A DNA stretch of 64,000 nucleotides from Myxococcota bacterium. GTDB taxonomy: Bacteria > Myxococcota_A > UBA796 > UBA2385. Below, piece after piece: positions 1 to 64,000 of the stretch. Each line of letters opens with the position of its first letter. Positions within the stretch are counted from its first letter, which is position 1. Location of the stretch: contig JBIJDH010000005.1 in NCBI GenBank assembly GCA_044344255.1, positions 192,001 to 256,000 of the forward strand. The letters run 5' to 3'. The translations under genes and the position numbers were made by a program. The notes beneath the pieces are model-generated. The model was not told the origin of the DNA. It did no database searches and saw only the letters and a list, made by a program, of their open reading frames with translations.

Positions 1-993
1 GGTGACGAGGTCACCGAACCACTGGTGGGCCAGCTCGTGGGCGATGAGGTCTTCGGCGTCCCAGTCGAGGGCGGCGCGATCATCGGTGAGCACGAGGTCG
101 GTGAGCGTGGTGGCCCCCGCGTTCTCCATGCCGCCGAAGATGAAGTCGTGGACGATGATCTGATCGTAGCGGGGCCAGGGGTAGGGGACCCCGAACGTGG
201 CCTCGAAGAGGCGGATCATCGCCGGGGTCTTGTGAAAGCAGCGGGTCATGACCGCGGGATCGGCCCCCACCGGCGCGAGGTAGCGCACGGGCACCTGGCT
301 CGCAGGGTCGTCCACGACCACGAGCGGGCCGACGATGACGGTGACGAGGTAAGCGGGGATCGGCCGCTCCTCGACCCAGCGCCAGCGCACCTGATCACCC
401 TCGACCTCGCGCGACACGAGGCGGCCGTTCGACACGACCTCGTCGCCGGCCGGGGCGACCACGGTGACGCTCACGGGCTGCTTCACAGAGGGGTGGTCGA
501 GGCAGGGGAAGAGGTAGTGGCCGTCTTCGTCCTGGCACTGGCTCCAGGCCATGTGCGGGCGGCCGGGCTCCGACGGCGTGGGGCCGGTGAAGTAGAGTCC
601 GCGGCTGGGCTTGCCGGAGTGGGCCACCTGGATGCGGGCCGTGGCGCCCGACAAGCCCGAGACGGACACCACGCCGTCGCCCAGGCGGTAGGGCAGCGGG
701 CGACCGGCCTCGTCGGTGACCATGCTCACCGCTTGATCTTCGAGGTCGAGCACGACGGGGTTGGGCAGGGAGCCCTGCCAGGCGCTCACCGTGACCGTCG
801 TGCGCCCGGACAGGGTCTGGGCGACGGGGTCGATGTGGAGCTCGATGTCGAGGTGATCGACCCGGACGCCCCGGTCGGGGGCGTACCGCGGGGCGACGCC
901 GGGCTCGGGGAAGGCTTGGGCTCCCGCGACCGCGAAGCCCCCAAAGCGGGACTCGAGCGCGAGCCCCTTATCGGTGAGGAAGTGGCTGCTCAT
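1..993 (-). CDS. pepN: M1 family aminopeptidase (PepN-like), 3' part runs off the window
   Basis: Not in the ORF track. Hand translation from ATG at 993 gives MSSHFLTDKG...FPCLDHPSVK...YDQIIVHDFIFGGMENAG...IAHELAHQWFGDLVT, containing the GXMEN and HEXXH M1 motifs. Confidence 0.9.
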   Translation of the reverse strand, partial: MSSHFLTDKGLALESRFGGFAVAGAQAFPEPGVAPRYAPDRGVRVDHLDIELHIDPVAQTLSGRTTVTVSAWQGSLPNPVVLDLEDQAVSMVTDEAGRPLPYRLGDGVVSVSGLSGATARIQVAHSGKPSRGLYFTGPTPSEPGRPHMAWSQCQDEDGHYLFPCLDHPSVKQPVSVTVVAPAGDEVVSNGRLVSREVEGDQVRWRWVEERPIPAYLVTVIVGPLVVVDDPASQVPVRYLAPVGADPAVMTRCFHKTPAMIRLFEATFGVPYPWPRYDQIIVHDFIFGGMENAGATTLTDLVLTDDRAALDWDAEDLIAHELAHQWFGDLVT

Positions 994-1015
994 CGCGGGG
1001 GTCGCTCCCTCAGGC

Positions 1016-1777
1016 TCAGGCGCCGGCCTGACGGGTGGTGGGGAGGAGGATGTAGCCGTCGCGCAGATCGCCGAGGAAGGCGCAGGCCTCGGGGCCGCGG
1101 AAGTCGAGGTAGGCCCCGACATAGGCGGTGAGCACGGCCTGGAGCCGCTCTTCAAGCTCGCCGACCCGGCTGCCGTTGCTGGAGGGGAGGTCCGCCTCGA
1201 CGAGCTCGGTGAGCTGCGGGCTGTCGACCAGCGGGGGGTCGGCGTCACCGAGGGTGTTCTGGATGAGGTCGCGGATGCGGTCGACCGCGTCCTTCCGCGC
1301 GCCGACGGGGCCGGCCTTCATGCGGATCGGCCGCTCGAGCTCGAAGAGCATGACCTGGGCGGCCTGCGTGCAGGTCTCGACGAGGCGATCACCCTCGGCG
1401 GTGGGGTCGGGATCGAAGCCCATGCGCATCAGGGCCTTGGCGATCGTGCGCGGATGCGAGCTGTTGATCGTGTTGACCGAGTACTCGTCTACGTGGTTGC
1501 GCTTGAAGTGCTCGTCGAGCAGAACGTCGCAAGGGCGGCGACCGCCGGTGTTCTCGACGATGACAGGGGCGTTGACGCTGATGATGCAGCCGTATCGGCC
1601 GCGGTTGCGGGCGATCCAGGAGAGGATGTCTTCGTGGGTGCGCAGCGACACCGCGCTCAGCAAGCGGACACCGCCGTCTGCGGTGGCCTCGAGCACGGCG
1701 CCGCCGGAGGTGTTGCGGGGCGCCCAGGCGAGATCCAGCCCCAGGTAGCGGGGGGTGCGGGCCTTTGGTTCGGTCAC
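1016..1777 (-). CDS. DUF429 family protein (predicted RNase H-fold nuclease)
   Basis: N-terminal YLGLDLAWAPRNTSG, NAPVIVENTGGRRPCD and C-terminal GDLRDGYILLP resemble DUF429. Confidence 0.7.
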   Translation of the reverse strand: MTEPKARTPRYLGLDLAWAPRNTSGGAVLEATADGGVRLLSAVSLRTHEDILSWIARNRGRYGCIISVNAPVIVENTGGRRPCDVLLDEHFKRNHVDEYSVNTINSSHPRTIAKALMRMGFDPDPTAEGDRLVETCTQAAQVMLFELERPIRMKAGPVGARKDAVDRIRDLIQNTLGDADPPLVDSPQLTELVEADLPSSNGSRVGELEERLQAVLTAYVGAYLDFRGPEACAFLGDLRDGYILLPTTRQAGA

Positions 1778-3330
1778 TTGGTAGCCTTCCAGCGGTTGAG
1801 GAGCCCTGATAGCGCGCCGCGTACCCCCTGCAACCGATCGCCCCCCTTGCGGGTGAGCTCGATGAGACCGCGGGTCGCGTCGATCAGGGCGTCATTGTAG
1901 GGGTACCACCACATCTCGTGGGGCCCCGAGAGCGCGTCTACGACGACCGTGCGGGGGCGGGTCATCTCGTAGAGCGCGAAGCGAGAATTGGTGACCCCGT
2001 GACCGGAGTCTTTCACGCCGGTCCAGGCGCCGTCGGGCAGCGCGCCGGTGAAGGCGTGGTTGTTGATCGTGACCACGCCCGTCGCGAAGGAGCCGGCGAG
2101 TGCCTCGCCGTGGATGAGGTTGCTCGTCCACACCGAGGCCGTGAGGCCGTAGGCGCTCGCGTTGGCGCGCTCGATCACGGCGTCGATGTCGTCGAAGGGC
2201 ACGATGGGGAGGACCGGCCCGAAGGTCTCCTCCCGCATGACGGCCATGTCGTCGCGGACGTCGGTGAGCACGGTGGGCTCGTGGTACCAGCCAGGGCCGG
2301 GCGCGCCGCCGCCGCAGCGGATCTTCGCCCCGCCCGCGACCGCCTCAGCGACCTGCCGGCGGACGATGTCGAGCTGGGCCTCGGTGACGAGGGGGCCGAT
2401 GTCCTGGAGGGGGCGGAGCGCGCGGGTCGCCTCGACGGCCATGTTCACGAAGCGATCGTAGATGCTGCGGTGGACGTAACAGCGCTCGATCGCGGCGCAG
2501 TTCTGCCCAGCGAAGCCGAAGGCCGCCCAGACCACGCCGTTGACGGTGCGCTCGAGGGGGGCGTCGGCCAGCACGACGGCGGCGTCCTTCCCGCCGAGCT
2601 CGAGGCTGGCGGGGATCATCCGCTCGCCGGCGATGGCGCTGATCCGCTTCCCGGTGCGCACGCTGCCGGTGAAGAAGATGCCGTCGATTTGATCGCGGAC
2701 CAGGGCCTCGCCCACCGCGCCCCCGCCTTGGAGGAGGGTGACCACCCCCTTCGGGAGGTGTTTGTCGATCAGCTCGTGCAAGAAGGCGCTCAGGCGCGCG
2801 GTGTGCTCGGAGGGCTTCCACACCACCGCGTTGCCGGCCAGCAGGGCGGGGACGAGCATGCGGAGCGGGATCGCGACGGGGAGGTTCCAGGGGGTGATGA
2901 GCCCGAGCACCCCCTTCGGCTCCAGGCGGACGACGCCGCTCTTCCGCGGGTAGTCGAGGGGAGACAGGGAGAGGGGGAAGGCGGTGAGGAGGTCGTCGAT
3001 GTGGCCGAGCCAGTAGGAGAAGAGGCCATTGTTGGCGACGATCTCGGCGGTCCACGCCTCGCCGGCCGGCCGGCCGCACTCCTCGGCGAGCAGATCGGCG
3101 ATCTTCTGGGCGTTCTCCAGGAAGGCCTGGTGGAGGTCGGCCACCGCCCACTTGCGGCGCTTGAGGCCGAGCTCCTCCCACTCGCGCTGCGCCGCCCGTG
3201 CGCCCGCGACGAGGGCGGGCACCTCAGAGACCGCCGTGCATCGGATCTTCGCGCCCCGCTCAGAGAGGTCACGCGGATCGATGCTCTGGATGTGCTCGCC
3301 GGTGTCGTCTCGGCGGATGGAGGCGCTCAA
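1774..3330 (-). CDS. Aldehyde dehydrogenase family protein
   Basis: Motifs ITPWNLP, WKPSE, FTGSVRTG, LELGGKD, GQNC (catalytic Cys), EETFGP. Confidence 0.95.
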   Translation of the reverse strand: MSASIRRDDTGEHIQSIDPRDLSERGAKIRCTAVSEVPALVAGARAAQREWEELGLKRRKWAVADLHQAFLENAQKIADLLAEECGRPAGEAWTAEIVANNGLFSYWLGHIDDLLTAFPLSLSPLDYPRKSGVVRLEPKGVLGLITPWNLPVAIPLRMLVPALLAGNAVVWKPSEHTARLSAFLHELIDKHLPKGVVTLLQGGGAVGEALVRDQIDGIFFTGSVRTGKRISAIAGERMIPASLELGGKDAAVVLADAPLERTVNGVVWAAFGFAGQNCAAIERCYVHRSIYDRFVNMAVEATRALRPLQDIGPLVTEAQLDIVRRQVAEAVAGGAKIRCGGGAPGPGWYHEPTVLTDVRDDMAVMREETFGPVLPIVPFDDIDAVIERANASAYGLTASVWTSNLIHGEALAGSFATGVVTINNHAFTGALPDGAWTGVKDSGHGVTNSRFALYEMTRPRTVVVDALSGPHEMWWYPYNDALIDATRGLIELTRKGGDRLQGVRGALSGLLNRWKATK

Positions 3331-3331
3331 G

Positions 3332-3967
3332 TCAACCTGCCCGGAGCCGGCGGCTCGTCTGGTAGAGGTAGATGGCGGGCACGAAGAAGGCGATCGCCTG
3401 CACCGGCCCCGCCACGTTCATCGGCGTGGCGATGGGGCTCTTCGCGATGGGGATGGTAGTGCCGGCGAGCCACTCGGCGGTGGTGCCGTAGGCGAAGTAT
3501 CGGTCGAGGGTGAGCCCCCAGAGGCCGAACCAGATGAAGAGCCCGGCCCCGAGCACGGCGAGCCCCCCGATCGTGCGGCCCCGCTGCAAGGCCGCGGCCG
3601 TCAGCGTGTGCCCGGCGAGCGCGGCCACGACGAGGCACACGCCGAAGAGGGCGTGCACGAAGCCGATCGGGGCCTGGGCGGCGGGCAGCAGGTAGGACAA
3701 CATCCAGTCGGGGGCGTAGAGGGCGAACCAGGTCACGCTCAGCCAGAAGAAGGCGGCGAAGCCCACGGCGGAGCGCGCGGAGGCGCCGAAGAGGTTGGGG
3801 GAGTCTGCGATCAGACGCCTCCGCCCGAGGAAGGCGAAGAGGCTCCCAGCGCAGAAGACAAAGGGTGGGTCGATGAGGAAGGTGACGCACCTCCAGCCGA
3901 GGATCCGGCGACAGCGGAATGTAACTCCATGCCCCCCGTCGCCGGGAGGGGCCCGGCCGGATGTCAT
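3332..3967 (-). CDS. Hypothetical integral membrane protein (about 5 TM), start uncertain
   Basis: Hydrophobic C-terminal part of ORF 3332..4900 (FLIDPPFVFCAG...YAPDWMLSYL...YLYQTSRRLRAG). It stops 1 nt before the ALDH start. The nearest in-frame ATG is at 3967. Confidence 0.65.
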   Translation of the reverse strand: MTSGRAPPGDGGHGVTFRCRRILGWRCVTFLIDPPFVFCAGSLFAFLGRRRLIADSPNLFGASARSAVGFAAFFWLSVTWFALYAPDWMLSYLLPAAQAPIGFVHALFGVCLVVAALAGHTLTAAALQRGRTIGGLAVLGAGLFIWFGLWGLTLDRYFAYGTTAEWLAGTTIPIAKSPIATPMNVAGPVQAIAFFVPAIYLYQTSRRLRAG

Positions 3968-4051
3968 CTCGGTGGAGGGCTGCGGCCTTCTCCCAGGCCC
4001 TGCCGCGAGGGGCTCGCGGTTGGTTAGGATGGCGGCCCAAGGAGGGGTGCG

Positions 4052-5263
4052 ATGCGCGTGTTGTTGGTGGACAAGCTGGCGGTGACGGTGGTCTCCCGCC
4101 TGGAGGGCGCTGGCTGCACGGTCGTCGAGGAGCAGGGCGTCAAGGGCCCGGAGCTCACGGCGCGCCTCGCGGCCCTCGATCCCGATGTGCTCGTCGTGCG
4201 CTCGACCAAGGTCCTGGCCGAGCACCTCACGGCCGCGCCGTCGCTCTCGCTCGTGATCCGAGCCGGCGCCGGGGTCGACAACATCGAGATGGACACCGCG
4301 AACGCCCGCGGCATCTACGTCGCCAACTGCCCGGGGAAGAACGCGATCGCCGTCGCCGAGCTGGCCATGGGCCACCTCATCAACCTCGACCGCCGCATCA
4401 CCGACAACGTCACCGCCCTGCGCGCCCACCGCTGGGCCAAGTCTGACTTCAGCAAGGCGCGCGGCCTCTACGGGCGCACCCTCGCGGTGCTCGGCACCGG
4501 GGGCATCGGGCGGGAGCTGATCAAGCGCGCCCAGGCCTTCGGGATGATCGTGCGGGGCTGGGACAAGGCGCTCGACCCCCGCACCGCCGCCGCCCTCGGC
4601 ATCCAGCACTGCGCGACCGCCCGCGAGGCCTGCAAGGGGGCCGACGCCCTCAGCGTGCACCTCGCGCTCACGCCGGAGACCCGCGGCCTCATCGGCGCCG
4701 AGCACTTCGAGGCGCTGCGCCCCGGCGCCTACTTCATCAACACCTCCCGGGGTGAGGTCGTAGACCAGGACGCGCTGCTGGCGGCCGTCCGCTCCCGCGG
4801 CCTGCGGGCTGGCCTCGACGTCTTCGCCGTGGAGCCCGCCAAGGATGGGCCCTACACCGAGCCCATCGCCGATGAGCCCAACGTCTACGGCACACACCAC
4901 ATCGGCGCTTCGACCGATCAGGCCAGCGACGCGGTCGCCGACGAGGTCATCCGCATCATCGAGGTCTGGCTCTCCTCGGGGCGGGTCGAGAACTGCGTGA
5001 ACCTCGAGAGCTCACCCCCGGCCACCCACCTCCTCGTCATCCGCCACGCTGACCGCGTGGGGGTGCTCGCCACCGTGCTCGGCCACCTCCGCGAGGCCGG
5101 CTGCTCGGTGCAGAACATGGAGAACATCGTCTTCAAGGGCGCCGCCGCCGCCTGCGCCCGCATTCAGCTCGATCGCGCCCCCTCCTACGCGCACCTCGCG
5201 CGGATCAAGGAGTCGGCCGACATCTTCGCCACCTCCCTCGTCGCCCTGGAGAGCTCACGATGA
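4052..5263 (+). CDS. serA: D-3-phosphoglycerate dehydrogenase with C-terminal ACT domain
   Basis: RAGAGVDNI, GTGGIG, INTSRG, LDVF, HIGAST and ACT (HADRVGVLA). SD aaggagg upstream; adjacent to serC. Confidence 0.9.
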   Translation: MRVLLVDKLAVTVVSRLEGAGCTVVEEQGVKGPELTARLAALDPDVLVVRSTKVLAEHLTAAPSLSLVIRAGAGVDNIEMDTANARGIYVANCPGKNAIAVAELAMGHLINLDRRITDNVTALRAHRWAKSDFSKARGLYGRTLAVLGTGGIGRELIKRAQAFGMIVRGWDKALDPRTAAALGIQHCATAREACKGADALSVHLALTPETRGLIGAEHFEALRPGAYFINTSRGEVVDQDALLAAVRSRGLRAGLDVFAVEPAKDGPYTEPIADEPNVYGTHHIGASTDQASDAVADEVIRIIEVWLSSGRVENCVNLESSPPATHLLVIRHADRVGVLATVLGHLREAGCSVQNMENIVFKGAAAACARIQLDRAPSYAHLARIKESADIFATSLVALESSR

Positions 5264-6360
5264 GCCGCGCCCACAACTTCTCTGCTGGCCCCGCCGTGAT
5301 GCCGCTCTCCGTAGTGGAGGAGCTGGCCGCTGCCCTCCCCGAATTCGGCGACACCCGCCTCGGGCTCATGGAGCTCTCCCACCGGAGCAAGGCCTTTGAG
5401 GCGGTGGTGGCGAGCGCGCAAGCGCGCATGCGCCGCATCCTGGGCATCCCGCAGGACTACCGCATCCTCTTCCTCCAGGGCGGGGCCAGCCTCCAGTTCT
5501 ATATGCTGGCCCTGAACCTCGCCCTCCCCGGTGAGAAGACGGACTACATCGTGACCGGCACCTGGGCGACGAAGGCCCTCGAAGAGGCCCGCCGCTGCAG
5601 CGACGCCGCGGGCATCTGGACTGGAAAATCCGCCAAGTTCAATCACCTGCCCTCTCACGGCGAGGTCACCCCCCGCGAGGGCAGCGTCTACACCCATTAC
5701 ACGACCAACAATACGATCTACGGCACCCAGTTCCCCGGGCCCCCGGCGGTCGAGGGTCGGCTCCTCGCCGATATGTCGAGTGACATCGCCAGTCGGCCGA
5801 TCGACGTCTCCCGCCACGAGCTCATCTATGCGGGCGCCCAGAAGAACCTCGGCCCCTCCGGCGTCATCGCGGTCATCCTGTCGCCCTGGGCCCTCGAGCG
5901 GAGCAAGCTCGCGAACGCCGCCCGCCCGGGTGGGCTCCCCGCCATGCTCGATTATAACGTGCAAGCGGAGAATGACTCCCTCTACAATACCCCCAACACC
6001 TTCGGCATCTATGCGCTGGAGCGGGTGCTCGCCTGGATCGAGGCGGAGGGAGGTCTGTCGGTGATCGCCGCGCGAAACACCGAGAAGGCCAATCTGCTCT
6101 ATGCCGAGCTCGACCGGAGCGGCTTCTGGCGGCCCCATGTGGCCGGAGAGGTCCGCTCCCAGATGAACATCCCCTGGCGGCTCCCCACCGAGGCGCTGGA
6201 GGACCAGTTCGTGAAGGAGGCGGAGGCCGCCGGGCTCAAGGGGCTGAAGGGCCACCGCTCGGTGGGGGGCCTGCGGGCCAGCCTCTACAACGCCTGCCCG
6301 GTGGAGAGCGTGGCGGCGCTGGTGGGCTTCATGCAGGACTTCGAGCGGAAGAACGGCTGA
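5260..6360 (+). CDS. serC: Phosphoserine aminotransferase
   Basis: HNFSAGPA, SHRS, QGGASLQF, DMSSD, AGAQKNLGPSG, GHRSVGGLRASLYNA. Confidence 0.97.
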   Translation: MSRAHNFSAGPAVMPLSVVEELAAALPEFGDTRLGLMELSHRSKAFEAVVASAQARMRRILGIPQDYRILFLQGGASLQFYMLALNLALPGEKTDYIVTGTWATKALEEARRCSDAAGIWTGKSAKFNHLPSHGEVTPREGSVYTHYTTNNTIYGTQFPGPPAVEGRLLADMSSDIASRPIDVSRHELIYAGAQKNLGPSGVIAVILSPWALERSKLANAARPGGLPAMLDYNVQAENDSLYNTPNTFGIYALERVLAWIEAEGGLSVIAARNTEKANLLYAELDRSGFWRPHVAGEVRSQMNIPWRLPTEALEDQFVKEAEAAGLKGLKGHRSVGGLRASLYNACPVESVAALVGFMQDFERKNG

Positions 6361-6386
6361 GCATCAGGCGGCCCCCTGCGGGCCCC

Positions 6387-8282
<1,896 letters not shown>

Positions 8283-8407
8283 GGCGGCGGTGTATCCCGC
8301 CCGAGGGCGGCGCTCCCCTCCGCCGTCGACGGCCGGCCTCGGCCTCCCTCGCGGTGGGCGCTGCCCCCTCTTTCGCGATAGCGGAGGGGCCCTCTCTCGG
8401 ACGCCCT

Positions 8408-9685
8408 TTGACCCAGACGCCCGCGCCCCTCCCGGCCCCGCCCGCTCCGCCCCGCCTCCCCCCTGTGGTGTACGCGCTCGTCTTCCTCGGGTTGCTGCTC
8501 GCGCTCGCGGCCGGAACCGCCCGGTATTACGGGCTCGAGCCCGCCGATGCGTCGCTGCGCGCCGGCAACCCGGCGAGCCGGGCCTACCTCGCCAATGACG
8601 TGCCGAGCCTGAAGGTGACCGACCTCGGCCCGCGAAAGTGGAAGATCATCAACGTCCACGAGCACCTGCGCGACATGGCCGAGGCCGAGCGCCTGCTCCG
8701 CCACATGGACGCCCTCGGCGTGCAGCGCACCTGCCTGCTCGGGGCCTCGAAGTACACCTTCACGCTCGACAAGCAGTACGGGTTTGAAGAGTTCGAGGCC
8801 AACAATCAGGAGCTCCTCAAGATCAAGGCGCGCTGGCCCGATCGGTACTGCGCCTTCATCACCTTTGACCCCGGGCAGGGCGTTGACCTCCCCCGGCTCC
8901 AGGCCGCCTTCCGCGACGGCGCAGACGGCGTGAAGCTGTTCCTCGGGCACGGCGAGAGCCACGGCAAGGGCCCCTTCCACGACATGCCCCTGGACGACCC
9001 GCGCATGGAGCCCGTCTATGTCTGGCTGGAGGCCGAGCAGATCCCCATCGTCTACCATGTGAACCTGAAGAAATACTGGGATGAGTTCCTCCGGGTGATG
9101 GAGGCGCACCCCTACCTGCGCGTGGACATCGCGCACTTCGGGCTCCAGAAGGGCACCGCCGAGCGCCTCGCCCGCCTGGGCTTCCTCCTCGACCGGTACC
9201 CCAACGTCTACTCTGACATCAGCTTCGGTCATTACTCCTTTCAGTCCGAGGGCTTCGAGGCCCTGGCGAAGTGGCGCTCGCGAAGCCACACCTACCTTCG
9301 TCGGTATCAGCACAAGATGCTGTTCGCCTCCGATATGGTGCTCGAGCCCACGAAGACAGAGGACTACATCTCCGATACGATGCGCGCCTACATGCAGCTC
9401 ATCGAGTCGAAGCAGTTCCGCTTCTTCCTTCTGCCGGAGAAGACGATGCACGGCCTCGAGCTTGGAGACGAGGCCCTCCGTTCGATCTACGAGACGAGCC
9501 CCGCGGCCTTCCTCTTGCTCGACGCGGAGGGGCGCCTCCCGGACCGCCGCGCCGGCTGGCCGGTCGCCGGTCTCCCCGAGCCGCCGCGCCCCCCGATCCC
9601 TCCGCTCTCGTCGGTCACCGTGCCGGCCATCTCCTCGCCTTCGTCCCCCGCTGCCGAGCCGGCATCCCCCCCGAGCGCAGAGTGA
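8408..9685 (+). CDS. Membrane-anchored amidohydrolase-family (Amidohydro_2-like) metalloprotein
   Basis: N-terminal TM (VVYALVFLGLLLALAAG), then INVHEH, GVKL, YHVN, AHFG, NVYSDIS, FASD. Start could be TTG 8408 or GTG 8465. Confidence 0.8.
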   Translation: MTQTPAPLPAPPAPPRLPPVVYALVFLGLLLALAAGTARYYGLEPADASLRAGNPASRAYLANDVPSLKVTDLGPRKWKIINVHEHLRDMAEAERLLRHMDALGVQRTCLLGASKYTFTLDKQYGFEEFEANNQELLKIKARWPDRYCAFITFDPGQGVDLPRLQAAFRDGADGVKLFLGHGESHGKGPFHDMPLDDPRMEPVYVWLEAEQIPIVYHVNLKKYWDEFLRVMEAHPYLRVDIAHFGLQKGTAERLARLGFLLDRYPNVYSDISFGHYSFQSEGFEALAKWRSRSHTYLRRYQHKMLFASDMVLEPTKTEDYISDTMRAYMQLIESKQFRFFLLPEKTMHGLELGDEALRSIYETSPAAFLLLDAEGRLPDRRAGWPVAGLPEPPRPPIPPLSSVTVPAISSPSSPAAEPASPPSAE

Positions 9686-9694
9686 AGAACACCA

Positions 9695-10996
9695 GTGAAG
9701 AAACCCATGGGACTCAGCCTGCTCCTCAGCCTCTTCTTCGCCTGCTCCGGGGACCCGGCCAAGGCCCCTCCTCCCGCCGAGGGGCGGGCCGAAGCCCCGG
9801 AGAAGGGTGAGGAGGGGGGGCTCGCGCAGACGGTCGGGGAGGACGCAGAGGGCGCGCCCGCCTCGCTCCCCAAGGCGGCCAAGGTGGAGAGCAGCGCCGC
9901 GCTCCGGGCCGTCCAGGCGGAGAACGCGGCGCTCCGGCGAGAGCTGGCGACCGGCTCGCGGCCCGACCCCTACGCCAGCCTCGGCCTCGTCAACGCGCAT
10001 GAGCACCTCTATGCCACCAAGCACCTCGACCGGTACCTCGAGGCCGCGCGGCGGAGCGGGGTGTCCTCGACCATCTTCGTAGCCAGCCCGGCCTTCACCC
10101 TCGAGGGCTCGGGCCCGAAGGGGGAGCCGGGCATGTCGGACAACTTCGACGAGATCATGGTCGCCGCGGCCGAGCACCCCGGCGAGGTCATCCCCTTTTG
10201 CACCATCGACCCCGCCGATCCCGACCGCCTCGATCGCCTCAAACGGCACGTCGCGGCCGGCGCGAAGGGCGTCAAGCTCTACTCGGGCCACTCGAACCTC
10301 TCGGCCGGTCCCCTCAATTCCCCAGAGATGGAGCCCGTGTACGCCTATCTGGAGGAGACGGGCCTGCCCGTGAATTGGCACGTCAACGTGCTCAAGTACG
10401 GCGAGCAGCTCGAGGCCGTGCTCGACGCCCACCCCAAGCTCAACGTGATGGTGCCCCATTACGGGGTCACCTTCTGGAAGCCCCGGGACGGGGGCCTCGA
10501 GCGCTTCAAGCGGATGATGAGCGAACACCCCAACCTCTATACGGACTCGAGCCTCGGAACGCGGGAGATATTGCTGAAGGGCCTCGCGGTGATGGAGCAG
10601 GATCCATCGATCTTTCTCGACCTCTTCCGATCCTTCCCCGACCGCATCGTCTGGGGCACAGACTCCGTCGTCACGGGCAACAGCGAGAAGACGCCGGCCT
10701 GGTACAGCACGGTGATCTGGGCCACGCGGGACCAGCTCGAGCAGGAGGTCTTCACGACCCCCCTCGGCGCCGGGTGGAGCCGCTATTACCAGAGCGGCCG
10801 CGACGGCGACGGTCGTTATAAGGGCTTGAAGCTCGATCCGGAGACCCTTCGTAAGGTGTATCGGGACAACGCGGTGGCCTGGCTGCGCATCCCGCTCCCG
10901 GCGCCAGCCGCCGCGCCAGCGATCTCACCTGCGGCGCAGACGGCTGGCGAGGTGACCCCGCCCCCTGCGGCGACGGGCGCTCCCTCGGCGCGTTAA
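9695..10996 (+). CDS. Amidohydrolase-family lipoprotein, paralog of the upstream gene
   Basis: Lipobox-like LLSLFFAC, then VNAHEH, GVKL, WHVN, PHYG, NLYTDSS, WGTD. Confidence 0.8.
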   Translation: MKKPMGLSLLLSLFFACSGDPAKAPPPAEGRAEAPEKGEEGGLAQTVGEDAEGAPASLPKAAKVESSAALRAVQAENAALRRELATGSRPDPYASLGLVNAHEHLYATKHLDRYLEAARRSGVSSTIFVASPAFTLEGSGPKGEPGMSDNFDEIMVAAAEHPGEVIPFCTIDPADPDRLDRLKRHVAAGAKGVKLYSGHSNLSAGPLNSPEMEPVYAYLEETGLPVNWHVNVLKYGEQLEAVLDAHPKLNVMVPHYGVTFWKPRDGGLERFKRMMSEHPNLYTDSSLGTREILLKGLAVMEQDPSIFLDLFRSFPDRIVWGTDSVVTGNSEKTPAWYSTVIWATRDQLEQEVFTTPLGAGWSRYYQSGRDGDGRYKGLKLDPETLRKVYRDNAVAWLRIPLPAPAAAPAISPAAQTAGEVTPPPAATGAPSAR

Positions 10997-11033
10997 CTGC
11001 GGCGGCCCGCGCGCTCTGCGGGAGGGAGCGCCG

Positions 11034-12578
11034 ATGGACATCCCCTGGAACGTCAGCCGTGAGGTCACCGAGGGCGTGAAGATCTGGCTCCTGGGCGGTG
11101 GGCTCGGCCTCCTCTTGGCCTGGTGGTGGCTCCCGCGGCGGATCGGCCGGGGGCTGCTCGCCCTGCTCGCGGTGGTGGCGACCCTCAACTATTCGCGCTG
11201 GGGGCCCGACACCCCCTTCAAGAAGGTCGACCCCTACGACCTCATCCACTACTACCTGAACGCCAAGTATTTTGACGAGCTCGGGTATTACGATCTCTAT
11301 CCGGCCTGTCTTCTGGCGGACGCCGAGAACGGCGGGCCCTTCTTCCCGAAGCAGGGCTCCGTCTACATGGCCCAAAATGAGGCCGGTCACGGGAAGCTGC
11401 CGATCGAGCAGGGCATCGAGGCGGGCCGCGCGCTGCGGGCGAGCCGCTTCACACCGGAGCGCTGGGCGTCCTTCGAGCATGACTTCTTGCACCTCCAGCG
11501 CGAAGAGGGGGGTCTGACGAACAGCGTCTGGCGGGAGCTCATCCAAGATCACGGCTTCAACGGCACCCCCGCCTGGACCTTCGTGGCCCGGCCCATCGCG
11601 TCGGCGGTGCCGGTCGAGTATGTCAAGGCGCTCGGCTACATCGATCTCGGGCTGCTGTTCGCGGGGATCGGCGCGGTGGCCTGGGCCTATGGAGCGGACG
11701 CCGCGCTCTGGTCTTGGGCCTTCCTGATGATGAGCTACTCCTTACGGTGGCCCACCATCACCTGGGCCTTCCTCCGCTACGACTACGTGGCGGCCTTGCT
11801 CATCGGCCTCTCGGCGGTGAGGCGGGGCTGGTACTTCGTGGGTGGGCTGATGACCGGCTGGGCGGCGACGCTCCGCCTCTTCCCCGCGATGTGGCTCTTC
11901 GGGCCGGGCGCCAAGGGCTTCGCCGGCCTCGCCGGGCGGAGGGTGCACAAGCAGCTCCTCGTGCTGCTGGCGGGCTTCGTCGTCTCGACGGCGGTGATGG
12001 AGGGGCTGAGCGTCCTCTCGCTCGGCGTGGACACCGCGGTCACCCACCTCGAGAACATGGAGGACCACAACAAGGCCGAGAAGCTCTCCTCCCGCCGGAT
12101 CGGCCTCGCGCTCGGCCTTGCCTTCACCGGGGACCTCCTCCCCAAGAACATCGAGCCCGCCCGAAAGGACCTCATCGAGCGCCAGAAGCCTGTTCGTTTC
12201 GGTATTTCGGCGATCATCCTCGCCGCGCTCGGCTGGGGGCTGCGGAAGGCGGACGACGACGAGGCCTATGCCTTCGGGTTCATCCCCTTCTTCCTGCTCA
12301 CCACGGCCAGCTATTACTACTATGTCGTGCGGGTGGTGCTCGTGGCGATGCACGCGGGCGACCTGCGCAAGCCCAGGAACGTGGTCGGCCTCGCGATGCT
12401 GCTCGGCGTCGAGCTCTTCAGCAACGCGGCCGAGATCTACCTCCCTGGCCACCGCGTCTTCCTCATCGGCGGCACGGCCTGGGCGCTGACCGCCTACGCC
12501 GTGGTGATGTCGGTCTGGTTCCTCATGGACTCCCGGCGAGCAGGGCTGGAGCCGGCGGCGGATCGGCCAGGGCCGTGA
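11034..12578 (+). CDS. Multi-TM protein, GT-C fold glycosyltransferase-like (GT87-like)
   Basis: Many TM helices, large first loop with YDLIHYYLNAKYFDELGYYDLY, and motifs FNGTPAW, LRYDY, LRLFP. Confidence 0.6.
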   Translation: MDIPWNVSREVTEGVKIWLLGGGLGLLLAWWWLPRRIGRGLLALLAVVATLNYSRWGPDTPFKKVDPYDLIHYYLNAKYFDELGYYDLYPACLLADAENGGPFFPKQGSVYMAQNEAGHGKLPIEQGIEAGRALRASRFTPERWASFEHDFLHLQREEGGLTNSVWRELIQDHGFNGTPAWTFVARPIASAVPVEYVKALGYIDLGLLFAGIGAVAWAYGADAALWSWAFLMMSYSLRWPTITWAFLRYDYVAALLIGLSAVRRGWYFVGGLMTGWAATLRLFPAMWLFGPGAKGFAGLAGRRVHKQLLVLLAGFVVSTAVMEGLSVLSLGVDTAVTHLENMEDHNKAEKLSSRRIGLALGLAFTGDLLPKNIEPARKDLIERQKPVRFGISAIILAALGWGLRKADDDEAYAFGFIPFFLLTTASYYYYVVRVVLVAMHAGDLRKPRNVVGLAMLLGVELFSNAAEIYLPGHRVFLIGGTAWALTAYAVVMSVWFLMDSRRAGLEPAADRPGP

Positions 12579-13452
12579 GGCTCAGGCGGACGAGGCTGAT
12601 CCAGACGAGGTCGGCCACGAGCAGATGGGTGATCTGCAGGCTGGCGGGCACGAGCAGGGCGAGGTTCGTGAAGCCGACCCCGATCTGGGTGAGGTAGAGC
12701 AGGCCGAAGATCAGCGCCGCCCGGCGGCAGTGTGGCCGGTGCACCGCCACGAAGAGGGCGGCCAACAGCACGAAGAGGCCGGTGCCGAGCGCGCCGAGCG
12801 GGTGGAGCACCCGGAGGCGGATGAGGAAGTGCGCGGTGGGGGAGAGGTCCTGCGCTACCCCTTCGGCGAGGCTGGCGGCGGGGAAGAGGGTGTCTCCGAG
12901 CGCGGTGATCGCCCCGCTCACGCCGAGGGCCATCAGCGCCAGCAGGGCGAGGCCGAGGCCCAGCGCGAGGAGCGGCTGGCGGCCGATGCGGGGCGCGCTC
13001 TTTCCACCGGCCCAGAGCGCGGTCACCGTGTATGCGCCGATGAGGAGGAAGGTGTTGACGAGGTGGATGGCCATCACGATCGCGCGGGCGACGGAGTCAT
13101 CCTTGGCGACTAAGCCCTGAAGCACGAGCAGGGCGCCCACTCCGGCCTCGGCCACCATGAAGCCCATGCAGGCCCAGGCCCCGCGCCGGACGAGGCTGCC
13201 CGCGGGGGCCACCCGTCGCGCCCAGGCGACCTGCACCACTGTCATCAACAGGACGAGCCCGCTCGTCACCCGGTGGGTGAGCTCGATGACCGTCTCCGCC
13301 GCCGGATCCCGAGGAAGCACCTGACCATTACACAGGGGCCAGTGCTCTCCACAGCCGGCGCCGGAGCCGCTCACGCGGACCCAGGCACCCCAGAGGATGA
13401 CGAGGAGGTTGGCGGCGAGCAGGAGCCAGGCATAGGCGCGGAAGCGGGACAT
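12523..13452 (-). CDS. ctaA: Heme A synthase (COX15/CtaA family)
   Basis: WGAWVRVSGSGAGCGEHWPLCNG, IELTHR, conserved His in IHL/LHP/THL. ATG at 13452. The 3' end overlaps the convergent gene by 56 nt. Confidence 0.88.
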   Translation of the reverse strand: MSRFRAYAWLLLAANLLVILWGAWVRVSGSGAGCGEHWPLCNGQVLPRDPAAETVIELTHRVTSGLVLLMTVVQVAWARRVAPAGSLVRRGAWACMGFMVAEAGVGALLVLQGLVAKDDSVARAIVMAIHLVNTFLLIGAYTVTALWAGGKSAPRIGRQPLLALGLGLALLALMALGVSGAITALGDTLFPAASLAEGVAQDLSPTAHFLIRLRVLHPLGALGTGLFVLLAALFVAVHRPHCRRAALIFGLLYLTQIGVGFTNLALLVPASLQITHLLVADLVWISLVRLSLTALADPPPAPALLAGSP

Positions 13453-13598
13453 GGGGCGGCTGTATCGCTCTGGTGACGGAGCGTCCCGCCGGCTTGCCAG
13501 CCGCGGGAGGCGCGGGGTAGGACGCTCGCCCCTCCGCGCCCCAACATCCGCCTCCCCGGCGGAGCTGGGCGCGGGCGACGAGATCTGCATCGGAGTCT

Positions 13599-15062
13599 GT
13601 GATGGCCGTGCCTACCAAGAAGAGCCGCAAGCCCAGCGCGAAGAAGTCCCCCTCCACCGTCGACGCTGCGGTTGAGTCCCCGGTCGTCGAGTCCCAGGTC
13701 GTCGAGGCGCCGGAGGAGGCCGCGGCCGTCAGCCAGCCGGCCGAGGTCGAGGCCCCGCCCGCCGCGCCGCAGCCCACCCTGCACCAGACCAAGCGCATCG
13801 GCCTCTCGCTCGGCGCCGACATCTGCTGGGCGGGCTCGTACGAAGAGATCTTGAAGCGGCTCAACCTGCGGATGGAGCTCGGGCACCGGGTGGTCGACCT
13901 CGTCACCGAGCGGTTGACCGTCGAGCCCTATGATCTGAAGCAGCCCGTTCGGTACGACGTGGTGATCGACCGGCTGACCCACTGGTTCCACACCAGCCGC
14001 GAGTGGATCAAGAAGGCCGTCATCATGGACGGTCTCTACGTGCTCAACAACCCCTGGGCCATCCAGGGCTACGAGAAGCACACCACTTACGCCGCGATGA
14101 TGAAGCTCGGGCTCAACGTGCCCGAGACCTGGATGATCCCGCCGAAGGAGCGGGTGGACCACCCCGACGTCGGCCGCCTGATGAACGCCTACGGCCGCCC
14201 CTTCGACGTCGCCGAGGTGGGCCGAAAGGTGGGCTACCCCTGCTTCATCAAGCCCTATGACGGCGGCGCCTGGGTGGGCGTCACCCGGGTCAAGAACGAC
14301 GCCGACCTCCGCAAGGCGTACAATGAGAGCGGCCAGCGGATCATGCACCTCCAGGCGAGCGTGGAGAACTACGATCTGTTCGTGCGCACCGTCGGCATCG
14401 GGCCCCAGTGCCAGGTGATGAAGTACGATCCCACGGCGCCGCTGCACGCCCGCTACGAGGTCGCCTTCAACTTTGTGAACGGTGCAGAGGAGTGGCAGCT
14501 CCTGGTCGATCAGATGATGACGATCAACAGCTTCTTCGGCTGGGAATTCAACTCCTGCGAGAGCTTGCGCAAGGACGGGGTCTATTACCCGATCGACTTT
14601 GCCAACGCCTGCCCGGACTTCCAGGTCACGAGCCTGCACTTCTACTTCCCGAACCTCGTCAAGGACATGCTCCGCTGGTCGATCTTCTGCGCCGCCACCG
14701 AGCGCAAGATGCAGATGAACCAGGACTGGACACCGTACTACGCGGTGGCCAAGAAGGATCTCCCCTTCCGCGAGCGCCTCTCCGAGTACGCGCGGATCGG
14801 CCGCGAGCGTCTGGAGGCCGATCGGTTCCAGGACTTCTGCGATCAGCACCTCGGCCACCTCGACGAGGTCGTCTGGGAGTTCTTCGGCACGCCGCGGGCC
14901 CACGAGCTCGTGCGGGAGAAGGTCACCGCCCTCTTCCCGGCCCATGAGGTGGACAAGTTTACGGCCCACTACTGGGGCCTCCTCAAGTTCTGGCGCCGCA
15001 CCGAAGCCGATCGCCTCGCTGCGGCGGGCAAGCCGGTCGACGGGCGCGTGATCGGAGCCTGA
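13599..15062 (+). CDS. ATP-grasp ligase (RimK/glutathione synthetase-like)
   Basis: IDRLTHW, NNPW, EKH, VGYPCFIKPYDGGAWVGV, IDFANACPD. Confidence 0.8.
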   Translation: MMAVPTKKSRKPSAKKSPSTVDAAVESPVVESQVVEAPEEAAAVSQPAEVEAPPAAPQPTLHQTKRIGLSLGADICWAGSYEEILKRLNLRMELGHRVVDLVTERLTVEPYDLKQPVRYDVVIDRLTHWFHTSREWIKKAVIMDGLYVLNNPWAIQGYEKHTTYAAMMKLGLNVPETWMIPPKERVDHPDVGRLMNAYGRPFDVAEVGRKVGYPCFIKPYDGGAWVGVTRVKNDADLRKAYNESGQRIMHLQASVENYDLFVRTVGIGPQCQVMKYDPTAPLHARYEVAFNFVNGAEEWQLLVDQMMTINSFFGWEFNSCESLRKDGVYYPIDFANACPDFQVTSLHFYFPNLVKDMLRWSIFCAATERKMQMNQDWTPYYAVAKKDLPFRERLSEYARIGRERLEADRFQDFCDQHLGHLDEVVWEFFGTPRAHELVREKVTALFPAHEVDKFTAHYWGLLKFWRRTEADRLAAAGKPVDGRVIGA

Positions 15063-15063
15063 G

Positions 15064-15807
15064 ATGGACAAACGTTCTGGGAGCTGGCGCTCTCCTCACC
15101 TCGATCGTGAGGTGCTCATCGCGCGGTGGGGCCACGCCGGGCAGCCCGTGCTGCTCTTCCCCACCTGCGGCGGCGACGCCGAAGAGTGCGAGCGCTTCTT
15201 GATGATCAAGGTGCTCAGCCCGCTCATCGAGGCGGGCCGCATCCGGGTCTTCTCGGTCGACAGCGTGTCGGGCCCTGTGTGGATCGATGATGAGGTCGGG
15301 CCGGTCGAGAAGGCCAAGACCCAGACCCGCTTCGACCGCTTCCTCTACCGGGAGCTGGTCCCGCTCATCCAGCGGGAGAGCGGGGCCGATGGGGCGGCGG
15401 CGGGTGGCATCATCACCGCGGGGGCCTCGATCGGGGCCTTCAACGCGGTGGCGACCCTCTGCCGGCACCCCGACGCCTTCCGGGGCGCGGTGGGGATGAG
15501 CGGCACCTATGACCTCAGCGGGTGGATGAACGGGGTCTACACCTACGACTTCCACGTCTCCTCACCGCTGCACTTCGTGCCGCAGCTCCCCGATGGTGAT
15601 CAGCTGCGCGCCCTGCGCGAGCGGATGGTCTACCTCGTCGTCGGAGAGGGTCGGTGGGAGCGCCCGAACAACTCCTGGGCCATGGGCGCGGCCCTCGGCG
15701 CCAAGGGTGTGCCCAACCGGGTGGACTTCTGGGGCCAGGAGCACGATCATGACTGGGTGTCTTGGCGGGCCCAGCTCCCGCATTACCTCGACCTCATGAC
15801 CCGGTAG
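15064..15807 (+). CDS. Esterase, alpha/beta hydrolase
   Basis: WGHAGQPVLLFPT, GASIG nucleophile elbow, SGTYD, HDHDW...W. Confidence 0.85.
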   Translation: MDKRSGSWRSPHLDREVLIARWGHAGQPVLLFPTCGGDAEECERFLMIKVLSPLIEAGRIRVFSVDSVSGPVWIDDEVGPVEKAKTQTRFDRFLYRELVPLIQRESGADGAAAGGIITAGASIGAFNAVATLCRHPDAFRGAVGMSGTYDLSGWMNGVYTYDFHVSSPLHFVPQLPDGDQLRALRERMVYLVVGEGRWERPNNSWAMGAALGAKGVPNRVDFWGQEHDHDWVSWRAQLPHYLDLMTR

Positions 15808-15811
15808 GCCG

Positions 15812-17044
15812 ATGGCCCGCGCTCCGCTGAACGTTGTCTTCGTCGCGCCCTTCTTCCTCGACACCACCGTGCGCTTCATCCGCTCGGTGGCGGAGCTCGG
15901 GGGGGCGAAGGTCGGGCTCATCAGCCAGGACCCGATCGAGAAGCTCGACCCCGCGGTCCGCGCGCGCCTCGCGGCTCATTACCGGGTGGAGGACGGGCTC
16001 AACCCCGAGCAGCTCACCGCCGCCACCCGCTGGATGGGCGTCCGCTTGGGCTCGGTCGACCGGCTGGTGGGCGCGCTCGAGCAGCTCCAGGTGCCGCTCG
16101 GGCAGGTCCGCGACCGGCTCGGCCTCGACGGGATGCGCGAGGAGGCGGCCCGGAACTTCCGAGAGAAGTCCCGGATGAAGGATGTGCTCGGCGCGGCGGG
16201 GATCCAGGTCGCCCGGCACAGGCTGGTGAGTTCGGTGGCCGAGGGGGTGGAATTCGCTCGGACCATCGGCGGGCCGGTGGTGATCAAGCCGCCCGACGGC
16301 GCCGGGGGCTTCTCCACCTACCGGGCCGCCAACTTGACCGAGGCGGCGCAGATCCTCGAGGCCCAGCGGCCGAGCGCCGCCCGCCCGAGCCTCGTCGAGG
16401 AGTTCATGACGGGGCTCGAGCGCAGCTTCGACGCCGTCACGATCCAGGGCCGGCCGGTCTGGCACTCGCTCACGGTCTATACGCCCACGCCGCTCGAGGT
16501 GCTCGAGAACCCCTGGATCCAGTGGACGGTTCTGCTCCCGCGGGAGACGGACCACCGCCGCTGGGATGAGGTCCGGCGGGTGGGCGTCGAGACGCTGCGC
16601 GTGCTCGGCATGACCACCGGGCTCAGCCACATGGAGTGGTTCGAGCGTCCAAACGGGAGCGTGGCGGTCTCCGAGATCGGGGCGAGGCCCCCCGGGGCCC
16701 GCATCGTGCCCCTCATTGGCTACGCCCACGACTGCGACTTCTTCCACAAGTGGGCCCGCCTCGTCGTCTTCGAGGAGTTCGACGCCCCCGAGACCCGCTT
16801 CGCGGCGGGGGCTGCCTACCTCCGCGGGCAGGGCACGGGGAAGGTGAAGGCCATCCACGGCCTCGACGCCGCCCACCGAGAGCTCGGCCACCTCGTCGTC
16901 GAGGCGCAGCTCCCCAAGATCGGGCAGGCCGCCAGCGCCTCGTACGAAGGGGAGGGGACGGTCATCCTCCGCCACCCCGAGACTCGCGTGGTCGAGGAGG
17001 GCCTGAAGCGCCTCGTCTCCCTGGTCCGGGTCGAGCTCGGCTGA
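15812..17044 (+). CDS. ATP-grasp domain protein (L-amino-acid ligase/CPS-like)
   Basis: FREKSRMK, PVVIKPPDGAGG, VEEFMTG, HMEWF, EIGARPPG. Confidence 0.85.
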   Translation: MARAPLNVVFVAPFFLDTTVRFIRSVAELGGAKVGLISQDPIEKLDPAVRARLAAHYRVEDGLNPEQLTAATRWMGVRLGSVDRLVGALEQLQVPLGQVRDRLGLDGMREEAARNFREKSRMKDVLGAAGIQVARHRLVSSVAEGVEFARTIGGPVVIKPPDGAGGFSTYRAANLTEAAQILEAQRPSAARPSLVEEFMTGLERSFDAVTIQGRPVWHSLTVYTPTPLEVLENPWIQWTVLLPRETDHRRWDEVRRVGVETLRVLGMTTGLSHMEWFERPNGSVAVSEIGARPPGARIVPLIGYAHDCDFFHKWARLVVFEEFDAPETRFAAGAAYLRGQGTGKVKAIHGLDAAHRELGHLVVEAQLPKIGQAASASYEGEGTVILRHPETRVVEEGLKRLVSLVRVELG

Positions 17045-17138
17045 CGGGCCGGCCCTCCGCCGCCGCCACTTGGGTCCGGCAGGTTTCACGGTGCGGCCCC
17101 TGGCGGAAGGCGGTTAGGCAGCGCGGGTTGGAGAGTCC

Positions 17139-18200
17139 ATGCGCATGTCCCGACCGTCTTCTGTGAAGTTCCTCCTCGTCCTCGCGCTCGGCGGCCTGAG
17201 CCTCGCCCAGAGCGGCTGTGGCTCCTGCGTCGCCAAGAAGGAGGTCGAGAAGCCCGTCGTTGAGAAGAAGGGGAAGAAGGCCCCGAAGAAGGAGGCTGTC
17301 CCCAAGACCGCCTCGCGAGACATGGTGCCGACGGGCACGATGGTGGCGGTGCAGGTGGGGGCGCGCAGCTACCTGTGGTCCGACAGCCGCACCGGCATGC
17401 TCTCGATGGACACGGACAAGCTGGCCTGGTCGCCGAACGGCTTCGAGAGCCCGGACCTCGGCGGGACCAAGGTGCTCGCCCCGGGCGGCGCGCAGTACTG
17501 GCGGTTCACCCCAGGGAAGGTGAAGACCACCCCCATCAAGGACCTCTACGCCGCCCCGGGCGCGGCCCCCGAGGGCTACGCGATCTCCGCCGATCCCGGC
17601 AAGGCCAACCGCATCGAGGTCACGATGCGCGGCCCGGAGGGGCGGTATATCCGCGTGGGCCTCTTCCCCGAGGCGCCGACGGCGACCACCTGGCTCCAGG
17701 GAGTCCTGCCCACGGGGGTCAAGGTCGCGCCGCGGCTCGACAAGTCGAGCGGCTGGAAGCTGTCCGATGACGGCACCGCCAAGGCAGAGATCCCCGACGG
17801 CGCGACACCCGCCACCATGACCGCCCCCTCCGACGATCGGCTCAAGGGCTGGCTCGCAGACGCCGCCAAGCTGCGCGGTGGGGAGGTGAAGGCCCTGTGG
17901 AGCGGCGTCCTCGACCTCGACGGGGACCCCGAGACCGAGGGCCTGCTGTGCGTGAGCGGCGGCAAGGGGGATTACCCCTGCCTCGTGGTGGACGAGGTGG
18001 GCGGCGAGCGCCGGTACCACGCGGTCAACCTGCCCTACGATGACGTCTCGAAGGGCGCCGCCCCGATCGCCTTCGCCAAGGACGGCGCCAACTACGTGAT
18101 GTGGCTCGGTCCCGTGGCGCGGGCCCCGGCGGGCTCGCCGGCGCAGATCCAGACGGTCCGCTTCACGGGCGCTGCCTTCCAGGCCGAGACGATCCGATAG
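17139..18200 (+). CDS. Hypothetical exported protein or lipoprotein
   Basis: Signal peptide with SGCGSC, Lys-rich linker, DLDGD Ca-binding-like motif; in operon position. Confidence 0.7.
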   Translation: MRMSRPSSVKFLLVLALGGLSLAQSGCGSCVAKKEVEKPVVEKKGKKAPKKEAVPKTASRDMVPTGTMVAVQVGARSYLWSDSRTGMLSMDTDKLAWSPNGFESPDLGGTKVLAPGGAQYWRFTPGKVKTTPIKDLYAAPGAAPEGYAISADPGKANRIEVTMRGPEGRYIRVGLFPEAPTATTWLQGVLPTGVKVAPRLDKSSGWKLSDDGTAKAEIPDGATPATMTAPSDDRLKGWLADAAKLRGGEVKALWSGVLDLDGDPETEGLLCVSGGKGDYPCLVVDEVGGERRYHAVNLPYDDVSKGAAPIAFAKDGANYVMWLGPVARAPAGSPAQIQTVRFTGAAFQAETIR

Positions 18201-19723
18201 CGCTGCCGCGCTGGGTCGAGCTGCACGTCGATGACCGGCTGATCTCCCGCGAGCCCGAGCGGGCCCCGGAGGCGGCGCGGCTGCTCGAACAGCTCTGCGA
18301 CCTCGCCGAGGGCGCAGGCGCTCGCTGGAGCCTCCGCGTCCGAGAGTCCTTCGCCCTCGCCGATCGCGGGCTGCTCCTCGAGCTCTCTCGTCGCGGGCAC
18401 GAGGTGGGGGTGCACGCGCACGGGAGCCGCCTCGGCGCCGCGGTGGCCGCCCTTCGCAGGGCCGGGCTCGCGCCCACCGTGGGTGCGCCCGGCCTCGTCC
18501 AGGCGAACGAGGCCCGCGGCGCCCTCTTGCGGGAGGCCTCCGCCCATGGCCTCCGCCTCGTCACCGACCACGGGCCCTCCCCCGCCTGGCCCGGTGAGGG
18601 CCGGCAGGTCCGAGTCGAGGGGGGGCTCGCGGTGATGGCCCCGACCGTCCGCCCCGAGGACTGGGGGCTCTTCGAGGGGGAGGGTGAGCAGGCGGGCCTG
18701 TGCCCCGAGAAGGTTGATCGGCTGCACGAGATCGAGGATCGGGCCGCCGAGCTCGGCGCCGCCTACTTCGGGCTCACCTTCCATGAGCATGACCTCTGTC
18801 CGCCGGGCTCCCTCCGCCCTCGTCCCGGCGCTTTGCGGGCCCTGGAGAGGCTCTTCTCTCGAGGGGCGGTCCCCTCGGCGGAGGCGGCCCGGGTCCAGGG
18901 CGCGGGGCCGCGTCCGATCCCGCTTGGAGATCCCGCCCTCTGGCTCGCCCGCGCCCTCGGACGGGGCGCAGGCTGGCTGCGCGGGCGGCGGTGGCGGCGC
19001 TCCCCACCCCGCCGCCTCGATCGGGTCTATGTGCCCGTCGGCGAGCGGGGGCTCTGCGCCTCGCGGATCGGGCCGCCGCGGCCCCGCGCGATCGTGCTGG
19101 CCTCGCACGCGGGGCCCCACGGGGGGCGCGCCGTCGGCCTGCGTCCCTTCGGCCTCGACGACGACGCGCTCGCGGAGGTCGGCGTGGCGCTGTGGCTCTA
19201 CGATCGATCCGGCACCGGCGACAGCGCCGCGCTCGGCCCGCCCGGCCCGGCCACGCCGGGGAGCCCCGCGCATGTCGAGGATTGGCGCGCCATGCTCGCC
19301 CGCGCCCGCGAGGAGGGGCGCCCGGTGTTCGCGCTCTCCTGGTCGAGCGGGCTCCTGCCGGTGCTGCGGGCCGCCGCAGCGGGCGATCGGCCCGACGCCC
19401 TGCTCGACGCGGAGGGCCCCTCCGATCGGTTCAGCCTCGTGCCGCCTCCGGGAGCTGGCGCCCCGCTGACGCTCGCCGCGCGCTCCCCCTTTGACGACGC
19501 GGCCTGGGTCGGCCTCGAGCCGGTCGGGCTGCTCGGGTCGCTCGGGGCCCCCTACATTCGGCTGCAAGGGAGCCCGGATCACCTGCACGGAGACTGGTCT
19601 GGTCACGCGGCGGCCCTGCTCGACGCGGCGGGTCGAGCTGGCCTCCAGCGGCCCGCGCTCTCGGGTCCGCGTCCCCTCGGTGAGCTGCTGGCCCTCGTTC
19701 GAGCGCTCTCCCTCAGCGTATGA
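18101..19723 (+). CDS. Fusion of a polysaccharide-deacetylase-like domain and an alpha/beta hydrolase-like domain; start uncertain
   Basis: LHVDD...RGHEVGVHAH...LTFHEHD, then YDRSGTGDS, SWSSG, QGSPDH. The only canonical start (GTG 18101) overlaps the upstream gene by 100 nt. Confidence 0.55.
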   Translation: MARSRGAGPGGLAGADPDGPLHGRCLPGRDDPIALPRWVELHVDDRLISREPERAPEAARLLEQLCDLAEGAGARWSLRVRESFALADRGLLLELSRRGHEVGVHAHGSRLGAAVAALRRAGLAPTVGAPGLVQANEARGALLREASAHGLRLVTDHGPSPAWPGEGRQVRVEGGLAVMAPTVRPEDWGLFEGEGEQAGLCPEKVDRLHEIEDRAAELGAAYFGLTFHEHDLCPPGSLRPRPGALRALERLFSRGAVPSAEAARVQGAGPRPIPLGDPALWLARALGRGAGWLRGRRWRRSPPRRLDRVYVPVGERGLCASRIGPPRPRAIVLASHAGPHGGRAVGLRPFGLDDDALAEVGVALWLYDRSGTGDSAALGPPGPATPGSPAHVEDWRAMLARAREEGRPVFALSWSSGLLPVLRAAAAGDRPDALLDAEGPSDRFSLVPPPGAGAPLTLAARSPFDDAAWVGLEPVGLLGSLGAPYIRLQGSPDHLHGDWSGHAAALLDAAGRAGLQRPALSGPRPLGELLALVRALSLSV

Positions 19724-22700
19724 TGCGCCGGATGCCCATCCTTCCCTCTTCGCCGCTGCTCACCTCCCTGTGCGGGGTCCAGCACCGTGTGGGGAGCGGT
19801 CGCCTGGGGACGGTCTACCGCGCGACCCACCTCGAGACCGATCGCCCGGTCGCCCTGCGGGTCCTCTCGGAGCCCGTGAACGGCGACCACGGCCTCCGCC
19901 TCGCCTGGTGGCGAGAGGCCCGCCAGGCCGCAGGGCTCCGGCACCCCAACGTGGCGGCCGTCTATCGGGCGGGGGCGATCCAGCGCTCGGAGGAGGGGCT
20001 TACGCCCTTCCCGGTGGGGTCCCTCTGGCTGGCGTCGGAGTGGCTGGAGGGGCCCGCCCTCTCCAGCCAGCGCCTCGCCTTTGCGGATGTGGTGCCGATC
20101 GTCTCCAGCCTGTTGCGGGCCCTCGCCCACCTGCACGCCCGCGGGTATCGCCACGGCGCGGTGCGGGCGCGGAACCTGCGGTGCTCCACCCCGGGAGGGG
20201 CGGCCCGGCTCTGTGACATGGGGATGGACCGCATCGATGCGCTGGTCCACGAGAGCAGCGATCTGGCCAGCCTCCACGGCCCGGTGGTCACCGACCTCGC
20301 CTCGGTGGCGGTGCTCGTCTCCGCGCTGGTGCCCGCCCCGCGTCCGCCCGGCGTGGACGACTGGATCGCCGGCCTCCGCGGCGTGGGCCGCGCGCGCCCC
20401 TTCACCCACTCCGCGGACGCCCGTCTCGCCTGGGAGGCCCTCACCGGCGTCCCCTCCGAGGCCCCCGTCGAGGATGCGTCGAACGCCGCTCGCTACCTCA
20501 ACTTTGATGGCGCCCCCGATCCCTGGCCCCTCGTCGGCCGGGGCGCTGAGCGGGAGCTCCTCGACTCCGCGCTCCGGCGCGTACGGGCGGAGGGCCGCCC
20601 CCGCGCCGTGGTGCTCTCGGGCCCCCCCGGGGTCGGTCGCGACGCCCTCGCGAGCGCGCTGTCCACGGGGGCCGACGAGCTCGGCCTCGCCTGGTCCCTC
20701 GTCGCCTGGCACGGGCCCTTCTCGACGCGGGGCCACGGTCTCGGCGGGATGATGGCCCGCTTCCTCGGCTGCGACGGGATGGTGCCGCCCCTCTCCCGCA
20801 TCCGCGCCGAGACCCGCCTCCAAGACCTCGGGGTCGACGCGGAGTTCGTCCGCCGCTTCGTTGCGGTCTGGGTGGAGGACGGCTCCGGGCGGGTGCCGGC
20901 CAGCCCGGTGGAGCAGGCCGAGGTCCTCCAAGGCCTGCTGGAGCGCCTCTCCCGAGAGAAGCCGGTCATCCTGCGGCTCGACGAGGCCCACTGGAGCCAG
21001 GACGCCCTGGCGCTCGCCGACCACCTGCTCTCGTCGCCGCAGACCACGAGCCTGCCCGTCCTGCTCGTGCTCACCGTGCGCTCCGACCTCGTCCCCCGGC
21101 GCCCCGCCGAGGAGGCCCGCCTCCGCCGCCTCCTCGAGCGGCCGCACTGCGGGCTCGTCACGCTCGGCCCCCTCGGGATGACCGAGCGGCGGGCCCTCCT
21201 CGAGGACCAGCTCCACTTCCTGCCCTCCGCCGCGACCCGCCTCGCCGAGGCCTCGCTCGGCAGCCCGCTCTACCTCCACGAGGTGCACGCGCAGCTCCGA
21301 GCGACCGGGGGCCTCCGCCGGCCGGCCCGCGGGGAGGTCGCGCTCACCGACGAGGTGTCGGCGCTGCCCTCCGACGTCGACGTCATCTGGCAGCGGCGCC
21401 TCCATCACCTGCTCGACGAGGTCGCCCCCGGCTCGAGTGACGCGGTCGAGATCGCGGCCGTGCTCGGCGGCCTCGTGGACGCGCGGGAGTGGCGGGAGAT
21501 CTGCGCCAAGGAGCGCGCGAACATCGACCCTGGCCTCGTCGACCTCCTGTTCCACGAGGGCCTCGCCCAGCCGATCCCCCGCGCCGCGCCCGGCGCCTGG
21601 CGCTTCAGCCACGGGCTCTTGGTGCGGGCGATCATCCACCGGGCGGCGCGCGGAGGCCGCCTCGCGAGCCATCACAGGGCGGTGGCCCGCTACCTCGAGA
21701 GCCTGCCCGAGGACAAACACCCGGCTCGCCGGGCCCGCCCCTTCCGACACCGCCTCGCCGCCGGCGAGGTCGACAAGGTCTTCGAGACGGCGGTGGGCCT
21801 CGTGCGCAGCTCGCTCGCCGGGGGCCTCCTCCGCGCGGCCCTCGAGCTGACCGATCGGCTCGAGCGGGCCATCGACGTCGCCGGGGACGGCCCCGAGGCC
21901 GTGCGCCGCGCCTGGCTCTGGGCCCTCCGCGCCGAGGCGCGCACCCTCGAGGGGGCCTCCGAGCAGGCCTGGCCGCTCATCGCGCGCACCGAGGCCACCT
22001 CCCGGCGCTTCGGTTGGTCGAACCTCCTCGCGCTCTCGCTCGTCCTCCGCGTCCGGGCCCAGCGCGCCGAGCGGGAGCCCGAGCTCACCCGCAAGCGGCT
22101 GATCGAGGCGGAGGCCCTGCTCGAGCGGGGCGGTCCCGCCTGGCTCCGAGCCCGGGTGCGCATGGAGGCCGCCCGCCTCGCCCTCGAGCAGGGGGACTGG
22201 GAGGGGGCCGCCGACGAGCTCGCCGAGGCCCGACCCCTCTGGGAGGAGGCCCGCGATCCGGTCGGCGTGGCCCACTGCTGGCTCGGCCTCTCGCGCCTCG
22301 CCGCCTTGGAGGGCGACAGCGACGTCGCCGCGCGCCGCCTCGAGGCCGCGATGCACCACTTCGAGTCCGCAGGCGCCTGGCTTGGGGTGGCGGAGGCCCA
22401 CGCGCTCGCCGGAGATCAGCTCCGCCACGGCGGGAGCCTCGAGCCGGCGCTCGCCCGCTACTCGGCGGGGCGGCGCATCGTCGACGCCCTCGGCCTGCCC
22501 GGCCTCCTCGACGCAGAGCTGGGCGAGGCCCTCGTCGAGGTGGGCCGAGGCGACTGGCGCCAGGCTCGCCGGCTGCTCGTCCCCCTGCTCGACCGCGTGG
22601 CCGGCGGCGCCTCCCCGGTCCTAGAGGCCGGCGCCCAGCTCGGGCTCGCCGCCTGCGCCGCCGGGCTCCACGATCGGCCTGCCCTCGACCGGCACCTCGA

Positions 22701-22899
22701 CGCGGCGCGGCAGAGCCTCCGCGACTCCGATCGGGTCGACATCGAGCTCGCCCTCCTCGCCGAGCGGGTGGGCGAGCTCTCCTCCGCCATCGAGGACAAG
22801 TCCCACGCCCGCCGCGCCTGGCGCCTCGCCGCCTCGCAGCTCCGGGGCCTCGGTCGGGTCGAGGAGGCGGCGCGGGCCGAGACCCTCTCCTCTGGCTGA
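19720..22899 (+). CDS. Pseudokinase + STAND/AAA ATPase + TPR-like protein
   Basis: Degenerate kinase (GSGRLGTVY, VALR, HGAVRARN, DMG), LVGRGAE, GPPGVGRD, LDEAHWS, GSPLYL, WRFSHGL, helical C-terminus. Confidence 0.8.
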   Translation: MMRRMPILPSSPLLTSLCGVQHRVGSGRLGTVYRATHLETDRPVALRVLSEPVNGDHGLRLAWWREARQAAGLRHPNVAAVYRAGAIQRSEEGLTPFPVGSLWLASEWLEGPALSSQRLAFADVVPIVSSLLRALAHLHARGYRHGAVRARNLRCSTPGGAARLCDMGMDRIDALVHESSDLASLHGPVVTDLASVAVLVSALVPAPRPPGVDDWIAGLRGVGRARPFTHSADARLAWEALTGVPSEAPVEDASNAARYLNFDGAPDPWPLVGRGAERELLDSALRRVRAEGRPRAVVLSGPPGVGRDALASALSTGADELGLAWSLVAWHGPFSTRGHGLGGMMARFLGCDGMVPPLSRIRAETRLQDLGVDAEFVRRFVAVWVEDGSGRVPASPVEQAEVLQGLLERLSREKPVILRLDEAHWSQDALALADHLLSSPQTTSLPVLLVLTVRSDLVPRRPAEEARLRRLLERPHCGLVTLGPLGMTERRALLEDQLHFLPSAATRLAEASLGSPLYLHEVHAQLRATGGLRRPARGEVALTDEVSALPSDVDVIWQRRLHHLLDEVAPGSSDAVEIAAVLGGLVDAREWREICAKERANIDPGLVDLLFHEGLAQPIPRAAPGAWRFSHGLLVRAIIHRAARGGRLASHHRAVARYLESLPEDKHPARRARPFRHRLAAGEVDKVFETAVGLVRSSLAGGLLRAALELTDRLERAIDVAGDGPEAVRRAWLWALRAEARTLEGASEQAWPLIARTEATSRRFGWSNLLALSLVLRVRAQRAEREPELTRKRLIEAEALLERGGPAWLRARVRMEAARLALEQGDWEGAADELAEARPLWEEARDPVGVAHCWLGLSRLAALEGDSDVAARRLEAAMHHFESAGAWLGVAEAHALAGDQLRHGGSLEPALARYSAGRRIVDALGLPGLLDAELGEALVEVGRGDWRQARRLLVPLLDRVAGGASPVLEAGAQLGLAACAAGLHDRPALDRHLDAARQSLRDSDRVDIELALLAERVGELSSAIEDKSHARRAWRLAASQLRGLGRVEEAARAETLSSG

Positions 22900-22942
22900 T
22901 GGCTGGGTGGACGGGGTGGCGGCCCTGGGGGTCGGCGTGGGC

Positions 22943-23722
22943 TCAGCCGAGGTCGAAGACCTCATGCCGCCGCGCCGCCCCTGCGAAGCCGGTGAGCTCC
23001 TGGCCCTCCGGCACGGCGGTGTGGTGCATGAGGGTGACCTGCCCGCGCAGAGACGCGGGGAGCGTGCAGAGCTCGGCGAAGTGGGTGTGGACGGTGCCGC
23101 GGAAGGGCCGCGCGAACATGCACTCGTGGAAGATGCGGTCGGCCTCGGCGGCCTCGGCGATCCAGCCGGGGGAGAAGGTGGTGTCCCCGCTCCACCAGAC
23201 CCTGCGGTGGCGGTCGCGGATCTCGATGCCGTAGGCGGCCTTGTCGACGTGGGCGCCGACGACGTGGGGGACGCGGAACCACCGGAAGCGGACACCGCCG
23301 ATCTCGGTCTCCTGCGTGCGGTGGCGGCGGAGCAGGGCCTCGATGGCCCCGCTGCGGGCCTCTCCGTGGGGGTCGGAGAAGGGGTCGAGGAAGGGCTCGA
23401 GGGAGCGGCAGAGCGGGTCGATCAGGTCTTCCGGGCCGACGAGCTCGGTGTGCGCGAAGGCGGGCCCCTCGCCGGGGTGGGGCGGCAGGTACATCCGCTC
23501 CCAGATGAGCTGCTCGGGGCTCGCGTGATCGGCGTGGAGGTGGGTGAAGAGGATGGCGCGCAGGGCCGTGGCGTGGACGCCGAGCTCCCGCAGGCTCTGG
23601 GCGGCGGTGGTGCCGCAGTCGAGCAGGACGGGGCCCTCTTCGGTGTCGACCAGCGCGTTGTTGTGGTAGTTCACGCGGTAGTCGGTGAAGGCTCCGCCCG
23701 AGCCGAGGAAGGTGATGCGCAA
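22943..23722 (-). CDS. Metallo-beta-lactamase fold hydrolase (RNase Z/phosphodiesterase-like)
   Basis: TTG start after GGAGG. FLGSGGAF, LLDCG, THLHADH, SGDT, FHEC, VHTH, MHH. Confidence 0.88.
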   Translation of the reverse strand: MRITFLGSGGAFTDYRVNYHNNALVDTEEGPVLLDCGTTAAQSLRELGVHATALRAILFTHLHADHASPEQLIWERMYLPPHPGEGPAFAHTELVGPEDLIDPLCRSLEPFLDPFSDPHGEARSGAIEALLRRHRTQETEIGGVRFRWFRVPHVVGAHVDKAAYGIEIRDRHRRVWWSGDTTFSPGWIAEAAEADRIFHECMFARPFRGTVHTHFAELCTLPASLRGQVTLMHHTAVPEGQELTGFAGAARRHEVFDLG

Positions 23723-23765
23723 GACGGCCTCCGCAGAGGAGCCTATCTGTCGGCGCCCCGCCGAC

Positions 23766-23810
23766 GCCACTGACCAGCGGGACACTGACGGAGAGGACAC
23801 TGACCGGGGG
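23766..23810. repeat. Three tandem 15-bp imperfect direct repeats, core CACTGAC
   Basis: GCCACTGACCAGCGG / GACACTGACGGAGAG / GACACTGACCGGGGG in the divergent MBL-EVE intergenic region. Confidence 0.8.
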
Positions 23811-23852
23811 GAGGCGCTCGGGTTAGGGCGCGCCCCCCCACAGAGGTGTCCG

Positions 23853-24317
23853 GTGGCCCGAACCTGGCTGATGAAGAGCGAGCCCAGCGTCTTCTCGATC
23901 GACGACCTCGCCCGCGTGGGCACCACGCATTGGGAGGGCGTTCGGAATTACCAAGCGCGAAACTCGATGCGCGACGACATGAAGGTCGGCGACCTGGTGA
24001 TCTTCTACCACTCGAACGCCGAGCCCACCGGGGCCGCGGGCGTGGCGCGGGTCTCTCGCGAGGCCTACCCCGACCCCGACGGATGGGACCCCGAGTCCCC
24101 CTACTTCGATCCGAAGGCCTCCCCTGAGAACCCGCGCTGGGTGCTGGTCGACCTCAGCTTCGTCGAGCGCTTCCCCGCCGTGGTGAGCCTCGTGACCTTG
24201 AAGGCCACCCCCGCCCTCGAGGGGATGATGGTGACCAAGAAGGGGATGCGCCTGTCCGTTCAGCCCGTGGAGGTCGCCCACTTCGACGAGGTCGTCCGGA
24301 TGGGCCGCGGCGCCTGA
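23853..24317 (+). CDS. EVE domain-containing protein
   Basis: WLMKSEP, WEGVRNYQARN, GDLVIFYHSN, YFDPKA...PRW, RLSVQPV. Confidence 0.95.
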   Translation: MARTWLMKSEPSVFSIDDLARVGTTHWEGVRNYQARNSMRDDMKVGDLVIFYHSNAEPTGAAGVARVSREAYPDPDGWDPESPYFDPKASPENPRWVLVDLSFVERFPAVVSLVTLKATPALEGMMVTKKGMRLSVQPVEVAHFDEVVRMGRGA

Positions 24318-24345
24318 GCGAGGGCGCCGTCGGGCCTCAGGCGCC
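24309..24345. terminator. Inverted repeat spanning two convergent stop codons (possible bidirectional hairpin)
   Basis: GGCGCCTGAG-N17-CTCAGGCGCC, without a U-tract. Confidence 0.3.
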
Positions 24346-27300
24346 TCGCCCGAGCTCGAGCTTCAGGGCGTCGGCCTCGGCGCGCCAGGCGGGATCAGCC
24401 TCGAAGCGGAGGGCGAGCCTCAGGGCCTCGAGGCGGAGCTGCCGCAGCCCGGGGAGGGTGGTCCGGTGGAGGGCGTCCCGGGAGACCGAGACCGCGGCCG
24501 GATCTCCCGCCTTGCGGAGGGCCTGACCGAGGTCGAGCGAGGCCCGCGCCGCGAAGGCGGGCAGCGGCGCCGGGGGCCGGAAGAGGGCCGACTGTGCGGC
24601 CTTGATGGCACGGCGGGGGTCGGAGGCGGAGAGGGCCCGCGCGCGCACCGCGGCGTGGGCGGTGAGCGGGTCTTCGAGCAGCATGCGCCCGACCCCGGGG
24701 GGCTCCCGCAGCAGCCCGGCGGCCTCGTCGGGGCGGTCGGCGAGGCAGAGGGCCCGGGCGACGAGGACCACGGCGAGCAGCTCCTGGCCGTTCATCGAGG
24801 CCTGCGCGAAGGGGCGGGCGCCGTAGGTGGCCAGCTCGGCGCTGCGGCTGGCCTCGTCGCGGTCGCCGCGCAAAGCGTGGGCCTCGACGGAGATGGCGAG
24901 GCCGCGCAGCGCCCAGGTCGGGGCGCCGGCCGCGCGGAGGAGCCGCTCGGCCTCGCCGGCGCGCTCGGCGGCCTCCACCAGCCGACCGTCGACGAGCGCG
25001 AGGTCAGCCTGGTGGATGAGCAGGCGGCCGAGGGGGGCTCCGCCGGTCTGCTCCCGGAGGCGGTCCTCGGCGGCCTCGAGGATGTTGCGGGCCTGGGCGA
25101 GGTCTCCCTCGATCTGCGCGGCGGCGGCCCTCCCGAGCGCGGCGTCGGCCTGCAGGGCCCGGCTGCCGGTCTGCTCGCCCAGCCGCTCGAGGGCGTCGAG
25201 CAGGTCACGGGCCCCCGCGAGCTGCCCGCGGTGGAGGCGCGCCAGCATGAGGGTGACGGCGACCCGCGGCCAGAGGGGGTCGCCGGGCGGCAGCGCGGTG
25301 ATGGTGGGGTCGAGGGCCGCCACGGCGCCGTCGCCGTCGCCTCGGGCGGCGCGGACGAGGCCGATGCCTGCCTGGGCGCGCGTCATGCCCTCGGCGTCTC
25401 CTTCGCCGCTGGCCCAGTCGAAGGCCCGCTCCCACGAGCCCAAGGCGCCTGTGAGCTCGCCGGAACGCTCGAGGACCTCCCCCTCCAGGGCGTGGAGCTG
25501 ACCGCGGAGCTTGCGGGCCTCCACGGGCGGGAGGCGGGGCTCGGCGGCGGGCCCGGCGTCAAGGGCCTGTCGGAGCAGGCGGTGGGCCTCGGGGACCTCG
25601 TCTGTGCGCAGCTTTCGGCGGGTGGCGTCGATCAGCAGGGGCCAGGCCTCGGCCACCTGCCCGCCGCGCTGGAGGTGGTGCGCGATGAGCTCGGACCACG
25701 CCCCGGCGCGCCGTCGGGCTCGCCGGCGGAGCGCGGCCGCGGCGCCGCGGTGGAGGGCGATGCGCTGCTCGGGCTCGATCAGGCCGTAGAAGAGCTCGCG
25801 CTGACCGGGGCGGCCGAGCGCGACGAGCTCTTGGACACCCTCCACCCAGGTGCGCACGAGGCCCTCCTCTCCGAGCAGGGCGACCGAGCGTTCGACCGTG
25901 CCCATGTCGAGGCCGGCGGTGTCGGCGATGAGATCAGCGGTGACCTCCATCGCGAGGACGACGACGGCGTCCCAGATCTTGCGGCTGTCGGGGTCGAGGC
26001 CGACGAGGCGCGCCGCCTCCTCGTGGAGCACCCGATCGGGCACCGGAAGGGGCTCCTCGCGCAGGGCGTCGAGGCCGCGGGTGGCGCGGAGGCCCTGTTC
26101 GTCTTCATCCCGGACGAGCCAGCCCGCGCGGATGAGGGCGGCGATGTGCTCGACCACGAGCCCGGGGAGTCCGCCGAGCTCGTCGTGGAGCCGGGCCCCG
26201 AGGGTGACCCCGGCCGCGCCGCCGACGCCCCGGTCGCGCACGAGGGCGATGACGGACTTGCGGTCCAGCGGGCCGAGCTCCAGCACGTCGGGGGAGAGGC
26301 CGGTGGCGGCGCCGGTGCAAAAGGCGGCGACGTCGCCCTCACGGCTCGCCACCGCCGTGATCACGAGCAGGGGCTCCCCCTCGATGGCGACGGCCTGCCG
26401 GACGAGCTCGGTGAGGGCGTCGCGGTCGGCGCCGCCCACCCGATCGAGGTCATCGACCACGAGGGTCCAGGGGCGGCCGCGGGTGCGGGCGCTCAGCAGG
26501 GCGGCGCCGCTCTGGTTGGGGAGGTCGGCGGCGACGGGCACCTGGGCGGCGAGGCGGTCAATCACCCCGGCGTCGGCGGCGCTGGAGGCCACGTCGTGGC
26601 CGCTCTGGCGGGCTTGATCGACCAGCTCGGCGAGGAGGGAGGAGCGGCCGACGCCGGGGTCGCCCTCGAGCACGATCACGCCGCCCCCCAGCGTGGGCAG
26701 GCCCTCGATCCGCCCCAGCAGGCGCACCAGCTCCGCCTCTCGGCCGTGCAGCGGCGACCGCTCTGGGCGCTCCTCCTGATCGAGGGCGGCGAGCACCTGG
26801 CGGGCGCTAGCATAGCGCTGGGATGCGTCCTTTCGCAGCAGCCGCATCGCGATGCGCTCGAGGTGGGCGGGCACCCGGGGATCGATCTCGGAGGGCGCCT
26901 TGGGCGTGTGCGTGAGGTGGCGCGCGAGGTAGCCGGCGATGTTGTCGGCCACGATGGGCCGCTCGCCGGTGAGCATGAGGTAGAGGCAGGCGCCGAGGCT
27001 GTAGAGGTCTGCGCGGGCATCGACCCCCTCCGCCATGATCTGCTCGGGGGCCATGAAGGCGACGGTGCCCACGAGGCGGCCGGCCATCGTGAGCTGCGTG
27101 CTGAACATGCCGCCCTGGGCCTTGACGACGCCGAAGTCGGTGAGCTTGGGGCGACCGTCGGCGGTGACGAGCACGTTGCTCGGCTTGAGGTCGCGGTGGA
27201 TCAGGCCCCGCTCGTGGACATACGCGAGGGCGGCCGTGAGCGCGCGGAAGATGGCCTCGACCTTAGCGAATCGTCCGGCGGGAGGGTCTGACTTCCAGCC

Positions 27301-27618
27301 GTCGAGCACGGTGCCGAGGTCGGTCCCGTCGACGTACTCCATCGCGATCCAGGGGTAGGCCCCGTGGCGGCCGGCCTCGATCACCCGCACGATACCGGGG
27401 TGGTCCAAGTCGCGGAGGGTAAGGAATTCTCGCTTGAACCTTCGCTCCTCCTCGGTGTCGGCCTTGCCGGGGTGCAGGATCTTGAGCGCGACCACCCCGT
27501 GCTCGGCGCTCTCGGCCCGGTACACCGTCGCCATGCCGCCGACGCCGAGCATCTCGGCGAGCGCGTAGGCGCCTACCCGGTCGCCGGGGAGGGGGGGCGG
27601 TGTGACGGCAGGAGGCAT
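24337..27618 (-). CDS. Ser/Thr protein kinase + STAND/AAA ATPase + TPR-like protein
   Basis: Intact kinase (GVGGMATVY, VALK, HRDLKPSN, DFG, APE, DLYSLG), then LHGREAE, GDPGVGRS, VVDDLD, helical C-terminus. Confidence 0.9.
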   Translation of the reverse strand: MPPAVTPPPLPGDRVGAYALAEMLGVGGMATVYRAESAEHGVVALKILHPGKADTEEERRFKREFLTLRDLDHPGIVRVIEAGRHGAYPWIAMEYVDGTDLGTVLDGWKSDPPAGRFAKVEAIFRALTAALAYVHERGLIHRDLKPSNVLVTADGRPKLTDFGVVKAQGGMFSTQLTMAGRLVGTVAFMAPEQIMAEGVDARADLYSLGACLYLMLTGERPIVADNIAGYLARHLTHTPKAPSEIDPRVPAHLERIAMRLLRKDASQRYASARQVLAALDQEERPERSPLHGREAELVRLLGRIEGLPTLGGGVIVLEGDPGVGRSSLLAELVDQARQSGHDVASSAADAGVIDRLAAQVPVAADLPNQSGAALLSARTRGRPWTLVVDDLDRVGGADRDALTELVRQAVAIEGEPLLVITAVASREGDVAAFCTGAATGLSPDVLELGPLDRKSVIALVRDRGVGGAAGVTLGARLHDELGGLPGLVVEHIAALIRAGWLVRDEDEQGLRATRGLDALREEPLPVPDRVLHEEAARLVGLDPDSRKIWDAVVVLAMEVTADLIADTAGLDMGTVERSVALLGEEGLVRTWVEGVQELVALGRPGQRELFYGLIEPEQRIALHRGAAAALRRRARRRAGAWSELIAHHLQRGGQVAEAWPLLIDATRRKLRTDEVPEAHRLLRQALDAGPAAEPRLPPVEARKLRGQLHALEGEVLERSGELTGALGSWERAFDWASGEGDAEGMTRAQAGIGLVRAARGDGDGAVAALDPTITALPPGDPLWPRVAVTLMLARLHRGQLAGARDLLDALERLGEQTGSRALQADAALGRAAAAQIEGDLAQARNILEAAEDRLREQTGGAPLGRLLIHQADLALVDGRLVEAAERAGEAERLLRAAGAPTWALRGLAISVEAHALRGDRDEASRSAELATYGARPFAQASMNGQELLAVVLVARALCLADRPDEAAGLLREPPGVGRMLLEDPLTAHAAVRARALSASDPRRAIKAAQSALFRPPAPLPAFAARASLDLGQALRKAGDPAAVSVSRDALHRTTLPGLRQLRLEALRLALRFEADPAWRAEADALKLELGRGA

Positions 27619-27663
27619 CGAGGGGGGAGTCTACACCGGCGGGAGGGCGTGCCGCGTCCGGCT

Positions 27664-30600
27664 TCAGGCGCCGTCACCGCCAGCGCCCGCCTCCGCCTCG
27701 TCGCCGCCGGCCTCGTCCGCCTCCTCTTCCTTGTCGATCTTGTTGGCCTTGTCGGCTCTCTCGATCCGCTCGGAGCGGGCGGGGCGGCTCCGCTGGAGGG
27801 CGGCGAGGCGCTCGTCGCGGGCCGCCTCGGCGCGCTTGCGGACGGTGGCGCGGCTCGGATCGAGGCGCATCACCGTGGCGTAGGCGGTGTAGGCGGCCTG
27901 GGCGTCACCCTCGGCGGCGGCCTGATCTCCCTCGGCCTCGTATGTGTCGGCGAGGGCGGCGGAGGGGCCCGCTATCTCGGGGTGGTGGTGATCCCAGGAG
28001 CGCGCCGTGATGAGGGCGTCGGTCTGCGTGCGGCGATCGGCGGTCGCCTCGGCGGCGGCGAGGTAACAGCCGGCGATCGCGCGCTTCACCCTGGGGAGGC
28101 CGGCCGTCTGCCAGTCTTCGTCTCGAGAGACATGGCGGGTGGCGTTCTTCCATTGGCCCCAGGCCGCCCCGCAGAGGGAGGGGTCTTGGGCGAGCTCGAG
28201 GGCGTTGGAGAGGTCGGCCTCAGCGGCGGCGTGGGCGGCCTCGCGGCTGACGATCTTCACGCGGAGCCCGGTGATGAGCTCTCCGGGCAGGTATCGGAAT
28301 TCGACGGGCGGGAGCTGGACCGCCGGGGGCGCGGCCTCGACCGCCGGGGGCGCGGCCTCGGGGAAGCTGTCGGTGGCGAGGGGCAGGGGCGCAGGCGGGG
28401 CCTCGGGCTCGGGGCCACGGCCGACGTGTTCGATGACCTCACCGGTGGCCTCGTCGAGGAGCACGATGCCCACGTCGTACTCACCCTCCGGCAAGGTGGT
28501 GGGGACGTTGAGGCGGTAGCGGCCGAGCACCTTCTCGTCGGGCTTCCACTCGTCGGGCTTGTACCAGTCGTAGCCGGGGGCGAGCGCGGCAGAGGCCTGG
28601 TGGCCCTGCCCGTCATCGAGGAAGGCGAGGATCCGGAAGCCGGCCTTGCGCGGGTTGGTCTTCCAGGCGGTGTCGAGGAAGAGCTGCCCGCCGGGCGCGA
28701 CCTCGGGGGCGGGCGCGGTGATCGAGAGCAGCCGGAGGCCCTGCTCGAAGCGCGCGGCCTCGGGGCCGAGGGGGGAGGTGTCGGGGAGGGCGAGGAGGTC
28801 CTTGCGGATGTGGTTGCCGACATGGAGCTGCCGGCCGCCGCTCGGGAAGCCGGGGATCTCGATGTAGCGCTCCTTCCAGACCTTGAGCTGCGGGATCTTG
28901 CTCGTCTTGGCCCAGCCGGAGTGGACGTGGGCGAACTCGGGGTTCCGCTCGCCGAAGACGTAGTCCTCCATGAACTCGCGGCTGAAGTCCTTCTGGTGTC
29001 GCGCCATGGTGACATCGACGAGGCCGGCCAGATCGACGATGTCCCAGCCCGAGAAGTACATGTGGGCGCCCATGTCGACGTCGAGCAGCGTGACGTGGTC
29101 GACGTCGAGGCGCTCTTGCACCCAGGTCATGTAGGTGACCCGGCGGTGGACATCGCGGACCGCGGTCTCGGGGGCTTGGGCGAATTCGCTGCTCCGCCAG
29201 GCCTCGACCCCCACCCAGGTGAGCGCGACCGGGGCGAAGGCGAGGAGGCGCCACAGCGGCCGGCGGTCGATGGTCGTGGCATCGGCCTCCGGGCGGGGCA
29301 GGAGGAAGAGGTCGATGAGCTCGCCGAGGCCGAGGGCCAGGAGCGGGAAGAGGCTCACCGAGACGTGGTTGAACCAGCGGTGAGCCTTCATCCAGTCGCC
29401 GCCTGAGTACAGGGCGAAGAACACGGCGAAGGAGGCGCTGGCCCACAAGAGGCAGCGGGCGAGCCAGCCCGGGCGGCCAAAGATCGAGAGGCCGAGCAGC
29501 ACCACCGCGCCGCCGATGCTCCAGACGCGGGCGTTGACCCAGAGCCGCTGCACGTCGCGGAACCAGGCTGGCGGGACGCCGATATACTCCCGACCGTCCC
29601 AGAAGAGCAGCACGCCGAGCACGAGGCAGAGGGGGACGAGCAGCCACTTCCGCCAGCGCGAGAGGCCGAGGGTGGCGATCCCGAGCAGGGGCAGGACGTA
29701 GACGACCCCGTGCGCCTTGAAGTAGTTGTTGATGTACTTCCAGCCGCCGCCTGTCCAGTTCCAGGGCTTGAAGACCCCGCCGCCATCGACCTTCTTGGCG
29801 TAGTACGTGTTCGGGAAGGGCCAGCCGAAGTACGAGTAGCGCCAGGCGTGGAAGAGGGCGGTGGGCAAGAGGAAGGTGAGGAACCAGGCGAGGATCGGCC
29901 GCCAGCGTCGCTGATGGACGTTGCCCAGCGTCACGCCCAAGGCCCCGATGGCGGCGTAGGCCGGGCCCTCCGGGCGGGTCATACAGAGCAGGGACAGCCA
30001 GAGCGCGGAGCGGGGCGGCCCCTTTACGGCGGGGGCCCCCGCGGAGGCGTCGTCGAGCTCCGCCACCACGCCGCGCATCCCGGCGGCGAGCAGCAGGCAG
30101 AACAGCGAGTTCTCGAGGCCGCTGGCGTTCCAGATGACGAACTGGGGGGAGGCGGCGAGCATCAGGGGCGGCAGCAGCGCGACGTCGACGGGCAGCCCCG
30201 GGCGGGCCCGTCGTGTGAGGTCGTAGACCAGGGGCAGCGTGAGCACGCCGAAGACCGCGCCCATGATCTTGGCGCTCGTCCAGGGGGAGACCCCGAGGGC
30301 GTAGAAGATCGCGCAGAGGAAGGTCCACAGCGCGTTCGAGAAGCCCTCGACCCGCTCCCCGCCTGGGTAGGTGGCGAAGCCCTCACCGTCTACGACGTTG
30401 CGCGCGTAGGCGAAGGAGATGCCCGCGTCCTCGATGAAGAAGGGCTGGGGCACACAGTAGACGAGGTAGTGGGCGATGTAGCCCAAGCCTACGAGCCCGA
30501 GGGCGGTGCTGTGCACCCGCCCACGGTCATCCAGAGATCGCCACCAGCGGGCGAGGCGACGAGGCACGTGATCCATCCGCCTGCTCCGCTCCTCCGTCAC
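27664..30600 (-). CDS. Large GT-C-like membrane glycosyltransferase with soluble C-terminal beta and TPR-like domains
   Basis: EDAGISFAYARN...GERVEGFSN, SGLE, TRPEG, PNTYYAK, GGDWM..HR, DLAGLVD. Confidence 0.7.
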   Translation of the reverse strand: MTEERSRRMDHVPRRLARWWRSLDDRGRVHSTALGLVGLGYIAHYLVYCVPQPFFIEDAGISFAYARNVVDGEGFATYPGGERVEGFSNALWTFLCAIFYALGVSPWTSAKIMGAVFGVLTLPLVYDLTRRARPGLPVDVALLPPLMLAASPQFVIWNASGLENSLFCLLLAAGMRGVVAELDDASAGAPAVKGPPRSALWLSLLCMTRPEGPAYAAIGALGVTLGNVHQRRWRPILAWFLTFLLPTALFHAWRYSYFGWPFPNTYYAKKVDGGGVFKPWNWTGGGWKYINNYFKAHGVVYVLPLLGIATLGLSRWRKWLLVPLCLVLGVLLFWDGREYIGVPPAWFRDVQRLWVNARVWSIGGAVVLLGLSIFGRPGWLARCLLWASASFAVFFALYSGGDWMKAHRWFNHVSVSLFPLLALGLGELIDLFLLPRPEADATTIDRRPLWRLLAFAPVALTWVGVEAWRSSEFAQAPETAVRDVHRRVTYMTWVQERLDVDHVTLLDVDMGAHMYFSGWDIVDLAGLVDVTMARHQKDFSREFMEDYVFGERNPEFAHVHSGWAKTSKIPQLKVWKERYIEIPGFPSGGRQLHVGNHIRKDLLALPDTSPLGPEAARFEQGLRLLSITAPAPEVAPGGQLFLDTAWKTNPRKAGFRILAFLDDGQGHQASAALAPGYDWYKPDEWKPDEKVLGRYRLNVPTTLPEGEYDVGIVLLDEATGEVIEHVGRGPEPEAPPAPLPLATDSFPEAAPPAVEAAPPAVQLPPVEFRYLPGELITGLRVKIVSREAAHAAAEADLSNALELAQDPSLCGAAWGQWKNATRHVSRDEDWQTAGLPRVKRAIAGCYLAAAEATADRRTQTDALITARSWDHHHPEIAGPSAALADTYEAEGDQAAAEGDAQAAYTAYATVMRLDPSRATVRKRAEAARDERLAALQRSRPARSERIERADKANKIDKEEEADEAGGDEAEAGAGGDGA

Positions 30601-31328
30601 ATGGTCTTCTTCACGGACTCTGCGGCGGCGGCTTGACCGGCGGCTTCTTTCTTCGCGGCCATCTGGCGCTTCATCTCTTCGAGCTGGGACTTGGCGCCAG
30701 CGTTGGCCGTCTTGGCGCGGATCTTCGCCAGCTTGGCGTCGAGGGACTCGCCCTTGATCTCGGAGGTCACGTCGGCCTCAGCGGCCTTCTTGTGGATGCT
30801 CTCGCGCACGTTCTCGAGGGCCTTGATGTCGGCGTCGGTGCTGAGGCCGTCGAGGGACTCCTGGATCTTGATCCGGGCCTCGGCGTTCGCCTTCTTGGCG
30901 AGCATCGACTCTTTCTCGCGCTTGAGCTTCTCGATCTCGCCCTGGAAGGTGAGCAGCCCCTTCTTGGACTCCTCCGCCTGGGTGCTGATCTTGTCGAGCT
31001 CGGCTTTCAAGTTGGTGATCTGGCCCTCGAGCTCCTCCTTCTTCTGGATGAGCACAAGCGCGGCCTCGTCTTCGCCCTCTTCGACGGCGATGGGCAGCGA
31101 GAGGCAGACCTCCTTGTAGTCTTTCTCCTTCGCCTCGAGCTCGGACTGGATCTTGTTGCGCAGGTACACGATGCCGCTGACGGCCTTCTTCAGCTCGCCG
31201 TGCTTCTTGATGCGCTCCTCGATCGCGCCTTCGTAGACGGCCTCGGGGTTCTTGGCCTCCACGCCGGAGATCCAAAGGCCGATGAAGCCCTTCCAAACCT
31301 GACCCAGCCGTTCGAACAAGCCCGCCAT
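30597..31328 (-). CDS. pspA: PspA/IM30 family protein
   Basis: MAGLFERL amphipathic N-terminus, NPEAVYE, long coiled coil, 243 aa. Confidence 0.85.
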   Translation of the reverse strand: MAGLFERLGQVWKGFIGLWISGVEAKNPEAVYEGAIEERIKKHGELKKAVSGIVYLRNKIQSELEAKEKDYKEVCLSLPIAVEEGEDEAALVLIQKKEELEGQITNLKAELDKISTQAEESKKGLLTFQGEIEKLKREKESMLAKKANAEARIKIQESLDGLSTDADIKALENVRESIHKKAAEADVTSEIKGESLDAKLAKIRAKTANAGAKSQLEEMKRQMAAKKEAAGQAAAAESVKKTM

Positions 31329-31531
31329 CTGCTACTCCTGCCGCCACGCGTCGCGCCGGGGTTCGGCAAAGCTACTGTGCGCCCGAAGCGGGCGCAACAC
31401 GCTACGCCGTGGCTATGCGGCTATTGCAGGCCTGTCACGCAGCCCTCTGCGGGCCGGACGGCAGGGGTGGACGGCGGGGTGGACGAGGCGACCCATGCGA
31501 CCGCCGAGGGCAGCGGTTACCCTCCGTCGTC

Positions 31532-32131
31532 ATGATCGAACGCCGCTCCTCTCCGCCTCCGAGCTGCGCTGCCCGTCCAGCGGCGCGCCGCTCCGCCTCG
31601 CCGCCCTGGCAAGGGTTGGTCCTCCTCGGCGCCCTCGGCATCGGCCTGCCGGAGGGGGCCTTCGCAGACACGGGCGCCCTCGACACGGGAGACACCGGGT
31701 CGGGAGAGGTGGAGCTCCCGGTCGCCCTCGCCGGCCTGCCCCTGCTCGCCTACCCCGACGACACCGTGCAGCTCGACGGCTCCGCCTCCTATGACCCCTC
31801 GGGTGCCCCCATCACCCGCTGGCTGTGGAGCCAGGTGGGGGGCCCCGAGGTCGAGCTGTCGGGCGTGGACACCCCCACGCCGCAGTTCAAGGTGAAGGAC
31901 CCGGGCACCGTCTCGGTCTCCCTCGTGGTGAGCACCGCGACCGGCAGCTCCGCCCCCGACGTCGTGGATGTGGTCGTGGTCGATCCCGAGGCCGGCACCC
32001 GCGTGGGGGAGGCGCCGGAGGGCAAGGGCTGCTCGAGTGTCCCCGGCCGCCCGTCCCGCGGGCCGCTCGTGCCCTTCGGCCTCGCGGTCCTCGCGGTCCT
32101 GGTGGGCCTCCGCTCCCGCCGACGCCGCTGA
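31532..32131 (+). CDS. PKD/Ig-like surface protein with MYXO-CTERM-like sorting tail
   Basis: VQLDGSASYDPSG...WSQVGGP. C-terminal KGCSS, TM segment, RSRRRR. Confidence 0.75.
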   Translation: MIERRSSPPPSCAARPAARRSASPPWQGLVLLGALGIGLPEGAFADTGALDTGDTGSGEVELPVALAGLPLLAYPDDTVQLDGSASYDPSGAPITRWLWSQVGGPEVELSGVDTPTPQFKVKDPGTVSVSLVVSTATGSSAPDVVDVVVVDPEAGTRVGEAPEGKGCSSVPGRPSRGPLVPFGLAVLAVLVGLRSRRRR

Positions 32132-32988
32132 TGGCGCAGAAGAAGAGCGCGGTCCTCTGCTCGAGCTGTCGCCAGCTCATCTCCGCCGCCGAGACCGCCT
32201 GCCCCTATTGTAAGGCCGCCCAGCCTACGCTTTGGGGGGCCGCGCCCACGCTGCAGGGCATCTTCCGCGACCTCGATCTCACGCGGATCCTGAGCGGCCT
32301 CTGCGTCGCGCTCTACCTCGTCTCGATGGTGCTCTCTCCCGAGACCCTGCAGAACCGCGGCGGCGGCCTCTTCAACCTGCTGAGCCCAGGACAGGGGCCG
32401 CTCCTGATGCTCGGCCTGACCGGCGGCGAGGCCTGGCGCTGCGGCCACGTCTGGACCGTGTTCACCGCCAATTACCTGCACGGCAGCGTGCTCCACATCC
32501 TGTTCAACCTGATGTGGCTGCGCAGCCTGGGCGGGATGGTCACCGAGCTCCTGGGCCCGGCGCGGCTCTTCGTGGTCTTCACCCTGTCGGGGGTGGGCGG
32601 CTTCCTGCTCTCCAATGTGCTGTGGGGGATGCCCACCCTCGGCGCCTCGGCGGGGGTCTTCGGGCTGCTCGGCGCGCTGCTGGTCTTCGGCAAGCGGCGG
32701 GGCGGCACCCTCGGCAAGAACCTGTCGGGTCAGATGGTCGGCTGGGCTGTGAGCACCCTCGCTTGGGGGCTGCTCTTCCCCGGCATCAACAACACCGCCC
32801 ACCTCGGGGGCCTCGCGGCGGGCGCGCTGGTGGCTCGCTTCCTGCCGTCCCACGAGGGGCGCTTCGAGGGGCGCGGGGTGCAGCTCCTGGCCCTCGCCCT
32901 GGCGGCGATCACCGTGGCGGCCTTCGCGGCCAACCTGCTCACCACCGCCGGTCCAGCGCTGCGGGGCGAGCCGATCTGCGGGGCTTGA
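32131..32988 (+). CDS. Rhomboid intramembrane serine protease with N-terminal zinc ribbon
   Basis: ATG overlaps the upstream TGA. CSSC...CPYC, HILFN, GASAG (Ser), AHLGG (His). Confidence 0.92.
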   Translation: MAQKKSAVLCSSCRQLISAAETACPYCKAAQPTLWGAAPTLQGIFRDLDLTRILSGLCVALYLVSMVLSPETLQNRGGGLFNLLSPGQGPLLMLGLTGGEAWRCGHVWTVFTANYLHGSVLHILFNLMWLRSLGGMVTELLGPARLFVVFTLSGVGGFLLSNVLWGMPTLGASAGVFGLLGALLVFGKRRGGTLGKNLSGQMVGWAVSTLAWGLLFPGINNTAHLGGLAAGALVARFLPSHEGRFEGRGVQLLALALAAITVAAFAANLLTTAGPALRGEPICGA

Positions 32989-33012
32989 GCCTGCTGCGGG
33001 GCCTGAGCCTGC
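32977..33012. repeat. 18-bp tandem duplication over the rhomboid stop codon
   Basis: TGCGGGGCTTGAGCCTGC / TGCGGGGCCTGAGCCTGC. Confidence 0.7.
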
Positions 33013-33024
33013 CGCCAGGCCTGG

Positions 33025-34632
33025 TCAGCGCTCGGCCACCACGCGCCACTGCCAGCGAGCGCGGAGGTCATCCCCGTCGCTGCGCAGCCAGGCCGTCTCG
33101 AGTGAGGCCTCCACCGCGAGCGTGTGCTCACCCACCGCGAGCGCGCCGGGCTGGAGCTCGAGCACCTCGCCCAGGGCGTCGGGCGACCCCTCGGAGATGG
33201 GCTCGCCGTCGAGGGTCCAGGCGAGGGTGACGCCCGCCATCCGGCCCTCGACCGTGAAGCGCAGGCCTCCGCCCTCCTCCTCGGTGACGGTGACGTCGTC
33301 GGCGGGATCGACGTAGCGGAGGATGCGCCGCGTCAGGGCCTCGCCACAGACTGGGCAGAAGTCGCCGGCGGGGTAGTCGCCCATGATGCAGGCCTGGGAG
33401 GGCTTGTAGAGGTCGTCGCAGTTGTAGGCGGGGGAGAAGGCCCCGACGGTGGTGGCGTAGGCCTCGGTGGCCGGGGTGGGGAGCGGCGTGTCGGACTCCA
33501 CCCAGGCCGCCCAGGGCGGCGCGTCGGGGCTGTCGGTGATGTTGGCGGGCAGGCCGAGGGCTGGGCTCTGCACGCAGACGTCGCCCGTGTACTCGTCGCC
33601 GAGCTGGCCGACGACGTGGCTGAGCTCGTGGACCCCGGTGGAGCGCCAGCCGGCCGGCCCGTTGGTGACCGTCGAGTAGTGCAGGCCGAAGCCGCCGTCG
33701 GCCTCGCTGTTGGCGATGACGAGGACGAAGTCCCAGGGCGCGTGTGACATCACGCGGGTCGCGGCCCACTGGTCGAGCTGGAAGATGGCGTTGGCGCGGT
33801 AGTCCGTCCCGAGCACTTGGTTGGCGAAGGCGAGGGGGAAGACGCTGCCGAGCGCGGTGTCGCGCATCCGGCACTCGCCCACGCAGTCGTAAGAGACGCC
33901 GCTCTCGGCGCTGGGCGCGTCGACGCGGTGGATGTTGATGCGGTCGGCGAAGTCTGCGTAGGGGGGCGTGCGGAGGATCTGGTCGGTGAGGTCGGCGGCG
34001 TCCCGCTCCCAGCGGCCCTGCTCGTCCGCGGTGTAGCCGTCGCCCACGATCGCGATGTCGAGGCGGCGCTCGGGCGGGCCGGAGTCGTGGAGGAGGGTCA
34101 CGCCGGTGACGGCCTCGGAGAGGCCGAGGTCGTCGGCCTCGCGGAGGGAGAGGTCGTATTGGCCCACCACTTCGTAGACCCCGGGGGCGGTGCGCAGCTC
34201 GAGGTCGACGGTCGCCGCGCCGTCCAGCAAGGGCACACGGAAGGCAAAACGCCCGAGGATGGGCAGGGAGCCGAGGAGATCGGCGCCCGCGAGCTCGCTG
34301 TACGAGGCCAGGAAGTCGCGCACGATGACCGGCCCCGAGGTGCTGCGCGCGTACAGCGCCTCCCCGGCCGCGTCGCGGACCGTGTAGCGGAAGCCGTGCC
34401 GCTCGTCGTCGGGGGCGTCGAGGTCAACCCAGCCGGCGTCCAAGAGGGTGGCGCCGACCGTGATCGGGCCGTCGGCGCTGAGCTGCGCGAGCAGCGTGAC
34501 GGCGGGGGCATAGGCGGGGAGCGGATCGTCCACGGTCGCGCGGAGCACGTGGGCCCCGGAGGTCTTGCCCGTGGCGCCACCCCCCGAGCCCGGGGCCGAG
34601 CAAGCGAAGAGCAGGGGCAGGAGGAGAGTCAA
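33025..34632 (-). CDS. Peptidase M64 (IgA peptidase-like) lipoprotein
   Basis: TTG after GGAGG, lipobox LLFAC, IVGDGYT, SAESGV, HELSHVVGQLGDEY, CIM...FCPVC. Confidence 0.88.
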   Translation of the reverse strand: MTLLLPLLFACSAPGSGGGATGKTSGAHVLRATVDDPLPAYAPAVTLLAQLSADGPITVGATLLDAGWVDLDAPDDERHGFRYTVRDAAGEALYARSTSGPVIVRDFLASYSELAGADLLGSLPILGRFAFRVPLLDGAATVDLELRTAPGVYEVVGQYDLSLREADDLGLSEAVTGVTLLHDSGPPERRLDIAIVGDGYTADEQGRWERDAADLTDQILRTPPYADFADRINIHRVDAPSAESGVSYDCVGECRMRDTALGSVFPLAFANQVLGTDYRANAIFQLDQWAATRVMSHAPWDFVLVIANSEADGGFGLHYSTVTNGPAGWRSTGVHELSHVVGQLGDEYTGDVCVQSPALGLPANITDSPDAPPWAAWVESDTPLPTPATEAYATTVGAFSPAYNCDDLYKPSQACIMGDYPAGDFCPVCGEALTRRILRYVDPADDVTVTEEEGGGLRFTVEGRMAGVTLAWTLDGEPISEGSPDALGEVLELQPGALAVGEHTLAVEASLETAWLRSDGDDLRARWQWRVVAER

Positions 34633-34652
34633 GGTCGCACCTCCCTCGGGCC

Positions 34653-35801
34653 CTATCCGGTGGCGCGGCCCGCCGCCCCGGCCTCGGGGTCGATGAGGGC
34701 GGCGTGGAGGCACCGCTGGGCCTCACCGAGCCGGGGGAGCGGGACGAGGGCGGTCCAGGTCTCGCCGAAGGCCCACCAGCGCCGCACGGGGATGTCGCCG
34801 AGGGCCGCCCGGGCCTGGAGGGCCGCCGCGGGGGACTCCACCAGCCGCCGCCCGATCACGGAGACGGTGGCCACCGCGCCGAGGGTGCGGGCCCCGGCGG
34901 TGAGCGCGGCGCGGTCATGCAGGTTCCTGCGGTCGATCAGGACATGGAGACCGTCGGGCTCGGTCCACCACCCGCGCGCGGCGCCCTCGAGGCCCGGCGC
35001 GGGCTCCCCGTCGAGGAGCAGCTCCTCGAGCTGATCGTCGAAGGCGACGCCGACCGGGCGCTCGGGGGCCGGCCCCGGCGGGAGGCGGCTGCCGGAGCCG
35101 GGGGCCTTCTCGGTGGCGGCGGCGTCGAGGCGCACCCCGAGGCTGCGGGCGAGCTCGACGGCCTCGGCGAGCAGCACCTTGGAGCCCGCCCGCCCGAGGG
35201 CCACGGCGGCGTCGAGGGGGAGCTCGGAGAGGCGCTGGGCGTCGGGGACGACGCGGGGGTCAGCCGAGTAGACCCCGTCCACGTCGGAGCAGATCTCACA
35301 CCAGGCCGCCCCGAGGGCCGCGGCGAGCACCACGGCGGTGGTGTCCGAGCCCCCGCGGCCGAGGGTGGTGACCTCGCCTGCGCGGCTGACGCCCTGAAAG
35401 CCAGCCACGATGGCTACCTTTCCGGAGTCGAGGGCGGCGCGGACGCGGTGGGGCCGGAGCTCGATCACCCGCGCCGAGACGTGGTGCTCGTCGGTGATGA
35501 TGCCCGACTGAGAGCCCGTGAAGGAGGCCGCCGGCAGGCCGAGGTCCTCGACGGCCATCGCGAGCAGGGTCATGCTCACCCGCTCGCCCACGCTCACGAG
35601 CAGGTCGAGCTCCCGGCGGCCTGGGCGCGCGCTGACCGCGCGGGCGAGGCCGAGGAGCTCGTTGGTCGTGTTGCCCATCGCTGAGACGACCACCACGACC
35701 TGGTGGCCCTGGGCCACGGTCTCGGCGACCCGCTGGGCCACGGCCCGGATGCGGGACACGTCAGCGACCGAGGAGCCACCGTACTTCTGGACGACGATCA
35801 C
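34653..35801 (-). CDS. lysC: Aspartate kinase
   Basis: [45 protein letters not shown] overlap with rlmL. Confidence 0.93.
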
Positions 35802-37018
35802 ACCGGCCTCCGCCAGCCGGGCGCGAGGCCGGAGGGGGGCAGCGGGGAGATGGCGAGCTCGATCAGCCGGCACTCGATCGGCCCGTTGAAGACCACGTGG
35901 CGCTTTCGCGGCTTGAGGCCGAGGGCGCCCGCCTGCTCGGGGCTCCCGCAGAGCACGCCCGCGGTCCAGCCGAGGAAGTGCTGGCGCAGCGTGTCTCCGA
36001 GCTCCCGGGACACGGCGAGGGCACCCTCGAGGTCGCCGAGGCGCGCCCCGTAGGGCGGGTTCGTCACCACGAGGCCGGGGAGGCCGGCGGCGGCGCCGCT
36101 CGGCGGGCGGCTCCCGGCGACGCTGCGCTGCTGAAAGCCGACGTGCTCGTCGAGGCCGAGGGTGACGGCGTTCTTGCGGGCCACGCCCACCATCGTGAGG
36201 TCGGCGTCGGTGCCGCGCATGAGCGGGCCGCGGCGGAGGGCTCGCCCCTGGGCCTCCCCTTGGAGCTCCCGCCAGCGGCGGTCCTCGTGGCCCATCCAGC
36301 CGGAGAAGCCCCAGCGCACACGGGAGAGGCCAGGGGCGCGCTGGAGCGCCATCCCGGCCGCCTCGAGCACGAGGGTGCCCGAGCCGCAGAGGGGGTCTTG
36401 AAAGGGGGCGCCCGTGGCGGCGAGGGTGGGCCAGTCCACCATCCACAGCAGGGCCGCGGCGAGGGTCTCCTTCAGCGAGGCGGTGCCGGTGTTGCGGCCG
36501 CTGCGGTAGTGGAGGGCCTCGCCGGAGAGGTCGATGCTGACGGTGGCCTGCTCCTCCATCATCGGCCCAGGCTGGCCGAGGTGCACGTGGACGCGCACGT
36601 CGGGGTCGGTGAGATCGACGCTCGGGCGGGCGCCGCGGCGATCGCGGAGGCGGTCGCAGATGGCGTCCTTGACCTGCTGGGCGCCGAAGACGCTGTGGCG
36701 GATCTGCTCGGAGCCGCCGACGAAGTCTACGGCGATCGTGCGCCGAGGGTCGATGTGCTCCTCCCAGGGGAGCTCCCGCACGCCGTCGTAGAGGGCGCGG
36801 GCGTCTGTCGCGGGGAAGCGGCCGAGCGTGAGGAGCACCCGGCTGGCGACGCGAGAGTGCAGGCAGGCGCGATATCCGACCTCGAGCCCCCCCTCGAGGC
36901 TGACGAAGCCCCGGCCGAGCGTGGGGTTGGGGAGGCCCAGGGAGAGGAGCTCGCGGCCGAGCACCTCCTCGGTGCCGCGGCTCGTGGTGAGGACGAAGCG
37001 CATCAGGCCCACATCCAT
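35798..37018 (-). CDS. rlmL: THUMP-domain 23S rRNA m2G2445 methyltransferase (RlmL-like)
   Basis: [48 protein letters not shown]. Confidence 0.9.
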
Positions 37019-37148
37019 TGAGCTGCTGCGGTGTAGAGCGCGAGCACGGGGCACCTCCGGGGCGGGGGCCCTATCCCGGCCCTGACCCGGGCGGCTCCAT
37101 GCGCCCTCCGCGCCGACCGGGTATCCACAGGCTCCACCCCGGGCTGCC

Positions 37149-38717
37149 ATGACCTCCCCCGACGCTGTCCAGAGCCGCCTCCGCGCCGAGCGCGACTTCT
37201 ATCGTCGCCTCTTGGACCTCTCCCACCAGGAGGCGCCAGACGGCCTGCTTCGCGAGGCCCTCACGCTCATCGTCAGCGCCACGCACGCCGCGAAGGTCTA
37301 CATCGAGATCGATCGGGAGCCCGGCGGCGGCGGGGTGGGGGAGTCCTGCTGGTCCCTCGCCGACGGCGTGGACGCCGTGGAGCTCGGCGCCATCCGGGAC
37401 GGCGTCTCGCGCCACATCATCCAGCAGGCCCTCGCCTCGGGCCGCACCGTGAGCACCACCTCCGCCCTCGACGACCCTCGCTTCCGCGACCACCGCAGCG
37501 TGCAGGCCCACCGCATCGAGGCGGTGCTCTGCGCCCCCATCGGCAGGCTCGGGGTGGTCTATCTCCAGGGGCGTCGGCCGAACGGCCCCTTTCACCCCGA
37601 AGACCGAGCGCTGGTCGAGGCCTTTGCCCTCCACCTCGCCCCGATGGCCGAGCGCCTCCGCCTCGTCGACCGGGTCTCTCCCGACCCCACTGCCCCCTGG
37701 CGGCGACAGGTCAAGGCCGGCGCCCTGGTCGGCCGCAGCGCCGCGATGGCCGACGTGCTGCGCCAGGTGGCCCTCGTGGCCCCCCTCGACGTCACGGTGC
37801 TGATCACCGGGCCCTCCGGCACCGGCAAGACGGCGGTGGCCGAGGTGATCGCCGCCAACAGCGCCCGCGCCGGCAAGCCCTTCGTCGAGCTCAACTGCGC
37901 CGCCCTCCCCGAGAACCTGATCGAGAGCGAGCTCTTCGGCGCCGCGGCGGGGGCCCACTCGACCGCGACCCGGCGGATGCCCGGCAAGGTGGAGGCGGCC
38001 GAGGGGGGCACGCTCTTCCTCGATGAGATCGGAGAGCTCGGCCTGTCGACGCAGGCGAAGCTGCTCCAGCTCCTCCAGTCGAGGGCCTATTATGCGCTCG
38101 GCTCCAACAAGGCGATACAGGCCAACATCCGGGTGCTGGCCGCCACGAGCGTGGATCTTCAGAAGGCGGTCGCCGAGCGGCGCTTCCGAGAGGACCTCTA
38201 TTACCGGCTGCACGTGCTCCCCCTGCGCATGCCGGCCCTGTCCGAGCGCCGGACAGACATTCGGCCGCTCGCCGAGCATGTCGTGGGGCTCGTGGTGCAG
38301 CGCCACGGCCTCCGCCCCCTGCACCTCTCGCCCGGCTGTGTCTCGGCGATGGAGATGGCGGACTGGCCGGGCAACGTGCGGCAGCTCGCCCATGCCCTCG
38401 AGGCGGCGGTCATTCGGGCCTCCGCCGAGCCGGGCGCGGCCGTCGAGTCGCGACACGTCTTCCCCGACCAGCGGCCCGTGATCACCGCCTCCGTGGGCGC
38501 CGTGGAGTCGTTCCAGTCCGCCACCCGCGCCTTCCAGCGGCGGCTCGTCTCGGAGGTGCTGGAGACCGCCGAGTGGAACGTGACCGAGGCGGCGCGGCGC
38601 CTCGACCTCACTCGGTCTCACCTGTACAACCTGATCCGCGAGTTCGAGCTCCAGCGGCCGGCGCTCACCGGCGGGGGCGCCCCGCGTTACCCTCGCGGGG
38701 AGGAGGGCGCGCCGTGA
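37149..38717 (+). CDS. GAF + sigma54-type AAA+ + Fis-HTH transcriptional regulator
   Basis: GAF region (LDDPRF...SV...VLCAP), GPSGTGKT, ESELFG, LFLDEIGEL, WPGNVRQL, WNVTEAARRLDLTRSHLY. GAFTGA loop reads GAHSTA. Confidence 0.92.
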   Translation: MTSPDAVQSRLRAERDFYRRLLDLSHQEAPDGLLREALTLIVSATHAAKVYIEIDREPGGGGVGESCWSLADGVDAVELGAIRDGVSRHIIQQALASGRTVSTTSALDDPRFRDHRSVQAHRIEAVLCAPIGRLGVVYLQGRRPNGPFHPEDRALVEAFALHLAPMAERLRLVDRVSPDPTAPWRRQVKAGALVGRSAAMADVLRQVALVAPLDVTVLITGPSGTGKTAVAEVIAANSARAGKPFVELNCAALPENLIESELFGAAAGAHSTATRRMPGKVEAAEGGTLFLDEIGELGLSTQAKLLQLLQSRAYYALGSNKAIQANIRVLAATSVDLQKAVAERRFREDLYYRLHVLPLRMPALSERRTDIRPLAEHVVGLVVQRHGLRPLHLSPGCVSAMEMADWPGNVRQLAHALEAAVIRASAEPGAAVESRHVFPDQRPVITASVGAVESFQSATRAFQRRLVSEVLETAEWNVTEAARRLDLTRSHLYNLIREFELQRPALTGGGAPRYPRGEEGAP

Positions 38718-39043
38718 ACGATCAGGTGGTGTCGAGGCTGCTCGACGGCTTGAGCCCGCGGATCCCGGGAGAAGAGGAGGCCCTGCTCCGCCGCTTCGCC
38801 GCCTTCATGGACCACCACGAGGTCTGGCTCACCGGCCACGCGCTCCGCGGCGGCAAGCTGCGGCTCACCTTCGCCAATGACGCGGGCACCTACGTGGTCG
38901 GCCTGCCGGAGATCCGCGCCCTGACCGCGGTGCAGGACCGTGGCGAGCCCTTCCCCTGGGAGGCCCTCGCGCGCTTGGAGCCCGAGGAGGACGGGCCGCC
39001 CGAGCCGCCGCGGCGCGTGGGGAGCAGCAGCCCCCGCCGATGA
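38714..39043 (+). CDS. Small hypothetical protein
   Basis: GTG overlaps the upstream stop after a GAGGAGG SD; its stop overlaps the next ATG. Confidence 0.6.
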   Translation: MNDQVVSRLLDGLSPRIPGEEEALLRRFAAFMDHHEVWLTGHALRGGKLRLTFANDAGTYVVGLPEIRALTAVQDRGEPFPWEALARLEPEEDGPPEPPRRVGSSSPRR

Positions 39044-40362
39044 TGGCGCCGCAGAAGCGCCGCCTGACATACGCCGCCGGCCTCTTTGCCGCCGCGGGGG
39101 TGCTCGGCGCGGCAGCGGCGCCCCACGCGGGGCTCCGCTTTGTGGACTTCCTCTTCTTCGCCGAGCGGGCGGAGCGGATGCCCGTCGACTGGGCGCGGGT
39201 GGAGCCCCTCTACCCGGGGGGCTACCCGGCCCTCCTGTCGGCCCTGCACGGCCTCACCGGCGACGTGCTGCTCGGCGGCAAGCTCCTGTCCGTGGTCGCG
39301 GGGCTGCTCGCGGTCTCTGCCCTCGGCGTCCTCGGCGGCCCGGGCCTCGCGCTCTGGGGCCTCGGGCAGGCGGCGCTGCTCCAGTGGTCGGCCACCGAGG
39401 GGACCGACCTCCCCGCGGCCGCCTGCGGGCTCGCGGCCCTTGCGGCGGCCCACCGGCGGCAGCCCGCGCTGGCCGGGGCGCTGGCGGGCGCGGGCTGCCT
39501 CCTGCGCTACACCGGGGTCCTGGCGCTGCCGGCGGTGCTGCTCACCCTCCCGGGCGGCCGCCTGCGGGCGGGGGGGGCCTTCCTGCTCAGCACCGCCCCT
39601 CACTGGCTGCTCGCCCTCCTCACCGGGCAGTCTCCCTGGCCCGATCAGAGCTACAACCTCGCCATCGCCGCTGGCCACCCGACCGCGCTGTGGTCGATGG
39701 ACACGCTGCTCCGCTGGCCAAGTGGCCTGCAAGGTGCGGTGCGGGCCGTCGATCCCATCGCGCTCGTCGGGCTCGTCGGCCTGCTGTGGCCGGGCCGTCG
39801 CGCGGTCCGCCGCCTCCGGTGGGGGCTCGGCCTCTGGGCGGGGCTGCACCTCTCCGCCTTCGGCCTCGCCTTCTCCAACCCCCGCCTCGTCCTACCGGCC
39901 ACGCTGGCCCTGCTCGCGGGCGCGGTCGGCCTCCCGCGGCCGCTCGTCGGGCTCGCGGGCATCGGCCTCGCGGGCATCGGCCTGCTCGTCGTTCACCTCG
40001 GCCCGGCGCGGGCCCTCGACGACGCCGAGCGGGAGCTCCAACGGGTGGTGCCGGCCGTCGCGTCGCTCGAGGGGCCCTTCCTCACGACAGACCCCTGGGT
40101 CTATCAGCGGAGGCCGGACGGCTGGCTCCGCGCAGGCGTCCCCATCCGCGCCCTGCGCGGCGATCCCCGCGCGATGGACCCGAACATCGTCGTCCAGGAG
40201 GCGCGTCGCCTCGGCCTCGGCGGCCTCGTGGTGGACAAGGGCCGCGTGCTGCGGAGCTATCCGGGGCTCGCCTCCCTGCTCGGGAAGACCGACCACCCCG
40301 GGCTCGAGCGCGTTTACGACAAGCGCGGCTGGGTGGTCTACCGCCTCAAGCCCGCCGGCTGA
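39040..40362 (+). CDS. Multi-TM protein, GT39/GT-C-like
   Basis: DFLFF...YPGGYP, TEGTD, LLRYTG, NPRL, C-terminal soluble domain. Confidence 0.55.
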   Translation: MMAPQKRRLTYAAGLFAAAGVLGAAAAPHAGLRFVDFLFFAERAERMPVDWARVEPLYPGGYPALLSALHGLTGDVLLGGKLLSVVAGLLAVSALGVLGGPGLALWGLGQAALLQWSATEGTDLPAAACGLAALAAAHRRQPALAGALAGAGCLLRYTGVLALPAVLLTLPGGRLRAGGAFLLSTAPHWLLALLTGQSPWPDQSYNLAIAAGHPTALWSMDTLLRWPSGLQGAVRAVDPIALVGLVGLLWPGRRAVRRLRWGLGLWAGLHLSAFGLAFSNPRLVLPATLALLAGAVGLPRPLVGLAGIGLAGIGLLVVHLGPARALDDAERELQRVVPAVASLEGPFLTTDPWVYQRRPDGWLRAGVPIRALRGDPRAMDPNIVVQEARRLGLGGLVVDKGRVLRSYPGLASLLGKTDHPGLERVYDKRGWVVYRLKPAG

Positions 40363-40401
40363 ACCCGACGATGGGCGGGCGCGAGGGCTCCGCGCCGAGC
40401 C

Positions 40402-40878
40402 TCACTCGCAGGGCGTCCCGGCGGGGGGGTTGCAGCCCTGTCCCTCGAGGGGGATCTCCTCGTAGGTGAAGTCCTGATCGCCGGGATCGAGCTTCACCTG
40501 GAGGGTGCCCGAGTAGGGGCCGACCCCGTAGGGCGCGAAGGTGACCTTGAAGACGAAGTCGTCGCCCGGCTTGAGCGGCTTCGGCAGGGGGAGCTCGGAG
40601 TAGTTGTAGACCGAGAAGGCCGTGGAGCTGAGGTCATCGAGGTAGATGTCGATGATGCGCACGTTCTCGGAGCCCACCGAGCTGAGCGTGATCTCCTTCT
40701 CGGCCGGGGGAGAGTCCTGCTTGACGTAGCCGAAGTCGATCCCGCCCTCTGGCGAGACCGTGAGCGCCGGCCCCTGGACGCCAGTGTCCCGATTGTAGGC
40801 CGAGAGGCCGGTGCAGCCGGCGAGACCCCCCGCGGTGAGGGCCAGGAGGAGGGTGTGCTGACCGACGCGGGCGACCAT
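40402..40878 (-). CDS. Lipoprotein with Ig-like (ASH/choice-of-anchor D-like) domain
   Basis: Lipobox LAGC, IDFGYV, ITLSSVG, LKPG...VTFAP...YSGTL, LEGQG. Confidence 0.7.
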   Translation of the reverse strand: MVARVGQHTLLLALTAGGLAGCTGLSAYNRDTGVQGPALTVSPEGGIDFGYVKQDSPPAEKEITLSSVGSENVRIIDIYLDDLSSTAFSVYNYSELPLPKPLKPGDDFVFKVTFAPYGVGPYSGTLQVKLDPGDQDFTYEEIPLEGQGCNPPAGTPCE

Positions 40879-41164
40879 GGGGGGAGACTCCGGGAGGGCC
40901 ACCGCGGAGGCGCCACGGCAGGTGAGTCAACGGGGCTGACAGGGGATCGATCGGCCGGGCGCCCGAGGGCCCCCGCCGGAGGGCAGCGCATATCACGCTT
41001 CACCCCCGTCCACCCAGCGGCCCCCGGAGAGGTCCGCTGCGCGCGATCAGTGTGCAACAAGCGCGGGGCCGCTGTCCAGCGCCAGCCCTCGGCTTTCCGC
41101 CGCCCGCCGCCTCGCCGGGGGCGAGGGTCGGCGATACGGCGCCTGTTCCAAGGAGGAAGGGAGC

Positions 41165-42847
41165 ATGTTCGGCAGCCGATCCCCGAGAGCAGGGAGCCGA
41201 GCCCAGCGAGGGAGCCCCGGGGCCCCCGAGGACGCCGCCGCGATCTTCGAGGCGCCCTCCTCCGAGGCGGTGGCCGCGGAGCTCCGCCGCCGGATCAGCG
41301 CGGAGCTGACCGGGCGCAGCGATGAGACGGTCCAGGGCCTGCTCGCCGACGCCGTCTACCAAGAGCGCCGGCGCTTCCAGCAGACCCGGGGTGAGCTCGG
41401 CCCCGAGGATCGCGCCGAGGCTGCGGCGATCGAGGAGGCCGCCCGCGCGTCCCACGGCGGTCGAGCCGACTGGGAGCGGGCCATCTACTCGCTCGTCGAG
41501 CGATACGGCCACGAGATCCACAACCGCTTCTCGCAGCGCACCTACCGCTTCGCCACGCGGGTGCTGCCGGCCGCCTTGACCCGCCTCCTCACCGCGGTGG
41601 AGCCGCGTGAGCTGGTCGAGGCCGACTTCGATCCGGCGAGCCGCATCAAGGTGCACGGCCCCACCGAGGCCATCGCCCGCCTCGCCCAGACCCACACCCT
41701 CATCCTGGCTCCCACCCACGTCTCGAACCTCGACAGCCCGCTGCTCGGCTACGCCCTCTACGCCGCTGGCCTGCCGCCCTTCCTCTATGGCGCGGGGCTC
41801 AACCTCTTCGAGAACCCGGTGATGGCCGCCTTCATGAGCCGGCTCGGGGCCTACACGGTAGACCGCAGGAAGAAGCACAGCCTCTACAAGGACGTGCTCA
41901 AGGCCTACTCGGTCGACGCGCTGGGGCGGCGCAACCACTCGCTCTTCTTTCCGGGGGGCACCCGCTCCCGGTCCGGCCTCGTCGAGAAGAAGCTCAAGAA
42001 GGGCCTCCTCGGCACCGGCATCTCGGCCTGGCAGGAGGGGGTCGAGCTCGGACGCCCGAACCCGGAGATCCTGGTGGTCCCGTGTACGCTCTCGATGGCC
42101 CTCGTGCTCGAGGCCGAGACGCTGATCGAGGACGCCCTCGCCGAGGAGGGCCGCGCCCGCTACATCATCACCGATGATGAGTTCAGCCAGCCCCGCACGG
42201 TGGCCCACTTCGCCCGGCGGGTGTTGAACCTCGACGCGGCGGTGCACGTGCGCTTCGGTCAGCCGATGGACCTGCTCGGCAACCCCGTCGACGACGAGGG
42301 CCGCTCTCTCGATCGCAGCGGGCTCGTCATCGACCGCCGCGCCTATGTGACGGACAGCCGCGGCAACGTGGTGCGCGACGAGCAGCGGGACCACGTGTAC
42401 ACCGAGGTCCTCGCCCAAAACCTGATCAAGGCTTGGCACCGCGACAATACGGTTCAGAGCACACACGTCGCCGCCTTCGCTGCCTGGAACCTCCTCCGCG
42501 CCCTCCACCCTCGAATGGACACCTGGCGGCTGTGCCTCACGAGCCCCGATGAGCGGCGCCTCGACCGGCGGCGGCTCCTCGAGGCCATCGACCGCCTGCT
42601 CCGGGTGATTCGGGCCAAGGTGGCCGCGGGCACCCTGCACGAGGCGCTCGGGGAGGGCGGCGCCGAGGCGCAGCTCGACCGCGCCATCACGACCTTCAGC
42701 ACCTTCCACACGCGCCCGGCGCTGGAGCCGCGGGGGGCGGAGGTCTTGGTCGACCCCCGCCTCGCGCTCTACTATGGCAATCGGCTCGTCGGCTACGCTC
42801 TGGAGGGCGTCGTCACCGAGCCGGCGGACCGCAAGGGGGCCGTATGA
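41165..42847 (+). CDS. plsB: Glycerol-3-phosphate acyltransferase (PlsB-like)
   Basis: PTHVSNLD (HX4D), GAGLNL, GAYTVDR, FFPGGTRSRSG. Strong SD upstream. Confidence 0.8.
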   Translation: MFGSRSPRAGSRAQRGSPGAPEDAAAIFEAPSSEAVAAELRRRISAELTGRSDETVQGLLADAVYQERRRFQQTRGELGPEDRAEAAAIEEAARASHGGRADWERAIYSLVERYGHEIHNRFSQRTYRFATRVLPAALTRLLTAVEPRELVEADFDPASRIKVHGPTEAIARLAQTHTLILAPTHVSNLDSPLLGYALYAAGLPPFLYGAGLNLFENPVMAAFMSRLGAYTVDRRKKHSLYKDVLKAYSVDALGRRNHSLFFPGGTRSRSGLVEKKLKKGLLGTGISAWQEGVELGRPNPEILVVPCTLSMALVLEAETLIEDALAEEGRARYIITDDEFSQPRTVAHFARRVLNLDAAVHVRFGQPMDLLGNPVDDEGRSLDRSGLVIDRRAYVTDSRGNVVRDEQRDHVYTEVLAQNLIKAWHRDNTVQSTHVAAFAAWNLLRALHPRMDTWRLCLTSPDERRLDRRRLLEAIDRLLRVIRAKVAAGTLHEALGEGGAEAQLDRAITTFSTFHTRPALEPRGAEVLVDPRLALYYGNRLVGYALEGVVTEPADRKGAV

Positions 42848-43737
42848 ACGTCGGCATCATCGGCACGGGCCCCTGGGGCCGGGCGCTGGCCACCCTCACC
42901 GCCGAGGCCGGTCACCAGCCCCGCTTCGGGTACCGGGGGCGGGCGCCCTCGGGCTTCCCCGGCACGCCCAACCTCCACGCCCTGGCCCGAGAGGTCGACC
43001 TCCTCGTGCTCGCGGTCCCCCCGGCCAGCGTGCGGGAGGTCGTGCGCGCGGTCCGCCCCGGCCCGGGGGACAAGGTGGTGCTGGCGGCGCGCGGCATCGA
43101 GCCGGTGAGCGGGAGCTGGCTCACCGACGTCGTCTCCGAGGAGTCCGCCTGCCTCCGGGTGGGCACGCTCGGCGGCCCCACCCTCGCCGCCGAGGCCTTG
43201 GCCCGCCGCCCCGGGGCCCTGGTGGCGGCGAGCCGCTTCGACGAGGTGAGCCGCCTCTGCCAGGCGGCGCTGCACTCGCCCATCTGCCGGGTCTACACCT
43301 CCCGAGATCTGCGCGGCGTCGAGCTCTCCGGCGCGATGGTGAGCGTGCTCGCGGTGGCGGTGGGGATCTCGGAGGCCTTGCAGCTCGGGGTCGGCGGCCA
43401 GGCTGTGATGGTCACCCGCGGCCTCGCCGAGGCCGCCCGCCTCGTCTCGGCGCTGGGCGGCGACGACCACACCCCCGCCGGCCTCGCGGGCATCGGCGAT
43501 CTCGTGGCCTGCGCCAGCCACCCCGACCACCCGAACCGGCAGGCGGGGGAGCGGCTCGGCCGGGACGGGGGCCGGGACGAGCGGGTGAGCCTCGAGGCCC
43601 AGGCCCTGCTCACCCTCGCTGGGCGCCACGGGGTCGATCTCCCGATCACCGGCGCCATCGCGGCCATCGCCGGGGGACGCTTGCGGGCCCGCCTCGCCGT
43701 CGACGCCCTGATGCGCCGCGAGGCCCGCGCCGAGTGA
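42844..43737 (+). CDS. gpsA: NAD(P)H-dependent glycerol-3-phosphate dehydrogenase-like protein, catalytic residues degenerate
   Basis: GTGPWG, LAVP, GGPT, DLRGVE, TRGLAE, GLAGIGDL. The canonical KN and SRN motifs are absent. Confidence 0.75.
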   Translation: MNVGIIGTGPWGRALATLTAEAGHQPRFGYRGRAPSGFPGTPNLHALAREVDLLVLAVPPASVREVVRAVRPGPGDKVVLAARGIEPVSGSWLTDVVSEESACLRVGTLGGPTLAAEALARRPGALVAASRFDEVSRLCQAALHSPICRVYTSRDLRGVELSGAMVSVLAVAVGISEALQLGVGGQAVMVTRGLAEAARLVSALGGDDHTPAGLAGIGDLVACASHPDHPNRQAGERLGRDGGRDERVSLEAQALLTLAGRHGVDLPITGAIAAIAGGRLRARLAVDALMRREARAE

Positions 43738-45005
43738 GGCCCCGCGCGCTCCGCCTCCGCTCGGTCGCCGTGCTCGTGGCCGCCGTCGCCGTCGGCGGCC
43801 TCGCCCCCCGGGCCCAGGCGGCCGGCCCGCCCGAGGCCTGCACCCTCGCCGAGCCGGGAGAGGCCTATCGGATCTACCTGCTCACCTCGACCCCGGGGGG
43901 GTCTGTCTTCTCCGCCTTCGGACACAGCGCCCTCCTGCTCAGCGGGGGCCCGCTCCCGGCGCCGATCGTCGCCGACTGGGGCGCCTTCAATGGCAAAGAC
44001 CCGGAGCTGCTCCCCAAGTTCTTGAATGGCACGCTCGAATATTGGATGGCCGCCGAGCCGCTGTCCCTCACGCTGCGCCGTCACGAACGAGAGGAGCGCG
44101 GCCTCGTCGGGCAGGAGCTCGACATTGGCCCCGAGGACAGCGAGCGACTCAAGGGCTACCTCGAGCAGGCCTCGAAGCCCGAGAATCGGAATTACACCTA
44201 TCACTGGTTCGACAAGAACTGCGCCACTCAGCTCCGCGATCTGCTCGACACCGCCACGCACGGTGCTCTTTCAGCGGCCGCCCCGCGGGACCCTGTCCCG
44301 GGGCGCACCATCCGTGGGGAGGTCCTGCGGCACCTGGCCCCCGACCGGCCTGTTTGGTTCGCCTGGCACTTCATGGCCTCTGCGCGGGGTGAGGCGGAGA
44401 TCTCCGAGTGGGAGAACATGTTCTTGCCGGTCCGGATGATGGAGGTGGTGGGGCGGGCCCGCGCCTCGGCGCCCGAACGCCCCCTGGTCCGGCGGGTCTG
44501 CTCCTTTCGGGACAACCCACGGGGGATGGCCGCGGAGAGCGCGCCGCGGCGGGACCCTCTCCTGTGGCTCCTGGGCGGCCTCTTCGGGGGGCTGTTCGGC
44601 CTCGGCGCCCGGGGTCGGTGGGCCCGGCCCTTGCTCGCCGGGGGCCTCGCGCTGCTGGGCCTCCTGGCGGGCGGACTCGGCACGGCCGTGCTCGCCCTCT
44701 GGTCGGTCACGGCGCTCGAGGGGGTCGGGCCCACCCTCGGCTGGGCCGTGGGGAGCCCGCTCACCCTCGTCGTCGGCCTCGGCGGCGCGGCGCTCGTCGG
44801 CCTCGGTCGGCGCCCGCCGGCGCTCGGCACCCTCCTCGTCGGCCTCGTGGTGATCGGCCTCATCGGCCTCCTGCTCGTGCCCGTCGTCGGGCAGGACGCC
44901 GCGGGGCCGATCGGCCTCTTCCTCCTCCCCACCGTCGGGCTCGCGATCGGCTACCGTCGGAGCGCTCGCGGCACCCATCCCGATCTCCGCTCTCCGGAAG
45001 GCTGA
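43734..45005 (+). CDS. DUF4105/Lnb-like lipoprotein N-acyltransferase domain protein with C-terminal TMs
   Basis: PGGSVFSAFGHSAL, YTYHWFDKNCATQLRD, MFLP, 4 TM helices. GTGA overlap with the upstream gene. Confidence 0.8.
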   Translation: MRPRALRLRSVAVLVAAVAVGGLAPRAQAAGPPEACTLAEPGEAYRIYLLTSTPGGSVFSAFGHSALLLSGGPLPAPIVADWGAFNGKDPELLPKFLNGTLEYWMAAEPLSLTLRRHEREERGLVGQELDIGPEDSERLKGYLEQASKPENRNYTYHWFDKNCATQLRDLLDTATHGALSAAAPRDPVPGRTIRGEVLRHLAPDRPVWFAWHFMASARGEAEISEWENMFLPVRMMEVVGRARASAPERPLVRRVCSFRDNPRGMAAESAPRRDPLLWLLGGLFGGLFGLGARGRWARPLLAGGLALLGLLAGGLGTAVLALWSVTALEGVGPTLGWAVGSPLTLVVGLGGAALVGLGRRPPALGTLLVGLVVIGLIGLLLVPVVGQDAAGPIGLFLLPTVGLAIGYRRSARGTHPDLRSPEG

Positions 45006-46090
45006 TGCTCCTCCTCGCCCTGCTCTCCGCCGCCCAGGCCGAACCTTCACTGCTCTTCGTCGGCAACAGCTACACCTTCGTGGGCGACCTCGACCTGCGC
45101 TCGGCCGAGCTGCTGCGGACGGCGCCCGAAATGGCGGCGCTCGAGGTCACTCGCCTCGCCGAGCCCGGCTACACCTGGACCCAGCACCTCGAGCTCGCCA
45201 ATACGGCGGGCTCGGCGTGGAGCGCCGCCCTCGTGAGCCCGACCACCCCCTTTGACTGGGTGATCCTCCAGGAGCAGAGCCAGATCCCTGGATTTCCGTC
45301 CTCCAATTCGGAGTACATGAGCAGCCTGTCGAGCGTCGGCGCCCTCGATGACCTCATCGAGGCCCAGGGCGCCTCCACCCTGCTGCTCCTCACCTGGGGG
45401 CGGCGGGCGGGGGATGAGACCAACCCCGATCTCTATCCAGACTTCGCCACCATGGAGGCGCTGCTCGAGGACGGCTATCGGGCCTATCAGGCGGCGATCA
45501 CCCGTGAAGATCGGCCCGTGGACATCATCCCCGCCGGCCCGGCCTTCGCTCAGGTCTACGCCGCCGACGTCGCCGCCGGCCGCGACCCGCTCGATCCCGC
45601 CTCTCTGTTCTTCTCGCTCTATCAAGGCGATGGGAGCCACCCCTCTCCGCTTGGCACCTACCTCGTCGCCCTCACGGTCTATGGCACGCTGACAGGAGAG
45701 AGCCCGGTCGGCCTGCCGGCCCCGGATGGCACCGCCGAGGAGACCATCGACGCCCTGCAAGAGGCCTCCCGGGCCGCGGTCTTCGACGGGGAGTGGCTCC
45801 CCCACACGGCGAGCGGAGGGTCGGACTCCGGCGGCGCGGACGGCACCGACGGTACCGACGGCGGGGTGGACACCGACGGCGGCGCGGGGAGTGACGGCAG
45901 CGATGGGAGTGACGGCGGCGACGGCGCCGTGGGCGGCGCGGACGACGGCCTCACCCCTCGGGAAGACGAGACCCGCGTCAAGGACGGCTGTGGTGCCTGC
46001 TCGGCCTCGGGCGGGCGGCCGGCCTCGAGCGGGCTGCTCTTCGGGCTGCTCGGGCTCCTCGGCGCGCTCGGCCTGCGGCGCGGCCGCTGA
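45005..46090 (+). CDS. SGNH/GDSL-like (DUF4886-like) hydrolase with G/D/S linker and MYXO-CTERM-like tail
   Basis: LFVGNSYT, ILQEQS, DGSHPS, GDS-rich linker, GCGACS, TM segment, RRGR. Confidence 0.8.
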   Translation: MLLLALLSAAQAEPSLLFVGNSYTFVGDLDLRSAELLRTAPEMAALEVTRLAEPGYTWTQHLELANTAGSAWSAALVSPTTPFDWVILQEQSQIPGFPSSNSEYMSSLSSVGALDDLIEAQGASTLLLLTWGRRAGDETNPDLYPDFATMEALLEDGYRAYQAAITREDRPVDIIPAGPAFAQVYAADVAAGRDPLDPASLFFSLYQGDGSHPSPLGTYLVALTVYGTLTGESPVGLPAPDGTAEETIDALQEASRAAVFDGEWLPHTASGGSDSGGADGTDGTDGGVDTDGGAGSDGSDGSDGGDGAVGGADDGLTPREDETRVKDGCGACSASGGRPASSGLLFGLLGLLGALGLRRGR

Positions 46091-46099
46091 CCGGCCCGC

Positions 46100-46972
46100 T
46101 CACTCGACGTTGGCGACCTGCTCGCGGAGGCGCTCGAGCACGCTCTTCATCTCCACCACGCGGCCAGAGATCGGGTGCTCGGCTGCCTTGCTGCCGATGG
46201 TGTTGATCTCCCGGTTCAGCTCCTGGAGCAAGAAGTCGAGCTTACGGCCGACCGGCTCCGCGCTGCGCATGGCGTCGGTGAACTGCTTGAAGTGAGAGGC
46301 GAGGCGGGCGAGCTCCTCGGAGACGTCGGCCTTGTCGGCGAGGATGGCCGCCTCTTGCGCGAGGCGGTTGGGGTCGACCTGATCGCCGATCAGCCGCACG
46401 ATGCGCTCGGTGAGCCGTTGGCGGAGCCGCTCGGTGATGCCGTCGGCGTGAGACTGCACCTCGGCCCAGAGACGCTGCATCTCGTCGAAGTGGCGCACGA
46501 GGTCACGCCGGAGCGCCTCACCCTCGACGGCCCGCATCTGGACGAGGTCATCAAGGGCGGCGTTGAGGGCGGCCGACACGATCTCCCACTCCACCAGGGC
46601 GTCGGCCTCGGCCTCGACCGTGGTGAGGACCCCAGGCTGGGAGAGCACCGTAGAGAGCGGGATCTCCGAGGGCTCTCGACTGAGGCGCACGGCCACGTCG
46701 GTCATGGCGCGGAGGTAGCGGTGGGCGAGGCCGGGGTTGGACTCTACCGCTTGCCCGCTCTCGGCGGCGCTGCGCCGCACGAATACATCGAGCCGCCCGC
46801 GCTGCAAGCGGTCTTGCAGCTCCTTGGTGATGCGGGGCTCCAGCACCATGTACTCGCGCGGCACCCGGAGGTTGACGTCACGATAACGGTTGTTGACGCT
46901 CTTCATCTCGACGACGACGGTGACGTCGCCATTGGTCGCTTCGCCGCGACCGTAGCCGGTCATTGAATTCAT
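46100..46972 (-). CDS. yicC: YicC/YloC family endoribonuclease
   Basis: MNSMTGYG, SVNNRY, DVSEELARL, GRKLDFLLQELNREINTIGSK, REQVANVE. Confidence 0.96.
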   Translation of the reverse strand: MNSMTGYGRGEATNGDVTVVVEMKSVNNRYRDVNLRVPREYMVLEPRITKELQDRLQRGRLDVFVRRSAAESGQAVESNPGLAHRYLRAMTDVAVRLSREPSEIPLSTVLSQPGVLTTVEAEADALVEWEIVSAALNAALDDLVQMRAVEGEALRRDLVRHFDEMQRLWAEVQSHADGITERLRQRLTERIVRLIGDQVDPNRLAQEAAILADKADVSEELARLASHFKQFTDAMRSAEPVGRKLDFLLQELNREINTIGSKAAEHPISGRVVEMKSVLERLREQVANVE

Positions 46973-47081
46973 GGCCGGCTGGTAACCGCTCCCCTGGACG
47001 CCCGCCCGCTCTCGCGGTCGGCGCCCGCCTTGACCGACGGGGGGCCGGCGGTGTAGCCCATGGCGCTCCCCCGGAGGTCCT

Positions 47082-47567
47082 GTGTCTTCGAGCCCGCCGA
47101 CCGAGCGTCCCGAGCGAGTGAGCTGGGATCAGTACTTCATGAACATCGCCCGCGTGGCCTCCTCGCGGGCCACCTGCCACCGGAAGTTCGTGGGCGCCGT
47201 CATCGTCCGCGACCGCACCCTGCTCAGCACCGGCTACAACGGCTCGATCCGCGGCCTGCCCCACTGCAGCGAGGTGGGTCACATCATGGAGGACGGCCAC
47301 TGTGTGGCCACGATCCACGCCGAGATGAACGCGGTCGTCCAGGCCGCCCGCAACGGCGTGCGCATCGAGGGGGCCAGCATCTACATCACGGCGAGCCCCT
47401 GCTGGGGCTGCTTCAAGACCCTCGCCAACGCGGGCATCACCCGCATTTGTTATGGCGAGTTCTATCGGGACGAGCGTAGCTTCCGCGTGGCCCACGAGCT
47501 CGGCATCGAGATGGTGCACGTGCCCTGCGGGCCGGGAGACACCGTGCCTGTCCCCCTTGTGGGCTAG
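47082..47567 (+). CDS. dCMP deaminase (ComEB-like)
   Basis: SWDQYFM, GYNG, HAEMNA, PCWGC. Confidence 0.93.
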   Translation: MSSSPPTERPERVSWDQYFMNIARVASSRATCHRKFVGAVIVRDRTLLSTGYNGSIRGLPHCSEVGHIMEDGHCVATIHAEMNAVVQAARNGVRIEGASIYITASPCWGCFKTLANAGITRICYGEFYRDERSFRVAHELGIEMVHVPCGPGDTVPVPLVG

Positions 47568-47610
47568 GGCGGGCCAGGGCGGGCTAGGGCGGGCTAGGGC
47601 GGGCGCGGGG
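47561..47610. repeat. 10-bp G-rich tandem repeat (GGGCTAGGGC)x4 between convergent genes
   Basis: gggctagggc gggccagggc gggctagggc gggctagggc gggcgcgggg. Confidence 0.9.
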
Positions 47611-49723
47611 CGGCGAGGAGCGCGTCCCACTGCGCGAAGATGGGGCTCTGCACGCCGTCTGCCTCGAGGTAGGGCTGGAGCCGCTTGCCCAGGCGGGCCA
47701 CGATGTCGGGGTGGGCGAGCGCCAGGTCGACGCGGTTCTCGGGGTCTTCTGCGCGGTTGAAGAGCTCGACCATCGTGCCGGACTTCATCGCGTGCCAGAC
47801 GAGCTTCCAGTCGCCCTCCTGGAGGGTGCGGTCCTTGGCCCGGATGAGCGGCCCGCGGAATTTCGGGCGGATGTGGACGAGGCCGGTCTCGTCGTCGACG
47901 TCGTATCGCTCCGAGACCTTGCTGAAGGGGTACCGCACGTGCCCGGACTTCCAGTAGCGCGACTCGGAGAGGCCGGTCTCGATGTAGACCTCGCGCGGGG
48001 GAGAGGGCACCTGCCCGGCGAGGATCGGCAGCAGGCTCTCTCCGTCGAAGGTGCCCTCCCAGGACAGGCCGAGGAGCTCCTTCAACGTCGGGGCGAGGTC
48101 GATCAGGCGCACCGGCGCGGCGAAGCGCTCCCCCTTGTGGGCGCCGTCTGGGAAGTGAATCGCCAGGGTCACCTGATGCTGGCCGTCTCCATAAGCATGG
48201 AAGCCGTGGTTGGGGCTCCGGTACTTGTAAGGGAGGTCGGGCGCCCACAGGTTCTCGCCGTGGTCGCTCAGCAGCACGACGATGCTGTTGTCCCAGAGCC
48301 CCGACCGCTTGAGCTCTCCCACGAGGCTGGCGACGAGGCCGTCGGCCATGTCGATGCCGGCGTCGTAGATGCGGGTGTCCTGCTCGGCGGCGGTCTGTCC
48401 GCCGTCCTTCTTGCCGTCTGTGGGGTCGAGCAGGGAGAGGGCCGACTGGGCGTACGCGAAGCGGTTTGGGCCCTTGTACTCGTCCTGATCGAACTTGTGG
48501 TACCAGGGGTAGCTGCGGTCGCCGGGCTCATGCAGGACGCAGGAGTGGATGGCATAGAGGAACCGACCGCGCTTGGAGGCGTCAGACAGGGCCGTGACCG
48601 CTCGCGTGGCGAAGAGGTTTGGCCGATAGGACTTTCCGAAGGACTGGTTGTAGGCCGCCGCAGGCACGAGCCTGTAGCCGATGGGGTTGGCCATCAGCCC
48701 GTAGAAGGAGCGGAAGCGCGGCTCGTTCACGCTCACCGCGAAGTTGGTGACCCCGACCTCCGGCTGGACGATGTCTTGGAAGCCGGTGTCGGGGACCATG
48801 TAGGAGAAGCGGCTGTCGTCGGTGACGAAGGTCGTGGCCCAGCCCGCCGCGCCCATCACCTGTGGCAACATCGGGAGGCCCTTCGGCACGAGGCGGTCGG
48901 CCTCGGGGAGGTTGTCGCGGATGCCATGGTGGATGGGGAGCATGCCCGTGAGGATCGAGACCCAGCTCGGATAGGTGCGCGGGAATTGTGTCCAGGCCGA
49001 GGTGAAGACCGCCGACTCGGCGAGGAAGGCGTCGATGTTCGGGCTCGTGTCCCGGAAGTAGCCGTTGGCGCCGAGGTGGTCGGGGCGCAGGGCGTCGATG
49101 CCGATGAGCACGACGTTGGGGCCCTCGTTGTCGACGGCCTGCTCGGGGCCGGGGTGGCGGAGCAGGAGGGCGCAGCCGAGCATCCAGGCGCTCCAGGCCA
49201 CCACCCGACCGCCGAGGGCGCCGAGGGGCTGGCCCGCCGCCCGCCAGCGCCGGGCCGACAGGCCGAGGGCCGACAGACCGAGCGCCGCCCACAGGTAATT
49301 CACCTGATCGGGGACGAAGGTGTCGCAGGCCCACCGCCGCAGCGGCCAATACTCCTCGAGGCCGGGGAAGGCCAACATCTGGTGCACCGAGGCGACCAGG
49401 GACACGAGCAGCGCCGCCGCGCCGAAGCTCGCCCACCAGCGCCAGCGCTTCGCGGGCTCGGCGGGGTACCACACCCGCATCCCCAGGCCCACAGCTCCCG
49501 CGGCGAGGAGGCCGAGCAGCAGGTAGGCGCTGGCGATGCCGCCGACGTAGCGGGCGACCCCCATCTGCAGGGCCGCGGTGGTGGTCTCGTCGGACTCGAT
49601 GCGGTCGAGCGAGCGGCCGAGGAGGTAGATGCTGTCGAGGGTGTCGAAGGTGAAGAGCGCGGTCAGCCAGAGCAGCCCGGCGGCGAGGGCGCGGGCGACG
49701 CCGCGCAGGCGGGGGCCGGTCAT
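47594..49723 (-). CDS. Membrane-anchored sulfatase/alkaline-phosphatase-superfamily hydrolase or transferase
   Basis: About 5 N-terminal TMs, NVVLIGIDALRPDHL, TSPNID, TYPSWVSILTG, LSDHGE, DLAPT. Confidence 0.85.
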   Translation of the reverse strand: MTGPRLRGVARALAAGLLWLTALFTFDTLDSIYLLGRSLDRIESDETTTAALQMGVARYVGGIASAYLLLGLLAAGAVGLGMRVWYPAEPAKRWRWWASFGAAALLVSLVASVHQMLAFPGLEEYWPLRRWACDTFVPDQVNYLWAALGLSALGLSARRWRAAGQPLGALGGRVVAWSAWMLGCALLLRHPGPEQAVDNEGPNVVLIGIDALRPDHLGANGYFRDTSPNIDAFLAESAVFTSAWTQFPRTYPSWVSILTGMLPIHHGIRDNLPEADRLVPKGLPMLPQVMGAAGWATTFVTDDSRFSYMVPDTGFQDIVQPEVGVTNFAVSVNEPRFRSFYGLMANPIGYRLVPAAAYNQSFGKSYRPNLFATRAVTALSDASKRGRFLYAIHSCVLHEPGDRSYPWYHKFDQDEYKGPNRFAYAQSALSLLDPTDGKKDGGQTAAEQDTRIYDAGIDMADGLVASLVGELKRSGLWDNSIVVLLSDHGENLWAPDLPYKYRSPNHGFHAYGDGQHQVTLAIHFPDGAHKGERFAAPVRLIDLAPTLKELLGLSWEGTFDGESLLPILAGQVPSPPREVYIETGLSESRYWKSGHVRYPFSKVSERYDVDDETGLVHIRPKFRGPLIRAKDRTLQEGDWKLVWHAMKSGTMVELFNRAEDPENRVDLALAHPDIVARLGKRLQPYLEADGVQSPIFAQWDALLAAPRPP

Positions 49724-50262
49724 GTGGCCAGCCAGCTTCGGATCACCCAGGTGAGCCCGGAGCAGCCGCAGCAGCCGGCGAGGAGCGCGAAGCCGACGCC
49801 GACCAGCAGCAGGAGCTTGCGGGTCTCGGTGCGGGGGTCCTGGCTGATGGGGTCCGGCGCGATCGCCCGCACCTCCCCGTCGCCGCCCACGGGGCCGCCG
49901 TAGGCCCGCAGGAAGGGCTCGACAGCGGGGAAACGTTCGGCTTCGTCGATGTCCTGGAGCTGGATGAGCGCGCCCGCCCCCTCGATCTCCAGGCGGGCCG
50001 CCCCACCTGGGGTGCGGGGGTAGCGGCGGACGACGAGGTGGTGCCGCTCGACGGCGTATCGTTGGGTGGGCTGCCACCCGCCGCCGAGGGCCGACTGGAC
50101 GAGGCGCACGACGAGCAGCCGCCCCTGTGTGAAGCCGAGCTGAAACCAGATGTGCTCGTCTCCGACCGCCTTGCGCACCGAGGGGCCGGGGCCGCTGATG
50201 CCCGCCACCACGCTCTCACCCGGCACCAGGAGGTCGGAGAACCAGTCGGGGGTGGCGGACAA
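49720..50262 (-). CDS. Hypothetical protein with C-terminal TM ending in GCCGC
   Basis: ORF stop overlaps the sulfatase ATG; coding-like codon usage. Confidence 0.6.
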   Translation of the reverse strand: MSATPDWFSDLLVPGESVVAGISGPGPSVRKAVGDEHIWFQLGFTQGRLLVVRLVQSALGGGWQPTQRYAVERHHLVVRRYPRTPGGAARLEIEGAGALIQLQDIDEAERFPAVEPFLRAYGGPVGGDGEVRAIAPDPISQDPRTETRKLLLLVGVGFALLAGCCGCSGLTWVIRSWLAT

Positions 50263-50390
50263 CGGGGCGCCGGGGCGGAGGGGAGGGAGCTAAGATCGGG
50301 AGGCCGAGGATCGGGGGGGCCAAGAGGGCTAACCCCCGACCGCCCCGCCGGCCTCCCGGGCGCCGCGCCGCGACGGAGCGGGAGCGGCGC

Positions 50391-52832
50391 TCACAGGCTC
50401 CGCGCGAGGCGGAAGCCGGTGTCCACTCGGCGTTGGAGAGGCTCGATCTGATAGCGCGCGTCCGCCCGACACGAGCGCTCGAGGAAGCACCAGGCGCCGC
50501 CCTTCGCCGTTCGAAAGCGCGGGTTCTCCATGGGGTCTCGGAGGGGGCGGCCCTCGCGGCTGAGCGGCGGGCCCTCTGGCCGGAAGGGGTCGGAGCACCA
50601 GCAGGTCACGTTGCCGGCGAGGTGGCGGATCCCGTAGGGGCTCTCGTCCTGCGGGTGCGCGTGGACAGAGGCGGGGAAGGGCTTGTCGGGCCGGCTGTCG
50701 CGCATGGCGCTGAACGTGGGGTCGAAGAAGTCGCCCCACGGATAGACCCGCCCGTCCACCCCCCGCGCCGCCTTCTCCCATTCGAGCTCGGTGGGCAGGC
50801 GATAGGGGAGGCCTGTCTCTGCCGCGAACCAGGCCGCATAGGCGACGGCGTCCTCCCAGCTCACCAGGAAGACGGGCAGGTCGGCGGTCCAGAGGTCGCC
50901 GTCGCGGTCGGGCACGAGGGAGAAGCCGCCGTCGGCCCTTCGGCCATACGCGGGCTCGGTGGCCCCCGGCGGGCGGGGCGCGTGGTGCAGGGCCCGCGCC
51001 GCGTCTCCTTGTCGCACGAGCGCGTCGAGGAAGGCGATGTAGTCGCCGTGGGTGACGGGGAGGCGCTGGAGCGCGAAGGCGTCGAGCCAGACGCGGCGCC
51101 GGGGGAGGGCGGCCCGCACGGTGGGGTCTGTGCTCCCGGACAGGAACCAGCCGGCGGGGACGTATCGCTCCTCGGCGCGGAGCTCACCCTCGGCGAGGAG
51201 GCGGATGGGCACCGCCTCGCCGCCTTCGGGGGGTCGGGTGTCGGCCTGCTCCTGCCGGCCGACATGGAGGGGGAGGGCGGTGGGGACCCGCTCCGGGTGG
51301 TCGATCTGCAGGCGATAGCTGCCCATCGGCACCGGGACGGCCCGCAGGGGGGTCACTCCGAGCTTGCGGAGCTCCTCGGGGATCAGCCTGCGACCGATCT
51401 CCTTGTACCGATACACCGTGACCGTGGCGCCCGCCGGCTCGGTGGAGAGGCTGAGGCTGCCCCGCCCGTCCAGCCAGGCCTTGTGCAAGCCGCGGTCGTA
51501 TTCGCGCACCAGGAGGGCGTATCCAGCGGCGGCGGGGGTGTCTCCGGCGGCCTCGGCCCGCTCATGGAGGCGTCGGTACCAGTCGGCGAGGCGGTCGGAG
51601 GCCTCGGGGAGGCCGGGCTGGACGTTGCAGGCGGCGCGCAGCGTCTGCTGGTAGCGGATCTCGGCGAGGCGGGCCTCGGTCTCGAGGCGGGTGGCCTCGT
51701 CTTGTCGAGCCCAGGCGGGCTCCTTGGCCTCGACCGGGTCGCTCGGCTTCACGGCGCGGAGGCTCTCCGCGGCGGCCTCCCGGTTGCGGCGGGCGCGGTC
51801 CTCGAGGTCGCCCAGGCGGGCGATGATGGCGTCGGCGTCGGTGACGAGCCCGAGGGCCTGCTCGCGGCGGCGGGCCCCGTCGAGGAAGGCCGCGAGCTCT
51901 TGGGCGAGGGCGCCGGCGTCGGGGTAGCGGAAGCGGGGGTCAGGGTCCATCGCCCGCGACCAGATGTCGACCAGCCCATCGGGCACCTCGGCGAGGGAGG
52001 CGCCGCTCGGGTCGTTCGGGAGGGTGTCGGTGCACATCCAGGCGAGGATGGCGCCGAGGGCCCAGACGTCGGCGGGGGGCCCGACGGTGAGGCTCTGCTG
52101 CTGCTCCGGGGCCATCCAGGCGGGGGTGCCCGGGCTGAGGCCGTCGCGGGTGAGGGAGGCGGCGCGGCCCAGCTCGCGGGCCGCGGGGTGGTCGCGGTCC
52201 GGCTCGTGGAGGATCTTGGCGATGCCCCAGTCGAGCACCAGCACCTCGCCGTAGCCGCCGAGCATGATGTTGCCCGGCTTGAGGTCGCGGTGCACCACCC
52301 CGCGGGCGTGGGAATAGGCCATCGCCTCGGTGGCGCGGTGAAAGGCCTCGAGCAAGCGTCGAAAGGTCCAGCCAGAGGGGGAGGGCTGCCAGTGGCCGTC
52401 GCGGATCGCGCCTTGCACCTCGGCCACCACCTCACCAAGGGTGCGCCCCTGCACCTCCTTCATCGTGAAGAAGAGGCGGCCGTCGTCGAGGACGCCGATG
52501 TCGTGCACCGGCACGATGCCGGGGTGCTGGAGGTTGGCCGTGGCCTGGGCCTCCTGGAAGAGGCTGGAGACGAGGGAGGGGTCGTGGGAGCGGTCGGGGC
52601 GCACCACCTTCATCGCCACCATGCGGCGCAGCGTGTGGTCCCAGACCCGCCAGACCTCGCCCATCCCGCCGCGCCCGAGCACGCCGCGGCGCTCATAGCG
52701 GCGGTCGGGGTCGACCTCCAGGCCGCGGGTGGCGCCGTCTGGGTCGGCCGCCGGGCGGGTCGTCGCGGGGGCGGCCGGCGGCGTCTCCTCGTCGGACAGG
52801 GCGCCCCAGAGGGTGTCCCGCGGGTCGCTCAA
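50391..52832 (-). CDS. Ser/Thr kinase + PEGA-like + FGE-sulfatase (C-type lectin fold) domain protein
   Basis: [63 protein letters not shown]. Confidence 0.92.
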
Positions 52833-55630
52833 TCGAGCCTCGGCGAGAGGGTGTCCCGCAGGCGCTTCGGCAGCCGGTCGCAGGCGGCCCGGGCATCGGG
52901 CTGTCGTCGGAGCTCCGCCACGAGCTCCGCGCGGAGCGCCTCATTGTCCTTGTGTTCGACCAGCCGGCCGCAGTCCTGGGTGGGGTGGACCGTGTCGAGG
53001 CGCCGGCCGAGCCAGCCGATCAGCGGGTCCTCGCTGATCTTCCGGGCGAACTGTCGAACGTGGATCGCGAAGGCGCCGCCGGTCTCGAACCAGGTGCGGA
53101 GGAGCCGGATGAAGGCCTCCCGCTCGGCGACGTCGAGGCCGCGGTAGCCGCGCTCCCCGTCTCCGTCGCCGGCGACGGCGGAGGGCACGCCGAGCGTCTC
53201 GGCGACGGCGTCGGCGCCGCTGCGCTGGATGAGGCGGGCCGCGAGGTCTTCACGGGCCAGGGCCCCCTTGAAGACGAAGAGGCGGAGCAGGACCTGCTCC
53301 CCGTCACCGGAGAGGAGGCGGAGCTCGGCGGCGGGGCCGACGTCGACGGAGCGCTCGGGCAGCAGGGCGAAGGCGAGCGGGTCGTTCGCCCCCCAGACCT
53401 CGATGGGCAGCTCGAGCTCCGGCAGGGCGTGGATCTTCAGCCCCTCGCCTGCGTGCTGGATGACAAGGTGAGCGCGGGCGAGCTGAGGGAGCAGGTCGAG
53501 GCGCAAGAAGGCTGGCTGGTGGCTGCCGAGGAGCTCGTGGAGGGCGTTGGCGCGGCGCTTGAGGCGGGCCGCCACCTCGGGGGGCGTGTGGGGGCCGGGC
53601 TCGAGGTCGCGGAGGCTGCTCGCCCGCCCGATGACGAGGGCGCCCTCCCGAACCACCTGATGGAGACCCTGAACCCGCCCGTCCTCCCCTCGGGAGGGGA
53701 ACATCAGGACCTCGAGGGGGGCCCGACCGCTGTCCTGGACGAGGTGGGGGAGGCGGGCCTCGAGGTTGGTCAGATCGACCACCCCCTCGATGTTGTGGCG
53801 CACCGCCTCCATCGCGTGGTCGAGCTCGGTGTAGTGGCCCCACCAGGCGCGGTGCTCGAGCACGGCCAGGGCCCGGCTGCGGATCGGTCGCCCGGCGAGC
53901 GAAGCCAGCACGGCGGAGCGGAGGGCGCGCGGATCGCGCTCGTTCAGGGCCGGCACGCGGAGGGTGACAGCGCGCAGGCGGTGGACCTCGTCACGGCGGA
54001 GGGGCCAGAGGCGCTCCCAGTCCTCCTCGGGGTCCGCGCTGGTCAGCAGCAGCGGCACCGCCCTGCGGGCCGCGGGGGCCAGGGGTCCGAGGTGCTCGGG
54101 GCCGATCGGCGCGCCCCCCGACTCCACCGACGCCGTCTCGATCACCTGACGGAGCTCGCGGATGTTGCCGGGCCAGGGCCAGTCCTGGAGGAGCGTCATC
54201 GCATCGGGGTCGATCTCCGGCGCGGGCCAGCCCGAGGCCGCGCTGAGCTCCTGGAGGAAGTGCTCGACCAGGAGGGGGATGTCCTCGGGGCGGTCGCGGA
54301 GCGGAGGGAGCCAGAGCGCGGCGCCGGGGTTGAGCCGGTAGAGGAGGTCCTGGCGGAAGGTGCCCCGTCGAATCTCCCCCTCGAGGTCGGCGTTGGTGGC
54401 GGCGACGATACGAACGTCGACCGGGAGCGCGCGGCTCCCGCCCACCGGAAGCACCTCCCGTTGCTGGATGGCGCGGAGCAGCTTGGCCTGCAGCGCCAGC
54501 GAGAGGTTGCCGAGCTCGTCGAGGAAGAGGGTGCCGCCGTGAGCCTCCTGGAAGCAGCCGCGGTGGTCGCGGGCGGCCCCGGTGAAGGAGCCCTTGACGT
54601 GGCCGAACAGCTCGCTGTCGATCAGCGCCTCACTGCGGCTCGAGAGGTCGATGGCGACGAGGGGTCCGCTGCGGCCGGAGAGCGCATGGATGGCCTCGGC
54701 CATGCTCTCCTTCCCGACGCCCGTCTCGCCGCGGATGAGGACGGGGAGCGCGCTCCGGGCGAGGCGGACGGCGCGGTCGAGCACGCGGCGGGTGGCGGCG
54801 CTCTCCCCGATGATCGCCGCCAGCTCGGGGCGGGGCGGGCGGGGCGGCGCGGGGGTCGTGTCGGGAGGCGGCGACCAGCCCTCCCCGTCGAGGGCGAGGC
54901 GGGCGCGCAGGGGCTCGAGCCAGCCCGGGTCGAGCTGGCCGGGCTCCTCGAAGAGCACCCAACGGCCACCCTGCACGCGGTCGGGCTGGGGCGCGCGGAT
55001 GACCGACAGGCCGGCGGTGGGCTCGAGGGCGGCCTGGGCCCAGCGGACGAGGCTGCGCTTGCCGCTGCCCGCGGGGCCGGACAGGGCGATGAGGCCGGCG
55101 GCGCGGCAATGGGCCAGCAGGCTGCGCCGCAGGGGCGCGAGGGAGGGGTCAACGGCGACGCGGTGGTGCTGGTCGAGCCATGCGAGCTGGCGGGCGAGCG
55201 CGCTCGGGACCCCGACCCGGGCGGCGCCGGGCGTGGTCAGGAAGAGGCGGATCTGTCGGCCCCGGGCCTGTCGGGCGAGCTCCTCGCGGGGGGCGAGCGC
55301 CTCCCAGCCGGGGCCGAGCAGCAGCCAGCCGCCCGCCGCCTGCTCGAGGACGTCGGTTAGCTCGGGCCCATCGAGGCGGCAGCCGCTCGGGAGCCAGGCG
55401 GGGTTGACGTGGACGAGCGCCCGCCAGCGGGCCTGCGCCGAGAGCCAGGCCCGGTACATCCAGCGCACCAGCACCACGGGCTCGAGGCCCTCGGCCGGGG
55501 GGAGGTCGGCGGCGCCCGTCTTCCGCCCCTGCTCGGCCATCCGATCGAGGGCCGCCACCAGCGCGGGGGCGGCGTCGAGCGCGGGCTCGGTCGGGGTGGG
55601 GAACCAGTCGGGTGGCGGAGGGATGGACAT
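52829..55630 (-). CDS. Atypical sigma54-interacting AAA+ regulator (933 aa)
   Basis: GETGVGKE, SELFGHVKGSFTGA, LFLDELG, WPGNIREL. Extra degenerate AAA segments and an FHA-like region; no obvious HTH. Confidence 0.88.
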   Translation of the reverse strand: MSIPPPPDWFPTPTEPALDAAPALVAALDRMAEQGRKTGAADLPPAEGLEPVVLVRWMYRAWLSAQARWRALVHVNPAWLPSGCRLDGPELTDVLEQAAGGWLLLGPGWEALAPREELARQARGRQIRLFLTTPGAARVGVPSALARQLAWLDQHHRVAVDPSLAPLRRSLLAHCRAAGLIALSGPAGSGKRSLVRWAQAALEPTAGLSVIRAPQPDRVQGGRWVLFEEPGQLDPGWLEPLRARLALDGEGWSPPPDTTPAPPRPPRPELAAIIGESAATRRVLDRAVRLARSALPVLIRGETGVGKESMAEAIHALSGRSGPLVAIDLSSRSEALIDSELFGHVKGSFTGAARDHRGCFQEAHGGTLFLDELGNLSLALQAKLLRAIQQREVLPVGGSRALPVDVRIVAATNADLEGEIRRGTFRQDLLYRLNPGAALWLPPLRDRPEDIPLLVEHFLQELSAASGWPAPEIDPDAMTLLQDWPWPGNIRELRQVIETASVESGGAPIGPEHLGPLAPAARRAVPLLLTSADPEEDWERLWPLRRDEVHRLRAVTLRVPALNERDPRALRSAVLASLAGRPIRSRALAVLEHRAWWGHYTELDHAMEAVRHNIEGVVDLTNLEARLPHLVQDSGRAPLEVLMFPSRGEDGRVQGLHQVVREGALVIGRASSLRDLEPGPHTPPEVAARLKRRANALHELLGSHQPAFLRLDLLPQLARAHLVIQHAGEGLKIHALPELELPIEVWGANDPLAFALLPERSVDVGPAAELRLLSGDGEQVLLRLFVFKGALAREDLAARLIQRSGADAVAETLGVPSAVAGDGDGERGYRGLDVAEREAFIRLLRTWFETGGAFAIHVRQFARKISEDPLIGWLGRRLDTVHPTQDCGRLVEHKDNEALRAELVAELRRQPDARAACDRLPKRLRDTLSPRLD

Positions 55631-55639
55631 CGAGGCGAC

Positions 55640-56527
55640 CTATCCGGGCGGGGGCGCCCGCTGCACATGGCCGGCGATGAGGGCGACCAGCCGGGGCCAG
55701 ACCGCGGGGGGGAGGCTGTGGCCCATCTTGTCGATGAGCTCGAAGCGGGCCCCGGGGATGAGGGCGGCGGTGGCGCGGCCGGCGCGGGGCGGGATGAGCG
55801 GGTCGGCGGCGCCGTGGAGGACGAGGGTGGGGGTGCGGAGCCCCCGGAGGGCGGCGCTGCGGTCGCCCGACGCGAGGATCGCCGCCATCTGTCGGAGGAA
55901 GCCGGCGGGGTTCGAGCCGCGGTCGAAGGCGAGCCGCCCGAGCGCGCGTGTGGGCTCCTCCTCGGGCGGGAGGTGGGGGCCGCCGATCACCCGCACGAGC
56001 TCGAGGAAGCGCTCGCCGGCTTGTTCGCGGTCTCTCGGCGCCGGGCCGAGCAGCGAGAGGAGGGCGCGGGGGTCGCCAACGGCGTGCGCTCGGCTGCCGG
56101 GAGAGGACATGATCGAGGTGAGCGAGCGCACCCGGGCGGGGTGCTCGAGGGCGACGGTCTGGGCGATCATCCCGCCCATCGAGGCCCCGACGAGGTGCGC
56201 GGCCTCGAGGCCGAGACCGTCGAGGAGGGCGACGGTGTCGGCGGCCATGTCTGAGAGGGTGTAGGGGGCGGCGACCGGCAGCCCGAAGGCCCAGCGGGCC
56301 ATCGTGGTGCCGATGGGGGGCACGCCCATCTCCCGCAGCCAGGTGGAGCGCCCGATGTCGCGGTTGTCGAAGCGGATGACGCGGAGGCCCGCTGCGGCGA
56401 GGCGCTCGACGAAGGGCTCGGGCCAGAGGATCATCTGCGCGCCGATGCCCATGATCAGCACCACCGGCGGGCCCTCTCCGCGCTCGTCGTACTCGAGCTC
56501 GACGCCATTGCCGCTCAGGCGCGGCAT
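55640..56527 (-). CDS. Alpha/beta hydrolase
   Basis: MGIGAQMILW, FDNRDIG, YTLSDMA, GASMGG, HGAADP, MGH. Confidence 0.92.
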   Translation of the reverse strand: MPRLSGNGVELEYDERGEGPPVVLIMGIGAQMILWPEPFVERLAAAGLRVIRFDNRDIGRSTWLREMGVPPIGTTMARWAFGLPVAAPYTLSDMAADTVALLDGLGLEAAHLVGASMGGMIAQTVALEHPARVRSLTSIMSSPGSRAHAVGDPRALLSLLGPAPRDREQAGERFLELVRVIGGPHLPPEEEPTRALGRLAFDRGSNPAGFLRQMAAILASGDRSAALRGLRTPTLVLHGAADPLIPPRAGRATAALIPGARFELIDKMGHSLPPAVWPRLVALIAGHVQRAPPPG

Positions 56528-56537
56528 CGGGCGCCCT

Positions 56538-57257
56538 TCACGTCTTGGACCGGTTGCGCTGCCGCTCGGGGAGGACCTGCACGAAGCCCCCGTCCTTCTG
56601 CTTCGAGAGGCGCTCGGCGGCGGCGACGGCGGAGGCATCGACCTTCCAGCCGTGCAGCACCCCGGCGATGCGGAAGAGGTCGGCCTCGTCGCCCTCTTCG
56701 CCCTCGTGGTGTCCCGGGCCGCCTTGCGCCGACCGGCCGGACTCGGGCCTCCTGACCGCCTCGATCTGCGCCGTGTTGTCTTCCGACTCGTTGATCAGGG
56801 CCTTGATCCTGTCGTTCGAGTCTCCGAGCTGGCGGGTGAGGCTGGCGAGCAGCACCCGCCGCATCGCGGTGCCGCGCGGGGTCGCCTCCGAGACGAGGGT
56901 GCCGTAGGTGCGTCGGTCGAAGGCGGCGACGGTGACGGCCCCTTCGGCCGTGCAGGTGGCGCTGCGCGGCGAGTTGTCCACGAGCGACATGTGGCCGACC
57001 AGGGCCGGCGCGCTCATCGTGGTGAGCGCCCGCGCCCGGCCGACGTGGTCGCGGCGGGTGACTCGGATGGAGCCCTTCAGGAGCACGTAGAGCGAGTCGC
57101 CGGTCTCTCCCTCCGTGCAGAGGATCTCGTCCTGGACGAGCTTTCGGAAGGACCCCATCGCCAGGACGAGGGCGAGGCTCTGGCCGGTCACCCCTGGGCT
57201 CGGGTGGACCACCAAGAAGCGGTCCGAGATGGTTCGGAGCTCTTCGGGGCTCAACAT
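56538..57257 (-). CDS. Cyclic-nucleotide-binding domain protein (no HTH)
   Basis: EGETGDSLYVLLKGSIRV, GHMSLVDNSPRSATC. Confidence 0.85.
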   Translation of the reverse strand: MLSPEELRTISDRFLVVHPSPGVTGQSLALVLAMGSFRKLVQDEILCTEGETGDSLYVLLKGSIRVTRRDHVGRARALTTMSAPALVGHMSLVDNSPRSATCTAEGAVTVAAFDRRTYGTLVSEATPRGTAMRRVLLASLTRQLGDSNDRIKALINESEDNTAQIEAVRRPESGRSAQGGPGHHEGEEGDEADLFRIAGVLHGWKVDASAVAAAERLSKQKDGGFVQVLPERQRNRSKT

Positions 57258-57793
57258 CAGCCACCTCCAAACAGGGAGCGCAGGCGGTCGCGCAGGGTGG
57301 GCTTGGCTTCGTCCGGGGCGGGCTCGGGCGCGGACTCCGCCTTCCAGACCTGTTGGATGGCCTGGTTGGTGCGGCGGATTCGCCGGGCCAGGGTGCCGAG
57401 CAGGTATTGCTCCAAGGCGGCGATGGCGGGGTTGTTCGCCGCGGCGTCGAGGAGGGTGGGGGTGATGAGCAGGGCGACCGAGGGCTCGGCGGCGGTCACG
57501 GTGGCGCTGCGGTGGCCGCCGGGGTGAAACAGCGCCTGCTCCCCCAAGAGCTCGCCTGGGCGAATGTCACCGATCGAGCGGCTCTCTTTGCCCGAGGCCG
57601 AGTAGACCGTGGCGATCAGCTTGCCCTCGACGAGCAAGAGCGCGACGTCTGCGTCGGTGCCTTGGCGAAACACGAGGTCTCCGGCCTTGAAGGTGACCGG
57701 TGGGGCTGCGATGAGCAGCGCCTCAAGGCTCGGGCGGGGCACCGTCCCGAACATATAGAGGCGGCTCAGCTTCTCGACGTCGGACATGAACAT
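57257..57793 (-). CDS. Cyclic-nucleotide-binding domain protein (no HTH)
   Basis: GDLVFRQG, LVEGKL, GELLGEQALF...RSATV. Confidence 0.85.
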   Translation of the reverse strand: MFMSDVEKLSRLYMFGTVPRPSLEALLIAAPPVTFKAGDLVFRQGTDADVALLLVEGKLIATVYSASGKESRSIGDIRPGELLGEQALFHPGGHRSATVTAAEPSVALLITPTLLDAAANNPAIAALEQYLLGTLARRIRRTNQAIQQVWKAESAPEPAPDEAKPTLRDRLRSLFGGG

Positions 57794-57818
57794 TGCCTCG
57801 GGGTCTGCGCCGGGGAGC

Positions 57819-58307
57819 TCAGCTGGCCCGACCTGGCCATGCGGCGCGGATCGTCCAGCGGGGCCCGCGCTCCAGCAGGAGCACGCTCGCGTAGTGATGA
57901 ACCGGCACGGAGACCGGAGGGGGACCATACCGCTCTTGGAGGGACACGATCAAGGGATGGTGTCCGATGATCGCCGCGTTGGAGGCCATGGGGTCCCCCA
58001 TGAGGACCTCCCACTCCCGCTCGTCTTCGAGCGTGGTGGGCAGCGCCTGTCGGCGGACTTCGGGGAAGACCTGACCGACCGCCTCGGCGGTCTCCCGGGT
58101 GCGGCGCGTCGGGCTATGGAGGAGCAGGGTGGGGTGGAAGCCCTGCCCCTTGAGCCATTGGCCGGCCTCTTCGGCCATCCGTCGCCCGGCGGGGGTGAGG
58201 CCGGGGTCCGGCTGCCCTGCGAAGCGCTCCCCGTGTCGCATGACGGCTACCCTCACCCTGCGATGCGGCATGTCGGCCCCCGGCTCCGTGTAGCCGGTCA
58301 CCCGCAT
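57819..58307 (-). CDS. sixA: Phosphohistidine phosphatase SixA-like
   Basis: MRHGE, LTPAG, HSPTRRTRETA, IGHHP. Confidence 0.75.
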   Translation of the reverse strand: MRVTGYTEPGADMPHRRVRVAVMRHGERFAGQPDPGLTPAGRRMAEEAGQWLKGQGFHPTLLLHSPTRRTRETAEAVGQVFPEVRRQALPTTLEDEREWEVLMGDPMASNAAIIGHHPLIVSLQERYGPPPVSVPVHHYASVLLLERGPRWTIRAAWPGRAS

Positions 58308-58399
58308 TCGCGCCTTGCCGCGGCGCCTCGGACGTGTTCCGGTGGCGCCCCGCCGTCCGCCGCCATCCCCCGCCGTCCACCCGTTTGCCCGGAGCCCCC

Positions 58400-58936
58400 G
58401 TGAAGGACTTGAAGAGCCAGCTCCAAGAGCGCCTCGGCAGCCTCCCGCTCCCGGCCACGGCCTCGGCGCCCGCCGCGCCGGCTCGGCCGCCGAAGGTCGA
58501 GCCCAAGGTCGAGCCCAAGGTCGAGGACAGCGGCGCCCTCGCCCCGAACGCGCACCTCGCTTCGCCCTGGCTGGTCAAGCTCCGCGCGGTGCGCCTGCCC
58601 GGACACTCGGTCGCCGCCAGCCCCTCGCTCGGCAACGCGCGCCAGCTCACGGATCTCGCCGTGAAGGGCCTCAAGAAGGCCGGTCGGCCCGGCGAGGCCC
58701 GCGAGCTCGATGATCTCCGCGACCGCTTCATGGACAAGCGGGCCACTGAGGCCTGGTCGCTGATCAAGCAGACCTTCACGACCTTTGACCTCCCCGATCG
58801 GGCCTACCGTGCGCTCAAGCAGAGCGACCTCGACCCCGTGACCGTCCTCACCCGCCTCCGTGCGCTGCCCGAAGACGAGCTGCGCGGCATGGGCGCGGAT
58901 CGACTCCGTGACCGCCTCTCCGCTCCGCGTGGATGA
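58400..58936 (+). CDS. Hypothetical helical protein
   Basis: GTG after GGAG, high-GC3 codon usage, PKVE x3 repeat, 6 nt before rlmD. Confidence 0.65.
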   Translation: MKDLKSQLQERLGSLPLPATASAPAAPARPPKVEPKVEPKVEDSGALAPNAHLASPWLVKLRAVRLPGHSVAASPSLGNARQLTDLAVKGLKKAGRPGEARELDDLRDRFMDKRATEAWSLIKQTFTTFDLPDRAYRALKQSDLDPVTVLTRLRALPEDELRGMGADRLRDRLSAPRG

Positions 58937-58942
58937 ACCTCG

Positions 58943-60439
58943 ATGCACTGCTCCCACCACCCCGCCTGCCCTGGCTGCCCCCTCCTCGACCGGAGCTATC
59001 CGGAGCAGCTCGAGCTCAAACGAGCCCGCCTGCAGGCCGCCTTCGCCTTCTACCCCCACCTGCCCGAGGTGCCGCCCGTGGCGCCGGCCGCCTTCACCGA
59101 GGGCTATCGCCACCGGCTGAAGCTCCCGGTCGAGACGGGCCGAGACGGCACGCGGGTCGGCCTCTATGACCGCGGCACCGGCCGGGTGCTCGACACCCCC
59201 GACTGCCCGGTGCTCGAGCCCGGCCTCCGCGACGCGCTCGGCGTGATCCGCGGCTGGATGAAGGGGAAGGCCGACATCCACAGCGTCGACCTCCGGCGCA
59301 GCGCCGCCACCGGCGAGCTGCAGGTCGTCTTCGCCTGTGTGGGCGGCGATCTCCCCGGCGGCCCCCGCGGCGCTCGGGGGCTGATGCGCAGCCTGCCGGC
59401 CCTCACCTCGCTGGCCGTCAGCCGCGCCGACCCCGAGCGGAAGCGCGTGATGGGTCAGGACGCCAAGGTGCTCGCTGGCAAGCCCTTCATCGAGGAGGCC
59501 ATCGGCAGCGTGCGCTACCGGCTGCACCCCGGGGCCTTCTTCCAGGTCGACCCCCGCACCGCCGAGCTCCTCCACGGCATCGTGCGGGACGCTGTCGGCG
59601 AGGCCAACCGGGTGCTCGACCTCTACGCCGGCGTTGGCGCCTACGCCCTGATGCTGGCCGAGGGCCGCACCTCGGTGCTCGCCGTCGAGGAGGTGGCCGC
59701 GGCCGCGCGCTCCGCCCGCGAGATGGCGCCCCCGAACGTGAAGGTCATCGAGGGGCGTGTCGAGGACGTCGATCTCGGCCACAAGGTCGAGGCCACGGTC
59801 ATCAACCCGGCCCGGCGCGGCTCCGATCCCGCCACCCTCGCCCGCCTCGCCCACCACAGCCAGCGCATCATCTACGTCTCCTGCGGCCCCGAGACGCTGG
59901 CCCGCGACCTCGACTGCCTCGCCGCCAACGGCATGCGGCTCCGCGGCCTCTGGCCGATCGACCTCTTCCCCCAGACCGCGGAGGTCGAGACGGTAGCGCT
60001 GCTCGAGCGGGGCCACGCCCTCGAGAGCTGGTCGGTCCCGGGCGGCAAGGCCCGCGGCCCCTGGCGTGGCGAACCGTCGGGGGCGATCGGTCGGCCAGAG
60101 CGCCTGATCGCGCTGGCCATCGGCGACACCGGCGAGTCCGGCAACCTCCCCGGCGGGCACTACCGGCGGGTGGCGACCATCGCCACCCACTCCCTCGTGC
60201 GCATCGAGCTTGAGGGGGCGCCGATCCCCGCCCTCGCCAGCCTGTCCCGGCGGGGCCACCCCATCGCCGGCCGTGACCCCCGCACCGCCCGCTTCTTCGC
60301 CGACAAGGCGGGCCTCGTCCGACCCTTCTTGCACGTCGAGCGGGCCGGCAAGGTCAAGGCCCCCCTGCACGGTGACCTGCTCCAGGCCCTTGAGGCCCTC
60401 GGCGCCGACGAGCGGCTGCTCAGCCGGGTCCGCGGCTGA
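58943..60439 (+). CDS. rlmD: 23S rRNA m5U methyltransferase (RlmD/TrmA family) with C-terminal RluA-like extension
   Basis: CSHHPACPGC Fe-S motif, FFQV, LDLYAGVG, YVSCGPETLARD, DLFPQT. Confidence 0.85.
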   Translation: MHCSHHPACPGCPLLDRSYPEQLELKRARLQAAFAFYPHLPEVPPVAPAAFTEGYRHRLKLPVETGRDGTRVGLYDRGTGRVLDTPDCPVLEPGLRDALGVIRGWMKGKADIHSVDLRRSAATGELQVVFACVGGDLPGGPRGARGLMRSLPALTSLAVSRADPERKRVMGQDAKVLAGKPFIEEAIGSVRYRLHPGAFFQVDPRTAELLHGIVRDAVGEANRVLDLYAGVGAYALMLAEGRTSVLAVEEVAAAARSAREMAPPNVKVIEGRVEDVDLGHKVEATVINPARRGSDPATLARLAHHSQRIIYVSCGPETLARDLDCLAANGMRLRGLWPIDLFPQTAEVETVALLERGHALESWSVPGGKARGPWRGEPSGAIGRPERLIALAIGDTGESGNLPGGHYRRVATIATHSLVRIELEGAPIPALASLSRRGHPIAGRDPRTARFFADKAGLVRPFLHVERAGKVKAPLHGDLLQALEALGADERLLSRVRG

Positions 60440-60445
60440 GGCGGC

Positions 60446-62086
60446 TCAGGCGTTGACCGCCGCGTCGAGCCCCCGGAGGGCGGTGAGGAGGTCGGGGCCG
60501 AGCGGGAGGAGGTCGGTGAGCGTGTCTTCCTGGTGCGCGCGACGCCCGCTGCCCCGTGTCACCGTCACGACCCGACCGGAGAGGTAGGTCCACATCGCCT
60601 GTCCCCTGCGGTGCTCCGCGGTGCAGCCGATCCAGCGGTCGTCCGCGGTCCGGGCAAAACAGGTGGCGTAGCCCTCGCCGCAGCGGATCGGCCTCCAGTC
60701 GACCTGGGGGAGGAGGTCGAGCCGAGGGCCGCCGCTCGGGCCTCGTTCGAAGCGGCGCCCCCCGACCTCGACGCTCAAGCGGAGGAGCTCGGCGGGCGCC
60801 TCCAGCCTCCGGCCGCTCGGCCCTTCGACCGGGGGCAACACCTGCCCCTGCTCCCGGAGCAGGCGGAGGAGCCGAGAGAGGGGGGGCGCCTCACGGACGA
60901 ACCAGCCGGCGACGGGCTCGAGGTCGAGGCCGGTCTGACGCACGCCAACCAAGCCGCCGAGGAGCTCGAGGTCGCGGCTCGACGCATCGGGCCAGCGCTG
61001 CACCAGCGGCGCCATGCCGAGCCCCCCCGGGAATGAGCCCGGACTGAGACCCGGGCCCCCCATCGTGCGGCCGGCCCGCTTCAGCTCAGCGGCGGCCTCC
61101 AGGCGGGCGGCGTAGGTCTTGTCGAATAGCGGGTTGCGCAGGGTGGGCTGGTGGTCCGCCCCCTGGCACACGTAGGGGAAGAGCTCGGCCACCCAGCCGA
61201 CGACGTTCTCTCCGCCATAAACCTCGAGGGGCACCCAGATCTGGCGCCAGAAGGCCCCGTCGGGTCGCCCTTCGGCGGTCTCGACGAGGGCGTCGAGGAT
61301 GGGGCGCAGCCGTTCGGCCCACCACCCGAGCTCCAGCGCCTCGAAGGCCTCCACCCGGGCCCGGATGCGACGCCAGTCCTCGGGGGTGCCGCGCAGCTCG
61401 ACCTCCGGGATGCCGCAGATGCAGAGCATCTCGAAGTCGAAGTAGCGCTTGAGGGCGCTCATCAGCAGGACGCGGCTCGCCACCTCGGCCTCGGGGGTGG
61501 TCGTGCTGAAGTCGCAGCGGAACAGGGCGGGCAGGCCGGGGCCGACCTCGGCCTCGACGAGGCCGCACCAACGGGCGATGGCGGAGGCCCAGCCGGCCTC
61601 ATCGAGCGTGCCGTCGGCCGGCCCGGGGATGACGAGGGCCCGCTTGCCCTCGTGTTGAACGAGGCGCCCACGGAGGCGCTCGGCGTTCTGCTCGATGTGG
61701 ACCGCGATCCCGTGGGCGAGGGTGAGCCACACCGCGTCGGGCGTGAGGACGAGGGGGCGGTGCTCGGTGAAGGCACGATGGACCGCGCCCACCAGGGGGT
61801 GGTCGTCTGGCACCTCGATGAAGGGGCCGCGGGCGGCGGCGGCGAGGGGGCCCGCGGCCGGCGCCCCGGGCGGCGACCCCACGGCGCGCGCCATCACCTC
61901 GGCGGGGTCGAGCTCGGAGCAGGGCTGCTGCGCAGGGTCCACTGGGTCCACCGCGAAGCGCAGCCCGCCGCTCACCCCCGGGCGGCAGGCGAGGCGCTCG
62001 GGGCGGAGCGGGGCGCTGCCGTGCGATGGCGGGGGGCCCCCGGAGAGCAGGCCGAGGCGGACGAGGAGGTCATTCCACAGGCTCAT
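60446..62086 (-). CDS. DUF4419 domain-containing protein
   Basis: AFTEHRPLVLTPDAVWL, CDFSTTT, YFDF...CGIPEVELRGTPEDW, GW...LFPY. Confidence 0.85.
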   Translation of the reverse strand: MSLWNDLLVRLGLLSGGPPPSHGSAPLRPERLACRPGVSGGLRFAVDPVDPAQQPCSELDPAEVMARAVGSPPGAPAAGPLAAAARGPFIEVPDDHPLVGAVHRAFTEHRPLVLTPDAVWLTLAHGIAVHIEQNAERLRGRLVQHEGKRALVIPGPADGTLDEAGWASAIARWCGLVEAEVGPGLPALFRCDFSTTTPEAEVASRVLLMSALKRYFDFEMLCICGIPEVELRGTPEDWRRIRARVEAFEALELGWWAERLRPILDALVETAEGRPDGAFWRQIWVPLEVYGGENVVGWVAELFPYVCQGADHQPTLRNPLFDKTYAARLEAAAELKRAGRTMGGPGLSPGSFPGGLGMAPLVQRWPDASSRDLELLGGLVGVRQTGLDLEPVAGWFVREAPPLSRLLRLLREQGQVLPPVEGPSGRRLEAPAELLRLSVEVGGRRFERGPSGGPRLDLLPQVDWRPIRCGEGYATCFARTADDRWIGCTAEHRRGQAMWTYLSGRVVTVTRGSGRRAHQEDTLTDLLPLGPDLLTALRGLDAAVNA

Positions 62087-64000
62087 GGGGGCGCTCCGGT
62101 GGAGGGGGGGGCTCCGCGCCCGCTCCGTTCGTCGGCGCGGCCGGCGGCGGGGCGGGTGTCGGCATCTTCTCCCGCCAGGCGGCGAGGTCGAAGGCCGACA
62201 TGAAGTAACGGTCGGGGATGTCGCGGGCGGGCAGCTCGACCTCGTTGGCCGACCAGGGCATCCAGGCCGGGCCGGGGGGCAGCTCTTTGCCGGGCCACTC
62301 GAAGCCCTGCTGCTCCACGGTCTCGATGGGGGTCTGCCCGAGGCGCTCCATCAAGGCGCGCACGACGTGCCGGTAGTGGGTGCCGCCGAGCCGCGGCTCG
62401 GTCAGGTAGAAGCCGCGCTCGTGGATGACCAGCCAGCGGTACTCCCCCGCCTCCATCAGGCGGGTGAGGTCGATGTCGTGCAGGTCACCCAGGTTCGCCT
62501 CGAGGGGCGTCGTGGAGAGCAGGCGGAAGAAGTCCCAGATGGGGTCCTTCTTCGGCTCGGCGCGGGCCAGCCAGCGCAGGCGCTCCGCGGGCTCTCCGCC
62601 GCCCATCTGGCGGAGCTCCGGCGGCAGCGCCGGCAGCGAGGCCCAGGAGCGGTAGACCTTCTGGGTGTGAAAGGACTGGTAGGCGCAGAGGATGTCCTGC
62701 TGCTGATCGAGCGGCAGCTCGATGATGCCCTGCTTGACGGTGGGATCGAGGCCTGCGTACCACTCCGGCAGCACGAAGGCGCTCACCTGGACGGGCAGGC
62801 GCCAGGTGGTGGGCGCGATCGACCCCTTGGCCACCTCCCCCGGGTCAAAGCGGTAAAAGGGCTGGGTGAGCACGGCGGCGAAGACCACGAGCCCGATGAC
62901 CCTCCGCCAACCGGGGCGGAGCCGATCGAGGCTCAGGGCGAGCAGGATCGTGGAGAGCACCACCACCATGCTGAAGAGCCGGTAGGGCGCGAACATTCGG
63001 GACATGCCCGGGATGAACTGGAACATCCAGGCGTAGGGCAGCCGGACGACGAACTCCCCGGAGACCTTGACCACCTCGCTCATGTCCTTGTGGGAGCCGA
63101 GCTTGAGGAAGGGCCCGAGGGTGCCCAAGTAGAAGAAGAGCCAGATGAGCAGCCAGGAGCGGGCGCGGCGCGTGAAGAAGGCGGGAATGATGCCCGCGAC
63201 CAGCACCGCCACCGGGAAGGCCCGCGTCCCGTGCTTCGTGTTCCAGAGGTAGTCGGCGGGCCAGCCGGAGTCGATCGTCCGGTGGATCGAAGAGAGCACG
63301 TTCTCCCGGTAGGTCGAGGGCCGGAGCGGCGCTGCGGCGATGGTGTCGTAGGCGGGGAAGGGGAGGAAGAAGCTGAGCTCGGGCAGCTTGGCCACCCCGC
63401 CCCGGCCGCCCTGCTCGTCGCTCGCCCGCAGGTAGGGGGAGACGAAGATGAGCGAGCCGAGCACCGCCGCGGCGAAGGCCGGGAGGACCGGGCGGGCGAG
63501 GATGCGCAGCGGCGGCCGGTCTTCTATGTACCAACCCACCACGGCGAAGAGCGTGAACAGCACGGCGAAGAGGCCGTAGAACCAGTAGAAGGCGGCGATG
63601 AGCACGAAGCAGAGGCCGACCGCGAGGCCATCGAGGGCGGAGCCGGTGCGCCAGGCCCGCTGCAGGAGGGCCGGGTAGAGCAGGAGCCACCACAAGAGCG
63701 CCTGTCGAAAGCCGGAATTACCGAGCTCCATGAAGGTGATCGGGTTGGCCATCGCGAGCGCCCCGGCGGCGGCCGACACCGCCCGCGAGCTCGTGAAGGA
63801 GCGGGCGAGCGCGTAGCCGCAGAGCCCGTTCCCCCAGAGGATGATCAGCGCCTTCAGGTTGTGATGGGCGGGGAAGCCGAAGAAGTGCTCCAGCGGATAC
63901 GAGAGGAGCAGCACGTCGAGGATGTTGCCGGTCTCGGGGTAGCGCCCGAGGCCGAGGAGGGTGGCGAGCTGCCCGAGGAGCCCCCCGTCGGTCGCGGCGA
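62070..64000 (-). CDS. Multi-TM GT-C/YfhO-like membrane protein, 5' end outside the window
   Basis: Frame stays open to the window edge. FYWFYG, LGP, PYAW...PGMSRMFAPYR, IELPL, YQSFH. Confidence 0.65.
   Translation of the reverse strand, partial: AATDGGLLGQLATLLGLGRYPETGNILDVLLLSYPLEHFFGFPAHHNLKALIILWGNGLCGYALARSFTSSRAVSAAAGALAMANPITFMELGNSGFRQALLWWLLLYPALLQRAWRTGSALDGLAVGLCFVLIAAFYWFYGLFAVLFTLFAVVGWYIEDRPPLRILARPVLPAFAAAVLGSLIFVSPYLRASDEQGGRGGVAKLPELSFFLPFPAYDTIAAAPLRPSTYRENVLSSIHRTIDSGWPADYLWNTKHGTRAFPVAVLVAGIIPAFFTRRARSWLLIWLFFYLGTLGPFLKLGSHKDMSEVVKVSGEFVVRLPYAWMFQFIPGMSRMFAPYRLFSMVVVLSTILLALSLDRLRPGWRRVIGLVVFAAVLTQPFYRFDPGEVAKGSIAPTTWRLPVQVSAFVLPEWYAGLDPTVKQGIIELPLDQQQDILCAYQSFHTQKVYRSWASLPALPPELRQMGGGEPAERLRWLARAEPKKDPIWDFFRLLSTTPLEANLGDLHDIDLTRLMEAGEYRWLVIHERGFYLTEPRLGGTHYRHVVRALMERLGQTPIETVEQQGFEWPGKELPPGPAWMPWSANEVELPARDIPDRYFMSAFDLAAWREKMPTPAPPPAAPTNGAGAEPPPPPERPHEPVE

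Follow-up and report, generated by a model that had tools for sequence, protein, structure and literature searches.

An intact sigma54-activator AAA+ domain between two halves of a degenerate homolog: an apparently undescribed bEBP layout

Why a complete sigma54-activator ATPase domain should lie in the middle of a protein whose flanks look like pieces of that same domain is the question raised by one gene in the window, the 64-kb stretch of DNA analysed here. The gene (52829..55630, minus strand) is an open ORF for a 933-residue protein, P0001, and every motif quoted in the preliminary description was found in the ORF translation at the place given for it. Pfam recognised only the central domain of P0001, with Sigma54_activat (PF00158) at residues 273-434 (198.7 bits, E 7e-59) and the lid PF25601 at residues 445-516 (80.8 bits, E 7e-23); an AAA+ domain with lid was present in 16/16 members of set A1. 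The closest solved structures in the PDB, namely ZraR, NifA, NtrC1 and PspF, matched over the central stretch only, and the 25 listed matches to NCBIfam bEBP equivalogs (NifA, NorR, RtcR, AtoC, NtrC, PspF and others) were all below their cut-offs and confined to the core. These Pfam and PDB matches, together with the catalytic set, delimit an intact inner domain at residues 272-516 (54083..54817, minus strand). All six of its catalytic residues (the Walker A Lys, the DE of Walker B, two arginine fingers and the sensor II Arg) are present in P0001 and in 84/93 family members, and the GSFTGA of its L1 loop lies at residues 347-352 (54575-54592, minus strand). By every sequence test of the core, P0001 is a bEBP, with an inner domain that holds all the residues for ATP hydrolysis and sigma54 contact. 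We noticed that inner strand b2 ends in Asp at residue 328 of P0001 (VDL), as it does in 55/59 members, where the ordinary-bEBP consensus has Asn (VNC).

The degenerate outer copy

To either side of the inner domain, profile-profile comparison (hhalign), with 59 full-length members set against 23 ordinary bEBPs from this genome, recovered half of a second AAA+ domain, with a probability of 95.7 (E 1e-8) for residues 155-250 and of 97.9 (E 6e-13) for residues 522-632; joined, the halves aligned over 197 collinear columns with a probability of 99.2 (E 3.5e-19), as compared to at most 1.7 for the controls (reversed plus 15 column-shuffled profiles per region). In a PDB search with a profile of the C-terminal part alone, the top matches were NifA (E 2e-4) and NtrX (E 1e-3). 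These data bear out the earlier proposal of an intact AAA+ domain flanked by two complementary degenerate halves, with some redrawing of boundaries: the first half starts near residue 157, with helix a0, and not at 180, the second extends to about residue 628, and the FHA-like region falls at about 636-795. The first half, region B (residues 157-246; 54893..55162, minus strand), comprises a0, b1, the P-loop GPAGSGK, a1, b2, b3 and a3 without the L1/GAFTGA loop, while the second, region C (residues 524-628; 53747..54061, minus strand), comprises b4, a4, b5 and the lid, with degenerate arginine fingers and sensor II. The first ends past helix a3 and the second opens at strand b4, with no overlap between them. 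In bEBPs, the segment between a3 and b4 is the L2 or pre-sensor-1 loop (PMC7175178, PMC7973254). By alignment, then, the inner domain and the Pro-rich linker leading into it (residues 247-271; 54818..54892, minus strand) occupy the L2 site of the outer copy. The spacing is tightly kept, with a median of 34 residues from outer a3 to the start of the inner domain (range 29-46, n=59) and of 13 residues from the inner lid to outer b4 (range 8-15 in 59/59). The domain-in-domain insertion claimed previously thus holds as a layout, but insertion as a historical event is indistinguishable from two local duplications meeting at one loop.

The outer copy also lacks L1, as exemplified by a median of 18 residues from b2 to b3 vs. 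43 in the inner domain. A Walker A Lys with an acidic Walker B is found in the outer copy of 17/93 members, falling to 2/93 if the sensor II Arg is included, and position 191 of the outer copy is Arg in 42/93 and Lys in 38/93. Judged by residue content, the outer copy is dead, since neither of the loops for sigma54 contact is present and most catalytic residues are gone; the inner domain is active by the same criterion, as in the active/inactive AAA pair that had been suspected. Conserved across the family are the P-loop glycines, the lid motif and the hydrophobic strand patterns of the outer copy; since the glycines are kept, binding of nucleotide or phosphate by the outer copy stays possible.

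This conservation bears on what the pseudo-domain does. We favour a regulatory role (below), and a positive scaffold, in which a second dead ring or brace stabilises the active ring and permits activation without an enhancer-bound HTH, seems to us unlikely. The conserved glycines, lid motif and strands are what a scaffold would call for, as is the lack of a Fis-type HTH in these proteins, for which there are precedents among bEBPs (PMC3162934). Against it, arginine fingers and sensor II work across subunit interfaces and are poorly kept in the outer copy, and the inner domain retains its own ring residues and should need no brace.

As to whether the two halves fold together, we consider it probable that they form one pseudo-AAA+ domain holding both ends of the inner domain. 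The check proposed in the preliminary description, that the flanks score as one domain once joined, went against it in P0001: with residues 255-520 removed, the protein scored 17.6 bits vs. 21.4 bits for the second half alone, using an HMM of the ordinary bEBPs of this genome and not the Pfam model. With this HMM, a single domain spanning the junction was seen in 0/59 joined members. Natural bEBP-like domains lacking L1 and L2 matched the joined halves with a probability of 99.5 over 195 columns, almost without gaps, and an HMM of such L1-less domains gave one junction-spanning domain in 32/59 joined members, with a gain of more than 3 bits in 28/59; in the controls, the reversed order gained in 0/59 and region A joined to C spanned the junction in 7/59. 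The match of these L1-less templates to region C is partly circular and inflated because 9 of the 12 came from a scan for a region-C motif. P0001 itself gained nothing on joining with either the ordinary-bEBP or the L1-less HMM.

Covariation between the halves is suggestive. Among the top 100 pairs, B-C pairs numbered 8 vs. 3.3 expected, comparable to pairs within domains; the only other between-domain classes above expectation were A-B (4 vs. 2.3) and core-E (10 vs. 8.3), while A-C (2 vs. 2.5), B-core (1 vs. 8.1) and core-C (4 vs. 8.9) fell below it. The best pair, 175-528, showed repeated change on the tree, with 4.7 changes in the same way vs. 0.1 in the opposite way over 7 independent pairs (p 0.06), the pair having been chosen from the same data. 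In a comparison of independent pairs for an aromatic residue at 528 in outer b4, columns 175, 195 and 227, all in region B, ranked 1, 2 and 5 of 662, with 175 preselected. By homology, column 175 falls at the end of a0, column 195 in helix a1 and column 227 in strand b3, and a0, a1 and b3 are the expected surroundings of b4 in the domain geometry. Pair 222-527 gave p 0.125. A charge pair, 186-563, had p 4e-6 at first, but it traced to a single clade and vanished under tree correction.

These results also weigh on a different arrangement, to which we give slightly less credence than to the scaffold, wherein the halves arose as separate partial duplications and no single domain forms per chain, with C pairing with A, or B with C between subunits, or each half packing on the inner domain. 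The lack of any gain on joining in P0001, a single sequence, would fit this arrangement, as would the score of 98.0 for A joined to C and a member, P0096, that seems to retain only b4 of region C; furthermore, sequence cannot distinguish intrachain from interchain pairing. However, B and C adjoin one and the same loop from its two sides and share no part of the domain, whereas b4 is present in both A and C, and the covariation excess is found in B-C and is absent from A-C, B-core and core-C. We retain the single split pseudo-domain as the preferred reading. Region A itself (residues 40-135; 55226..55513, minus strand) is a weak third AAA-like remnant comprising only strands b1-b4, and is the least conserved domain of the protein. 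It had been placed at about residues 95-135 and is in fact longer, and its hhalign match is weak, with a probability of 78 (E 1.8e-5) against the family core and of 9 against ordinary bEBPs.

The inner domain and its family

In the L1 loop of the inner domain, G[AS]F[TS]GA was present in 62/93 members, with exact GAFTGA in 50/93, leaving 31/93 without G[AS]F[TS]GA. A sigma54 gene was found in 11/11 carrier genomes checked, which is weak evidence because there was no non-carrier control, and a search of the 64-kb window for the -24/-12 consensus gave 0 matches vs. 2.2 expected. One might therefore suppose that the family no longer activates sigma54 and that its ATPase or scaffold serves some other kinase-linked job, in the manner of TyrR, DhaR or VpsR. 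The degenerate GAFTGA in those 31 members would agree with such a role, together with the weak cores of two members (P0079 and L040), the fully degenerate relatives that keep the layout (L106 and L107), the lack of an HTH and of a sigma54 promoter consensus in the window; the well-kept motif in two thirds of members and, weakly, the sigma54 genes of the carriers speak against it, and we regard the loss of sigma54 activation as improbable. Action on sigma54 remains our preferred reading of the inner domain.

The family was assembled from a profile search of 1.84 billion representatives, of which 57 full-length proteins were taken from the best 150 matches and, with P0001 and P0003, formed the 59-row set; with genome loci and partial proteins included the set grew to 106 rows, and removal of those more than 90% alike left 93. 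Of these 93, 70 have all five non-core regions, 11 have no match to the weak N-terminal region, and the remainder are fragments or lack the FHA domain. Full-length homologs, for which a search had been advised, thus proved plentiful, with 5 further paralogs in this genome (6 copies in all), each of full length and at 37-46% identity, and at least 93 non-redundant members overall. Word-indexed protein searches returned 2 members each and were too insensitive for counting. A profile of the C-terminal part was found in 29/182 genomes of the window's class and in 7/301 across the phylum, with all 7 in that class. Among named carrier records, 4 are labelled Myxococcota or Myxococcales and 8 are labelled Alphaproteobacteria, proteobacterium, Planctomycetota or Enterobacterales; we infer that the carriers belong to an uncultured myxobacteria-related class and hold the non-myxobacterial labels to be suspect. 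A search of named genomes for related loci found none, and a motif scan yielded 44 loci, 9 of them with family genes. In a tree of the cores, 27/29 family members formed one clade (support 0.985), apart from the tandem multi-AAA proteins, and the other two were long branches elsewhere.

With 5 full-length paralogs this diverged, carriers in 29/182 genomes of the class and controls at or below 1.7, a misassembled gene or a chance resemblance of motifs, the former raised as a concern in the preliminary description, can be dismissed, as independent diverged copies exist.

Several variants were seen alongside the full-length members. Two loci in one genus (L106:5060-8218, minus strand, and L107:5184-7277, plus strand) have recognisable C and E regions and no match for the inner ATPase or FHA domain, apparently an all-dead version. 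At L027, L028, L029, L094 and L105, the ORF of the family gene holds the later regions only, presumably owing to a frameshift, stop or contig end upstream. Tandem arrays of two or three complete sigma54-activator AAA+ domains are found in many proteins (P0059, P0063, P0070, P0074, P0080, P0086 and others), some with an FHA domain between them.

The C-terminal part, its kinase neighbours and a proposed mechanism

Residues 636-795 (53246..53725, minus strand) gave no Pfam FHA match in P0001. Against FHA clusters in the ESM Atlas, this stretch had a feature score of 0.90 and predicted-model TM values of 0.52-0.56, supporting an FHA fold on the strength of these models and upholding the FHA-like region of the preliminary description. 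The phosphothreonine-binding motifs of FHA domains are G-R and S-x-x-H; here they correspond to G668-R669 and S/A718-R719-x-H721, separated by a long insert. R669 is kept in 86/93 members, S718 in 81/93, R719 in 84/93 and H721 in 65/93, with the phosphate-binding Ser replaced by Ala (718) in P0001 itself; the later conserved Asn of FHA domains was not seen in the family. The linker after the FHA domain contains Thr in 59/59 members and is enriched in this residue (7.6% vs. 4.1% overall and 4.0% in the other linker), and Thr812 (53195..53197, minus strand) is a candidate phosphorylation site by virtue of this enrichment.

No Fis-type HTH was detected, as had been claimed, with none of the 59 members searched (52 scored) exceeding 3.4 bits, as compared to more than 15 bits in 29/31 ordinary controls. 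In the place of the HTH lies region E (residues 829-925; 52856..53146, minus strand), a conserved, probably helical domain with E836, Q885, R889, N896 and P921 as conserved residues. The last 100 residues had no usable match in the ESM Atlas, PDB or Pfam, and in the class search region E occurred almost only within the nested-activator family. Most likely, region E stands in for the HTH and binds either DNA or some partner. The FHA domain is cleanly absent in four members (L039:7485-9779 and L104:5928-8492, both plus strand, P0032 and P0096), in which region C leads to region E via 11-21 residues; in P0096, apparently only b4, the first strand of region C, is kept. In addition, two short separate ORFs with region E (L034:14741-14974, plus strand; L103:1356-1865, minus strand) lie within a few kb of a complete gene of the family and may be fragments or stand-alone partners.

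Next to the activator in the window is a gene for a Ser/Thr kinase fused to an FGE-sulfatase-like domain by Pfam (50391..52832, minus strand), the probable TTG start of which overlaps the TGA stop of the activator. Its catalytic motifs are intact, with DWG replacing DFG, and it has no strongly hydrophobic segment. A kinase domain lies within 4 kb of 5/6 copies in this genome, in three different orientations, and of 15/35 other loci, as compared to 10% of random positions and 5/28 other bEBP ORFs in the same genome. Of the other loci, 20/35 have no kinase within 4 kb, several of these being truncated at the end of a contig, and among the 15 positives 3 are weak; this proximity is an enrichment and not a rule, because paralogs and kin are not independent. 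Ten of the kinase neighbours are kinase-FGE fusions. One genome (G000) harbors 17 kinase-FGE fusion genes, of which 4 lie next to a nested activator. The hydrolase upstream of the activator is not a conserved neighbour (56 neighbours compared at E 1e-12). Upstream of hydrolase and activator, two adjacent cyclic-nucleotide-binding proteins are encoded on the same strand (56538-57928, minus strand). PADLOC matches were to generic AAA+ and kinase domains, and for this reason we claim no defence role.

Taken together, we propose a sigma54 activator that is gated by phosphorylation and carries its own dead twin, a proposal that as a whole we hold to be evenly poised between right and wrong. Its steps would be as follows: 1) the inner domains probably form the usual ring and remodel sigma54-RNA polymerase, as their residues suggest; 2) the dead outer domain would clamp both ends of the inner domain; 3) a partner Ser/Thr kinase would, with somewhat better than even likelihood, signal via the FHA domain, which would bind a phosphothreonine, either one carried by the kinase or, in cis, linker Thr812; 4) the pseudo-domain may be the regulatory module, keeping the inner domain from a productive ring until the FHA switch moves it, a step to which we give a little under an even chance. 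We thus infer both autoinhibition and kinase control, which had already been raised as possibilities; nothing in the data favours either sign of regulation. In its most specific form, the AAA+ enzyme would run through the pre-sensor-1 loop of a dead homolog to give an active ATPase and a pseudo-ATPase in covalent linkage, with the pseudo-domain as a phospho-switched internal gate on ring assembly, operated by a latch of FHA domain and linker Thr, and the HTH would be replaced by a new type of domain for binding DNA or a partner; this full version we put forward tentatively.

Since the layout is kept in more than 90 diverged members, it has some function. Proteins are rarely built by placing a domain inside its own dead homolog. 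If the pseudo-domain gates ring assembly, it would be a new form of regulation of an AAA+ motor and a tractable link between a Ser/Thr kinase and sigma54, and region E is a candidate for a new DNA-binding module. bEBP architectures have been catalogued from Pfam hits, and Pfam sees only the core of P0001; fragments scoring under the thresholds of HMMs can conceal whole domains in 'known' regulators.

Comparison with known systems

With the sigma54 bEBPs NtrC1, ZraR, NifA and PspF (AAA+ clade 6), the inner domain shares GxxGxGKE, a GAFTGA-type L1, L2, Walker B, sensor I, arginine fingers and sensor II. Unlike these, the nested family adds a split dead copy on both sides, a third remnant, a C-terminal FHA domain and an extra terminal domain. 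The nested layout is absent from the four basic bEBP architectures and from the R-C-D scheme set out in PMC3162934 and PMC7175178, respectively. A literature search, with most subscription papers and some key bEBP papers outside its reach, found no description of it. We could not find a split dead AAA+ copy around an active one described, and it is apparently a new bEBP layout; loss of the HTH alone is already known. CtcC, FlgR and FleT are bEBPs without an HTH (PMC3162934); these are short, whereas the nested family has about 650 extra residues, among them the conserved terminal domain, itself a possible DNA binder.

The L1-less bEBP-like domains of the Pfam Sigma54_activ_2 type are continuous, in contrast to the outer copy, which is interrupted by about 275 residues that include the active domain. 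The tandem proteins (P0070, P0074 and P0059) also have more than one AAA+ module, but as whole domains end to end, with cores outside the family clade. HrpR/S are hetero-oligomeric bEBPs. The same holds for VnfA1/VnfA3 (PMC9542535), and such systems share with the nested family multiple AAA+ modules acting together.

As regards kinase signaling, the nested family resembles the FHA-bEBPs of Myxococcus xanthus in combining an FHA domain with a sigma54 AAA+ domain in a kinase-rich bacterium. Jelsbak et al. (2005) reportedly found those proteins to have an N-terminal FHA domain, a single AAA+ domain and a C-terminal Fis-type HTH, and proposed a coupling of Ser/Thr kinases to sigma54. The nested family is not of that architecture, as its FHA domain is C-terminal (636-795) and divergent, its AAA+ domain is nested and a Fis-type HTH is missing. 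A parallel in arrangement is seen in the FHA switches GarA/OdhI and Rv1747 (PMC8339232), which have a Thr in a flexible linker beside the FHA domain and an adjoining Ser/Thr kinase gene. The nested family resembles these in linker Thr, FHA domain and kinase gene, with phosphorylation of Thr812 and its binding in cis being proposed here.
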